33,748 bases of DNA, from the IMG/VR virus record IMGVR_UViG_2718218139_000002, one strand, 5' to 3'. Under the pieces are notes generated by a model. That model had not been told where the DNA came from. It was given only the letters and a program-made list of their open reading frames with translations, and searched no databases. The DNA comes from a virus (lineage: Duplodnaviria > Heunggongvirae > Uroviricota > Caudoviricetes). Shown here piece after piece: positions 1 through 33,748 of the stretch. How positions within the stretch are numbered: the first letter of the stretch is position 1; each line of letters starts with the position of its first letter. Both the position numbers and the translations under genes were made by a program.

Positions 1-177
1 ATGGAAAAAGATCTGAAAGCGTTGCGGGAATACCTGTTACTCTCCCCTGACTATCCTGAAGTTAACGATTCTCTGGCTAATTTCTCAACTGAAGACATGA
101 CCAACGAAGAGATAGCGGAACGTTTGGGAATTGCTCCAGATTGGATGGAAACCGTAGACCCCAGCAAACTTACCTGA
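1..177 (+). CDS. Small ORF at window edge (58 codons), unknown function; may be the 3' end of a longer upstream gene
   Basis: Open frame from position 1 to TGA at 175-177, followed directly by a GC-rich hairpin; no family recognised. Confidence 0.3.
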   Translation: MEKDLKALREYLLLSPDYPEVNDSLANFSTEDMTNEEIAERLGIAPDWMETVDPSKLT

Positions 178-178
178 T

Positions 179-212
179 GCAGAACGCGCCTTTGCTGGGC
201 GCGTTTCTTAGT
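179..212 (+). terminator. Candidate rho-independent terminator after the edge ORF
   Basis: Inverted repeat GAACGCGCC / GGCGCGTTTC around 183-208 followed by a T-rich stretch. Confidence 0.45.
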
Positions 213-262
213 CTTACATATGGCTGTTAATAGCTCAATACAGATGAGATTAGCCCTGCCAT

Positions 263-291
263 TTGACTATAAGTATCTTACACCGGATAAT
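263..291 (+). promoter_or_regulatory. Candidate sigma70 promoter for the two-gene operon
   Basis: TTGACT at 263-268, 17-bp spacer, GATAAT at 286-291, about 110 bp upstream of the first gene. Confidence 0.3.
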
Positions 292-402
292 TCGTGCGTA
301 AAAAGTGTTCAAACATATGATTCTTGATTTTGTTTGCCACCATAGTAAGCATTTTTATGTTGCATGTAGAGATGAGAAGGCAGGTATCACTTGATTGATA
401 TA

Positions 403-2868
403 ATGAAGGTTTGGCTTATTTCTCAAAAGTGGTTCTGGAAATTAAGAACAGATCTTGTGAGGGTTAGATTTATTTTAGAACGTGCGTCATACATACATCG
501 TACGTCTGTTTTTAAAGCTAAGTCTAACGCTCATGTTTTTATGTCTTTTGCGTTGGTAGGTTTAAAAAATTTGTTATGGGTCATATTAACGTTATTTGCA
601 CTGGGTTTTGTTGAAGATTATATTCGGAATAATACGATTTTGCTTCATCCTCTTAGCTATGATGAAAAAAAATTTAATATTGATCAACTTAGGTTGTACG
701 CACAGATACTTACCGCTATATTTTCAATATACTTTGCTACAATAGGTATCATTCTAAGTGCAGGATATACCAGACTTCGGCGAGATATTATACAAATGCT
801 TACTACCGAGCAGGTAGGTAATGTGTATTCGCGGACTTTAGTGCTTTCTGCGGTGTTTTGTCTTAGTGCAACTGCTCTCCACTTGTTCGGGGTTGAACCC
901 GGTCTTTTCGTTTATGCAATGGGAACATTGCTGACACTTGTTAGTTCCTTAGCTCTGTTCCCATTAGGTCAAAGATTATTCAATTTTTTTGACCTAAATC
1001 AGTTAGCCCGAAGTGAAATACTCCCACGAATTGCACGACACATCGAAGGTGCGTCTAATCCCAAGAATTCAGTATCTTTAGCTAATCATCACTCTAAAGC
1101 CGCACATTTGGCCTTTGAGCAGTTAAACTACATTGATGATCGCCTGATATGTGAAAAAGTAGGACTCGGAGATAATTTACCTGCTCTCAGTAATGTTTAT
1201 TCGGCATTACTTCTTCATTACCTTAATCAGAAACACAGAATTGATTATCAAAGTTACTGGTTCCCTAGACGAATAAAACATAAGCAATGGTTCTTAGCTG
1301 GCGACAGTGTAACATCCATTGCTTTAAAAACAAGGAGCCAATTAACGGTTGAAGAAGAACCAAATTATCTTTGGTTAGAGAATGAAATTATCAATAGGTT
1401 GGTAGGCCATATTGAACTTGCATTCAAAGCCGGTGATTTCAAGCTCGGGTTGGATCTCATCAGTCTATTCTCATCTCGTATATTAACTTATGCACAACAG
1501 TTTCAGTTCGATATTGGTATACGTGAACTTCGGAAAATGAAGACGATCATTGAAAAAGCCTTTACACCGTCTGATGTCGTTAATTATTTTGAGGAAAAGG
1601 TGATAAAAGTTGGAATTGCGGATGCATGGGCTGCATTAGGCAGCAATCTTTGCCTTGAAATGTTACGCCGCATGATTACTTTTGAGAAAGAATTGGAGCA
1701 GTTCTTTAAAGATGATATCTGGACAGAGACCTCTCTACACACTTTGCCTGCTTTTCTGCAGGTTGAGTTGGCCTTTATCGTAGAACGTATCGAATTCGAA
1801 AAAGAGATTGAAGGACAGAGATTATCCAAACCAAAGTACGTCCAGCAGTTGGCGGTTCAGAAGTTATTACAACAATATTCTAAAATTCTGCCAGAAGTAT
1901 GCGATTTTCACGTAAACATGGTTCCAGATTTCGTTAACTCACTGATAAACATGAAGATGCCGGAAGCCGCAACGCAAGTCGTTCTCGCTAGCCTACATAA
2001 TCATTTGAAGTTTCCCCATTGGTTTAATGAACTTTCTCTGCTCTTGGAGAGATACAGAAAGTACGAGCACTACTCTGAAAAGCTATACGCATTACCAGAA
2101 ATTAATATTGCTGAAATGCTCAAACAGTTTGTCGTTACACAGGATGAAGCTATAGCTATTCTTGGTAGGGAGGAAATTGTGGGACATATCATTGAACAAG
2201 AGCAAGATGATGAACTACCGGATCATTTGGGACAGATATATTTTGAGTTGGCTGAGGAATGTATACATGCGCTTGAACAGAATGATGAAAATAAACTGAG
2301 CAAGGTATTCCCTATGTTCATGGTTCTCTCATTGCTGGCATCAGATACTAAATTTGTAGATCCGAAACTCGATATAAACAACGAGTTTCGACTGCATCTC
2401 CTTTCATCCGCGATCAACGATCTGATGTCAGTTCTAGGTTTTGCTATCCTTTACAGTGCTTATTTCGATAATGCAAAACTATCTAAAACAGTACTTGATA
2501 GGTTTAAGTCTTGGCTCGAGTCTGTTCCCAACAAACAGCAGTATTTGAAGAGAATGATGATTCTTTCAAATCCGCGCAATTTCAGCTTGTGCGCATCACC
2601 GAGAGATATGATTCGTCTTAACTGGAAAATGGAATTTGAGCGCCGCGCAAGACATGATGGCTTTAGCGATCAAATGGGAATGAATCGAGGGAAATCTCAT
2701 ACGAACAAAGTTGTCAGAGAGTTCTTAAACTCCCATTCAGATGCATCGCATCTCTTTTGTGCTCTCGAAATTTTCCCGCAACTCGAGCAAATTGACTTCA
2801 AGATCGATTACCATGTTAGTGAGTTGGCTCGTCGTTTTGGCGTGGAATACGATAAGGATTTTGAATGA
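403..2868 (+). CDS. Large membrane protein, four predicted N-terminal TM helices plus a roughly 630-aa soluble domain; no recognisable family
   Basis: Long ORF 391-2868 (TTG at 391, first ATG at 403; start uncertain). Hydrophobic segments FMSFALVGLKNLLWVILTLFALGFV, LYAQILTAIFSIYFATIGIILSAGY, VLSAVFCLSATALHLFGV, LFVYAMGTLLTLVSSLALFPLG. AT-rich relative to phage genes. Stop overlaps the next start (ATGA). Confidence 0.6.
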   Translation: MKVWLISQKWFWKLRTDLVRVRFILERASYIHRTSVFKAKSNAHVFMSFALVGLKNLLWVILTLFALGFVEDYIRNNTILLHPLSYDEKKFNIDQLRLYAQILTAIFSIYFATIGIILSAGYTRLRRDIIQMLTTEQVGNVYSRTLVLSAVFCLSATALHLFGVEPGLFVYAMGTLLTLVSSLALFPLGQRLFNFFDLNQLARSEILPRIARHIEGASNPKNSVSLANHHSKAAHLAFEQLNYIDDRLICEKVGLGDNLPALSNVYSALLLHYLNQKHRIDYQSYWFPRRIKHKQWFLAGDSVTSIALKTRSQLTVEEEPNYLWLENEIINRLVGHIELAFKAGDFKLGLDLISLFSSRILTYAQQFQFDIGIRELRKMKTIIEKAFTPSDVVNYFEEKVIKVGIADAWAALGSNLCLEMLRRMITFEKELEQFFKDDIWTETSLHTLPAFLQVELAFIVERIEFEKEIEGQRLSKPKYVQQLAVQKLLQQYSKILPEVCDFHVNMVPDFVNSLINMKMPEAATQVVLASLHNHLKFPHWFNELSLLLERYRKYEHYSEKLYALPEINIAEMLKQFVVTQDEAIAILGREEIVGHIIEQEQDDELPDHLGQIYFELAEECIHALEQNDENKLSKVFPMFMVLSLLASDTKFVDPKLDINNEFRLHLLSSAINDLMSVLGFAILYSAYFDNAKLSKTVLDRFKSWLESVPNKQQYLKRMMILSNPRNFSLCASPRDMIRLNWKMEFERRARHDGFSDQMGMNRGKSHTNKVVREFLNSHSDASHLFCALEIFPQLEQIDFKIDYHVSELARRFGVEYDKDFE

Positions 2869-3857
2869 AAATTATCAAGAATATACCCCTTTACGGTTAT
2901 AGCGTCGATCCTGAGCAATTAAGTTTTGTTGATAGACTATTGACCAAGTCTAAGAATGAACGACCAGGTTTCTATCAAAGGATGTTTTATGAGGATTTTG
3001 CTAGAGTTTTTAATTTTGTAAATCACGGTGATACCAATTTGTTTCAAATCGAAACTAACGACGAAGAACTCATACGTAAAATGTTTGGAAATTTACAAGC
3101 TAGATATAGGAAATACTCGGTAGATGAAACAATACGTGAATTGGTGGAGGCAGTAGCGCAATCGTTGATTTGGCAAGGAACGGCATACTATTTTGTTCAA
3201 AACGTTTCTGAGCAAGAAAAAATACATATTACTCCTCTCGTTTCTGATAATATATTTTGTTTTTTTTCAGTGTATTTTCAGTATGTGCCGAAACGGTGTG
3301 AAAGATATTTAGAACGGGATCATGAGATGCTTCCAAGAGAATTAAGAATCTTGGATAAAAACAAACTAATGCGTTTCGAAATTCCTAGGTCCTTAAGGCA
3401 GATGTTGTCTGAACAAAATCGGACTTTAAAGATCATTGACAAGCATCAATTTGGTGTTACTAATTTTTATCCTCAAGCAACATACGAAAATCCTAACCCG
3501 AAAAGTCACTTTGATTTTAGCATTTGGAAAAATACGCAAGAGCAAGCATTATTCCGAGCTACGAGGAAAACCGGGTGGAATGGTAGAAATTATGATTCAT
3601 CAAAATGTTCTGATTTCTTCCATTACTATCGTCTTATTCGATTTAGACGGAATCAACTTATTTTACGTGATTATATATTGTTGCAATTAGGTAAAGAGCT
3701 CACAAGGGTAGGTCACCGATATAATGAGGACTTTAATGTTGTGATTTCACCAACAAGTGTTTTGCCTCAAATCGATAAACTAGATGAGATGGAATCATTA
3801 CTTTCTAGGGAGGAAATAGATTTTACTGAGGTGTCGGATTACTATTACGAACGTTGA
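2865..3857 (+). CDS. 330-aa soluble hypothetical protein, partner of the membrane protein
   Basis: ATG at 2865 overlaps the upstream TGA (2866-2868), indicating translational coupling; AT-rich; no motif recognised. Confidence 0.6.
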   Translation: MKIIKNIPLYGYSVDPEQLSFVDRLLTKSKNERPGFYQRMFYEDFARVFNFVNHGDTNLFQIETNDEELIRKMFGNLQARYRKYSVDETIRELVEAVAQSLIWQGTAYYFVQNVSEQEKIHITPLVSDNIFCFFSVYFQYVPKRCERYLERDHEMLPRELRILDKNKLMRFEIPRSLRQMLSEQNRTLKIIDKHQFGVTNFYPQATYENPNPKSHFDFSIWKNTQEQALFRATRKTGWNGRNYDSSKCSDFFHYYRLIRFRRNQLILRDYILLQLGKELTRVGHRYNEDFNVVISPTSVLPQIDKLDEMESLLSREEIDFTEVSDYYYER

Positions 3858-3980
3858 GCTTAGAAAAGTAACTATCGAACATTTAACACTATCATTTCGT
3901 TTCAATCTGGAGACTTATGGTGAACGTGCCCAAATTTCGCTCAGAGCAGACTGTCAGATTCAATCGTACCTTTTAAGTTG

Positions 3981-4011
3981 ATAACGCAATTTTGCGTTAT
4001 GCTTGTTTTTT
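3981..4011 (+). terminator. Candidate rho-independent terminator of the two-gene operon
   Basis: Palindrome ATAACGCAA..TTGCGTTAT (3981-4000) followed by GCTTGTTTTTT. Confidence 0.45.
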
Positions 4012-4648
4012 GGATGGGGATATATTTATCTCATTGATTTATATATAAATATAACGTTTATGTTGTTAGTCGTGCACGGTAAAGTTCTAGTATATGTCTC
4101 AGAATCTTCTTCAATACCTCAGGTATATTAAATGGTTAAAAGATAAAAAGCCTTTCAGAGTCGTGCTTACGCGCTCAAATTTCATGGTTGGGGATTTATA
4201 CGTGTATTCAACCCAAAAAGTGACTGAAAAAGTGCTTACAGAGTGACGTTACGTTGACGTTGTTTTCTGGTGATTTTTGCTCAGTAGTTGTTATTATATG
4301 TTTGATTATTATATATATTTTTAATATGTTGCTCACTTCAAACTCACGTCAACTCACTCTTATAGAGTGATTAATTTCTATAAGTACTTTATCTCAAAAT
4401 TTGATTTTTACGGATGGAAGCCCTTCAAAGAAACGTCATTTTTTTCTAAGACTTTGATCTTTCGTTAACGGTGTTAGTGGGGACTTCGGTCATCGAGTGC
4501 GATGCGCTCTTCTGACCGTTTCAATGGATAGGTTCGCCTTCTTGCGCCTCTCGCGGCGCTTGCCGCGCTCCGCGCTTTTGGCGATTGGGCAGGGATATTT
4601 CTCTTATATTGGTCGTTTTTTGCTCTGCCTTGTCACGATCTGTCACTA

Positions 4649-4900
4649 CTAGTAGTAATGGTCATAACCTCCGCTTTCTCTTCTGGCTCTGGATGCTCTC
4701 ACTCGTGCTTTTCTTAACATCCTTAACAGCGGGTGGGTTTGTACTTTGTTCGAGTTTATTGTCTGTGAGGATAGTAACTCCCTGCGCTCTGTCTCTGCCT
4801 CTTTGGTGACCGCTATCACTGATAAATCCCAATCGTGTTTGCTAATTAACGGTGCTTGGAACGGGGTGATTGGTGAGCGATTTATGTCTTGTCGTTTCAA
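4649..4900 (-). CDS. ORF occupying the N-gene position downstream of nutL; not recognisably an N antiterminator
   Basis: 83-codon ORF with TTG start lying 16 nt after a lambda-like AGGAGAATCCAG ribosome-binding stretch; arginine-rich segment RMLRKARVRASRARR is near the C-terminus rather than the N-terminus. Confidence 0.2.
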   Translation of the reverse strand: MKRQDINRSPITPFQAPLISKHDWDLSVIAVTKEAETERRELLSSQTINSNKVQTHPLLRMLRKARVRASRARRESGGYDHYY

Positions 4901-5020
4901 TGTACGCTGTCTGGATTCTCCTGTCAGTTAGCTTTGAGTAACGCGCCGTGATGCTTATCTCCACGGTTGCTGTCTTGCAGCTGCATTTCGCGCTACTCAA
5001 AGCCTTCTGCTTTGAATGCT

Positions 5021-5052
5021 GCCCTTCTTCAGGGCTAAATTTTTAAGAGCAT
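5021..5052 (-). promoter_or_regulatory. nutL: nutL (boxA plus boxB) N-utilisation site, lambda-type
   Basis: Minus strand reads TGCTCTTAAAAATTTAGCCCTGAAGAAGGGC: boxB hairpin GCCCTGAAGAAGGGC as I recall for lambda nutL, boxA one mismatch from CGCTCTTA. Confidence 0.7.
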
Positions 5053-5090
5053 CACCTTCATGGTGGTTAGTACGTCCTGCTGATGGCTAA

Positions 5091-5119
5091 ATAGTACGAT
5101 TTGTACTTTATCGAGTCAA
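5091..5119 (-). promoter_or_regulatory. pL: pL-like early-left promoter
   Basis: Minus strand TTGACT (5114-5119), 17-bp spacer, TACTAT (5091-5096), positioned upstream of nutL as in lambda; spacer holds palindrome AGTACAAATCGTACT. Confidence 0.55.
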
Positions 5120-5180
5120 TACAAAATGTTCTAAATATAATTAGTTTTTTATAACGCTTTGTATTTAATGGGTTTATATT

Positions 5181-5214
5181 TTGGAAAAAGAAAACCCGAC
5201 GCTAAGGTCGGGTT
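5181..5214 (-). terminator. Terminator downstream of the repressor gene
   Basis: Hairpin AACCCGAC-GCTAAG-GTCGGGTT (5193-5214); on the minus strand it is followed by TTTTCTTTTTCC. Confidence 0.55.
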
Positions 5215-5244
5215 ATTGTTGTGTGTTTTAGAGTTGTGAGGCTG

Positions 5245-5904
5245 TTAACTAAATGTCTCTTCAGGCCACTGGCTGGCGATAACTTTCCCTACTACGGAAC
5301 AGCTATCATTGCATGGAATCATTGGATATTGCGGGTTTAGTGGCTGTAGGAACACCTGACCGCTATCCCTGATCAGTTTCTTGAAGGTAAACTCGTCACC
5401 ACCAAGTCTGGCTATGCAGAAATCACCTGGCTCAACAGCCTGCTCAGGGTCAACGAGAATTAACATCCCGTCAGGAAAGCTTGGCTTTGATCCTGTTGGC
5501 GCGGTCATGGAATTACCTTCAACTTCAAGCCAAAACGCACAATCACTGGCTTTTTTGGTTGTGCTGACCCATCTCTCCGCATCACCTTTGGTAAAGGTTC
5601 TAAGCTCAGGCGAGAACATCCCGGCCTGAACATGAGAAAAAACAGGGTACTCATATTGTTTTTTAACGGGGGCAGATGAGTATTCGCCAACAGGTGAAAA
5701 TGTACCGTCGTGGTTGAATGAGACGTTATCAATACTAAGGTATTTAAACACCACACCAATCTCGTCAAGAGATGGATGACGAGATCCGCGCAACCAGTGA
5801 CCAATTCCACCCTGCGTCATACCAAGCTCTTCAGCTAACTTCTCTTGAGTTATGCCGAGCTCTTTCATTCTGGATCTAGCCAGTTCATACCATTTCATTT
5901 TCAT
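5245..5904 (-). CDS. cI: CI-type prophage repressor: HTH N-terminal domain plus LexA-like S24 autocleavage domain
   Basis: C-terminal half ([22 protein letters not shown]...GNSMTAP...FTFKKL...ASQWPEETF) matches lambda cI as recalled; N-terminal HTH domain differs. ORF extends to 5946; start placed at the MKMKWYEL methionine, alternatives at 5946 and 5940. Confidence 0.85.
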
Positions 5905-6015
5905 ACCCTTATTATTACGCTCTGTACTAAAACCATCCATGCACAAGATGTATTTTTTGTTTGCATTCTAAAAGTGCATATCGTATTATTGTTTCATGGT
6001 TACTATGGAGGGCAT
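5905..6015. promoter_or_regulatory. Divergent immunity control region (pRM/pR and operators)
   Basis: Intergenic region between divergent repressor and cro-like genes; candidate rightward promoter TTGCAT (5961-5966), 17 bp, TATTAT (5984-5989); GGAGGG ribosome-binding site at 6007-6012. Confidence 0.5.
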
Positions 6016-6222
6016 ATGAGCAACCTACGAAAATATCGAGAGTCACTGAATATCTCTCAAACAACACTTGCTAAGGCAGTTGGATGCACACAGGGAGCTA
6101 TCGGACATTGGGAATCTGGTCGTCGCTTCCCAGACCTTAAAACATGCCGTGCTCTTGTTGAGTGCCTAAAGCGGTATATGACGAGAACAGTAGCGCCGCG
6201 CCATTTGCTGAAATCATCGTGA
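6016..6222 (+). CDS. cro: Cro-like HTH regulator, C-terminus probably altered by a deletion fusion
   Basis: First gene rightward of the operator region; HTH segment [25 protein letters not shown]; the last 17 or so codons run into the helicase-remnant sequence. Confidence 0.55.
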
Positions 6223-6377
6223 CGAAAAACCGTTTTGGCTCGCTTGGTACGGTTTACCAGCGGTTCTGCAACGGACACTTTGTTGCATGTGACCAGGATG
6301 AAGCCAGACAGATTTGCACAGAATCAAATGCACCTGCTGCGCGTGGCAGACGATATGCACAAGGGGCGGACGTATGA
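6195..6377 (+). pseudogene. 3' remnant of a DnaB-type replicative helicase gene (P22 gene 12 position)
   Basis: Translation [36 protein letters not shown] resembles the extreme C-terminus of DnaB-family helicases; no upstream helicase body or O-like initiator gene present. Confidence 0.5.
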
Positions 6378-6402
6378 CCATCTACATCACTGAGCTAATA
6401 AC

Positions 6403-6433
6403 AGGCCTGCTGGTAATCGCAGGCCTTTTTATT
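6403..6433 (+). terminator. tR2-like rho-independent terminator
   Basis: AGGCCTGC-TGGTAATC-GCAGGCCT followed by TTTTTATTT. Confidence 0.7.
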
Positions 6434-6449
6434 TGGGGGAGAGTAAATC

Positions 6450-6656
6450 GTGGTTGAGTTGATTTTTTCTGCATTGAGGATTCTCGGTGCTATGTGGATG
6501 GTGTCGACGTTCATTGCGGTTGTCGGAAGTTTTGTCCGGTTGGTAGGCGAAGGTAAAGACCTGGTGGGTGTGCTGTTCGGTAGCATTCTCCTGTGGGTGA
6601 TTATCGGTGTTGCGCCTGTCGCTGTAGCAAAAATGGCGTGGCGTTTTGTGAGTTGA
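6450..6656 (+). CDS. Small hydrophobic protein (about 2 TM), nin-region ORF
   Basis: GTG start with GGGGGAGAG ribosome-binding site; very hydrophobic 68-aa product. Confidence 0.4.
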   Translation: MVELIFSALRILGAMWMVSTFIAVVGSFVRLVGEGKDLVGVLFGSILLWVIIGVAPVAVAKMAWRFVS

Positions 6657-6663
6657 GGTGACA

Positions 6664-7110
6664 ATGAAGCAAATATACATGCTTCGCAACGAAGCAATCA
6701 GAAACAACGCCATAGACGCAATACTCTCACTTCCGATCGACGACAAGTCACCTCACGAAGTCCACATTAAAGAACCAAAGCGGAGCAATCCTCAAAACCG
6801 CCTTATGTGGGCGTTATTGCAGGACGTATCACGTCAGGTGCTTTGGCATGGACAGAGACTTGCGCCGGAGGACTGGAAAGACCTGTTCACTGCCCTGTGG
6901 CTTAAGACCAAAAAACTGGAGCAACGAAGTGTGCCTGGTATCGATGGTGGCGTTGTCATGCTTGGCGTGCGTACCAGCAAAATGCGAAAGGCCAGCATGA
7001 CTGAGCTTATCGAAATCATGTTTTGGTTCGGCTCAGAGCGCAACGTGCGGTGGAGTGATGACTCCCGGCGAGAGTATGAATGGTCACAACGAAAAGGTAG
7101 GGCTGCATGA
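6664..7110 (+). CDS. ninB: NinB recombination protein
   Basis: Clear similarity to lambda NinB as recalled (SNPQNRLMWALLQDVSRQVLWHGQRL; C-terminal [20 protein letters not shown]); ATG at 6664 after GAGGTG. Confidence 0.85.
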   Translation: MKQIYMLRNEAIRNNAIDAILSLPIDDKSPHEVHIKEPKRSNPQNRLMWALLQDVSRQVLWHGQRLAPEDWKDLFTALWLKTKKLEQRSVPGIDGGVVMLGVRTSKMRKASMTELIEIMFWFGSERNVRWSDDSRREYEWSQRKGRAA

Positions 7111-7634
7111 CTATCAAATCAAATACACCAGCACACGACAAGGACTGCTGGCAAACGCCGCTTTGGCTTTTTGATGCGCTGGATATTGAGTTTGGATTCT
7201 GGCTGGATTCAGCTGCGAGCGACAAAAATGCTCTGTGCGCTCACTGGCTAACTGAGGCCGACGACGCACTCAATTCTGAGTGGATAAGCCACGGTGCAAT
7301 CTGGAATAACCCACCGTACAGCAATATCAGGCCGTGGGTGGAAAAAGCCGCTGAGCAGTGCATACAACAGCGACAGACGGTAGTGATGCTTGTGCCAGAG
7401 GATATGTCTGTCGGATGGTTCAGCAAGGCTCTGGAGAGTGTTGACGAAGTTCGCATTATCACTGATGGACGGATTAATTTTATCGAACCATCGACAGGGC
7501 TGGAGAAGAAGGGAAACAGTAAAGGCTCCATGCTGCTGATTTGGCGACCGTTCATCAGTCCTCGACGGATGTTTACTACCGTATCCAAAGCGGCATTGAT
7601 GGCGATCGGGCAGGGCGTCAGGAGGGCGGCATGA
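7107..7634 (+). CDS. Phage DNA N6-adenine methyltransferase (Dam-type)
   Basis: NPPY catalytic motif (IWNNPPYSN); start overlaps the ninB stop. Confidence 0.8.
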
Positions 7635-7813
7635 GGCGACAGCGACGAAGTTTCACCGACATCATCTGCGAAAACTGCAAATACCTTCCAACGAAACGCT
7701 CCAGAAATAAACGCAAGCCAATCCCAAAAGAATCTGACGTAAAAACCTTCAATTACACGGCTCACCTGTGGGATATCCGGTGGCTAAGACATCGTGCGAG
7801 GAAAACAAGGTGA
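7631..7813 (+). CDS. ninE: NinE
   Basis: [60 protein letters not shown] is near-identical to lambda NinE as recalled; AGGAGGG ribosome-binding site; start overlaps previous stop. Confidence 0.85.
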
Positions 7814-8316
7814 TTGACTAAAATCGAAGTTACGAACAAGAAAGCGTCGAGCGGGCTTCAGTGTACACTGAGTGGATTCTATCTAGGCTTAGTGCATACA
7901 GAAGATTGCTGGTAAAGGACATGCCAGGCAAAACGATGAGGACTGATATTTATGAAAACATCTGATTTTTTACTGTTCTTGCATGCGGTACAGGAGGGGC
8001 TTTGACCGGGCATTTTATCGTGAATATTTTCACTTGGTATTTCTTTGGTTTTAGAGATTACTTCACTCGATGGGTTTTAAATAGTTTTCGTCGGTTTATC
8101 GGGTGCAAGCCTGATATGAGAATTTATAAAGATGAAAAGAATTGATTGTTAATGTGTTATGAGGTTTTTTGTTGTGAGTTTGTAATTTGCTTTTATAGAA
8201 ATACATTAAGTAAATATAATTAAATATTCAAATTGTATATGTATGCGACATGTTGGTGTTTGGTCGCATACACTGTTGAATATTTGGCTAATGTTATATC
8301 AATGTAGAGTTAAAGT

Positions 8317-19419: not shown

Positions 19420-19440
19420 TGGGGCTTCGGCCCCATTTTT
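19420..19440 (+). terminator. Rho-independent terminator after the coat gene
   Basis: TGGGGC-TTCG-GCCCCA followed by TTTTTATT. Confidence 0.7.
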
Positions 19441-19623
19441 ATTGGGAGAAGACAATGGCACGAACAATGCTCTATAAGCCAGGCAACATGATCACCTGCG
19501 GTCAGTTTGCTGTCGATTACATCATTGTTGATGACTAAGAAGTTAAATCTCACCTGAAAAAAGGTTGGGTAAAAACTCCTGAAGAAACCGCAACGAAGCA
19601 AAAAGTGGCTAAGGCGGAAGAAG

Positions 19624-20085
19624 ATGGCGAAAACGAAGGGTAATCTCGTTCTAAAGGCTTTACGAAAAGCTGGGCTGTATTCCAATGCCACGTTGACAGA
19701 TGCTGACCCTCAGGCAATTGAAGATGCCATTAATGACCTCGAAGACATGATGGCAGCATGGCAGGCGAAAGGTATCGAGCTTGGGTATCAGTTTGCTGAT
19801 ACAGAAAACGGCATCATGCCGTTACCTGACGATGATTCAGGTATCCCTGCATGGGCAAATGATGGCGTCGCTTTGAAGCTCGCTGTGCAAGTGTGCATGG
19901 ATAACGTCATTCAGCCGTCAGACGCTCTCCTTACCGCTGCTGACAGTGCATATCAGACAATCTGCATCGCTTTAACCAAAATACCACCACTTGAGCGGCG
20001 AAATGACATGCCTCGCGGTAGTGGTAACAAAAGCGCGTTTACGTGGAATCGGTTTTACATCGAGAAAGATGATCCGAGTACGTGA
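19624..20085 (+). CDS. gp4: Tail accessory / head-completion protein (P22 gp4-like)
   Basis: Position after coat; similarity to P22 gp4 as recalled (KGNLVLKALRKAGL..ATLTD..PQ...DLE.MMA.W). Confidence 0.75.
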   Translation: MAKTKGNLVLKALRKAGLYSNATLTDADPQAIEDAINDLEDMMAAWQAKGIELGYQFADTENGIMPLPDDDSGIPAWANDGVALKLAVQVCMDNVIQPSDALLTAADSAYQTICIALTKIPPLERRNDMPRGSGNKSAFTWNRFYIEKDDPST

Positions 20086-20094
20086 GGTGAATAA

Positions 20095-21513
20095 ATGCCG
20101 ATTCAGCAACTTCCGCTTATGAAAGGTGTCGGCAAAGACTTTCGAAACGCCGACTATATCGACTATCTGCCAGTGAATATGCTGGCTACACCCAAAGAAA
20201 TACTCAACAGCAGCGGATATCTTCGCTCATTCCCGGGCATTGCCAAACGCTCCGATGTAAACGGTGTATCGCGCGGAGTCGAGTACAACATGGCGCAGAG
20301 TGCTGTTTATCGCGTGTGCGGGGGCAAGCTGTATAAGGGCGAAAGCGAAGTCGGTGACGTCGCCGGAAGTGGTCGCGTATCAATGGCGCATGGTCGAACA
20401 TCACAGGCGGTAGGCGTTAATGGTCAACTGGTCGAGTATCGCTATGATGGTACGGTTAAAACCGTCTCAAACTGGCCTACAGACAGTAGATTCACTCAGT
20501 ATGAGTTAGGCTCAGTCCGCGACATTACGCGCTTACGTGGGCGTTATGCGTGGTCAAAAGACGGTACTGATTCATGGTTTATCACTGACCTTGAAGACGA
20601 ATCACATCCTGACCGATACAGCGCACAATATCGCGCAGAATCTCAGCCGGACGGCATCATCGGAATCGGAACATGGCGAGACTTCATCGTCTGCTTTGGT
20701 TCATCGACGATTGAATATTTTTCCCTGACAGGTGCAACCACCGTTGGTGCCGCTTTGTATGTCGCACAGCCATCACTGATGGTGCAGAAAGGCATTGCCG
20801 GAACTTACTGCAAAACGCCGTTTGCTGATTCGTATGCATTTATCAGCAATCCGGCAACGGGTGCGCCATCTGTATACATCATCGGCTCCGGTCAGGTGTC
20901 ACCAATCGCCAGCGCGAGCATTGAGAAAATACTACGCTCCTACACTGCTGATGAACTGGCTGATGGCGTGATGGAATCGTTGCGGTTTGATGCTCATGAG
21001 TTGCTGATTATCCACCTTCCTCGCCATGTTCTCGTGTACGACGCATCTTCAAGCGCCAATGGTCCGCAATGGTGTGTGTTGAAAACTGGCTTGTATGACG
21101 ATGTGTACCGCGCTATCGACTTCATTTACGAAGGCAATCAGATAACGTGCGGCGATAAGCTGGAATCCGTGACCGGGAAATTGCAGTTCGATATCAGCAG
21201 CCAGTACGACAAGCAGCAGGAACACCTGCTGTTTACTCCGTTGTTCAAAGCGGATAACGCCAGAGTTTTCGACCTTGAAGTTGAATCGTCAACTGGAGTT
21301 GCGCAGTATGCTGACCGCCTTTTTCTCTCTGCAACCACTGACGGCATCAATTACGGGCGTGAGCAGATGATTGAGCAGAATGAACCGTTCGTTTACGACA
21401 AACGCGTTTTGTGGAAGCGTGTCGGGCGAATAAGGAAAAATGTCGGATTCAAATTGCGCGTTATCACGAAGTCACCTGTCACTCTGTCTGGCGCTCAGAT
21501 AAGGATTGAGTAA
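20095..21513 (+). CDS. gp10: Tail accessory protein (P22 gp10-like)
   Basis: 472 aa, near-identical to P22 gp10 as recalled ([16 protein letters not shown]...[32 protein letters not shown]). Confidence 0.85.
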
Positions 21514-22361
21514 TGGCGGATTCGAATCTCAATGTGCCGGTAATCATTCAGGCTACACGGCTCGACACATCAGTTCTTCCACGCAATATCTTCTCGCAGT
21601 CGTATCTGCTTTACGTTATCGCACAGGGCACTGATGTTGGTAACGTGGCTAACAAGGCCAACGAGGCCGGACAGGGCGCTTATGATGCACAAGTCAGGAA
21701 CGATGAGCAGGATGTGATTCTCGCTGACCATGAGCAGCGAATTTCTGCTGCGGAAGCAACACTTGTTAATCATGAGGAGCGAATCAGCCAGGCAGAATCA
21801 ACTCTTCAGGAACATGAAACGCGAATCGCTCAGAATGAAAGCGATATTGCGTCGCTTGATACCAGAGTTCAGTCGCTGGAATCGCAGGTTTCAGACCATG
21901 AATCGCGCATTGATGCTCTGGAGTATGCCACTACTCGCAAGAAGTCAGAGATTGTTTACTCTGGCGTATCTGTAACTATTCCGACAGCGCCTACTAACCT
22001 TGTTAGCCTGCTGAAAACGCTCACGCCGTCATCCGGAACGTTGGCACCATTCTTCGACACTGTTAACAACAAGATGGTTGTTTTCAACGAGAACAAAACC
22101 CTGTTATTCAAGCTGTCGATTGTCGGGACGTGGCCCAGCGGAACCGCTAACAGATCAATGCAGCTAACGTTTTCCGGCTCTGTTCCTGACACACTTGTGA
22201 GCAGTCGTAATGCGGCGACAACAACCGATAACATCCTGTTAGCTACGTTCTTCAGCGTGGATAAAGACGGCTTTCTTGCCACAAATGGCAGTACGTTAAC
22301 CATTCAGTCAAATGGGGCGGCGTTTACTGCCACAACCATCAAGATAATCGCGGAGCAGTAA
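21513..22361 (+). CDS. gp26: Tail needle (P22 gp26-like N-terminus, Sf6-type extended C-terminal knob)
   Basis: N-terminus [43 protein letters not shown] matches P22 gp26; heptad coiled-coil middle; C-terminal roughly 130 aa differ from P22 and the length (282 aa) matches Sf6-type needles. Confidence 0.8.
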
Positions 22362-22816
22362 TGATTCAGTTCAAACCAACGCGAAACATCGACCTGATCG
22401 AAGCAGTCGGAAATCACCCTGACATTATTGCCGGAAGCAACAACGGTGATGGATACGAATACAAGCCTGAATGCCGTTACTTTGAGGTGAACGTGCACGG
22501 TCAGTTTGGCGGCATTGTTTACTATCAGGAGATTCAGCCGCTGACATTCGATTGCCACGCCATGTACCTGCCAGAGATTCGCGGCTTCAGCAAGGAAATC
22601 GGGCTGGCGTTCTGGCGATACATTCTGACTAACACCACCGTTCAGTGCGTCACATCGTTCGCTGCACGCAAATTCCGCCACGGTCAGATGTATTGCGCAA
22701 TGATTGGCCTTAATCGTGTAGGAACCATCAAGAAATACTTCAAAGGCGTGGATGACGTGACGTTTTACAGCGCCACACGCGAAGAACTAATCGACTTCCT
22801 GAATCACGGGAGATAG
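22361..22816 (+). CDS. gp14: Ejection/assembly protein (P22 gp14 position)
   Basis: Gene order between tail needle and gp7; start overlaps upstream stop; sequence not recalled independently. Confidence 0.55.
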   Translation: MIQFKPTRNIDLIEAVGNHPDIIAGSNNGDGYEYKPECRYFEVNVHGQFGGIVYYQEIQPLTFDCHAMYLPEIRGFSKEIGLAFWRYILTNTTVQCVTSFAARKFRHGQMYCAMIGLNRVGTIKKYFKGVDDVTFYSATREELIDFLNHGR

Positions 22817-22818
22817 CC

Positions 22819-23508
22819 ATGTTATATGCATTTAATCTGGGCAGAAAACTGCGCGGAGAGGAACCTTATTGCCCTGAAAAAGGCGGCAAAGGTGGCTCCG
22901 ATAAAAGCGCAAAGTATGCAGCAGAAGCCCAGAAGTATGCCGCAGACCTGCAAAATCAGCAGTTCAACACCATCATGAACAACCTGAAGCCGTTTACTCC
23001 TCTGGCTGATAAGTATGTCGGCAGCCTCGAGAACTTATCGTCTCTGGAAGGGCAAGGTCAGGCACTTAACCAGTATTACAACTCTCAGCAGTACAAAGAT
23101 CTTGCTGGTCAGGCTCGCTATCAGAGTCTGGCGGCAGCGGAAGCAACAGGTGGATTGGGTTCCACCGCAACCAGTAATCAGTTAGCAACAATCGCACCAA
23201 CGCTTGGTCAGCAATGGCTATCTGGTCAGATGAACAACTACCAGAATCTGGCAAATATTGGTCTTGGCGCACTGCAAGGTCAGGCAAACGCCGGGCAGAC
23301 ATATGCCAACAACATGAGTCAGATTTCGCAGCAAAGTGCGGCTCTTGCAGCGGCAAATGCCAACAGACCATCAGCAATGCAATCTGCTATTGGCGGAGGT
23401 GCGTCTGGTGCTATTGCTGGGGCTGGACTTGCGAAATTAATTGGTTCATCAACTCCGTGGGGGGCTGCGATCGGCGGCGGTCTTGGTCTACTTGGCTCGT
23501 TGTTTTAA
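22819..23508 (+). CDS. gp7: Ejection protein gp7
   Basis: Near-identical to P22 gp7 as recalled (MLYAFNLGRKLRGEEP...GGGLGLLGSLF). Confidence 0.85.
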   Translation: MLYAFNLGRKLRGEEPYCPEKGGKGGSDKSAKYAAEAQKYAADLQNQQFNTIMNNLKPFTPLADKYVGSLENLSSLEGQGQALNQYYNSQQYKDLAGQARYQSLAAAEATGGLGSTATSNQLATIAPTLGQQWLSGQMNNYQNLANIGLGALQGQANAGQTYANNMSQISQQSAALAAANANRPSAMQSAIGGGASGAIAGAGLAKLIGSSTPWGAAIGGGLGLLGSLF

Positions 23509-23517
23509 GGGGTAATC

Positions 23518-24933
23518 ATGGCTACGTGGCAACAGGGTATTAATTCTGGTGGTTTTCTGGCTGGCATCGGTACGCAAAATGAGAATGCGCCAAAGGCAAG
23601 CGACATTAACGCAACGCTTGGTCTGATCCGCGAAAACAATGAACTGGCTCGCTCAGGTGCAAATAACGTTGGTCTGACCGCGTTACGTGGTCTGGCTGGA
23701 GTTGCTGATATTTACAATCAGGAACAGCAACAGAAAGCGATTAGTGCGTTCAATAAGGTTCATGCTGATGCATGGGCTTCTGGTGATCCATCGGGACTAT
23801 TTAAGTTTGCCCAGGAAAATCCAGCGTTTGTTGCACAGGCACAACAGGCGTTTTCCGGTCTTAATGAGCAGCAACGCAACGATATGGGCGATTTAGCCAT
23901 GAGGGCTAACGTCGCTCTTTCTCAGGGACCGGAAGCCTACAGTAAATTCATTACTGACAACAAGGACAGGTTAAATCGCGTTGGCGCTAATGCTGACTGG
24001 ATGATTCAGACAGGTATCCAGAATCCAGAGCAGCTATCACACATGCTGACTACTATGTCTCTCGGTGCGCTTGGACCAGAAAAGGCGTTTGCTGTTCAGG
24101 ACAAGATGGCTGGTCGTGAGATTGACCGAGGCAGACTGGCAGAGACAATCCGCAGCAATCAGGCTGGAGAAGCACTTCAGGCGAGAGGGCAAAACCTTTC
24201 CTATCAGTCAGCAATGACTGGACACAATATCGCAGCACAACGCTTGGCTCTGGATCAGCAAGAGTTCGGATTTAAGATGCAGCAAGCGCAGGAAAAGGCT
24301 CAGCAGTTGATTAGCGAAGCACCTAAGCTGTCAGTAAACATGGAAAAAGGCATCGAGACGGCTGTAAACAATGCCACAGCATCATCAAACTCAGCCAATT
24401 CCATGAGTGCGCTTGCTCAACAGTTCAGAGCAGAAAAACCAACGACAGGTTTGTTCGGTAACGCACAGAACATGTTCGCAAAACTTACCGGAAGCGATAC
24501 GACATTGCGTGATTTGCGCATTCGCCAAAATGCCCTTGTTAACAGTCAGGTTCTTAAATTCCTACCTCCCGGCCCAGCAACTGATAAAGACGTTGAGATC
24601 GTTCGACAGGGTGCGCCAACTGACATGGATAACCCTGAGACGGTCGCAAGATGGCTTGATGCAATGGCAAACCTTGAGCGACGAAACGCGCAGTTTAATG
24701 AGTTTAAAGCCGAGTGGATGAGCGCGAATGGCAACTCTGGACAATCGCGTAATGGCGGTCAGATATTGGGGTTGGATGTTAAAAAAGGTGAATCATTGGG
24801 GAGTGCCGTTAAGCGGTATATGTCAATGAATACTGACGCAGCGCCAGCACAAGATTCGACACCTTCAGGAAAACCACGTAATCAGGTTGGATCATATACC
24901 TCAAAATCAGGCATTCAATTTACGGTGGAATGA
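23518..24933 (+). CDS. gp20: Ejection protein gp20
   Basis: 471 aa, the P22 gp20 size as recalled, in the conserved position. Confidence 0.75.
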
Positions 24934-26771
24934 TGAAAGTAACTGCAAACGGTAAGACATTTACCTTCCCTGATGGTACGAGCACGGAAGATATTGGAGC
25001 CGCCATTGATGAGTATTTTGCTGGTCAGGTTGTTCAGCAACAAACAGTTAATCAGGCCAATAATGCACCAGTACGTGAAGACCCATCATTGATGCAACAA
25101 GCTGGCGATTGGCTCACTGGTGGTCAAAGTGCAGGGCAAATTGCAGAACAGGCTGGTCGTGGTCTGGTAAACATACCATTTGACGTATTGCAGGGTGGCG
25201 CAAGTCTGATTAATGCAATCAGTCAGGGGCTTGGAGGGCCAAAAGTTTTGGATGATGTTTATCGTCCAGTAGACAGACCGACAGACCCATACGCACAAGC
25301 CGGTGAAACAATTGGCGGGTATTTAGTTCCAGGAGTTGGAACGGCAGGAAGCATGGCTATTGGATCACTGGCAGAGGCCGCAAATCAGAAAGGTGATTTC
25401 GCACAAAATGCAGCTAAAAATGCCGGAGTTAACCTTGCCGCTCAGGGTGTTCTTTCCGCAGCAGCAAAGGGAATAGGGCGTGGAATAACGGCTATAAAAG
25501 GTGATATTGCGCCAGAAGTGGCGAAGAAAATAGCCACATCAGAATCGATGGGCGTGACACCAATGACATCTGATGTTATCCCGCCGAAAAATGCTTTCAC
25601 TCGCGGACTTACTCAGGATGCCGAGGGGGCTTTGCTCGGGACGGGCTCAAAGCGAGCAGAGCAATATGCAACGCGTAGTAAGCTGGTAAGCAATTATTTT
25701 GACCGTTTTGGTGAGTACAACCCTGATGATGTGGTGAAATCTCTGACCACCACGTTAAGGGGGCGGAAGGATGCTGCTGGCGCTGTTATCAATGACGTCA
25801 CCAATAAAATGGGTAATGCCGCAGTTGATACCACAAATACCATGAATGCTCTGAATACAGCGATCGCAAGACAGGAACGACTTGGGACGTCTGCCAATCA
25901 AAGCCTGCTTACATCCTTGCGTAACCTACGTGAAGAATTAGCAAACCCTGCAACTGATTTGGATGTTACGTTTGATCTCTTGCGTCAGCACAGAACAGCA
26001 TTTAGATCTAATGTTCAGGGAGATGCTATGGTCTTCCCCAACCAGGCAAAAGCAGCTACCAATATGGTAGAGAATGCAATGTCAAAAGACCTTCGTAACG
26101 CAGTTGCTAAAAACCTCGGTGCTTCAGACGCAGCAAAATACCTTAAAGCAAATTCCGATTATGCAAACGTTTATAATAAGGTGCTTAATAAAAACATTGC
26201 TAACAAACTCAACAAGGCAAGCAGTGAAGCCAGCCCTGAACTTATAAATACTGTTGTATTAAGCAGAAAACCATCTGACGTGAAACGAATCTGGAGCGCA
26301 CTGGATGATAAAGGGAAAGATGCTATGCGTGCAGCTTACATCAGCAAAATAGCGGAAAAGGCCGGTGACTCTCCAGCCAAGTTCATCACTGAAGTTAATA
26401 AGCTGAAATCTCAGTCAGGCGGTGAAATTTACAACACTATTTTTTCTGGAAAGCACATGAAAGAGCTTGATTCTCTTCATGAAGTTCTACAGCAAACAGC
26501 AAGGTCAGACACCGCAAATGTAGTAACTCAGACGGGGCAATCGCAAGCCAACCGGATAAGGACGATTGGCGCAACTGCGACTCTTGGCGTATCAATGGGG
26601 CTTGAGGCTGGCTTTGGTGCAATGATGCGTTTGTATGAGTCTAAAGCAGCAAGAAACATGCTTCTCCGCCTTGCAAACGTCAAGCCTGGAACTCCGGCAT
26701 ATGAGCGAGCGTTAAATCAGGCTGCTAACGCCGTTCGCCCTCTCCTAACTAACGAAGCTACCAGGCAGTAG
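24930..26771 (+). CDS. gp16: Ejection protein gp16
   Basis: 613 aa, close to the P22 gp16 size as recalled, in the conserved position; start overlaps the gp20 stop. Confidence 0.75.
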
Positions 26772-26790
26772 AAATGAACGCCAAGGAAGG

Positions 26791-27120
26791 CTATTTAATT
26801 CTCTTTTCAATGGCTGCAATTATTGCTTTTCCTGATGTTTCAGGAGATTTTGTAGCCATATAAGACGAAAAAATCATGTCGGTCATTCTTTCATAACTTA
26901 CTATTTCCCACTTAGCCAATGCATGGGACAGTTTGTAGTTGTCATCAGTTAGTGCCCTTATGGAATTTTTTAAGTGTTTATTCTCTTCTGTTAATCGCGC
27001 AATTTTTGTATCAATTTCATGTGAGCGATCTAATTCCTTAACCTGTTTCTTGAGGGCAGCTAACCCTGCATATAGTACGCAACAGGATATCCCAAGAGCG
27101 AGTACGACTATTTCTAACAC
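26791..27120 (-). CDS. Small membrane-anchored coiled-coil protein (sieA-region cargo)
   Basis: GTG start with AAGGAGG 6 nt upstream; N-terminal TM helix LEIVVLALGISCCVLYAGLAAL followed by heptad-rich region. Confidence 0.5.
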   Translation of the reverse strand: MLEIVVLALGISCCVLYAGLAALKKQVKELDRSHEIDTKIARLTEENKHLKNSIRALTDDNYKLSHALAKWEIVSYERMTDMIFSSYMATKSPETSGKAIIAAIEKRIK

Positions 27121-27238
27121 ACCAACCTCCTTAGTTTTTCGCAGGATACCATGAAAAAAGTAAACATCTTTTGCCTACTTCACATTTGAATGGTTTGTCA
27201 TTAGGATGTTTCCGGTTTTTTCAAATATGGAAATTGAT

Positions 27239-27658
27239 ATGAAGAGGATTATCGGCGTTGTTGCTGGCGCTATATTGTTATCTGGGTGCGCAACTATTGT
27301 TGGTGACGAAACACAGCTCGTGCAAGTGAACAGCAATCCTTCCGGTGCGAGCTTTAAAGTAAAAGACGAATCAGGCGTGATTGTTGCGCAAGGCAAGACC
27401 CCGCAAGGAGTAACTCTTGCCAAGTCAGATGGTAGTTATTTTGGCAAAAAGAGCTACCAGATCACTATGGAAAAGGATGGGTACGAACCAGTTACCCTGC
27501 CAATCAAAGCCAATGCTAATGGTTGGTATATTGGTGGAAACCTTGTGTTTGGTGGGTTAATTGGTTGGCTTGCTGTAGATCCTTTTAATGGTGGGATGTA
27601 TACCTTGAAGCCAAAAGAGGCAAACGCATCTCTTATACCATCAACAAAGCAAGACTAA
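27239..27658 (+). CDS. Lipoprotein (signal peptide with lipobox LLSGC), PEGA-like beta domain
   Basis: MKRIIGVVAGAILLSGC lipoprotein signal; remainder is beta-rich with G/W-rich C-terminus; start could also be the ATG at 27227. Confidence 0.65.
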   Translation: MKRIIGVVAGAILLSGCATIVGDETQLVQVNSNPSGASFKVKDESGVIVAQGKTPQGVTLAKSDGSYFGKKSYQITMEKDGYEPVTLPIKANANGWYIGGNLVFGGLIGWLAVDPFNGGMYTLKPKEANASLIPSTKQD

Positions 27659-27665
27659 TAAATAG

Positions 27666-27690
27666 GACCCACCTTCAGGTGGGTTTTTTG
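27666..27690 (+). terminator. Terminator after the lipoprotein gene (overlaps the mnt stop)
   Basis: ACCCACCT-TCAG-GTGGGT followed by TTTTTTG. Confidence 0.6.
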
Positions 27691-27926
27691 TACAAATCCT
27701 TCAGCGTATCAAACACCATCTTCTTAACAAGCTCTGACTGCTCATCAGCGAGTCGTTCTGCATCGTCGCGATATCCAGTCACAGGCGATGGTTTTGATAG
27801 AGCATCTTGGACGATTTGTAACAACTCGGAGTTCATTGATCTCCCATTCGCCTCCGCCCTGAATTTTAATTTCTCCCTTACTTCCATAGGCATACGGAAG
27901 TTAAAGTGCGGATCATCTCTAGCCAT
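27675..27926 (-). CDS. mnt: Mnt repressor (ribbon-helix-helix)
   Basis: Near-identical to P22 Mnt as recalled (MARDDPHFNFRMPMEVREKLKFRAEANGRSMNSELLQIVQDAL...). Confidence 0.9.
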   Translation of the reverse strand: MARDDPHFNFRMPMEVREKLKFRAEANGRSMNSELLQIVQDALSKPSPVTGYRDDAERLADEQSELVKKMVFDTLKDLYKKPT

Positions 27927-27948
27927 GCCATCACTCCAAGTTAGTGTA

Positions 27949-28000
27949 TTGACATGATAGAAGCACTCTACTATATTCTCAATAGGTCCACGGTGGACCT
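27949..28000. promoter_or_regulatory. immI control region: Pant with arc operator and mnt operator
   Basis: TTGACA (27949-27954), 17 bp containing ATGATAGAAGCACTCTACTAT (arc operator as recalled), TATATT (27972-27977); perfect 17-bp palindrome AGGTCCACGGTGGACCT at 27984-28000. Confidence 0.7.
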
Positions 28001-28016
28001 ATATTGTGAGGTGAAT

Positions 28017-28178
28017 ATGAAAGGAATGAGCAAGATGCCGCAGTTCAATTTGCGGTGGCCTAAAGAAGTATTGGATTTGGTACGCAAGGTGGCGGAAGAG
28101 AATGGTCGGTCTGTTAACTCTGAGATTTATCAGAGAGTAATGGAAAGCTTTAAGAAGGAAGGGCGCATTGGCGCGTAA
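28017..28178 (+). CDS. arc: Arc repressor (ribbon-helix-helix)
   Basis: [53 protein letters not shown] matches P22 Arc as recalled. Confidence 0.9.
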
Positions 28179-28246
28179 AGTTGAAGCCCCAACTGCGGGA
28201 ACAGTCAGGGCTTCGGTATCAACAAATCGGATTAGGAAATATTGAC

Positions 28247-29125
28247 ATGAAAAGTATAGCAAAGGCACAAAACGATTTCACCATCTTCAAATTCGGCGAC
28301 AGTGAAATCCGCGTCATCAACAAATGCGGTGAGCCGTGGTTTGTAGCAAAAGATGTTTGTGATGCTTTAACCCTGACTAACTCACGCAAGGCGCTTACTG
28401 CACTTGATGACGATGAAAAGGGAGTAACTTTAAGTTACACCCTTGGTGGTGAGCAGAATCTAAGCATTGTTAGCGAATCAGGTATGTATACATTGGTTCT
28501 GCGCTGCCGCGATGCTGTCAATAAAGGTTCGGTCCCGCACAAATTCCGCAAGTGGGTAACAGCAGAAGTTCTACCTTCAATTCGCAAACATGGCGAGTAT
28601 GTGAAAGGCAAGAAAACCACTGTTGAGGAAAGAACGCCGCTACGCGATGCAGTAAACATGCTGGTAGGAAAGAAAGGACTTCGCTATGACGATGCATACA
28701 ATATGGTTCATCAGCGTTTTGGTATTGACAGCATTGATGAACTTTCAATTGAACAAATCCCGCTGGCCGTAGAGTACATCCACAGGGTAGTGCTTGAAGG
28801 CGAGTTTATCGGCAAACAAGAGAAGAAAGCAAACGAGCTTTCTGCAAAAGAAGCAAACAGCCTTGTATGGCTATGGGATTATGCTAACCGTTCACAGGCA
28901 TTATTCCGCGAACTGTATCCGGCATTAAAACAAATTCAATCGAACTATTCCGGCAGATGCTACGACTACGGTCATGAATTCTCGTATGTTATCGGAATGG
29001 CGAGAGACGTTTTAATAAACCACACACGAGATGTTGATATTAATGAGCCAGACGGACCAGCGAATCTTTCCGCATGGATGAGACTTAAGAATAAAGAATT
29101 ACCTCCTTCAGTACATAACTACTGA
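28247..29125 (+). CDS. ant: Antirepressor Ant (Bro-N domain)
   Basis: Follows arc; AGGAA ribosome-binding site before ATG at 28247; Bro-N-like N-terminal domain ([28 protein letters not shown]). Confidence 0.75.
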
Positions 29126-29142
29126 CAGATAACCAACGCAAC

Positions 29143-29169
29143 GACCCAGCTTCGGCTGGGTTTTTTTTA
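29143..29169 (+). terminator. Rho-independent terminator after ant
   Basis: ACCCAGC-TTCG-GCTGGGT followed by TTTTTTTT. Confidence 0.75.
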
Positions 29170-29226
29170 TGCCCAAAATTCACCGTAGCCATGCTGCGGC
29201 GATTCCTTGTATCTGGAGCAAATTAA

Positions 29227-31254
29227 ATGACAGATATCACCGCAAATGTTGTGGTAAGCATGCCTTCGCAACTCTTCACTATGGCGCGTTCTTTTAAAGC
29301 GGTTGCCAATGGCAAAATTTATATCGGAAAAATTGACACTGACCCGGTAAATCCTGAAAACCAGATTCAGGTTTATGTAGAGAATGAAGACGGTTCTCAC
29401 GTTCCTGTTGCACAGCCAATCATCATTAACGCTGCTGGATATCCGGTATATAACGGACAGATTGCCAAGTTCGTAACTGTGCAAGGCCACTCTATGGCTG
29501 TATACGATGCGTATGGAGCGCAGCAGTTCTATTTTCCTAATGTGCTGAAGTATGATCCAGATCAGTTCTCCATAGATTTCCCTCAGCAACTTTCTCAATT
29601 AGGGTTATATGTAAATGATGACAGCAAGGGAGATGCAATGATAGGTGTTAAGCAGCCTATCACTGGGTCAATTCATCGTACACAGCACGATGTAAACTAT
29701 GAAAGAATTAGCGCTTTTGACCTTGGAGTGAAGGGGGATGGAGTTACTGATGATGTAACTGCAATTAGAGAAGCACTAATCACTGCAGCAACAGCAAGAC
29801 GTTCCATCCATTTCCCTGATGGCGTCTATTTATGCAGTGACTTTTTTTCAATACCAAGCCACTCAAGGATCTATTGTGACCCCGGTGCAGTTTTTAAACT
29901 TACAGGTAGTACTAGCCTTGGTGGATTCGCTGTAACAGGCCTCAATAATCAGGTGCAGCCAGAGCTATGTGAAGATGTTGTTACGTATAACATGACGCTT
30001 GATTGCAATAAAATATCAGGTGAAAACGGAATGAATGGCGTGACATGTAGGAACATACGTCACTACAACCTTACAGTCATTAATACTCTTCACAACGCAG
30101 AATCAAGAGGAGGAAGGGCCTTTCAATGCGAAGGGGGGATTTCATCTGATGTCCATGTTTTTAACTTTGTAATTAAAAATTGCTCTATAGGTGTAAATTA
30201 TCAAGGGCTACCAGATGCATCTCAAAAGGTTGCAGCATTCAGCTTTCACGGTGTAGCAATGGAGAACGTAGATGTTCCGTTCTGTATTTATTCACAAATA
30301 TCTAACCCTGAGTCAAACACACCAGAAATTATGAGTGTAGCTGCGTTTGATGTAAGTTGCCATAACTGCGGAAAAATCACTGGTGGATATGGTGATCAAC
30401 TTGGTGCTGGAATAATATGTGGCGATAGAGGTTATGGGCTATTTATAGATGGTATTCGAGTGGTTAACGAATCATCGTATGGAGGGATTGGAGCTTTTAT
30501 AAGGGGGCAAATGTTTGGCGTATCAATAAACAACGCTGACATTTATTGCATTTACGCTGTTTCAGTAATAGATCATAACAAGATAGGGTTTGATGACGCC
30601 GCTGTTAATACAGTTCCTTCAAGCGTTAGAGTTAGAAATTTAAATGTATCAAGTAATTTGGATTTTATAGTTCGAGCCCCTGACTCTTCGGCTATTGGTA
30701 ACTCAACAGTTGACGTGTCTGTAAACATAACAAGAGCATCACTAAATCAATTATTTGATTCTGGCGCAGGAGAAAGCGCTTCCGCAGTTATTAATATATC
30801 TGACTCTTTGACTGGTAAGTCATCAGGATTTAGAACGTTAAAAAATATTTTTGATGCTGGTAATTCTATTGGTTTACTATCTAGATATGATGCTGGCGGA
30901 AGCTGGGTCCCAATAGACGGTAGTGGTGCAGGAATTGCAATATTATTAACAGGACAGCAAAAATATACAAAAGCAGGTGAGGTTGTTCACTTTTATATGA
31001 ACATCATATACCCAGTGAACGATAACACAAACGACGCTGTTATCTCTGGATTGCCTTTTAACTCTGTACCGTTTGTTTCTCAATTTGCAGGAGCGGCATC
31101 AATAGCGATTAAGTCATCATCAATGTTATCAACTGTAGGGATTCTTCCTGGTGGTGATAAGCTGAAATTCTATGGTACAACTGGTGCCCCACTAACTAAC
31201 AGAGACATGTCAGGCGTTAGTGTTGCTGTTTTCGGATCATATATTTCCGAATAG
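29227..31254 (+). CDS. gp9: Tailspike: P22-type N-terminal head-binding domain fused to a distinct receptor-binding (probable beta-helix) domain
   Basis: N-terminal roughly 115 aa ([13 protein letters not shown]...[34 protein letters not shown]...[12 protein letters not shown]...NVLKYDPDQ) match P22 gp9 as recalled; remainder unrelated to P22. Confidence 0.85.
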
Positions 31255-31293
31255 AAGAAAAATATATTTAAATTGGTGCAAAAACTTGGACGC

Positions 31294-33748: not shown

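Follow-up and report, generated by a model that had tools for sequence, protein, structure and literature searches.

A conserved non-coding module of an argW island in Escherichia coli and Klebsiella with the possible layout of a replication origin

The intergenic stretch and its flanks

The window analysed here is the whole stretch of 33,748 nucleotides of IMG/VR virus record IMGVR_UViG_2718218139_000002, and the gap examined within it (3858–4648) is bounded by the stop codons of a 330-aa ORF on the plus strand and of a minus-strand ORF at 4649 (Table 1). The longest ORF inside the gap has no more than 51 codons' worth of protein (≤51 aa) and no ORF is kept across variants, which bears out the original prediction that no ORF of plausible size is present. 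Its description of the gap as AT-rich holds relative to the prophage (~48–52% GC), but not relative to the adjoining cargo ORFs (33–40% GC). Two small ORFs were considered and rejected. The 33-aa ORF at 4367–4468, which would have placed a small protein in the core, lacks its GTG start in four variants (L062, L040, L026 and L033) and is frameshifted in two (L046 and L005); the 41-aa ORF after the Rep stop codon has no relation to its Klebsiella or Citrobacter equivalent. Indels of 1, 2 and 7 bp separate the variants within 4500–4570. Because of these indels and the loss of a candidate start codon in several variants, a coding explanation is ruled out.

Megablast and blastn searches of 50,697 phage records gave no match to 3700–4800 or to 3858–4648, and no plasmid record matched 3700–4800. 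No Rfam 15 family was matched within 3858–4648 (best score in 3800–5300, E=3.5); over the whole window Rfam found only sar RNA and one tRNA, both outside the gap. The gap sequence is no dispersed repeat of the REP/BIME, ERIC or MITE kind, of which a genome has many copies: 542 genomes contain it, at 546 places in all, with a median of one and a maximum of two per genome.

Table 1. Features of the gap and its surroundings (positions in the window)
Feature	Position	Strand	Remarks
330-aa cargo ORF	2865–3857	+	
Cargo-specific 3' flank of the 825-aa + 330-aa operon	3858–3944		found only with the window's cargo
Diverged backbone spacer of 'class-2' islands of differing cargos	3945–4140	+	starts at GCAGACTGTCAGATTCAATCGT
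Perfect hairpin ATAACGCAA-TT-TTGCGTTAT	3981–4000	+	terminator scan; then T-run (~4006–4011)
Part A, left (start of universal backbone)	4141–4262		contains GGGGATTTATACG, AAAAAGTG twice and two direct iterons
Repeated motif AAAAAGTG	4215–4222, 4227–4234		
Direct GTTGAYG iterons	4243–4249, 4253–4259		11 bp apart
ACGT cluster ACGTTACGTTGACGTT	4246–4261		
A+T-rich spacer	4263–4342		93% A+T at 4291–4320
Ultra-conserved core	4343–4520		includes CTTATAGA-N10-TCTATAAG (4359–4384), TTTGATTTTTAC, AAGCCCnTCAAAG, TTTTTTTCTAAGACTTTGATC
Inverted iteron ACGTCAAC	4346–4353	−	faces the direct iterons across the A+T-rich spacer
Inverted repeat TCACTCTTATAGAGTGA	4354–4370		
Further iteron copies	4433–4438; 4464–4470	−; +	the second in most variants
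Hairpin 1	4487–4518	+	CGGTCA..GAGYGC-GAT-GCGCTC..TGACCG, then TTTC
Part B	4521–4648		beside the Rep stop codon; varies together with the Rep allele
Hairpin 2	4534–4584	+	GCGC / CGCGGC-GCTT-GCCGCG / GCGC, then TTTT
CCGCGCT copy-number hot spot (7 bp)	~4557–4569		inside hairpin 2
Rep (HUH) 3' fragment	4649–4917	−	~89 codons + stop; alignment to L001/L002 Rep up to ~4917
Deletion junction	4910–4917		island Rep gene / base beside lambda-type N start codon
nutL boxB hairpin	5021–5035		retained
tRNA-Arg(CCT) gene argW	32666–32740		

Judged by alignment, the gap is made up of three layers: a cargo-specific flank, a diverged spacer and a universal module (4141–4648). The first of these (3858–3944) did not align to other class-2 islands. 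The spacer aligned with three islands (L029, L039 and L048), all lacking the window's cargo, and left of 4141 most variants are unrelated. The spacer of the same three islands includes the hairpin ATAACGCAATTTTGCGTTAT with its T-run, and the hairpin and T-rich tail at 3981–4000 are retained in all three (dG −9 to −13 kcal/mol); this element is probably the Rho-independent terminator of the cargo operon. The palindrome may have a second role, since other islands have it again in the interval from the small ORF to res.

The repeat motifs named in the original prediction are all present, with coordinates 1–4 bp off, among them the two copies of AAAAAGTG and the GC-rich block with nested hairpins (4487–4584). 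Its palindromic cluster turned out to be no palindrome: the ACGT cluster ACGTTACGTTGACGTT consists of two direct GTTGAYG repeats. The inverted repeat TCACTCTTATAGAGTGA does exist, but it is not maintained across variants, its left arm varying and four of its six pairs being broken in some.

The gap belongs to an island at argW

Positions 3700–4800 matched chromosomal DNA at 99% in 143 complete E. coli genomes, in which the gap adjoins the cargo and a gene annotated as rolling-circle replication-associated protein. The gene order in E. coli is csc sucrose genes, serine recombinase, 58-aa ORF, 825-aa and 330-aa ORFs, gap, Rep, three small genes, AlpA, 251-aa ORF and 428-aa P4-type integrase, followed by torI and the early-left genes of a P22-like prophage. 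The island thus ordered lies in tandem with the P22-like prophage beside the tRNA-Arg(CCT) gene argW. In Klebsiella the same backbone is found at argW directly beside a yfdC homologue, with no prophage, and its AlpA, integrase and resolvase are 100%, 96% and 98% identical to those of E. coli (across genera, 98–100% for AlpA and 96–99% for integrase). Because Klebsiella has this backbone without a prophage, the element is an independent island of 8–10 kb. Intact islands carry, in order, P4-type integrase, AlpA, three small genes, HUH Rep, the module, defence cargo, a small ORF and resolvase, with a res site accompanying the resolvase at the island end beyond the small ORF. By synteny the gap lies not in the prophage but inside this separate island, beyond the island's own integrase. 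We conclude that positions 1–4917 of the window are a remnant of the island, and are confident that the gap is its non-coding backbone module. The locus map is corrected accordingly: the left ~4.9 kb belongs to another mobile element, which a deletion has fused to the prophage, and is no phage cargo in front of an N gene.

The module (4141–4648) was found in ~540 of 5,426 complete E. coli genomes, once per genome and with any cargo, and in Klebsiella too. The whole 791 bp was matched in only 144 genomes (blastn, complete E. coli), and 382 further E. coli genomes, O157:H7 and O55:H7 included, matched 4141–4648 only (blastn, ~88% identity), their homology beginning at 4141. Cargos among these 382 are a 470-aa ORF (O157), GapS6a/b and an IS-disrupted set. 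In O157 Sakai the module is located at 3,198,138–3,198,806, inside Sp16. Rep is truncated in many genomes (P0002 with 391 members; O157 Sp16) while the module persists, so that much of its distribution today is in dead elements. Literature searches found no description of the argW island. The PICI EcCIMP1, a 20-kb element at tRNA-Thr with a primase, is distinct from it.

In intact islands Rep is a 350-aa protein of the inovirus gpII-like HUH rolling-circle type whose gene ends at the module. Its only family match was Pfam PF23343 (REP_ORF2-G2P), and the three RCR motifs (FTLT-like, HUH and YxxK) are invariant in the alignment with relatives at 20–30% identity. The family is tiny, with 21 hits among 1.84 billion cluster representatives; one distant relative is encoded on a 5.7-kb inovirus-like contig with Zot and a ssDNA-binding protein. 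Neither a helicase nor a primase domain was found in Rep, nor a PDB sequence match, and the AF2 model (pLDDT 39.5) was too poor for a fold search.

The ORF that flanks the gap at 4649–4900 had been taken for one at the position of N. By tblastn it corresponds to Rep residues 265–350 at 96.5% identity; it is a Rep 3' fragment and no N gene. Identity to the island stops at ~4917, and phage homology begins at ~4910, beside the position of the N ATG (phage Dewey). The N coding sequence is gone, because phage homology begins next to the ATG position of a lambda-type N gene; the nutL boxB hairpin is retained. The two sides of the junction lie ~10.8 kb apart in strain WCHEC4533, no complete E. coli genome spans the junction, and one IMG/VR contig (L061) is identical across it. 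From these comparisons, a deletion of ~10.8 kb joined the Rep fragment to the N start-codon flank. The genes lost are most of Rep, the island regulators and integrase, torI, the whole early-left arm and N. In the window this deletion has orphaned the module, and the element predictably cannot function here, because Rep is reduced to its last 89 codons. The likeness to a lambda or P22 early-left (pL) region is one of position only: the module lies downstream of pL-nutL in the window because of the deletion, belongs to a different mobile element and has no sequence relationship to any phage. An early-left remnant, as originally suggested, is refuted by the absence of a match among the phage records, by the continuity of the gap with a non-phage island in 143–144 E. 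coli genomes, by the Klebsiella islands without a neighbouring prophage and by phage homology that starts only at ~4910.

Conservation and sub-modules

Seventeen distinct variants from genomes, metagenomes and IMG/VR were collected and aligned. Mean pairwise identity was 0.64–0.88 over the iteron region (4141–4260), 0.62–0.70 over the A+T-rich spacer (4259–4340), 0.88–0.98 over the core (4358–4556; peak of 0.97–0.98 at 4378–4457) and 0.59 at the indel hot spot (4557–4569). The direct iterons are present as GTTGACG or GTTGATG in 17/17 variants and in Klebsiella. The inverted iteron is present as ACGTCAAC or ACATCAAC in the E. coli-type variants and absent from Klebsiella. TGACG occurs four times in 4230–4480, against 0.4 expected (P ~0.0016, first-order Markov simulation). 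The binding-site array offered among the original suggestions is upheld in this sense, as conserved and enriched iterons beside an A+T-rich spacer. Of the spacer itself the composition is retained and the sequence is not (identity between lineages 0.38–0.60), and it is a candidate DNA-unwinding element. The strict IHF consensus had no match in the module; a near-match (GATCAAAGTCTTA) is kept in Klebsiella as GATCAAACCCTTA.

By sensitive blastn the Klebsiella island gave two separate matches to the window. Part A (4180–4468) matched the far side of the Klebsiella cargo (64% identity, E 7e-23), and 4513–4700, comprising Part B and the Rep 3' end, matched beside the Klebsiella Rep. Because the Klebsiella cargo sits between them, Part A is a self-contained unit, and the alignments indicate two alternative cargo slots, left of Part A in E. 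coli and between Part A and Part B in Klebsiella. The blocks kept between the two genera are GGGATTTATACG, GCTTAtAa-GTTGAtGTTAcGTTGAcG, TTTGATTtTTAT, TCTATAAGTnCTTTTT, TTTGATTTTTAC, AAGCCCnTCnAAG and TTTTCTAAGnnTTTGATC. The inverted iteron is not kept, nor is the left arm of CTTATAGA-N10-TCTATAAG, and the hairpin 1 segment is absent from the Klebsiella island.

Rep exists as two alleles whose proteins are ~50% identical. E. coli 2015C-4498 (L005) and a metagenome contig (L032) carry the Klebsiella type, 94% and 84% identical to the Klebsiella Rep, respectively, and these two islands were compared with the window segment by segment. Identity to the window was 0.63–0.64 at the Rep 3' end, 0.47–0.48 at Rep third codon positions and 0.61–0.62 in Part B (between E. 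coli-type and Klebsiella-type; 0.91–0.96 within type). In the core (4343–4520) it was 0.90–0.93. The core is therefore common to both Rep alleles and does not track them, being 90–93% identical where Rep third-codon positions are saturated. These comparisons indicate that the core is conserved far beyond neutral sites and, taken with the alignments above, that the module is under strong constraint. At the mosaic joint at ~4520 a Klebsiella-type Rep and Part B are joined to an E. coli-type core, and cargo boundaries fall at 4141, ~4190 or 3945. Homogenising recombination could be a partial cause of the high conservation, since it is at the core that the exchangeable Rep and cargo modules meet.

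Hairpins and folding of the module

At 3981–4000, as in hairpins 1 and 2, a GC-containing hairpin precedes a T-run of the transcribed strand; the T-runs of hairpins 1 and 2 are short (3–4 T, plus strand). Across the variants, 97.8% of cells in hairpins 1 and 2 were paired, against ≤53% in slid controls (98.9% for hairpin 1 alone). All six one-sided stem changes (6/6) are transitions that give G.U on the plus strand only, the plus-strand G.U variants of hairpin 1 being those of the window, L062/L040/L033 and L026. Compensatory pairs in the stems number one or two, including a CG→GC pair of hairpin 2 in L005. The corresponding place in Klebsiella is occupied by another GC hairpin, likewise with a T-run (GCGCC-TCC-GGCGC TTTGG). 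We read the hairpins as predicted plus-strand terminators. A minus-strand terminator at the left edge of the module was not consistently present.

The structure and covariance check across related elements that had been proposed at the outset gave almost no covariation (RNAalifold term −0.43). Folding of 4470–4600 beat that of shuffled sequences (z −2.2 on the plus and −3.6 on the minus strand), as did that of the whole region (z −2.3 and −3.3). In contrast, 4340–4470, the most conserved 130 bp, folded like its shuffles on both strands (z −0.4 and −0.6). A rolling-circle single-strand origin (sso) would show extensive, strand-specific structure over ~150–300 nt; of the stretches compared here, the better-than-shuffled folding lies in 4470–4600 and not in the most conserved part. 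The CTTATAGA/TCTATAAG pair is uninformative on structure because it is invariant in the E. coli types. A core with neither fold nor covariation fits DNA that is recognised as duplex, and is read here as such.

A possible replication origin with terminators

The presence of an initiator gene, iterons of opposite orientation and an A+T-rich segment in a SaPI-like layout leads us to favour, tentatively and with somewhat less than even confidence, a reading of the module as a cis-acting intergenic backbone that combines the replication origin of the island with terminators shielding rep. The island, once excised, would be replicated as a circle by its own Rep from an origin within 4141–4520. The GTTGAYG iterons, two direct copies and inverted ones on the far side, would be bound by Rep or by an accessory island protein; the 93% A+T spacer would melt, and the invariant, unstructured core would provide nick and assembly sites. 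The hairpins at 4487–4584 and 3981–4000 would act as plus-strand terminators that keep cargo transcription from entering rep in antisense. We infer the origin from anatomy and position. In its support, iterons of opposite orientation flank an A+T spacer whose composition, not sequence, is conserved, and a cognate HUH Rep is adjacent in intact islands, of which the window retains only the last 89 codons. If the origin is rightly placed, the integrative island would combine an inovirus-type Rep with an iteron-type origin.

Several observations count against the origin. The core is nearly unchanged across islands with Reps that are ~50% identical, and a recognition site specific to Rep would be expected to change along with it, as Part B does. 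Helicase or theta-type initiators are the typical partners of A+T-rich origins flanked by iterons, and nicking by HUH Reps usually takes place in the loop of a hairpin. The sole candidate nick hairpin, CTTATAGA-N10-TCTATAAG, lacks its left arm in Klebsiella, where the inverted iteron is missing too. No known nick sequence was recognised in the module, and the iterons begin ~390 bp from the Rep stop codon, not immediately after it. The possible share of homogenising recombination in the conservation, and the persistence of the module beside truncated Reps, count against the origin as well.

Rolling-circle double-strand origins such as the gpII origin of the Ff phages and the dso of pMV158 RepB, with its 11-bp direct repeats, are one point of comparison. 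Rep here belongs to the gpII-related HUH family, and we take the direct iterons, at one-helical-turn spacing, to resemble the repeats of such origins; presumably the A+T-rich region and the inverted repeat with an 8-bp stem and 10-nt loop near the module's repeats also have counterparts there. The module departs from such origins in a candidate nick hairpin that the two genera do not share and in a core that does not follow the Rep allele. No similarity to the nick sites of Ff, phiX174 or pMV158 was found in the module. The other point of comparison is the origin of SaPIs, which directly follows rep and has iterons to either side of an A+T-rich centre (PMC9371898). The module is likewise downstream of the island's replication-initiator gene, with short opposite repeats around an A+T-rich segment (the Klebsiella islands lack the inverted copy), and its host element, like SaPIs and other PICIs, is an integrase–AlpA chromosomal island beside a temperate phage. 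The initiator here, a HUH nuclease of 350 aa, differs from that of SaPIs, a self-loading helicase whose winged-helix domain binds the iterons; there are only 2–3 iterons per side, the array starts far from the stop codon, and the invariant 130-bp core is an addition with no SaPI counterpart.

Alternative readings

The module might instead be a protein-binding array with no part in replication, either a satellite pac-like or helper-sensing site or an operator or partition-like site for the island's own small DNA-binding proteins (the 64-aa HTH_17 protein, AlpA or the small ORF). We consider this reading, which like the next two is compatible with the data, unlikely. In E. coli the island and P22-like prophages form a tandem at argW, its int–AlpA layout is that of Gram-negative satellites (PMC11773190), and a core that is unstructured, invariant and indifferent to the Rep allele would suit recognition by a conserved partner such as AlpA or integrase. 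Against this, the examined Klebsiella islands have no adjacent prophage, a search of the island for capsid, terminase-redirecting or interference genes found none, and no word shared between module and prophage exceeded chance. The longest was 12 nt, within the range of shuffles, and a copied helper pac site was rejected on this basis.

Termination may be the only function; the rest of the module would then be kept as an anchor for homologous recombination in cargo and Rep swaps, or because it hitch-hikes in decaying islands that spread recently. In favour are the supported terminator-like hairpins, the constant direction of cargo transcription, which in E. coli as in Klebsiella runs towards the module, the mosaic joints at the edges of the core, with cargo boundaries at 4141, ~4190 or 3945, and the many copies in Rep-truncated remnants. 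This reading is nonetheless improbable on balance: that 178 bp stay 90–93% identical in several independent lineages, beside a gene whose synonymous sites are saturated, is difficult to account for without selection, and what is conserved between E. coli and Klebsiella is a set of short specific motifs (the iterons, TTTGATTTTTAC and TTTTCTAAGnnTTTGATC) and no uniform stretch.

A regulatory RNA transcribed from the core, either a plus-strand sRNA ending at hairpin 1 or 2 or a minus-strand RNA derived from the rep 3'-UTR, is conceivable but quite improbable. The GC hairpins with U-runs are correctly placed for a plus-strand 3' end, the stem transitions preserve pairing through G.U on that strand only, and the region as a whole folds better than shuffles. 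The small RNA locus that had been suggested nevertheless gained no positive support: Rfam gave no match, the invariant part is unfolded, covariation is almost nil, and neither a scan nor inspection of the alignment found a sigma-70 −35/−10 pair retained across variants. The Klebsiella cargo, moreover, splits the region at ~4469–4512. For Sp16 of O157 Sakai, no orphan sRNA appears in the catalogue of Hfq cross-linking (PMC4104026 Table S2). Esr41 and the EcOnc sRNAs, considered as an RNA of the module, are located elsewhere.

Degraded coding sequence, whether it stems from early-left phage genes or from an earlier cargo gene, can be practically dismissed: its sole support is that the gap is long for a bacterial intergenic region and adjoins a deletion scar, while no phage or plasmid record matches it, conservation peaks where no frame is open, the indels and lost start codon noted above separate its variants, and the same module is non-coding in intact islands too.

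The module as boundary of a defence-cargo slot

It is also imaginable, if doubtful, that the island represents an undescribed family of minimal phage satellites or mobilisable islands with a filamentous-phage-type Rep, in which the core would be both origin and packaging or helper-recognition handle. Such a handle would amplify interchangeable defence cargos and spread them among Enterobacteriaceae at argW. Whatever its function, the module is the fixed edge of a defence-cargo slot in ~10% of complete E. coli genomes, including O157:H7 Sp16. Variable slots bounded by conserved backbone are likewise found in the defence hot spots of P4-like satellites and of other integrative islands. Unlike those, one boundary here is a long non-coding module and no gene, and there are two alternative slots, one on each side of Part A. 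Cargo-flanking recombination sites were considered and rejected: in four islands no repeats were common to the resolvase-proximal and Rep-proximal gaps, and res-like repeats lie only beside the resolvase gene. Since the module marks the slot boundary, searches for new cargo can be anchored on it. GapS6a/b fill the slot in one island (L004), and a PDC-M68A-like HNH candidate system does so in Klebsiella; the 825-aa + 330-aa pair of the window, for which no Pfam or PADLOC match was found, occupies the slot held by these systems in its relatives.

Retention of the non-coding module in islands with damaged Rep

The island's HUH rolling-circle protein, Rep, has been truncated or fused by deletions repeatedly (proteins P0010, P0011 and P0002; island loci L033, 2495–3103, and L003, 9508–10155), the fusion partners being a Rad52/Erf-like phage gene and the island integrase. 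In O157 Sp16, the N-terminal part of Rep was cut off. The non-coding module and the cargo were retained in every such case of Rep truncation or fusion. The Sakai locus tags lack ECs_3237, between ECs_3236 (the Rep fragment) and ECs_3238; possibly, an earlier annotation placed an ORF in the Sakai module that was subsequently dropped. The feature annotated there as 'prophage Sp16; P22-like phage' merges the island remnant with the phage remnant.

In the window, the deletion that left only a 3′ fragment of Rep also removed N, the entire early-left arm and torI (xis) from the prophage, which is therefore probably not inducible. After this deletion, the pL-nutL transcript would enter the Rep fragment and then the module. 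The deletion junction was found elsewhere only in IMG/VR contig L061 and was absent from all 5,426 complete E. coli genomes.

Features of the island and of the adjoining prophage
Feature	Location	Strand	Remarks
825-aa and 330-aa ORFs	window 391–3857	+	cargo slot of island
Palindrome copies	window 3981–4000; L004 4272–4289; L018 11615–11632
Deletion scar, ~10.8 kb	window 4910–4917		Rep 3′ fragment joined to base beside N start codon
590-aa ORF	window 8317–10089	-
sar RNA (RF00262)	window 28179–28245	-	full-length match, 71.6 bits
Tailspike with P22 head-binding domain	within window 29227–33748		right end
IntS-type integrase	window 31347–32540	-
tRNA-Arg(CCT)	window 32666–32740	-
yfdC-like formate/nitrite transporter	within window 29227–33748		right end, last in order
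Three TGTCTCAATAGGGTT-like repeats	L001 3990–4140		just left of window start; upstream of serine recombinase gene
Module in O157 Sakai Sp16	NC_002695.2 3198138–3198806

In P22, sar is the antisense RNA of the immI region, and the match to its full length confirmed that the prophage is P22-like. From the gene order at the right end (29227–33748), integrase and xis belong at opposite prophage ends, as they do in KplE1. The 590-aa ORF, without a match in Pfam, lies in a segment of 29–36% GC (~7950–9900) within a prophage of otherwise roughly 50% GC, and is probably a further moron or defence insert.

Cargo, resolution site and palindrome of the island

Searches of Pfam, NCBIfam and PADLOC gave no match for either cargo ORF of the window. 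The slot is filled otherwise in relatives, by GapS6a/b in L004 and, in Klebsiella, by a PDC-M68A-like HNH gene set, and we regard the 825-aa and 330-aa pair as a candidate, uncharacterised defence system. The TGTCTCAATAGGGTT-like repeats, nearly unchanged between E. coli and Klebsiella, likely constitute a res site, which suggests that multimers of a replicating circle are resolved there.

Each island carries one copy of the palindrome (GGC)ATAACGCAA-N2-4-TTGCGTTAT(GCC), at either of two places: between cargo and Part A, the left sub-module (window, L001, L029, L039 and L048), or in the interval that separates the small ORF from the res site (L004, L005, L006, L018, L032 and L033). Because the copies at the second position lack a T-run, the palindrome may be more than a terminator.

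Within hairpin 2, the nested GC stems of the module, copy number of the 7-bp unit CCGCGCT at 4557–4569 differed, L002 and L041 having one extra, and 1-bp indels occurred nearby in L056 and L005; this interval is a slippage hot spot.

Follow-up and report, generated by a model that had tools for sequence, protein, structure and literature searches.

Downstream of the leftward promoter pL, phage lambda carries nutL, comprising boxA and the boxB hairpin, and then the ribosome-binding stretch of gene N. Near-identical copies of this region are found in phages Dewey, mEp332, HK542 and SfI, and proteins of the lambda N family present an arginine-rich motif at the N-terminus. In HK022, the N position is instead occupied by Nun, a protein that terminates transcription at lambda nut sites and whose own arginine-rich motif is also N-terminal. 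In terms of chromosomal location, the closest described element is KplE1 (CPS-53) at argW, with which the prophage considered here shares the site, the attachment core and a layout in which int, with its own promoter, lies beside argW (PMC2951348). KplE1 has lost its cI module, yet retains the TorI xis and attR and can still be excised (PMC2951348). More generally, cryptic lambdoid prophages of E. coli and Shigella decay through internal deletions and the action of IS elements, as is also seen below. Finally, HUH replication initiators are encoded both by small plasmids and by a small island found at argW.

The stretch of DNA analysed here (the window; 33,748 nucleotides of IMG/VR virus record IMGVR_UViG_2718218139_000002) brings these systems together. 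We consider it very probable that the feature of interest is the scar of a deletion, located in a P22-like prophage that has decayed, and that it joins pL, nutL and the N ribosome-binding site directly to the tail of the rep gene of a neighboring island. The elements on either side of the scar are as follows:

5091-5119, minus strand: sigma-70 promoter of the pL type (-35 TTGACT at 5119-5114, 17-nt spacer, -10 TACTAT at 5096-5091; consensus scan)
5051-5043, minus strand: nutL boxA TGCTCTTAA (alignment; CGCTCTTAA in lambda, GGCTCTTAA in Dewey)
5035-5021, minus strand: nutL boxB hairpin GCCCTGAAGAAGGGC (15 of 15 bases as in lambda nutL)
4922-4911, minus strand: orphan N ribosome-binding stretch AGGAGAATCCAG (the same as directly upstream of the N ATG in lambda and Dewey)
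4909-4911, unstranded: deletion junction (G4911, last phage-only base; A4910, shared base; C4909, first island-only base)
4649-4909, minus strand: 3' remnant of the island rolling-circle Rep gene (codons 265-350 and the stop codon)

Scanning, alignment and folding bore out the preliminary description in that the minus strand contains a pL-like promoter and a nutL with the lambda boxB, followed by a lambda-like N ribosome-binding stretch from which the N start codon is missing. The transcription start, A5084, was assigned by alignment with lambda pL, in which the -10 and +1 positions line up, and from this base onward the leader matches the lambda pL transcript base for base. The pL region is 99% identical to that of phage Dewey, with operator-like inverted repeats containing TTTGTATT and AATACAAA flanking pL at 5118-5165; with respect to immunity type, promoter and operators correspond to Dewey and not to lambda. 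While boxA shares eight of nine bases with its lambda counterpart, boxB, the conservation of which had been proposed as a check, is unchanged at every position, folds as expected for lambda nutL, with a stem of 5 bp and a GAAGA loop, and lies at the lambda distance from boxA, so that a lambda-type nut site is present downstream of pL. This boxB occurs once in the window, where shuffled sequences are expected to give 0.00 matches, and a search of the whole window for a second boxB (nutR) returned none. The stretch CAAAGCTAACTGACAGGAGAATCCAG that precedes the N ATG in lambda is also present, and it is only at the N start position, which reads ATGGATGCACAA in lambda and Dewey and ACAGCGTACATTG in the window, that ATG gives way to ACA. 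The N coding sequence and everything downstream, found in lambda and in Dewey-type phages, are missing from the window. Because the 341 bases on the cI side (5250-4910) are 97-99% identical to known N-bearing phages, this similarity reflects homology rather than chance.

The point at which this homology ends was defined to the base. Megablast comparison of positions 5250-4400 with 50,697 phage records matched 52 phages, the best being Dewey, phi458, mEp332, HK542 and SfI at 96-99% identity, with several of the matched phages carrying annotated nutL boxA/boxB and N. All of the phage alignments that reached the ribosome-binding site ended at query base 341, namely, window position 4910, which is aligned with Dewey 27504, the first base of the annotated Dewey N coding sequence. 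Here, the phage homology (Dewey 27504-28764; 99.3%) abuts homology to an island in E. coli MIN14 (locus positions 12001-16909; 99.6%), with no intervening or duplicated sequence where the two meet. In a three-way comparison, Dewey reads ...GGAGAATCCAG A TGGATGCA, the island reads ...GCGACAGAT A CAGCGTACATTG and the window reads ...GGAGAATCCAG A CAGCGTACATTG, such that A4910, being both the A of the N ATG and a base of the island rep gene, provides the only microhomology, of 1 nt. A 26-mer spanning this N::rep junction is present in all five loci fetched by way of the chimeric Cro protein described below; these come from independent NCBI assemblies, lie on contigs of 0.25-1.4 Mb and are 99.86-100% identical to window positions 1-16222. 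The same 26-mer was absent from GTDB representative genomes and JGI metagenome contigs, and no record spanning both halves was found among the phage records or the complete E. coli RefSeq genomes, the known spread of the junction being confined to draft assemblies.

Beyond the junction, an 83-codon ORF with a TTG start and an arginine-rich C-terminus was confirmed at 4649-4900 (minus strand), ending ...RMLRKARVRASRARRESGGYDHYY; it is the longest in the region, although not the only one, as had been stated, since shorter ORFs of 56, 52 and 41 aa lie in other frames. The window translation QRTLKRQDINRSP...GGYDHYY* matches residues 265-350 of the 350-aa Rep of E. coli MIN14 at 85 of 86 positions (E 1e-60), that is, the C-terminus of a protein of the PF23343 family. 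From 4909 on, the reading frame is that of Rep, with the TTG, the first start-like codon, corresponding to residue 268, and the 83-aa ORF hence to Rep residues 268-350. The arginine-rich stretch is accordingly the native C-terminal tail of Rep. The sole Pfam domain of Rep, PF23343 (REP_ORF2-G2P), spans residues 85-143 and falls outside the ORF, which lacks the Rep/HUH nuclease domain and for which a Pfam and NCBIfam scan gave no match. Distant Rep homologues from small Klebsiella and Enterobacter plasmids align over approximately residues 31-290; as compared to a full HUH Rep, the stub, while an authentic 3' end of such a gene, retains residues 265-350 and has lost almost all of the plasmid-shared region. 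A PDB sequence search with full-length Rep returned nothing informative. What directly follows the N ribosome-binding site is not a translatable gene but ACA and a distant TTG, the ORF having no ATG and the TTG at 4900 lying 17 nt from the GGAG Shine-Dalgarno sequence. Indeed, gene callers placed no gene between the 330-aa gene and cI in any of the five assemblies. Because the stub lacks the HUH catalytic domain and offers only this TTG as a start candidate, it is most likely untranslated and functionless.

The rep remnant belongs to the right-hand part of a small island, the other end of whose insertion site lies at the far side of the prophage:

1-4910, unstranded: right-hand part of the argW island (rep remnant, approximately 790-bp non-coding region, cargo operon on the plus strand, small ORF)
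391-2868 and 2865-3857, plus strand: cargo operon of two overlapping genes (825 aa and 330 aa; island annotation)
31347-32504, minus strand: prophage integrase of the KplE1/HK620/Sf6 type (Pfam; 96.5% identical to Dewey int)
32665-32680, unstranded: attL core CTGCAGGGGAC(G)CCAT, inside tRNA-Arg(CCT) at 32666-32740, minus strand (tRNA scan and four-way alignment)

In MIN14, the island is found at tRNA-Arg (argW), between yfdC and dsdC, and comprises, in order, int, five small genes, one of which encodes an HTH/AlpA-like regulator, and the gene for the 350-aa Rep; after a non-coding interval of approximately 790 bp come two convergent genes, for products of 330 and 821 aa, then an ORF of 58 aa and the gene for a resolvase. 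Window positions 1-4910 correspond to MIN14 locus positions 16909-12001 (99.6% identity over 4910 bp), and window positions 32665-33748 correspond to positions 7696-6613, containing tRNA-Arg and yfdC. Because both ends match in this way, the left 4.3 kb of the island, from int through Rep codon 264, must be missing, with the prophage occupying window positions 4911-32664 in its stead. Positions 4910-3900 had matches in 1185 of the 5426 complete E. coli genomes (1190 records; identity of up to 99.7%), with the match covering the 3' end of a coding sequence labelled 'rolling circle replication-associated protein' or 'replication protein'. The stretch 3900-4910, into which the final 40 nt of the 330-aa gene extend, is conserved at ~99% in many complete E. 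coli genomes; the cargo operon itself was present in the two genomes examined, MIN14 and strain 98224. Searches of the 825- and 330-aa cargo proteins against Pfam, NCBIfam, PADLOC and PDB sequences gave no informative match, and the fact that they are carried by a small integrative island suggests an accessory role that is as yet uncharacterised, possibly in defence. The AT-rich non-coding DNA at 3858-4648 (~790 bp), which separates the cargo operon from the stop codon of Rep, is conserved with the island and could hold its replication origin or promoters. An Rfam search of the whole window matched only sar RNA and tRNA, with nothing detected at 3858-4648 or in the pL-N region.

At the opposite end, the integrase gene abuts argW and is transcribed away from it. 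A four-way alignment of the window attL, the Dewey attP, the MIN14 attL and a junction from E. coli strain 98224 revealed the common core CTGCAGGGGACACCAT, with the phage attP being located between int and xis; an identical 16-nt core and the same int orientation have been published for KplE1 (PMC2951348). The window core, CTGCAGGGGACGCCAT, differs by a single A-to-G change from those of Dewey, MIN14 and strain 98224 and from the one published for KplE1; the altered position is apparently the discriminator base that precedes the CCA end of argW. In the same alignment, the window contributes an argW/phage-int junction and strain 98224 a hybrid junction between phage xis and island int, the latter missing from the window. 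Indeed, strain 98224 contains the undeleted tandem in the same order and orientation: a phage part with cro, cI, N, kil, RecT and a TorI-like xis (then attR), followed by an island part with int, an AlpA-family regulator, a replication protein and the convergent 330- and 825-aa genes. The cI of this prophage differs from that of the window. At 8512-8871 of the 98224 locus, the annotation pipeline labels N as 'incomplete, missing N-terminus', which may reflect a start-codon annotation problem or an independent lesion.

Since both flanks of the junction have the same orientation, a deletion, rather than an inversion or insertion, is indicated, and a single deletion from the N start to mid-rep turns the strain 98224 layout into that of the window. 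In the sequence of events favored here, a P22-like phage of lambda-type N/nut specificity, with an int-attP-xis module of the KplE1/HK620/Sf6 type, would have integrated at argW beside the resident small island. The ancestral order would then have been yfdC, argW, phage int, tail and head genes, cro, cI, pL, nutL, N, the pL operon, xis and attR, with island int, rep and cargo following attR. One illegitimate-recombination event at 1 nt of microhomology would have removed everything from the second base of the N ATG through rep codon 264, so that cI and pL remained intact, nutL and the N ribosome-binding site were orphaned and only a C-terminal stub of Rep, in frame but lacking a start, was left. 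Because no immediate ancestor (same immunity type, intact N, island in tandem) was recovered among the genomes searched, the size of the deletion is an estimate from relatives, namely, ~11.5 kb when based on strain 98224 and ~8.9 plus 4.3 kb when based on Dewey and MIN14, or ~11-13 kb overall. N had been described as replaced; N is gone, yet rather than being exchanged for another gene, it was lost together with the DNA extending through xis and attR into island rep.

At least four inactivating lesions, including that at N, are present in this prophage, which is P22-like, as judged by a head-binding tailspike, an immI-region sar RNA and extensive similarity to Dewey. The immunity genes beside pL are as follows:

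5245-5940, minus strand: intact cI-type repressor gene (HTH_3 and Peptidase_S24 by Pfam; 99.3% nucleotide identity to Dewey 27839-28534)
5193-5214, minus strand: terminator hairpin located after cI (terminator scan)
6016-6222, plus strand: chimeric Cro of 68 aa (5' part of cro, with the terminal ~210 nt of a DnaB-like helicase gene attached at 6169/6170)

Similarity to Dewey stops inside cro at 6170, and from 6169 the sequence matches the 3' end of the large gene found after O in Stx-type phages, which is the replicative helicase gene, judging from its position and the reading of its translated tail; the cro-helicase fusion is out of frame. This arrangement points to a second deletion (cro::helicase) that took nutR, cII, O and most of the helicase gene. 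Exact-sequence lookup of the chimeric Cro led to NCBI assembly contigs, with the protein being found in 52 blocks of the collection, and it offers a handy exact-match marker for the lineage. Further along, IS600 (IS3 family) lies at ~14210-15490, after the holin gene, with the scaffold gene next at 15996; the space between the two contains neither a terminase gene (small or large) nor a portal gene, suggesting an IS-associated deletion. A second IS3-family element (~17337-18595) splits the major head protein (coat) gene into 16908-17348 and 18520-19413, and a fragment of related IS3-family sequence (72% similar) is seen at 10266-10581. With attL present and modules missing or split, the element is a defective (cryptic) prophage at argW. 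Reversed within the nin region, a 590-aa ORF at 8317-10089 (minus strand) has a full-length match to phrog_9230 (unknown function) and none that is informative in Pfam, NCBIfam or PADLOC; it is probably a moron. A 314-aa ORF (28181-29125) is overlapped at its start by the sar antisense RNA, which scored 71.6 bits against Rfam RF00262 and lies at 28179-28245 (minus strand), suggesting a P22-type immI (antirepressor) region.

Several consequences of the deletion can be predicted. With N absent, nutL would be without a partner and N-dependent antitermination would be lost. In the lysogenic state, pL is expected to be repressed; upon SOS cleavage of cI, pL would fire, yet without N the nut RNA should assemble no antitermination complex, and the transcript would enter the essentially untranslated stub, a likely target for Rho. 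An N of lambda specificity supplied in trans could act at nutL were pL derepressed, albeit with nothing phage-derived downstream to switch on. As compared to KplE1, the window prophage has kept cI, pL and most late genes and is locked in place because xis and attR are lost; with island int gone as well, neither prophage nor island should be able to excise, nor would either element be able to replicate. What survives is probably a cryptic prophage that expresses cI and confers immunity.

It could be argued that the fusion has been co-opted, with SOS-induced transcription from pL reading the rep stub, running antisense into the 330/825-aa operon or yielding a Rep C-terminal peptide, making the cargo damage-responsive. 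An intact pL and cI (an S24 peptidase), a terminator scan that detected no intrinsic terminator on the minus strand from 4900 to 3800, and stable inheritance of the structure within the lineage are all in line with such a role. However, a neutral scar would be inherited just as stably, the conservation is seen in one clonal group only, an untranslated transcript made without N is a likely Rho target and the remainder of the prophage displays plain decay, such that co-option is very unlikely. The same holds for the broader proposal that the pL-nutL::'rep fusion has been kept for a function, be it SOS-triggered antisense transcription into the cargo operon or a response of nutL to the N of a superinfecting phage of lambda specificity, to which we likewise assign a very low probability; if true, either option would couple island cargo to phage infection or DNA damage.

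An insertion of the island into N, which would place the remainder of that gene and the pL operon outside the window, is still less probable, indeed extremely so. Such a reading takes advantage of the fact that the window ends within the island, leaving the far side out of view. Yet, the island is itself truncated at the junction, with int through Rep codon 264 missing, and in the five assembly loci the DNA on the far side of the island leads to the resolvase and csc genes, just as it does where islands are uninterrupted, and contains no phage genes. Moreover, phage int abuts argW, as tandem integration predicts.

The preliminary description had left a choice between loss of N antitermination and a divergent N analogue. 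The former is supported, given that the window offers no N, no pL-operon gene and no nutR. In searching for a canonical N that might have been missed in another frame, tblastn of lambda N and Dewey N against the whole window gave nothing below E 0.3, barring nine leader-encoded residues before the ATG, while blastn and tblastx with the entire Dewey pL operon (18654-27503) detected no homologue, so that a cognate N encoded by the same phage is lacking from the window. As to the latter, an 83-codon ORF positioned downstream of nutL and the N ribosome-binding site and containing an arginine-rich stretch would hold the same place as does Nun, and could be imagined as an N analogue or Nun-like factor acting on boxB via its C-terminus. 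That stretch is, however, C-terminal and not N-terminal as in the lambda N family, and in BLASTP the best alignment of the ORF with Dewey N covered 8 residues (E 0.32). Neither blastn in distant mode with window positions 4350-4915 against the 50,697 phage records nor tblastn with full-length Rep against all phage records of the collection yielded a match. Instead, the ORF shares 99% identity with the C-terminal part of a Rep (350 aa) from a nut-less island found in over 1000 E. coli genomes, it lacks an ATG, its TTG is remote from the Shine-Dalgarno sequence, it went uncalled as a gene in the five assemblies and the prophage around it has also lost nutR and all N-dependent early genes. The identity of the ORF with Rep thus excludes the N-analogue reading for practical purposes, its residual probability being negligible.

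Just as negligible is the chance that the junction is an assembly chimera of a prophage contig and an island contig, as might be suspected from its absence from complete E. coli genomes, since the identical junction in five independent NCBI assemblies shows it to be real and inherited, no repeat exists at the junction to mislead an assembler and the two partners are natural neighbors at argW.

The deletion scar described here is a case of tandem mobile elements decaying by deletion at a tRNA hotspot, a well-known and ordinary phenomenon, and not a new antiterminator. For annotation purposes, the locus is to be regarded as the fusion of a truncated neighboring island with a prophage that is locked in and has suffered multiple deletions, with little wider import. 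At the same time, it offers a clean, base-resolved case of one deletion knocking out two tandem mobile elements at argW, and serves as a caution that an ORF found behind a conserved regulatory signal can be a piece of an unrelated gene.

Follow-up and report, generated by a model that had tools for sequence, protein, structure and literature searches.

The repressor gene at 5245-5898 (minus strand) of the window, by which we mean the whole 33,748-nucleotide stretch of viral DNA that we analyzed, very probably encodes a working repressor of the cI type. Its N-terminal domain (the head) would read its own, non-lambda operators, and its C-terminal part (the tail), which is nearly that of lambda cI, would provide oligomerization and RecA-stimulated self-cleavage. 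The predicted immunity type is that of Nil2, AP005153, Stx2 II, 2851, and vB_EcoP-720R6, not that of lambda. Annotations of the same repressor, operators, and Cro already exist for the Stx1-converting phage AP005153, for Stx2 II, Nil2, and 2851, and for P22-like phages such as vB_EcoP-720R6. Because the exact protein, the immunity type, and the modular logic are all on record, the finding itself is already known. The gene lies in a badly decayed P22-like prophage.

A two-domain repressor with a lambda-class tail

From the ATG at 5898, the gene encodes 217 amino acids plus a stop codon; from the ATG at 5904, it would encode 219. In the list of open reading frames for the window, the minus-strand frame extends from 5245 to 5946. 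The reading frame is intact and has two domains in Pfam: HTH_3 (E = 5e-10, above the curated cutoff) and Peptidase_S24 (PF00717; E = 1e-28, a full-length match). The predicted product is a cI/LexA-type repressor of the self-cleaving S24 class. The gene is divergently paired with a small HTH_3 gene that starts at 6016, which is the position of cro. NCBI has E. coli entries for both a 217- and a 231-amino-acid form of the repressor, named "phage repressor" or "LexA family protein."

When the repressor is compared to lambda cI (NC_001416), BLASTP gives an E value of 2e-111. Residues 82-217 (5248-5655, minus strand), which span the cleavage-site region, the S24 domain, and the oligomerization domain, are of the lambda class: 133 of these last 136 residues (YEYPVFSH to the end) are identical to lambda cI (98%), with only S139C, E217D, and G236S (lambda numbering) setting the two apart. 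At the DNA level, 379 of the 408 nucleotides of the tail are shared with lambda cI. The first-pass annotation had described the C-terminal domain as matching lambda cI essentially throughout, and the identity is no lower than that description implied. The tail also matches crystal structures of lambda cI (3bdn, 1f39, and 2ho0). It is 97% identical to the tail of Stx1-phage cI, 79% identical to that of an epsilon34-like repressor, and 44% identical to that of phage L c2. At the protein level, it is 100% identical to the tail from the live phage Dewey.

The residues that are needed for self-cleavage are conserved. In a gapless alignment (VQAGMF), Ala92-Gly93 (codons at 5620-5625, minus strand) correspond to the self-cleavage site of lambda, Ala111-Gly112. 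Ser130 (5509-5511, minus strand) corresponds to the nucleophile Ser149 of lambda, and Lys173 (5380-5382, minus strand) corresponds to the general base Lys192; both are invariant in an alignment of six repressors. We infer RecA-stimulated self-cleavage from the 98% identity to the C-terminal part of lambda cI. The proposal that RecA-type induction chemistry is retained is supported by the conservation of Ala92-Gly93, Ser130, and Lys173, and it concerns the predicted activity. The C-terminal 136 residues would supply the contacts for dimers and tetramers as well as the RecA-stimulated cut at Ala92-Gly93, with Ser130 and Lys173 as the catalytic residues. Given the lambda-type tail, DNA damage would inactivate the repressor as it does in lambda, even though the immunity would differ.

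We also considered whether the repressor might be functional and yet, in P22-like phages, be inactivated mainly by a bound antirepressor (Ant) and not by RecA-stimulated cleavage. Ant from P22 inactivates several lambdoid repressors noncovalently, and the same prophage contains an Ant-type gene (28181-29125, with Bro-N and P22_AR_C domains). However, the tail is under strong purifying selection, with both the cleavage site and the catalytic dyad unchanged, and the same repressor serves Stx phages that have a different type of virion. The two routes are not mutually exclusive in any case. It seems quite improbable that Ant is the main route, and we favor RecA-stimulated cleavage as the expected means of induction.

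The head and the start codon

Residues 1-81 (5656-5898, minus strand) form the helix-turn-helix head and the linker, which are the immunity-specific part of the protein. When we scored the alignment of six repressors by domain, just 16 of these 81 residues (20%) were identical to lambda cI. In contrast, the head is 95% identical (77/81) to AP005153 cI, and it has a single difference from the head of 720R6. More distant relatives are the repressor of an epsilon34-like Salmonella phage (49%) and phage L c2 (42%). The recognition helix is QGGIGHWLR, as opposed to QSGVGALFN in lambda cI, and in the alignment, the N-terminal arm of lambda's repressor is missing.

The first-pass annotation had called the N-terminal domain unrelated to lambda's. 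At 20% identity in the domain-wise alignment, the head is indeed not lambda-like, but "unrelated" is too strong: the two heads are identical at 12 of 26 positions in helices 2-3 (pairwise E = 1e-7), and the lambda head domain is among the best matches to the head in PDB sequences (E = 5e-4). These matches place the head, though diverged, in the same fold family as lambda's (HTH_3 or lambda repressor-like). Glu34 and Asp38 of lambda cI, which are known from positive-control mutants to activate cI's own promoter, align with Glu19 and Glu23 of the window's repressor.

Four ATG codons (5946, 5940, 5904, and 5898) had been listed as possible starts. The last three are in-frame ATGs, but the codon at 5946 is TTG. 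We identified an inferred maintenance promoter (PRM) by reading the sequence at 5911-5939 (minus strand), with a -35 element of TGGATG at 5939-5934 and a -10 element of AATAAT at 5916-5911. The -35 element coincides with the annotation in AP005153. PRM is weak by consensus, and the consensus promoter scan did not report it. Its transcript is predicted to start at about 5904 and would then have little or no leader; the cI message from lambda's PRM is leaderless. This geometry favors the ATG at 5904 (leaderless) or the ATG at 5898, which has AAGGG seven bases upstream, and it counts against 5940 and 5946. Translation likely begins at 5904 or 5898. The long N-terminal extensions that result from starting at 5940 or 5946 (as in PGAP's 231-amino-acid product) were rejected as unlikely: both codons fall within OR2 and are located farther upstream than any plausible maintenance promoter.

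Candidate operators and Cro

The consensus scan did identify the two early promoters. PR is at 5960-5989 (plus strand), with a -35 element of TTTGCA or TTGCAT and a -10 element of TATTAT, and is located where AP005153 has an annotated promoter. pL is at 5091-5119 (minus strand), with a -35 element of TTGACT and a -10 element of TACTAT. PR is overlapped by candidate operator OR1, and pL is overlapped by OL1 and OL2.

Overall, we found six candidate operators of 17 bp, each approximately a dyad of AGTAC-N5-GTACT. Three are in OL (5092-5166) and three are in OR (5913-5988). OL1 (5092-5108, T AGTAC GATTT GTACT T) is a perfect match to the motif, is an annotated operator in AP005153, and aligns to exactly the position of lambda OL1. 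OL2 (5117-5133, C AATAC AAAAT GTTCT A) was identified from the motif search and the alignment. OL3 (5150-5166, T ATAAC GCTTT GTATT T) has three mismatches to the idealized motif, and its equivalent in AP005153 is annotated. On the other side, the motif search identified OR3 (5913-5929, T ATTAC GCTCT GTACT A), at the position of a "putative operator" in AP005153, and OR1 (5972-5988, A AGTGC ATATC GTATT A). OR2 (5939-5955, A TGCAC AAGAT GTATT T) has an annotated equivalent in AP005153. The first-pass annotation had suggested looking for operator palindromes at 5905-6015, where the candidate OR sites do lie, and at 5090-5120, which contains OL sites but is too short to hold all of them.

The motif matches are clustered. 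If up to two mismatches are allowed, then 4 of the 15 matches across the entire window are in the OL and OR control regions, which total 218 bp (P ~ 2e-6). Five relatives differ in the central and spacer bases but not in the half-sites of the operators. The exception is OR1, whose left half-site has an A-to-G change at 5976, a conserved position (AGTAC to AGTGC). The G is common to three identical defective prophages (L010-L012), and four intact relatives have A. This change could weaken the binding of the repressor or of Cro, or it could be neutral drift.

We did not find any lambda-type operators (with TATCACCGC half-sites) in 5086-5186 or 5899-6015, even with up to three mismatches. The operator that was proposed for the epsilon34 repressor, WTACRAWWTGTAT, has the same TAC-N5-GTA core as the sites in the window (PMC2629481).

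The spacing of the sites also differs from lambda's. OR1 and OR2, as well as OL2 and OL3, are 33 bp apart (center to center), versus 23-24 bp in lambda, so it is uncertain if lambda-style pairwise cooperativity occurs at these two pairs. Relative to the predicted start of the PRM transcript, the centers of OR2 and OR3 are at about -43 and -17; for lambda, we computed -42 and -19 from the annotation of NC_001416 and the known start of PRM. Another 17-bp dyad, TGCATTCTAAAAGTGCA at 5962-5978, overlaps the -35 region of PR and OR1. We considered it as a fourth OR site and rejected it, as its GTAC-type cores are 7 bases apart instead of 5.

The cro gene is truncated (6016-6222, plus strand). Codons 1-51 of a 71-codon HTH-type cro gene are followed by the tail of a helicase gene: codon 51 is joined, at 6167-6170, to the last ~50 nucleotides of a DnaB-like helicase gene in another frame, with 2-3 bases of microhomology at the junction. 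The first 51 residues are identical to Cro from 720R6, and the last 20 residues are replaced by 17 foreign ones. In the relatives, intact Cro has 71 amino acids, belongs to HTH_3, is 35% identical to the head of the repressor, and shares TQGxIGHW with it. This identity and the shared recognition motif imply that Cro is a paralog of the repressor's head and is not a Cro of the lambda fold. Cro is 99% identical between the Stx-phage subtype and the subtype to which the window belongs.

We did not find the junction between cro and the helicase gene when we scanned contigs from one genome per species. However, dozens of E. coli assemblies have the exact 68-amino-acid Cro fusion protein, which is found in at least 52 blocks of the collection. 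We considered whether the window might be an artifact of assembly or construction and rejected this, as look-ups of the exact protein show that the same junction recurs in E. coli assemblies.

The sites and Cro also bear on whether the gene could belong to the lambda immunity group, with a head that has diverged from lambda's but still recognizes lambda operators. The weak homology in the helix-turn-helix core and the PDB match would be compatible with this. But the low identity of the heads, the different recognition helix, OL and OR regions without lambda-type operators, and a Cro from a different fold family than lambda Cro all argue against it, and we consider it extremely improbable. The earlier suggestion that the operator specificity differs from lambda's is borne out, insofar as it can be predicted, by the clustered sites of the AGTAC-N5-GTACT type, the lack of lambda-type operators, and a Cro that is paralogous to the head.

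We propose that dimers of a working repressor with its own specificity would bind the 17-bp operators via the N-terminal helix-turn-helix, as expected from homology. With three operators overlapping pL and three overlapping PR and PRM, binding would close both early promoters. The repressor would probably stimulate its own weak promoter from OR2 (centered about 43 bp upstream of the gene) via the equivalents of lambda's activating residues, Glu19 and Glu23.

Homology to lambda begins abruptly in the linker

DNA homology to lambda begins abruptly at 5655, which corresponds to lambda codon Tyr101. This is in the linker between the domains and is ten residues before the Ala111-Gly112 cleavage site (lambda numbering). 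From 5655 to the stop codon, the DNA is 93% identical to lambda. Downstream of the gene, there is no rexA or rexB. Instead, there is a bidirectional intrinsic terminator (5193-5214, identified by a scan), just past the repressor gene and at the site where lambda has rexA-rexB plus a terminator. The DNA around it (5187-5222) is 89% identical to 35799-35834 of lambda, which overlaps the 3' end of rexB. A 101-bp block with OL and pL is not homologous to lambda, and beyond it, the pL leader and nutL region (4998-5085, minus strand) are lambda-like again (95% identity to 35496-35583). This pattern implies that there are two separate immunity-specific blocks (OL, and the head with OR and cro) within a lambda-like backbone. 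The mixing of heads and tails among the repressors of lambdoid phages is textbook mosaicism.

The sharing of the tail does not seem to be recent. Of the 29 differences from lambda across 408 bases, 26 are synonymous and 3 are nonsynonymous (dS = 0.38, dN = 0.009, and dN/dS = 0.025). With nearly all of the differences being synonymous, the sharing with lambda must be old and under very strong purifying selection, with no recent splice. Tails from lambda, the Stx-phage subtype, and the window's subtype are about equally distant from each other (dS = 0.38-0.50). Even within one immunity type, the two domains have separate histories: between 5248-5898 of the window and 3004-3654 of locus L003, dS is 0.17 in the head block and 0.50 in the tail (Fisher P = 0.007). 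These results suggest repeated exchange at the inter-domain linker.

The first-pass annotation had called the protein a hybrid repressor with lambda's C-terminal domain on a different DNA-binding domain. "Hybrid" is a fair description relative to lambda, but the direction of exchange that it implies does not hold up, as both heads have relatives with which their tails have co-diverged. For lambda, this is P13374 (head 56%, tail 65%). For the window's gene, these are 103203_sal5 (49% and 79%) and phage L c2 (42% and 44%). Because both heads have co-diverged relatives, the domain-wise identities leave the direction undecided, and it may equally be lambda, rather than the window-type phage, that is the recombinant.

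Immunity type and relatives

Two repressors with at least 92% identity in the head are expected, as a rule of thumb, to have the same specificity (PMC2629481). At 95%, the head clears this threshold with AP005153, and the half-sites and positions of the operators are also the same, except at 5976. None of the corresponding features point to the lambda immunity group: the heads are 20% identical, there are no lambda-type operators, and Cro is of the HTH_3 type.

Using tblastn, we found the head, at 90% identity or more, in 63 phage records, below which identity drops to about 52% for the next group. For the lambda head, 36 records have 95% identity or more, and for the lambda-class tail, approximately 96-98 have 90% or more. 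Thus, in that collection of phages, the tail is common to essentially these two immunity types. Among complete genomes of E. coli, 775 of 5,426 contain the DNA of the head plus OR, including O157:H7, CFT073, and ATCC 25922.

The region 4998-6170 is 99.3% identical (DNA) to the P22-like phage vB_EcoP-720R6 and is close to Dewey and Louie. It is 92% identical to the Stx1-converting phage, Stx2 II, Nil2, 2851, and the PA series. The same two-domain protein is found throughout the family of AP005153, Stx2 II (AP005154), Nil2 (AJ413274), 2851, YYZ-2008, 720R6, Dewey, and Louie; for AP005153, the Stx1-converting phage, cI is identical to the window's repressor at 209 of 216 positions. Systems of the AP005153/720R6 type also have the same six operator positions and the same half-sites, and the part of Cro that is left in the window (residues 1-51) is that of 720R6. 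The window differs from this group by substitutions in the head (Ser54) and in the tail (Cys120, Asp198, and Ser217), by the A-to-G change in OR1, by its truncated cro, and by the deletion of N, cII, and the replication genes. Also, the Stx-phage versions have accessory genes between the repressor gene and OL, and the window has none.

The lambda system is similar in its tail and in its layout. The cI proteins of lambda, HK97, HK106, HK542, and SfI have a tail like the window's, including the cleavage site, the catalytic dyad, and the oligomerization surface. Like the window, lambda has three operators per side, PR and PRM back to back, and flanking DNA (the nutL leader and the terminator) that is 89-95% identical. 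Unlike the window, lambda has a different head, operators, and Cro, contains rexA and rexB, has the N-terminal arm, and has OR1 and OR2 spaced by 24 bp instead of 33 bp.

Other known systems resemble the window in part. P22 c2, phage L c2, and 434 cI have a short head without the arm, a Cro that is paralogous to the head, and P22-like genomes, but their C-terminal domains are just ~44-47% identical to the window's. The epsilon34 repressor has a protease domain like that of lambda or HK97 (~80%) and a head that is ~50% identical to those of L, VT2-Sa, and Nil2 (PMC2629481). It was argued that a lambda-like protease domain with a different head gives the same induction but a different immunity (PMC2629481). 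We took 103203_sal5 to be epsilon34-like from its matching percentages (49% in the head and 79% in the tail), not from a direct comparison. Relative to the window, epsilon34 has a different predicted immunity type, and both domains are more diverged. A paper on the classification of CI proteins from Stx phages noted a clade that is ~61% identical to lambda and did not discuss domain mosaicism.

As a discovery, it counts for little: databases already list the exact protein with unremarkable names, and roughly one complete E. coli genome in seven carries the immunity type. The case has modest value as a clean worked example of a break in the linker and of one tail that is common to two immunity types. 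For Stx phages of the same immunity, both superinfection and induction could be affected in a host that already has such a repressor.

A defective prophage

The prophage around the module is badly decayed, a point that the first-pass annotation had missed. Homology to intact immunity regions stops at 4910, where the N gene should begin. The prophage lacks N and all of the early-left genes, and 1-4910 of the window is an unrelated island. Adjoining the pL/nutL side is a 3' fragment of a replication gene from the island (4649-4900, minus strand), which is intact in E. coli 98224 (L005). On the other side, the deletion at the 6167-6170 junction removes nutR, cII, O, and the helicase gene.

There are also two elements of the IS3 family, at about 14210-15475 and 17347-18592, each with an HTH_Tnp_1-type orfA and an orfB with an rve domain. 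In the first case, the endolysin gene is broken after ~100 codons. The second element lies within the coat gene, where a 5-6 bp overlap of the flanking homology suggests a target duplication. At 15650, a further deletion has brought the spanin gene up against what is left of the portal gene (its final ~85 codons), with the terminase subunits and the rest of portal lost. Q and a holin gene remain downstream. Over 12-14 kb, the window is 99.9-100% identical to three E. coli assemblies, and the defective arrangement is genuine and inherited.

In this prophage, all that the repressor could do is silence the remaining early and late genes and confer immunity to phages of the same type. With the prophage being defective, the gene may or may not be expressed and selected in its host, and the identical copies of the gene in other assemblies are too similar to gauge selection.

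Could the gene be a relic that is neither expressed nor selected, with a reading frame that is intact only because the prophage decayed recently? The losses described above (N, the early-left genes, cII, O, the helicase gene, terminase, and most of portal) fit with this, as do the interrupted endolysin and coat genes, the truncated cro, and the altered half-site of OR1. With cII and the establishment promoter gone, PRM is the only possible source of expression. However, nothing is broken in the reading frame, the operators, pL, PR, or the terminator; the identity of the tail to that of a live phage (Dewey) and of the region to 720R6 also counts against a relic; and dozens of assemblies retain this arrangement. 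Furthermore, Q and the holin gene are still downstream, so losing repression could be harmful. Overall, a relic seems unlikely, and we prefer the interpretation that the repressor works.

A more specific idea is that the gene acts as a domesticated one-way switch: a prophage that cannot replicate, package, or lyse would be kept in a lineage of E. coli and would immunize its host against Stx phages of the same type. We view this as tentative and rather doubtful. If it were so, then the repressor could damp the induction of toxin phages in trans, wherever a Stx phage with the same immunity is co-resident.

The rest of the window has a few other features. The island at 1-4910 encodes proteins of 825 and 330 amino acids and is found in ~150 complete E. 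coli genomes. These two open reading frames, along with another of 590 amino acids, are in AT-rich DNA (30-40% G+C) at 391-3857 and 8317-10089 (minus strand). None of the three had a match in Pfam or PADLOC. The 590-amino-acid frame is placed among the nin genes, like a moron. Toward the other end, the antirepressor-type gene with Bro-N and P22_AR_C domains is close to the tailspike gene (29227-31254), which is immediately followed by a P4-type tyrosine integrase (31347-32540, minus strand) with arm-binding, central, and catalytic domains. This integrase could belong to the prophage, in which case the lost excisionase would have been at the other end, or to an adjacent element.

Follow-up and report, generated by a model that had tools for sequence, protein, structure and literature searches.

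The window, a 33,748-nucleotide stretch recorded as a caudoviricete virus (IMGVR_UViG_2718218139_000002), carries the remnant of a P22-like prophage whose immunity region is joined to the end of a replication gene. A cI-type repressor gene (5245-5940, minus strand), with HTH_3 and Peptidase_S24 domains in Pfam and 99.5% DNA identity to the copies in intact prophages and phages, is transcribed divergently from a cro-like ORF. The OR/PRM/PR control region lies between the two (5941-6015), and a promoter scan places a PR-like -35 element at 5960-5965 and the -10 element at 5984-5989. The cro-like gene, here termed cro′ (6016-6222, plus strand; ATG at 6016, stop codon at 6220-6222), is a fusion ORF encoding 68 aa, with codons 1-51 belonging to native Cro and codons 52-68 read from out-of-frame helicase DNA. 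Overlapping its end in another frame is an ORF at 6162-6377 that ends in ...YAQGADV and shares its frame with the 3′ remnant of a P22 gp12-type DnaB replicative helicase gene (6170-6377, plus strand; codons 390-459 plus the stop codon of a 459-aa parent). There follow on the same strand a 27-aa ninA-like ORF (6374-6457), which is a close match to P22 NinA and overlaps a tR2-type intrinsic terminator (6403-6436), a 68-aa conserved hypothetical ORF (6450-6656; phrog_1165) that lies between the helicase gene and ninB in intact relatives, and ninB itself (6664-7110; Pfam NinB, E 7e-49), the first gene of the nin region. Counted from the cro ATG (6016), ninA begins 358 bp, the 68-aa ORF (6450) 434 bp and ninB (6664) 648 bp further on, and the figure of about 440 bp between cro and the nin region given in the preliminary description is a fair one.

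The helicase remnant amounts to the last 69 codons of its gene, and its translation aligns to helicase C-termini: it is 97% identical to the helicase of Escherichia coli CFSAN061762 (tblastn E 2.5e-40), and 64 of the 69 residues (93%) are identical in the C-terminus of P22 gp12 (E 4e-44). The nucleotide match to P22 runs from 6169 to 6443 and takes in ninA as well as the end of gene 12; over these 275 bp the identity is 94.2%. The preliminary description had seen a DnaB-like C-terminal signature in two ORFs and spoken of the last codons of a helicase gene; the signature is borne out for the 6162-6377 frame (residues 390-459), but the tail of the cro frame is out-of-frame helicase DNA, and the C-terminal remnant, at 69 codons, is more than a few. 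It has no Pfam match, carries neither a Walker motif nor any catalytic motif, and has neither a ribosome-binding site nor a start codon that is credible; what remains is a pseudogene fragment and not a helicase.

The terminator, which had already been read as tR2-like, consists of a G+C-rich hairpin (stem 6403-6426; 8 bp, six of them G-C pairs) followed by a T-run, TTTTTATTT, and folds with -16.8 kcal/mol (z -2.1). The surrounding 70 nt (6374-6443) match the ren-ninB spacer of lambda, at 40567-40636, with 98.6% identity, and in the P22 record the equivalent hairpin inside ninA is annotated as a lambda-like terminator. The hairpin and T-run together (6403-6436) make a predicted terminator of the lambda tR2 type.

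The joint between cro and the helicase gene

Both halves of the locus are present, in the same order and orientation, in the genome of E. coli CFSAN061762 (NZ_CP042901.1). Window 5200-6170, covering cI, OR/PR and cro codons 1-51, matches it with 99.5% identity, and window 6169-7132, covering the helicase 3′ end, the ninA-like ORF with tR2, the 68-aa ORF and ninB, with 98.7% identity. Between the two matching blocks that genome has 2,885 bp (from cro codon 51 to helicase codon 390), a size that, like the exact list of lost genes, is an estimate from a reference prophage, as lambdoid mosaicism means that the ancestor's module may have differed. In the window the blocks meet at 6169-6170, where the DNA reads GTGCCTAAAGCGGTATATG; the left parent continues past the joint as ...CCTAAACAAG, the right parent leads into it as ...CGGGAAGCGG, and AA (2 bp) is common to both parental sequences. 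When 5900-6700 was compared by megablast with 50,697 phage records and the 5,426 complete genomes of E. coli, no record covered the whole query: thousands of records match from query base 270 (window 6169) rightward only, where the annotated products are a replicative DNA helicase, a hypothetical protein and NinB. With 5200-6175 as the query, 775 genomes and several phages match from the left end and stop at window 6170.

The block absent from the window comprises, in NZ_CP042901.1, cro codons 52-71, nutR, a cII gene (PF05269, Phage_CII, E 5e-48), a 90-aa ORF, the gene for an O-type initiator (PF04492, Phage_rep_O, E 7e-15) and helicase codons 1-389. The 119-bp cro-cII spacer of this relative is near-identical to that of lambda and bears the nutR boxB GCCCTGAAAAAGGGC. 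Its O-like gene contains an internal repeat array with a 12-bp period, of the kind that forms lambdoid origins, and the P22 record annotates the origin within gene 18, the counterpart of the O-like gene. Its full-length helicase (459 codons; PF00772 and PF03796, E 1e-77) has DnaB at residues 3-95 and DnaB_C at 171-423. A look at related intact prophages at argW, which had been proposed earlier, gives a similar layout: in strain 98224, cII, an O-like gene and the gene of a DnaB-like helicase lie between cro and ninB. For the module lost from the window, the helicase type alone is fixed, through the retained 3′ end of its gene.

A lambdoid replication module is made up of an initiator gene with an internal origin and a helicase or loader gene between cII and the nin region, and the window has no such module. 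The O-like protein, helicase and cII of the relative, when compared with the window by tblastn, have the 69-codon helicase remnant as their sole match, and the different O-like and DnaB-like proteins of a second relative have none. Every sizeable ORF of the remnant up to argW is otherwise accounted for. The earlier statement that initiator, helicase body and origin are all gone is upheld in the window, with no intact replication module elsewhere in the same prophage. With no origin, initiator or helicase, we infer that the remnant is unable to initiate its own replication.

Taken together, the colinear flanks and the missing block very probably record one deletion of about 2.9 kb by illegitimate recombination at a 2-bp microhomology, which would have cost a P22-like prophage at argW all the DNA from codon 52 of cro through codon 389 of the helicase gene. 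The preliminary description had proposed a deletion from within or just after cro to the 3′ end of the helicase gene, and the comparison with NZ_CP042901.1 agrees with this, placing the left end within cro.

Lambdoid genomes are mosaics, and vB_EcoP-720R6 has the same cI-cro region with a different primase/helicase module, so that the joint might be a natural one in a viable phage that keeps its replication functions elsewhere in the genome. We consider this highly improbable: the joint interrupts the frames of both cro (codon 52) and the helicase gene (codon 390), it is covered by none of the 50,697 phage records, no initiator or helicase is found anywhere in the remnant, and the N, terminase and portal genes are missing as well. 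A stepwise origin of the gap, through an IS insertion with an adjacent deletion and later loss of the IS, or through successive smaller deletions, is in keeping with the IS600-like and IS911-like insertions elsewhere in the prophage and with at least one other large deletion, at 4910. Yet 6169-6170 shows no IS end or remnant, no target duplication and no filler, none of the 5,426 complete genomes is an intermediate that carries one junction without the other, and a single event is more parsimonious, which makes the stepwise route distinctly unlikely.

The single deletion would further have to be a feature of living genomes rather than of a contig that was collapsed or wrongly joined. Among the 5,426 complete RefSeq genomes of E. 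coli none has either junction (6169/6170 or 4910), and beyond this nothing speaks for an assembly artefact. A 61-mer spanning the junction was found in at least five independent assemblies, in which it sits, identically, inside contigs of 252 kb to 1.4 Mb; over 12-16 kb these assemblies agree with the window at 99.86-100% identity, both deletions included. The exact Cro′ protein occurs in 52 collection blocks on 37 contigs, the longest of 5.2 Mb, and every named source is E. coli. As the joint shares 2 bp only, there is moreover no repeat flanking the AA that could have collapsed. The chance of an artefact is hence vanishingly small, and, as judged from these assemblies, the cro′-helicase structure is real and restricted to a lineage. 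A scan of GTDB species representatives for the exact 29-nt junction gave no match, which carries little weight with one genome per species.

The altered Cro and the retained immunity region

The first 51 residues of Cro′ are identical to those of the 71-aa Cro of intact relatives, after which 17 out-of-frame residues take the place of residues 52-71 (20 aa); the earlier suggestion that Cro itself may be altered thus holds. A full-length Cro has the C-terminal segment ...LNKLGAKVSLDDVFPP..., which is not present in Cro′, and the part that is missing reads NKLGAKVSLDDVFPPEHKAA. A homologue of known structure with about 50% identity, PDB 28tn_A, conserves this segment as LNKYGASVSIDDVFPP, with the shared pattern LNK.GA.VS.DDVFPP. 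In phmmer alignments to the N-terminal domains of P22 C2 and the 434 repressor, the match over the first four helices stops at about residue 51, and the segment lost from Cro′ is what we take to be the fifth helix of the fold, following the helix numbering of the 434 and P22 repressor structures. BLASTP of intact Cro against the N-terminal domain of the 434 repressor gave no alignment, so that the helices are assigned from the phmmer alignments with P22 C2 and the 434 repressor together with an AF2 model. This single-sequence model of Cro′, of moderate confidence (pLDDT 77.7), has helices at 3-11, 15-22, 26-34 and 41-57 and a disordered tail.

Short of its conserved C-terminal segment, Cro′ is probably destabilised, weakened or inactive. 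One might alternatively envisage it as a working regulator that still binds OR, such that a two-repressor switch controls the nin-region genes. The HTH_3 match (PF01381; residues 4-52) is in effect unchanged (E 3e-12, against 1.4e-12 for intact Cro), and the four helices of the model are predicted with confidence, both of which would suit such a role. Against this stand the conservation of the 20 replaced residues in a distant solved homologue, their place as a fifth core helix by alignment to P22 C2/434-type folds, the predicted disorder of the new tail, and tR2, which follows at once with no N or nutR for read-through. We accordingly find a functional Cro′ doubtful and favor one that is impaired. 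In practical terms, the annotated 68-aa "helix-turn-helix transcriptional regulator" and the 71-codon ORF that follows it are deletion products and should not be listed as genes in their own right.

The cI-cro region matches those of the Stx phages Nil2 and phage 2851, and its Cro is of the type found in these and in phage 2B8. The cI gene looks intact, with one substitution relative to intact relatives, G69S (base 5736). A single base in the PR spacer/operator, at 5976, differs as A to G from both intact relatives compared. The 5976 change and cI G69S could affect repression. A lambda-type nutL boxB hairpin, GCCCTGAAGAAGGGC (5021-5035, minus strand), is kept despite the loss of N and nutR. 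The retained cI and operators probably still repress PR and PL and make the cell immune to homoimmune phages, vB_EcoP-720R6, Dewey and Louie among them.

With the early-right operon of P22 (cro-c1-orf48-18-12-ninA-ninB) the remnant shares the gp12 C-terminus, ninA with its embedded terminator, ninB and the structural genes. It differs in being devoid of c1, 18 and most of 12, and in an immunity region that is not that of P22, with N/nut elements of the lambda type and an XRE/HTH_3 Cro as in Nil2, phage 2851 and phage 2B8. P22 cro, which had been put forward for alignment, is unrelated to the cro here, which encodes a 434/XRE-type HTH_3 protein.

The argW island and the second joint

The first 4910 bases of the window are not phage DNA; they are the distal part of an island of about 10 kb at argW, and are 99.6-99.8% identical to its copies in strains MIN14 and 98224. 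The island stands alone in MIN14, and in 98224 it is in tandem with a P22-like prophage in the undeleted layout. Its genes are ordered as integrase, AlpA, further genes, rep, 330-aa, 821-aa, 58-aa and resolvase, and in other strains it has a satellite-like layout. The window retains the 821-aa ORF (403-2868), the 330-aa ORF (2865-3857) and the 58-aa ORF, for whose products Pfam, PHROGs and PADLOC gave no match; a defence role for the 821-aa and 330-aa proteins is a guess on our part. As a possible identity for the island we considered the PICI EcCIMP1, whose helper phage Kapi1 reportedly integrates at argW. The text of the paper on EcCIMP1 does not name argW, and we set this identification, at most a tentative one, aside.

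The island ends in a second deletion junction, at 4910, where the first base of the start codon of a lambda-type N gene is joined, with a 1-bp overlap, to the 3′ end of the island rep gene. This gene encodes a "rolling circle replication-associated protein", and its last 262 nt survive at 4649-4910. The deletion took most of rep, the genes up to the island integrase, the integrase itself and the hybrid att site, and on the prophage side torI, RecT, kil and all of the PL operon up to and including N.

The other end of the prophage lies at tRNA-Arg(CCT) argW (32666-32740), which adjoins the integrase gene and yfdC. The integrase ORF is of the IntS type (31347-32540, minus strand) and abuts argW, and strain 98224 has an intS-argW-yfdC stretch that matches window 31290-33748 with 97% identity. 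An att core, CTGCAGGGGACGCCAT, is found at 32665-32680, at the 3′ end of the tRNA, with one mismatch to the published KplE1 core; it is the only core in the window. A recombination module of the KplE1/HK620/Sf6 type, as described at argW (PMC2951348), is hence represented by its integrase and one att core, without excisionase or second att site. No match to TorI and no second core occur in the window, as both lay in the segment taken by the 4910 deletion. In the carrier assemblies L003-L005, no core-like sequence (up to 2 mismatches) is found at the position of the island's outer att in MIN14 and 98224. The composite of island and prophage is probably fixed in place.

Among the prophages and phages that use this site, namely KplE1 (CPS-53) of E. 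coli K-12 and HK620, Sf6 and CUS-3, the remnant has in common argW as attachment site, an IntS-type integrase gene directly beside it and an att core located at the 3′ end of the tRNA. KplE1 and the remnant are also both defective, in different ways: KplE1 has lost its cI module and kept torI (PMC2951348), whereas in the remnant cI is still there and torI, attL, N and the replication module are gone.

Predicted behaviour and decay of the remnant

The genes for the small and large terminase subunits and the portal protein, expected at 15905-15996 between the lysis genes and the scaffold gene, are missing, and tblastn with the proteins of a relative gave no match. The replication deletion is one of at least five inactivating lesions in the prophage.

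Were PR derepressed, a short cro′ message would meet tR2 about 200 nt on, and without N and nutR it would not be antiterminated. With N and nutR gone and tR2 present, little transcription would reach Q, and the nin/Q region would be expected to stay silent. The absence of torI and attL would preclude excision, and that of terminase and portal would preclude packaging. Lambda genetics has established that kil, N-dependent early expression and in-situ replication kill cells in which a non-excisable prophage is derepressed. By stripping kil, N and in-situ replication, the two deletions would make the remnant harmless, such that it might be tolerated by the cell or even benefit it. Either selection or neutral drift may have fixed them. 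It is conceivable that the deletions at 4910 and 6169/6170 reflect selected domestication, in which the cI/operator cassette, perhaps with a DNA-binding Cro′, serves as an immunity module in its own right, directed against homoimmune phages of the P22-like and Stx kinds and fused to a possible defence island; we rate this as rather unlikely. The case is one of ordinary prophage decay and not a new kind of system.

Two familiar sets of defective prophages bear comparison. Laboratory constructs such as lambda cI857 Δ(cro-bioA) of recombineering strains keep the repressor and operators, have cro and O/P removed, and can neither switch nor replicate. The remnant likewise keeps repressor and operators without replication genes, but its deletion is natural, with a microhomology joint, and it retains the nin-to-tail region and has lost the genes of the PL operon. 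The cryptic lambdoid prophages of K-12, DLP12, Rac and Qin, have undergone piecemeal loss of early, replication and morphogenesis genes together with IS insertions, and keep a few cargo or regulatory genes. The remnant follows the same pattern of decay and differs in its P22-like lineage, its integration site and its lineage-specific deletion endpoints.

The locus thus furnishes a base-resolved example of the grounding of a lambdoid/P22-like prophage, wherein microhomology deletions flank the immunity region and the repressor stays. For annotation, the prophage is best classed as non-inducible and non-replicating. The two junctions can be used as lineage markers, given that neither is found in the complete E. 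coli genomes searched.

The early-right genes that remain in the prophage are ninB, a Dam methylase gene, ninE, a 590-aa ORF, an HNH endonuclease gene, ninG, a phosphatase gene and Q. The 590-aa ORF (8317-10089, minus strand) lies in an A+T-rich insert between ninE and HNH/ninG, on the strand opposite to its neighbors; phrog_9230 matches it over its full length, Pfam and PADLOC gave no match, and it is probably a moron or cargo gene. The lysis genes left are those for a holin, an endolysin and Rz, the endolysin gene being split after about 100 codons by an IS600-like element (orfA 14275-14577, orfB 14613-15431; region 13908-15905), with an Rz-like spanin ORF resuming at 15459. The remaining structural genes are P22-like and encode the scaffold, the coat protein, the Ad3 and Hc3 connectors, the tail needle, ejection proteins and the tailspike. 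Among these, the major head (coat) gene is interrupted by an IS911-like element of the IS3 family (17352-18556, minus strand), which leaves two parts, 16908-17348 and 18520-19413. The other ORFs of the remnant are two small ORFs, Ant and IntS. An antisense RNA of the Rfam sar family (RF00262, 71.6 bits; 28179-28245, minus strand) overlaps the start of ant (28181-29125), as in P22 immI.

What the first reader, a model, noticed from the sequence alone, without database searches (positions are those of the whole stretch)
26791..27658. Two small envelope proteins at the sieA position: candidate superinfection-exclusion pair
Between gp16 and mnt, where P22 carries superinfection-exclusion functions, lie a minus-strand membrane-anchored coiled-coil protein with a strong ribosome-binding site and a plus-strand lipoprotein with a beta-rich, PEGA-like domain. 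Both are AT-rich, and neither is recognisable as P22 SieA. Prophage lipoproteins often block receptors or DNA entry of incoming phages.
Basis: partly seen in the sequence, partly recalled or inferred. Interest (0 to 1): 0.5.

Follow-up and report, generated by a model that had tools for sequence, protein, structure and literature searches.

The report
Two independent prophage envelope-protein morons
Two small, intact genes next to the DNA-injection genes of a decayed P22-like prophage encode an inner-membrane leucine-zipper protein sitting in the slot of the exclusion gene sieA and a conserved outer-membrane lipoprotein; they are separately swappable add-on genes, plausible but untested blockers of incoming phages, and not a matched pair.

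Summary
Both ORFs are real and intact, and lie between gp16 and mnt of a P22-like (Lederbergvirus) prophage at argW in E. coli.

- **Minus-strand gene (26791-27120, 109 aa):** one N-terminal membrane helix, predicted N-out/C-in, then a GCN4-like leucine zipper and a nearly invariant C-terminal head of about 40 aa. It occupies the sieA slot exactly and shares sieA's upstream cassette (ribosome-binding site plus about 50 bp). In 84 P22-like genomes, 11 unrelated cargo genes follow this cassette, and 10 of them encode envelope proteins.
- **Plus-strand gene (true start 27239, 139 aa):** a PEGA-domain lipoprotein, identical to Gally GALLYPH_14 and about 97% identical to epsilon34 gp15. It has its own promoter-like site and terminator. 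The identical protein is transcribed from the repressed LF82 prophage. It is under strong purifying selection (dN/dS 0.02-0.05). It belongs to a large, mostly chromosomal lipoprotein family and has also been captured in other phage slots, including the HK97 gene-15 exclusion slot.
- **Not a pair:** the 109-aa gene splits 8:8 between the lipoprotein and hkcC, and the lipoprotein has at least six different left-hand partners.

Superinfection exclusion is the leading hypothesis but rests only on position and cell location. The region is the published "ant moron". Interest is modest.

The parts
24930..26771 (+). gp16 ejection (DNA transfer) protein gene; left border of the variable segment (context)
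   Evidence: ORF. Annotated as DNA transfer protein in VE-F5. Pfam Phage_P22_gp16 is found on homologues.
26791..27120 (-). 109-aa gene in the sieA slot. Encodes one N-terminal membrane helix (residues 4-22, predicted N-out/C-in), a leucine zipper (about residues 36-71) and a nearly invariant C-terminal head (residues 67-107).
   Evidence: (PHROG 8100, E 1.4e-69, unknown function). In every context examined it lies convergent with gp16, immediately downstream of it.
27126..27132 (-). Shine-Dalgarno sequence AAGGAGG, 5 nt upstream of the GTG start at 27118-27120
   Evidence: Read directly from the sequence. Invariant in P22, epsilon34, ST160 and the window.
27122..27161 (.). Conserved junction cassette CCAACCTCCTTAGTTTTNNGCAGGATACCATGAAAAAAGT. 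It carries the ribosome-binding site and 5' leader for the sieA-slot gene on the minus strand, and the hkcC start codon on the plus strand.
   Evidence: Alignment. Exact match in 114 IMG/VR contigs. Precedes 11 unrelated cargo genes, including sieA.
27143..27151 (-). Extended -10-like element TGGTATCCT, 21 nt upstream of the GTG; candidate core of the PsieA promoter (inferred)
   Evidence: Read from the sequence inside the conserved block. Leavitt 2024 showed that 85 bp upstream of sieA is enough for expression. Not found by the strict consensus scan.
27151..27189 (+). 12-codon stub of hkcC/orf64 (MKKVNIFCLLHI*), left behind when the lipoprotein cassette replaced hkcC
   Evidence: hkcC starts at the ATGAAAAAAGT of the cassette in 50 of 84 genomes.
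27179..27207 (+). Sigma-70 promoter-like site TTCACA-17-TAGGAT upstream of the lipoprotein gene
   Evidence: 9 of 12 consensus positions. The region is nearly identical in epsilon34.
27239..27658 (+). 139-aa PEGA-domain lipoprotein gene. Signal peptide residues 1-16, lipid-modified Cys17, beta-sandwich 25-93, hydrophobic Gly/Asn-rich helix 95-112, beta-hairpin 121-131.
   Evidence: (PHROG 6823, E 6e-86). Annotated from 27239 in VE-F5. The identical protein is GALLYPH_14 in LF82.
27667..27689 (.). Bidirectional intrinsic terminator (ACCCACC-TTCA-GGTGGGT followed by a T-run) shared by the lipoprotein gene and mnt
   Evidence: Annotated as a Rho-independent terminator in epsilon34.
27675..27926 (-). 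mnt repressor gene; right border of the variable segment (context)

Best explanation
These are two separate add-on genes ("morons") filling the two exchangeable slots of the hypervariable gp16-mnt segment. This segment is the published "ant moron" of P22-like phages. The host element here is an IS-disrupted P22-like prophage at argW.

**Slot 1, minus strand.** This is the sieA slot. A conserved cassette of about 40-55 bp supplies the ribosome-binding site, and probably the promoter, to whatever cargo gene sits there. Here the cargo is a 109-aa inner-membrane protein.
- Its short uncharged N-terminus is predicted to face the periplasm.
- A parallel leucine zipper and a highly conserved C-terminal head are predicted to face the cytoplasm.

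I infer that it substitutes for SieA. It would sit in the inner membrane and interfere with the gp7/gp20/gp16 DNA-delivery conduit of incoming P22-like phages, or with a host factor that conduit needs.

**Slot 2, plus strand.** This slot normally holds hkcC, which has been replaced, leaving a 12-codon stub. The replacement is a self-contained unit with its own promoter, gene and terminator. It encodes a lipoprotein with Ala at position +2, so it should be sorted to the inner leaflet of the outer membrane. A PEGA beta-sandwich would be held flat against the membrane by the lipid anchor and by a conserved hydrophobic Gly/Asn-rich helix.

The gene was captured from a widespread chromosomal lipoprotein family and is expressed from the repressed prophage. 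I infer that it changes the periplasmic face of the outer membrane so that entry of superinfecting phage is impeded. A host-fitness role is a close second.

**Shown:** gene integrity, cell targeting signals, slot identity, the shared cassette, independent assortment, prophage-state transcription of the lipoprotein, and purifying selection.

**Inferred:** membrane topology, outer-membrane location, promoter elements, and any exclusion activity.

**Confidence split:** about 0.9 that these are independent envelope morons at a swap hot spot, about 0.4 that either one excludes phages.
For: **Slot identity and the shared cassette**
- P22 sieA is on the minus strand directly after gene 16.
- The block from the start codon through about 50 bp upstream is nearly identical in P22 (sieA), epsilon34 (gp14), ST160 and the window.
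- The exact 40-nt pattern occurs in 114 viral contigs. In 84 analysed genomes it precedes 11 unrelated cargo genes, 10 of which have a signal peptide or membrane helix.

**The 109-aa family**
- It has only 18 protein clusters. In the four distant-homologue contexts examined it lies convergent with gp16.
- The C-terminal 45 residues are nearly invariant.
- All members have no Lys/Arg before the membrane helix and 2-4 after it.
- The heptad pattern has Asn at core positions, as in GCN4.

**The lipoprotein as an autonomous, expressed, selected gene**
- It has a promoter-like site and a terminator.
- The identical protein in the LF82 prophage Gally is transcribed at log2 fpkm 9.4-11.0 in conditions B1, B6, MB1 and MB6 (MB6 is macrophages at 6 h). 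Typical repressed structural genes of that prophage read about 3-4, and the C2 repressor reads 10.5-12 (PMC9928086 Table S1).
- dN/dS is 0.02-0.05, for example 3 non-synonymous against 28 synonymous differences.

**Repeated capture of the lipoprotein next to DNA-delivery genes**
- Between tail chaperone T and the tape-measure gene in HK97-like E. coli prophages. This is the slot of the proven exclusion gene HK97 gp15.
- Between the lambda I-like and J-like genes in Pseudescherichia.
- Next to gp16 in the window.

**Precedents**
- SieA blocks injection at the inner membrane, and escape mutations map to gp16 and gp20 (PMC10883804).
- HK97 gp15 derives from the chromosomal YebO family (PMC3594210).
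Against: - No exclusion phenotype exists for either gene. The argument rests on position, cell location and analogy.
- The lipoprotein family is mostly chromosomal and non-phage. Of 80 species-representative loci, 74 lack phage neighbours, and synteny is stable within genera. Identity of 50-60% across Proteobacteria points to a general envelope role.
- The LF82 expression pattern fits host adaptation as well as exclusion. Expression is low in overnight LB and high in the B1/B6 and macrophage samples.
- The 109-aa gene shows relaxed constraint (dN/dS 0.37-0.85). It appears frameshifted in two phage records.
- If its conserved head is cytoplasmic, it cannot contact the periplasmic conduit directly.
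- PADLOC found no meaningful defence-family match for either protein. The only hit was a weak coiled-coil match of the 109-aa protein to LmuB (E 0.0014).
- Promoter elements for the minus-strand gene are inferred, not detected by the consensus scan.
Confidence: 0.45

Rival explanations
1. The lipoprotein is a host-fitness or virulence conversion factor, in the manner of lambda Bor or Lom. It would strengthen or remodel the outer membrane, for example in serum, in macrophages or under envelope stress, and have no anti-phage role.
For: - In LF82, transcription rises about 30-100-fold from overnight LB to the B1/B6 and macrophage samples.
- The family is a large, conserved, mostly chromosomal lipoprotein family.
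- Purifying selection is very strong, which suggests a conserved cellular partner.
- One relative is fused to an OmpA-like beta-barrel.
Against: - In phages it repeatedly lands in slots adjacent to DNA-delivery genes, including the HK97 gp15 exclusion slot.
- It has no similarity to Bor/Iss or Lom.
- The rise in expression may only reflect growing cells against stationary cells.
- No phenotype has been reported for it. The LF82 study did not score it as a moron.
Confidence: 0.3
2. The two genes form an obligate two-component exclusion system. The inner-membrane protein and the outer-membrane lipoprotein would work together across the periplasm.
For: - They are adjacent and divergently transcribed from one 118-bp intergenic region.
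- One is predicted in the inner membrane and the other in the outer membrane.
- The exact pair recurs in 9 E. coli genomes and in several viral contigs.
Against: - They assort independently. The 109-aa gene splits 8:8 between the lipoprotein and hkcC.
- The lipoprotein has at least six left-hand partners.
- The 109-aa gene occurs without the lipoprotein in ST160, SE1 and E. coli LCP17S3_I1.
- The lipoprotein occurs alone in tail operons of long-tailed prophages and in chromosomes.
- The coiled coil is predicted to be cytoplasmic.
Confidence: 0.05
3. The 109-aa protein acts from the cytoplasmic face of the inner membrane in some way other than blocking injection. Examples are an abortive-infection sensor or toxin, or a factor used in the phage's own lytic cycle.
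For: - The predicted N-out/C-in topology puts the conserved head in the cytoplasm.
- sieA itself is upregulated on induction (PMC10883804).
- The membrane anchor evolves fast while the head is conserved.
Against: - The linkage to the 3' end of gp16 is strict.
- It uses the sieA expression cassette.
- It has no match to known abortive-infection or defence families beyond a chance-level coiled-coil hit.
- SieA's most conserved motif is also predicted to be cytoplasmic, so a cytoplasmic head does not argue against an injection block.
Confidence: 0.15
4. The pair is a spanin-like lysis module. The membrane-anchored coiled coil would be the inner-membrane spanin and the lipoprotein the outer-membrane spanin.
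For: - Weak PHROG matches of the 109-aa protein to Rz-like spanins (E 0.015-0.2).
- The superficial architecture fits: a membrane helix plus coiled coil alongside a lipoprotein.
Against: - The prophage has its own lysis cassette with an Rz remnant at 15459-15905.
- The genes are divergent, lie outside the lysis cassette, and assort independently.
- The predicted topology is the opposite of an inner-membrane spanin.
- The lipoprotein is a folded 123-aa PEGA domain, not a short proline-rich outer-membrane spanin.
- The lipoprotein is expressed in the lysogen.
Confidence: 0.02

Closest known systems
P22 SieA (inner-membrane superinfection-exclusion protein, types A-C; Leavitt et al. 2024, PMC10883804)
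   Same: The 109-aa gene has the same genomic slot and orientation, directly after and convergent with gene 16. It has the same upstream cassette with the ribosome-binding site. It is also an inner-membrane protein and, like sieA, is found only in P22-like prophages.
   Different: There is no sequence similarity. It has one membrane helix where SieA has several predicted transmembrane helices, and 109 aa against 164 or more. It lacks the FxRYPxEAxxFNK motif. It has a leucine zipper, which SieA lacks. Its function is untested.
epsilon34 gp14 / HK620 HkcB (unknown function)
   Same: Same slot and cassette. Similar size (107 aa) and the same architecture: an N-terminal membrane helix with no preceding positive charge, followed by a coiled coil.
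   Different: Identity is only 33% over 67 residues, confined to the membrane helix and coiled coil. A profile search with the 109-aa family did not recover it. It lacks the conserved C-terminal head.
epsilon34 gp15 / Gally GALLYPH_14 ("conserved hypothetical" proteins)
   Same: These are the same lipoprotein gene. epsilon34 is 96.5% identical in DNA over the matched stretch. The protein is identical in LF82 prophage Gally and E. coli VE-F5 (WP_000821222.1).
   Different: Nothing of substance. The published records give no function. The epsilon34 genome paper noted only that gene 15 matches bacterial genes of unknown function.
HK97 gp15 (exclusion moron between the tail chaperone and tape-measure genes; Cumby et al. 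2012, summarised in PMC3594210)
   Same: Homologues of the lipoprotein (68% identity) occupy this very slot in HK97-like E. coli prophages. Both are small envelope proteins expressed from prophages and derived from chromosomal host families.
   Different: They are unrelated in sequence. gp15 is an inner-membrane YebO-like protein, whereas this is a PEGA lipoprotein predicted to sit in the outer membrane.
Cor (phi80/N15/HK022) and T5 Llp: outer-membrane lipoproteins that inactivate the FhuA receptor
   Same: All are small phage-encoded lipoproteins with no Asp at +2, encoded near tail or receptor-binding genes. They are plausible working models for how the lipoprotein could act.
   Different: It is not a member of either family. 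The NCBIfam Cor model scores 11.7 bits against a cut-off of 31, and the match covers only the signal peptide. The size and fold differ, and no receptor target is known.
Pfam PEGA domain (PF08308) / transthyretin-like beta-sandwich
   Different: This protein scores just below the Pfam cut-off. The conserved C-terminal module (hydrophobic GGNxxFGGLIGW helix plus VDPxxGxMY hairpin) is not covered by any Pfam model.

Membership tests
SieA (P22-type superinfection exclusion protein) | [quoted passage not shown] | tested here: met
   The upstream cassette is shared with sieA.
SieA (P22-type superinfection exclusion protein) | Inner-membrane protein with several predicted transmembrane helices, 160-200 aa, with detectable similarity to type A, B or C | tested here: not met
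   The protein has one membrane helix and 109 aa. BLASTP against P22 SieA gives E 0.31. No SieA was recovered in the homologue searches.
SieA (P22-type superinfection exclusion protein) | Conserved cytoplasmic motif FxRYPxEAxxFNK | tested here: not met
   The motif is defined in PMC10883804. It is absent from the 109-aa sequence and from its family alignment.
SieA (P22-type superinfection exclusion protein) | Blocks DNA injection by P22-like phages | not testable with these tools
   Needs plating, potassium-efflux and escape-mutant experiments.
Phage moron (Juhala/Hendrix definition, as restated in PMC3594210) | Present or absent, or exchanged, among otherwise syntenic relatives | tested here: met
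   There are 11 cargo types in slot 1 and two alternatives in slot 2. The region is the published "ant moron".
Phage moron (Juhala/Hendrix definition, as restated in PMC3594210) | Own promoter and terminator | tested here: met
   For the lipoprotein, a promoter-like site at 27179-27207 and a terminator at 27667-27689. For the 109-aa gene, only a conserved upstream block with an extended -10-like element, and no terminator was found. These are consensus matches, not proof of function.
Phage moron (Juhala/Hendrix definition, as restated in PMC3594210) | Base composition differs from neighbouring genes | tested here: inconclusive
   The 109-aa gene is 37.0% GC against 47.7% for gp20+gp16. The lipoprotein gene is 44.8% GC, close to the window mean of 45.1%.
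Phage moron (Juhala/Hendrix definition, as restated in PMC3594210) | Transcribed from the repressed prophage | tested here: met
   Met for the lipoprotein only. The identical protein GALLYPH_14 in LF82 reads log2 fpkm 9.4-11 in four conditions, against about 3-4 for typical repressed structural genes (PMC9928086 Table S1). No data exist for the 109-aa gene.
Bacterial lipoprotein (signal peptidase II substrate), sorted to the outer membrane | Positively charged N-terminus, hydrophobic core, lipobox [LVI][ASTVI][GAS]C, and no Asp at +2 | tested here: met
   The sequence is MKRIIGVVAGAILLSG-C17-ATIVGD. C17 is invariant, and G16, A18 and T19 are invariant or nearly so across 78 relatives. Outer-membrane sorting is inferred from the E. 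coli +2 rule, not shown.
PEGA domain (Pfam PF08308) | Score at or above the Pfam gathering threshold | tested here: inconclusive
   This protein scores 17.6 bits against a cut-off of 20.8. However, 31 of 96 family members match, best E-value 5e-9.
PEGA domain (Pfam PF08308) | Transthyretin-like beta-sandwich fold | tested here: met
Cor phage-exclusion lipoprotein (NCBIfam NF047972 / PHROG 1119) | Match to the family model beyond the signal peptide, above the cut-off | tested here: not met
   NCBIfam gives 11.7 bits against a cut-off of 31, covering residues 1-30 only. The PHROG 1119 match covers residues 1-20 only.
Two-component spanin (Rz/Rz1) | Co-transcribed genes in the lysis cassette; N-in/C-out inner-membrane spanin; short proline-rich outer-membrane lipoprotein | tested here: not met
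   The genes are divergent and lie outside the lysis cassette. The predicted topology is the opposite. The lipoprotein is a folded PEGA domain. PHROG spanin matches are weak, E 0.015 or worse.
Known anti-phage defence systems (PADLOC-DB v2) | Significant match to any defence-system protein model | tested here: not met
   The lipoprotein has no match. The 109-aa protein has only a coiled-coil-type match to LmuB at E 0.0014.

The most novel reading that the evidence does not exclude
The 40-55-bp junction between the sieA slot and hkcC may be a fixed expression and recombination platform. P22-like phages would use it to shuffle a library of at least 11 unrelated small envelope proteins. The 109-aa leucine-zipper protein would then be a new, mechanistically distinct class of inner-membrane blocker of podovirus DNA delivery, acting from the cytoplasmic face. 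The PEGA lipoprotein would be a new outer-membrane exclusion or entry-control factor. It has been captured in at least four distinct phage contexts in short-tailed and long-tailed phages, three of them adjacent to DNA-conduit genes (gp16, the tape-measure protein, gpJ). Its large chromosomal family would then point to a conserved envelope component that phages must pass.
Probability: 0.25. Interest if true: 0.6.

Novelty: new member of a known kind. Interest (0 to 1): 0.35.

Why it matters
P22 SieA is the only characterised block to DNA injection by short-tailed phages. Only about a third of P22-like phages carry it (22 of 66, PMC10883804).

This analysis shows that the same slot and the same expression cassette carry at least ten other small cargo proteins, nine of them envelope-targeted, including the one in this window. 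That gives a concrete, ready-made panel of candidate exclusion genes. They can be tested with the genetics already established for SieA.

The lipoprotein is common: the exact protein is on 1000 or more contigs. It is strongly conserved and highly transcribed from a prophage of the Crohn's-associated strain LF82 in four of the five RNA-seq conditions, including inside macrophages. Yet it has no known function. Finding its role would annotate a family of several thousand uncharacterised lipoproteins.

If neither gene excludes phages, they remain ordinary uncharacterised prophage cargo.

Tried and rejected
- **Spanin pair.** Rejected on gene position, predicted topology, fold and independent assortment.
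- **Cor-like or Bor-like lipoprotein.** Only the signal peptide matches Cor, and there is no Bor/Iss match.
- **Known defence systems (PADLOC).** Nothing meaningful.
- **Mimic of YajC.** YajC is a host inner-membrane protein essential for P22 injection, and has similar size and topology. There is no similarity (E 1.2).
- **Homology between the 109-aa family and hkcB / epsilon34 gp14.** The pairwise match is borderline, and the profile search did not recover it. Treated as the same architecture, not as shown homology.
- **Solved-structure sequence searches.** These returned only generic Ig-like and CnaB folds for the lipoprotein and GCN4 zippers for the 109-aa protein.
- **Fold searches.** A viral fold search gave no annotated relatives. 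The afdb50 library was unavailable. I did not run a fold search on the 109-aa model because it is a single long helix.
- **Conserved chromosomal neighbours of the lipoprotein family as a clue to function.** Synteny holds only within genera, and no universal partner exists.
- **Literature searches.** Searches by accession or locus tag, and for ST160 phage-type conversion, found nothing that bears on function.
- **Minus-strand promoter.** The strict consensus scan found no promoter in the cassette. The extended -10 assignment is my own reading.
Full report
**1. What is there**

The window is a P22-like (Lederbergvirus) prophage. It is integrated at tRNA-Arg(CCT) (32666-32740), next to an integrase (31347-32540) and yfdC. 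E. coli VE-F5 has the same arrangement, and its DNA is 100% identical over 26780-27700.

The finding lies between the last ejection-protein gene, gp16 (24930-26771), and the immunity-I genes mnt, arc and ant (27675 onward), which precede the tailspike gene. This segment is the published "ant moron" of P22-like phages. Ten versions of it were already noted among sixteen genomes in 2008 (PMC2629481).

**2. The minus-strand gene (26791-27120, 109 aa)**

- **Translation signals.** The gene starts with GTG. A perfect AAGGAGG lies 5 nt upstream.
- **Structure.** AlphaFold gives one helix from residue 2 to 90 and a short helix at 96-108, mean pLDDT 84.6. Residues 4-22 are a membrane helix. Residues 36-71 follow a strict a/d heptad pattern, I-I-L-N-L-I-L-N-L-L-W. 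This explains the weak matches to GCN4 and bZIP zippers. By analogy with GCN4, the Asn residues at core positions suggest a parallel dimer; this is established knowledge, not tested here.
- **Topology.** Every family member has no Lys or Arg before the membrane helix and 2-4 just after it. By the positive-inside rule the short N-terminus faces the periplasm, and the zipper and head face the cytoplasm. This is an inference.
- **Family.** It is tiny: 14 clusters with a single query and 18 with a profile, out of 5.8 billion sequences. All are annotated as hypothetical proteins. It corresponds to PHROG 8100, function unknown.
- **Context.** In every context examined, the gene lies immediately downstream of gp16 and convergent with it in a P22-like element. 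That includes a Klebsiella homologue and the most distant relative at 35% identity.
- **Conservation.** The last 45 or so residues (KWEIxSYExMTDMIFSSYMATKSPETSG..IIAAIExR) are nearly invariant, while the membrane helix varies freely. Overall dN/dS against the window copy is 0.37-0.85.
- **Annotation gaps.** The gene is present but unannotated in the reference genomes of Salmonella phages ST160 and SE1. It looks frameshifted in two other records.

**3. It sits in the sieA slot, behind sieA's own cassette**

P22 sieA has the same position and strand. An alignment of the junction shows near-identity from the start codon through about 50 bp upstream. This holds in P22 (sieA), epsilon34 (gp14, hkcB-like), ST160 and the window.

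I searched the 40-nt core CCAACCTCCTTAGTTTTNNGCAGGATACCATGAAAAAAGT in IMG/VR and found 114 exact matches. In the 84 genomes analysed, the gene that follows the cassette on the minus strand falls into 11 unrelated types:

| Cargo type | Genomes |
|---|---|
| 129-aa secreted protein | 21 |
| this 109-aa protein | 16 |
| 107-aa hkcB type | 14 |
| SieA | 10 |
| 62-aa membrane protein | 6 |
| 75-aa membrane protein | 5 |
| 106-aa membrane-anchored protein | 5 |
| 149-aa membrane-anchored protein | 3 |
| 99-aa secreted protein | 2 |
| 68-aa secreted protein | 1 |
| 140-aa soluble protein | 1 |

Ten of the eleven carry a signal peptide or a membrane helix.

The right end of the cassette, ATGAAAAAAGT, is the start of hkcC/orf64 on the plus strand. 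The sieA-slot gene and hkcC are therefore separated by only about 30 bp. Leavitt et al. showed that 85 bp upstream of sieA is enough for exclusion-competent expression. Within the conserved part I read an extended -10-like TGGTATCCT, 21 nt upstream of the GTG. This is my inference; the strict consensus scan did not report it.

**4. The plus-strand gene (27239-27658, 139 aa)**

The mechanical ORF starts at 27206, but all annotations and the signal peptide point to ATG 27239.

- **Lipoprotein signals.** The protein begins MKRIIGVVAGAILLSG-C17-ATIVGD. This is a classical lipobox with Ala at +2. Under the E. coli sorting rule it should go to the outer membrane; this is inferred.
- **Structure.** AlphaFold (pLDDT 78.9) gives a confident beta-sandwich at residues 25-93. 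A low-confidence hydrophobic helix follows at 95-112 (WYIGGNLVFGGLIGWLAV, with invariant N101 and G109). A confident hairpin at 121-131 packs back onto the sandwich. The short linker after Cys17 and the hydrophobic helix suggest a domain held flat on the membrane, possibly as an oligomer; this is inferred.
- **Autonomous unit.** It has a promoter-like site at 27179-27207 and a bidirectional terminator at 27667-27689, which is annotated in epsilon34.
- **Replacement of hkcC.** Only a 12-codon hkcC stub remains (27151-27189, MKKVNIFCLLHI*). The lipoprotein unit therefore replaced hkcC.

**5. Who else has the lipoprotein**

- **Identity.** It is epsilon34 gp15 (about 97% protein identity) and is identical to Gally GALLYPH_14 in E. 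coli LF82.
- **Abundance.** The exact protein occurs on at least 1000 contigs.
- **Other phage slots.** Homologues of 68-78% identity are add-on genes in long-tailed prophages:
  - between tail chaperone T and the tape-measure gene in HK97-like E. coli prophages, and immediately upstream of the tape-measure gene in Proteus prophages;
  - between the lambda I-like and J-like genes in Pseudescherichia.

  The T/tape-measure slot is that of HK97 gene 15. This was the first moron described and is a proven exclusion gene that itself derives from the chromosomal YebO family (PMC3594210).
- **Chromosomal majority.** The family is very large: 5596 clusters at 50% identity with E of 1e-3 or better.
  - Of 80 species-representative loci across Proteobacteria, only 6 lie in tail clusters of lambda-like prophages. 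All 6 are among the closest relatives.
  - The other 74 have at most two matches to my phage reference set. That set covers only lambda-like and P22-like phages, which is a caveat.
  - Synteny is stable within genera, for example next to murJ in six Photorhabdus species. No neighbour is universal.
  - In Enterobacter the gene sits among ordinary chromosomal genes.

**6. Expression and selection**

The LF82 study reanalysed RNA-seq for all prophage genes (PMC9928086 Table S1). Only BLB (stationary LB) and MB6 (macrophages at 6 h) are defined in the text I read. I take MB1 to be the earlier macrophage sample and B1/B6 to be bacteria without macrophages.

| Gene | Overnight LB (BLB) | B1/B6 | MB1 | MB6 (macrophages, 6 h) |
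|---|---|---|---|---|
| GALLYPH_14 (the lipoprotein) | 6.2 / 4.8 | 9.8-10.5 | 11.0 | 9.4-9.5 |
| GALLYPH_13 (minus-slot gene, a different 171-aa lipoprotein) | 6.3 / 6.0 | 7.9-8.2 | 10.3 | 8.5-8.7 |
| C2 repressor | 8.9-9.9 | 10.5-11.0 | about 12.0 | about 11.2 |

Values are log2 fpkm. Typical repressed structural genes of the prophage read about 3-4. The authors did not call either gene a moron, because their 5-fold threshold was applied to the LB samples only.

Among P22-like copies, the lipoprotein gene has dN/dS of 0.02-0.05, for example 3 non-synonymous against 28 synonymous differences. It is clearly a functional, expressed gene.

**7. Not a pair**

- Slot 2 holds the lipoprotein in 34 of the 84 cassette genomes and hkcC in 50. 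The 109-aa gene splits 8:8 between them.
- Among 75 P22-like viral contigs with the lipoprotein, the left neighbour is the 129-aa protein (20), the Gally-type 161-aa lipoprotein (17), the hkcB type (12), the 109-aa protein (11), the 62-aa protein (4) or the 75-aa protein (2).
- Only 9 of 5426 complete E. coli genomes carry both genes together, while 169 hold at least part of the region, mostly the lipoprotein.
- SieA was never found with the lipoprotein (0 of 10). These SieA phages are close Salmonella relatives, so I draw no conclusion from this.

**8. Interpretation**

The robust conclusion is that these are two independently exchangeable envelope-protein morons at a recombination hot spot.

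Function is inferred. For the 109-aa protein, three points make a SieA-like interference with DNA delivery at the inner membrane the most economical reading:
- its strict linkage to gp16;
- the shared sieA cassette;
- its inner-membrane location.

SieA's own most conserved motif is also predicted to be cytoplasmic. A cytoplasmic head is therefore no objection to this reading.

For the lipoprotein, three points favour an entry-related role:
- repeated capture next to DNA-conduit genes;
- occupation of a proven exclusion slot;
- expression in the lysogen.

Its wide chromosomal distribution, extreme conservation and induction in macrophage-related conditions equally fit a host-fitness role. I put exclusion at about 0.4 for each gene and the Bor-like alternative for the lipoprotein at about 0.3.

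**9. Novelty and score**

The locus, its variability and both genes as "conserved hypotheticals" are already in the literature and in PHROGs. As far as I could find, four points are new:
- the shared cassette serving at least 11 cargo types;
- the leucine-zipper, N-out/C-in architecture and strict gp16 linkage of the 109-aa family;
- the PEGA assignment, multi-slot capture and chromosomal origin of the lipoprotein;
- the evidence that the two genes assort independently.

This is a new member of a known kind, prophage morons and candidate exclusion genes. Interest is modest (0.35).

Noticed in passing
window 13908-15905: The prophage cannot lyse its host or package DNA. The endolysin ORF is cut short at 14213 (101 aa) by an IS3-family insertion, with transposase ORFs at 14275-14577 and 14613-15431. 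After the IS only an Rz fragment remains, inside the ORF at 15459-15905. The scaffold gene follows directly at 15996. No terminase or portal ORFs were seen where P22-like phages have them.
   Followed up: partly
window 16908-19413: The coat protein gene is split by a second insertion. Coat residues 1-140 are encoded at 16908-17348 and residues 142-423 at 18520-19413. An rve-type transposase gene lies between them on the minus strand (17352-18191). The two morons and the immunity-I genes remain intact in this decaying prophage.
   Followed up: partly
L109-L188 (IMG/VR contigs with the cassette): Besides SieA and the two membrane-anchored coiled-coil types, the sieA slot carries eight further uncharacterised cargo genes. 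The most common is a 129-aa secreted protein, in 21 of 84 genomes (MKKVLAAMFLFISFGATA|ECWVV...). All are untested candidates for exclusion or lysogenic conversion.
   Followed up: partly
L004, L114, L125 and other sieA-bearing loci: sieA was never found together with the lipoprotein (0 of 10, always with hkcC), although the lipoprotein is in 34 of the 84 cassette genomes. This could reflect redundancy, or only the close relatedness of the Salmonella sieA phages.
   Followed up: no
L002 (SE1) about 2386-2712 minus strand; L005 (ST160) about 2593-2919 minus strand: The homologue of the 109-aa gene (about 83% protein identity) is intact but unannotated in the GenBank and RefSeq records of Salmonella phages SE1 and ST160. 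In SW-70 and ST-29 it aligns in 2-3 pieces, which suggests frameshifts.
   Followed up: partly
LF82 prophage Gally (L027; PMC9928086 Table S1): The LF82 study concluded that Gally carries no morons. Its own table shows GALLYPH_13 and GALLYPH_14 among the most transcribed Gally genes after the C2 repressor in the B1, B6, MB1 and MB6 conditions. The 5-fold moron threshold was applied only to overnight LB cultures.
   Followed up: yes
window 391-3857 and 8317-10089: Three large ORFs have no Pfam or PADLOC match: 825 aa and 330 aa with overlapping ends on the plus strand, and 590 aa on the minus strand. They may be accessory or defence cargo of the prophage's early region.
   Followed up: partly
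window 26828-26847: A terminator-like hairpin with a T-run lies on the plus strand inside the coding region of the 109-aa gene, 57 nt after the gp16 stop codon. It might attenuate late transcription entering the moron region.
   Followed up: no
P0156 (distant relative of the lipoprotein): One family member carries the lipoprotein module fused to a C-terminal OmpA-like beta-barrel (Pfam OmpA_membrane, E 2.3e-15). This fits an outer-membrane location for the family.
   Followed up: no

Follow-up and report, generated by a model that had tools for sequence, protein, structure and literature searches.

The window (the whole stretch of DNA that was analysed, 33,748 nt in length) was found to carry a prophage of E. 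coli together with a piece of the host chromosome. Several complete E. coli genomes matched this chromosomal flank at 99.9% identity, and positions 19227-33748 were 100% identical to contig QQVX01000004.1 of GCA_013416625.1. Homologs of gp4, gp10, gp26, gp14, gp7, gp20, and gp16 lie 5' of the tailspike gene, and these are followed by an immI region with Arc/Mnt, the antirepressor, and sar (Table 1). The position of the tailspike gene after mnt/arc/ant/sar is the same as that of P22 gp9, and the placement of the terminator between ant and the tailspike gene fits the P22 immI layout. A promoter scan around the tailspike gene gave results no better than those from shuffled sequence. It was noted that a 143-aa ORF with a TTG start (29167-29598, minus strand) overlaps the start of the tailspike gene in antisense; it has no support as a gene and is probably spurious.

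At the other side of the tailspike gene, the integrase gene adjoins argW, and yfdC lies beyond it. An integrase that adjoins argW and reads inward is the natural layout of the recombination module of KplE1, HK620, and Sf6, and the Sf6 prophage likewise shares the argW site and an integrase adjoining its tailspike gene. No second copy of the att core of the argW region was found within the window, and the left prophage end is either outside the window or lost.

Table 1. Features of the tailspike region and of the interrupted virion genes, with positions in the window.
Feature	Position	Strand	Basis or remark
Segment with IS3-family transposase	14210..15649	+	Replaces terminase and most of portal; alignment to LR-24
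IS3-family element in coat gene, 1.25 kb	17347..18592	-	Insertion relative to LR-24; rve and HTH_Tnp_1 domains
sar antisense RNA, overlapping the start of ant	28179-28245	-	Rfam RF00262, 71.6 bits
Antirepressor gene (ant), P22-type immI region	28181..29125	+	Bro-N and P22_AR_C domains; directly upstream of tailspike gene
Intrinsic terminator between ant and tailspike gene	29143..29170	+	8-bp GC-rich stem, then T8
Tailspike ORF	29227-31254	+	675 aa, ATG start, uninterrupted
Tailspike residues 1-113, head-binding (particle-attachment) domain	29227..29565	+	PF09008, E 2.5e-67
Tailspike residues 114-166, linker/neck and start of beta-helix cap	29566..29724	+	Semi-conserved among many tailspikes; recombination junction zone
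Tailspike residues 167-505, right-handed parallel beta-helix (predicted), O145-type receptor-binding and presumed depolymerase domain	29725..30741	+	
Tailspike residues 506-675, C-terminal beta-rich domain (predicted)	30742..31251	+	AlphaFold2 pLDDT about 71-94
Downstream segment travelling with the tailspike gene	31255..31404	+	146/150 identical in the LR-24 prophage
12-bp perfect palindrome ACAAAGCTTTGT, two copies 8 bp apart	31294-31305 and 31314-31325		
Hairpin followed by T's	31340-31358		Between the convergent tailspike and integrase genes
Tyrosine integrase, convergent with tailspike gene, adjoining argW	31347..32540	-	Arm-DNA-bind_3 and Phage_integrase domains
tRNA-Arg(CCU) = argW, attachment site at right prophage end	32666..32740	-	ARAGORN and Rfam

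The state of the remaining virion genes was assessed against the intact prophage of LR-24. Approximately 6.2 kb comprising the terminase and most of the portal was found to be exchanged for approximately 1.4 kb with an IS3-family transposase, and the coat gene is split. The prophage is unable to form virions, and because of this its tailspike gene is to be regarded as an intact relic. An earlier note on this DNA had described a defective prophage with an intact tailspike gene, and the deleted terminase and portal, the split coat gene, and a full-length tailspike ORF with 3 residue changes from a Korean O145 copy bear this out. In the left part of the prophage, two ORFs (825 aa and 330 aa) that overlap and have a low GC content (391-3857, plus strand, 35-39% GC) had no match in Pfam, PADLOC, or PHROGs, and we therefore regard them as accessory cargo. 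For a 590-aa ORF of approximately 34% GC (8317-10089, minus strand), the sole match was PHROG 9230 (unknown function), along the entire ORF, with none in Pfam or PADLOC.

The tailspike was compared with those of characterized P22-like phages to locate the boundary of its modules. The Pfam Head_binding match is full length and ends at residue 113. In searches against the sequences of PDB entries, similarity to P22 gp9 was confined to residues 1-121, and similarity to Sf6 gp14 to residues 1-189. In gapless alignments, P22 gp9 was identical at 86 of 112 positions over residues 2-113 (77%) and at only 2 of 9 over residues 114-122, while Sf6 gp14 was identical at 104/113 (92%) over residues 1-113 and at 40/76 (53%) over residues 114-189. 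The tailspike N-terminus is therefore Sf6-like rather than P22-like and is followed by a semi-conserved neck/cap segment; the structure of the corresponding Sf6 gp14N head-binding domain has been solved in situ. Other tailspikes (HK620, HZ41, and 611R6) aligned as far as residues 166-172, and many library proteins shared the segment of residues 114-166 only. By megablast, approximately 1,100 of 5,426 complete E. coli genomes had only the first ~340 nt of the gene in common with the window. These boundaries, with the likeness to P22 ending at about residue 121, agree with the earlier claims that only the first ~115 residues match P22 gp9 and that a conserved head-binding module is joined to a non-P22 receptor-binding domain (RBD). 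The description of the protein as chimeric stands in so far as the fusion is real, but it overstates the rarity of such proteins, since P22-like tailspikes normally exchange modules at this boundary.

A monomer of the tailspike was modelled with AlphaFold2 from an alignment of 19 sequences. Residues ~160-675 were modelled at high confidence (pLDDT mostly >85). In this part a capping helix precedes a long parallel beta-helix, which runs to about residue 500 and is followed by a C-terminal domain rich in beta-structure; this accords with the earlier suggestion that this part of the protein is probably a beta-helix. The N-terminal 150 residues were modelled poorly, as expected from a monomer and a shallow alignment. 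Foldseek comparison of the model with the PDB returned the tailspikes of Sf6, HK620, Det7, and P22 with TM scores up to 0.52 and identities of 9-19% over the RBD, and a fold search of BFVD returned generic beta-helix tail proteins only. The identity of the RBD to any solved structure was at most 17-19%, and the model describes it as a beta-helix tailspike domain without a close solved relative. Homology to the catalytic beta-helix of P22 gp9 and Sf6 gp14 is absent in sequence, and the likeness is at the level of the fold only (12-19% identity). Unlike the endorhamnosidase P22 gp9, the present protein has a different RBD, and unlike Sf6 gp14 (PDB 7sg7, 2vbe), an endorhamnosidase for the Shigella flexneri Y O-antigen with a substrate different from that considered here, it shows no sequence similarity past residue 189 (14% identity in the structural alignment). 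As modelled, residues 506-675 probably serve trimer stabilisation or extra binding; many proteins of unrelated length aligned to this part only, which suggests that it is a separately shuffled module.

An endosialidase was also considered because of the sialic acid in the proposed substrate, and it was rejected, as PF12218 (End_N_terminal) scored 13.1 bits against a cut-off of 26.3 and the model is a beta-helix with no beta-propeller. The endosialidase tailspikes of K1F and CUS-3 (GH58) also act on a substrate with sialic acid, and the CUS-3 protein has its head-binding domain and neck (residues 1-214) in common with the present tailspike. However, these enzymes are beta-propellers directed at polysialic acid, whereas the tailspike in the window is a predicted beta-helix with a heteropolymer as its proposed substrate.

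We then compared residues 118-675 with the RBD of the tailspike from the Lederbergvirus prophage of the O145 strain FHI58 (LM995999.1), the sequence of which was machine-read from the PDF of Supplementary Table S1 of PMC11762384, where it is part of an R2 chimera. The two were identical at 554 of 558 positions, and the differences were P245T, E516G, and two single-residue gaps, the latter probably arising from misreading of the PDF, as the range stated in the table is 118-675. The FHI58 tailspike has the same 675 aa, architecture, and receptor-binding protein (RBP) subtype. Pas et al. (2023; PMC10408124) screened 23 O145 genomes and found Lederbergvirus prophages in CFSAN004176, CFSAN004177, FHI58, and FHI63, and these four collapsed to one RBP subtype. 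In that study, the FHI58 RBP was assigned to O145 through its relation to the RBP of Kagunavirus Ro145c2YLVW, the two RBDs being structurally similar, and membership of the subtype required a minimum of 30% identity and 60% coverage relative to an RBP known to be specific for O145. The tailspike in the window falls within this definition, as it is 36.1% identical to the RBP of Ro145c2YLVW across 75% of the protein. In a 2025 study (PMC11762384), residues 118-675 of the FHI58 tailspike were placed on an R2 tailocin anchor, and the product, R2-O145-b, cleared the O145 strain A11-1581 and brought counts down by 4.6 log, this being the one O145 strain used; no cross-serogroup panel for R2-O145-b was found in that paper.

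Among phage genomes, the RBD matched only those of Ro145clw, Ro145c2YLVW, and P818, which are O145-infecting Kagunavirus siphophages, at approximately 36% identity over residues 167-673. Their RBPs have the same assigned serogroup but differ in carrying a siphovirus anchor in place of the P22 head-binding domain and in a far more divergent sequence. The host range of Ro145clw is O145-specific (PMC6627115), and the E. coli O145 O-antigen contains Neu5Ac and L-FucNAm-(alpha1-3)-GlcNAc (PMC7685785). Judged by its sequence, the RBD is the same as a published and experimentally used O145 RBD and is thus already known rather than new. The different O-antigen specificity that had been proposed can accordingly be given a serogroup, O145, through the FHI58 match; the earlier note had allowed that the C-terminal domain might align closely to a characterised tailspike and so identify the serotype, and this is what was observed.

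The distribution of the gene among complete E. coli genomes was then examined. The full-length gene was present in 3 of 5,426 genomes at 98.8-98.9% nucleotide identity, and all three carriers were among the 37 genomes that possess the O145 wzy. The O-antigen clusters of two of the three were inspected and were found to be of the O145 type. Two of the carriers are near-identical Korean isolates and the third is from Ecuador, so at least two independent carrier lineages are represented. In these carriers the tailspike gene lies in a P22-like prophage at sbcB/dacD with a different integrase, not at argW, and the Korean prophage is itself defective. The tailspike in the window and that of the intact LR-24 prophage differ by seven residue changes, and E516 is private to the allele studied here, the residue being G in FHI58, in the Korean copy, and in LR-24. 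The exact allele was found on at least 21-24 contigs and is stably kept in a lineage. Against an association with O145 in this host, the five complete E. coli genomes closest to the host chromosomal flank (99.9%) are absent from the list of genomes with the O145 wzy.

Homologs of the RBD were also encountered in Salmonella enterica prophage tailspikes with a full-length PF09008 domain, at identities of 82% (cluster P0003) and 62% (cluster P0004). All hosts of these homologs with a named serovar are O48 (houtenae 48:g,z51:- and salamae 48:d:z6), and among Salmonella serogroups, sialic acid occurs in the O-antigen of O48 alone (PMC9631793). The O145 Wzy has full-length Salmonella homologs at 70-72% identity, and an O145-like Wzy is carried in the host group of these tailspikes. 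The serovar-named carriers of this O145-like Wzy are S. bongori 48:z35:- and serovar Djakarta, an O48 serovar in the Kauffmann-White scheme. One Salmonella contig of 4,925,620 bp was common to the lists of O145 Wzy homologs and RBD homologs, which suggests that both are present in one genome. The O48 O-antigen differs from O145 in its O-acetylation. The O145 structure was reportedly found by Feng and colleagues in 2005 to be a very close relative of the structure in Salmonella O48 (serovar Toucra).

The nucleotide sequence of the gene was examined for the footprint of module exchange. The gene in the window differs from the Korean copy at 22 nucleotides, 20 of which fall in nt 1-293 and 2 in the remaining ~1,735 nt. 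The megablast matches to the other E. coli tailspikes (~1,100 genomes) end at nt 338-348. The GC3 of the RBD (0.28) is lower than that of the head-binding module (0.43) and of the two late genes sampled, gp16 and gp10 (0.38-0.54). The RBD is approximately 99.9% identical in nucleotide sequence between prophages that have differing head-binding modules, integrases, and attachment sites. The RBD was very likely acquired through recombination near codon 100-116. The wider RBD family comprises about 46 clusters at 50% identity (E <1e-30), with Trabulsiella guamensis ATCC 49490 among the hosts, and sits behind anchors of PF09008 (P22-type), PF03906 (T7 fibre), PF08400, and PF18668 (TSP1/gp66).

The identity between the window and the LR-24 prophage extends past the tailspike gene and collapses beyond position 31404, and the LR-24 prophage lies at a different attachment site. 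The shared downstream segment takes in the last ~17-19 codons of the integrase gene, and LR-24 keeps these as a fragment ending in ...MQWWADWIDEKVE and a stop (locus L002, 22014-22163). The LR-24 prophage is at sbcB/dacD and has its own integrase at the other end, adjoining sbcB. The retention of an argW-type integrase fragment despite another integrase and another site suggests that the LR-24 tailspike cassette came from an argW-type phage. The whole stretch of palindromes and hairpin (31294-31358) is identical in the LR-24 prophage, and from its sequence it could serve as a terminator for both directions or as a site for protein binding.

The gene product is very likely the tailspike of an Sf6/HK620-like Lederbergvirus prophage at argW, with an RBD that recognises, and probably cleaves, the E. 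coli O145 O-antigen. Residues 1-113 would dock a presumed trimer on the tail hub of a P22-type virion, and residues ~167-675 would form a beta-helix that binds, and probably cleaves, the repeat of Neu5Ac, L-FucNAm, and GlcNAc. That the RBD instead binds this O-antigen as a lectin, without depolymerase activity, appears improbable given the pattern of conservation in a 34-member family alignment reaching down to ~25% identity. E302 was invariant in this alignment, and D259, E266, D400, D449, and D479 were kept in at least 90% of members, as were N267, R401, N414, and Y418; such conserved polar and acidic residues on successive beta-helix rungs are as expected for a catalytic groove. Against a lectin also stand the match of residues 162-327 to PF12708 (pectate-lyase-like; 39.5 bits, above the gathering threshold of 27 bits), which was found in 13 of the 34 members, the GH28 match in four members, and the fact that the characterised P22-like tailspikes (P22, Sf6, and HK620) are endoglycosidases. 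The candidate catalytic residues are E302 with D400 or D259/E266, and the RBD would by these features be a putative endoglycosidase. No report of enzymatic activity for this RBD was found in the literature. Another surface polysaccharide such as colanic acid or capsule as the target, with an incidental association to O145, is highly improbable. The best PHROG, 8280, does carry the label 'tail spike protein with colanic acid degradation activity', but we rejected this label because the match (profile positions 1-349) stems from the N-terminus held in common and from a beta-helix start of generic type. Moreover, such a target is at odds with the occurrence of O145 in 3/3 carriers against a background of 37/5,426, with the O48 serogroup of all named Salmonella hosts, with the presence of relatives in O145-specific lytic phages, and with the action of a tailocin with a near-identical RBD on an O145 strain.

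It is possible, if somewhat doubtful, that the gene is silent in this host and that its product is never assembled and possibly not even expressed; the private G516E change may have weakened it as well. The prophage has lost terminase and portal, its coat gene is split, a strong terminator lies directly upstream of the tailspike gene, and E516 is unique to this allele, all of which favor such silence; against it, the ORF is full length with few changes from the Korean and LR-24 copies (3 and 7, respectively), and the exact allele has been stably kept across the contigs noted above. This possibility concerns the current role of the protein and not its identity, and it is compatible with the explanation as an O145 tailspike. 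Under the O145 tailspike explanation, the relic gene could still be expressed or be donated to other phages by recombination, and any current role of the tailspike in this host is putative.

O145-specific receptor-binding proteins are wanted for detection, engineered phages, and tailocins, and a 2025 paper found no satisfactory O145 tailspike candidate for the engineering of Ackermannviridae (PMC12737597). As this RBD has already been catalogued and put to use, this stretch adds nothing new for O145 tools. Its residual value lies in enzymology, namely which of the three linkages of the Neu5Ac-L-FucNAm-GlcNAc repeat (GlcNAc-beta1-4-Neu5Ac, Neu5Ac-alpha2-3-FucNAm, or FucNAm-alpha1-3-GlcNAc) is cut and by which residues, in the family-level specialisation considered below, and in a possible action on the sialylated Salmonella O48 antigen, on which the tailspike might act across genera.

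We sought to determine whether the specificity extends to the wider RBD family. An E. coli relative with a 41% identical RBD (cluster P0026) was found behind a PF18668 anchor in a siphovirus prophage at sbcB/dacD of strain FDAARGOS_1277, probably identical to strain CREC_5. In this prophage, the gene of the RBD relative (locus L009, 8717-10789) is followed by genes for a GNAT acetyltransferase and a polysaccharide deacetylase, which may modify the O-antigen or capsule. An ISEcp1-blaCTX-M-32 insertion was noted in the same prophage (L009, 35460-39085). The host FDAARGOS_1277 is not O145, and a simple equation of the RBD family with O145 thus fails at 41% identity. This strain carries an O8-type wzm/wzt cluster adjoining the his operon together with a galF-gnd Wzx/Wzy cluster (L010, 37685-46001; L011, 1-13162). 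The galF-gnd cluster encodes a legionaminic-acid-type nonulosonic acid pathway, fnlA/wbjC/wecB, a GT4 WbuB-like transferase, and wbuC, and PGAP named no known O family for it.

The O145 and O48 antigens and the FDAARGOS_1277 cluster, the latter from one additional host, suggest, as a lead only, that the RBD family tracks glycans with nonulosonic acid, L-FucNAc(m), and GlcNAc. It is plausible, though we lean slightly against it, that the family specialises in O-antigens combining a nonulosonic acid with L-FucNAc(m)-(alpha1-3)-GlcNAc, as beta-helix depolymerases unrelated to the beta-propeller endosialidases. If this is true, the family would have an uncharacterised specificity, that of endoglycosidases that cleave within heteropolymers containing sialic or legionaminic acid.
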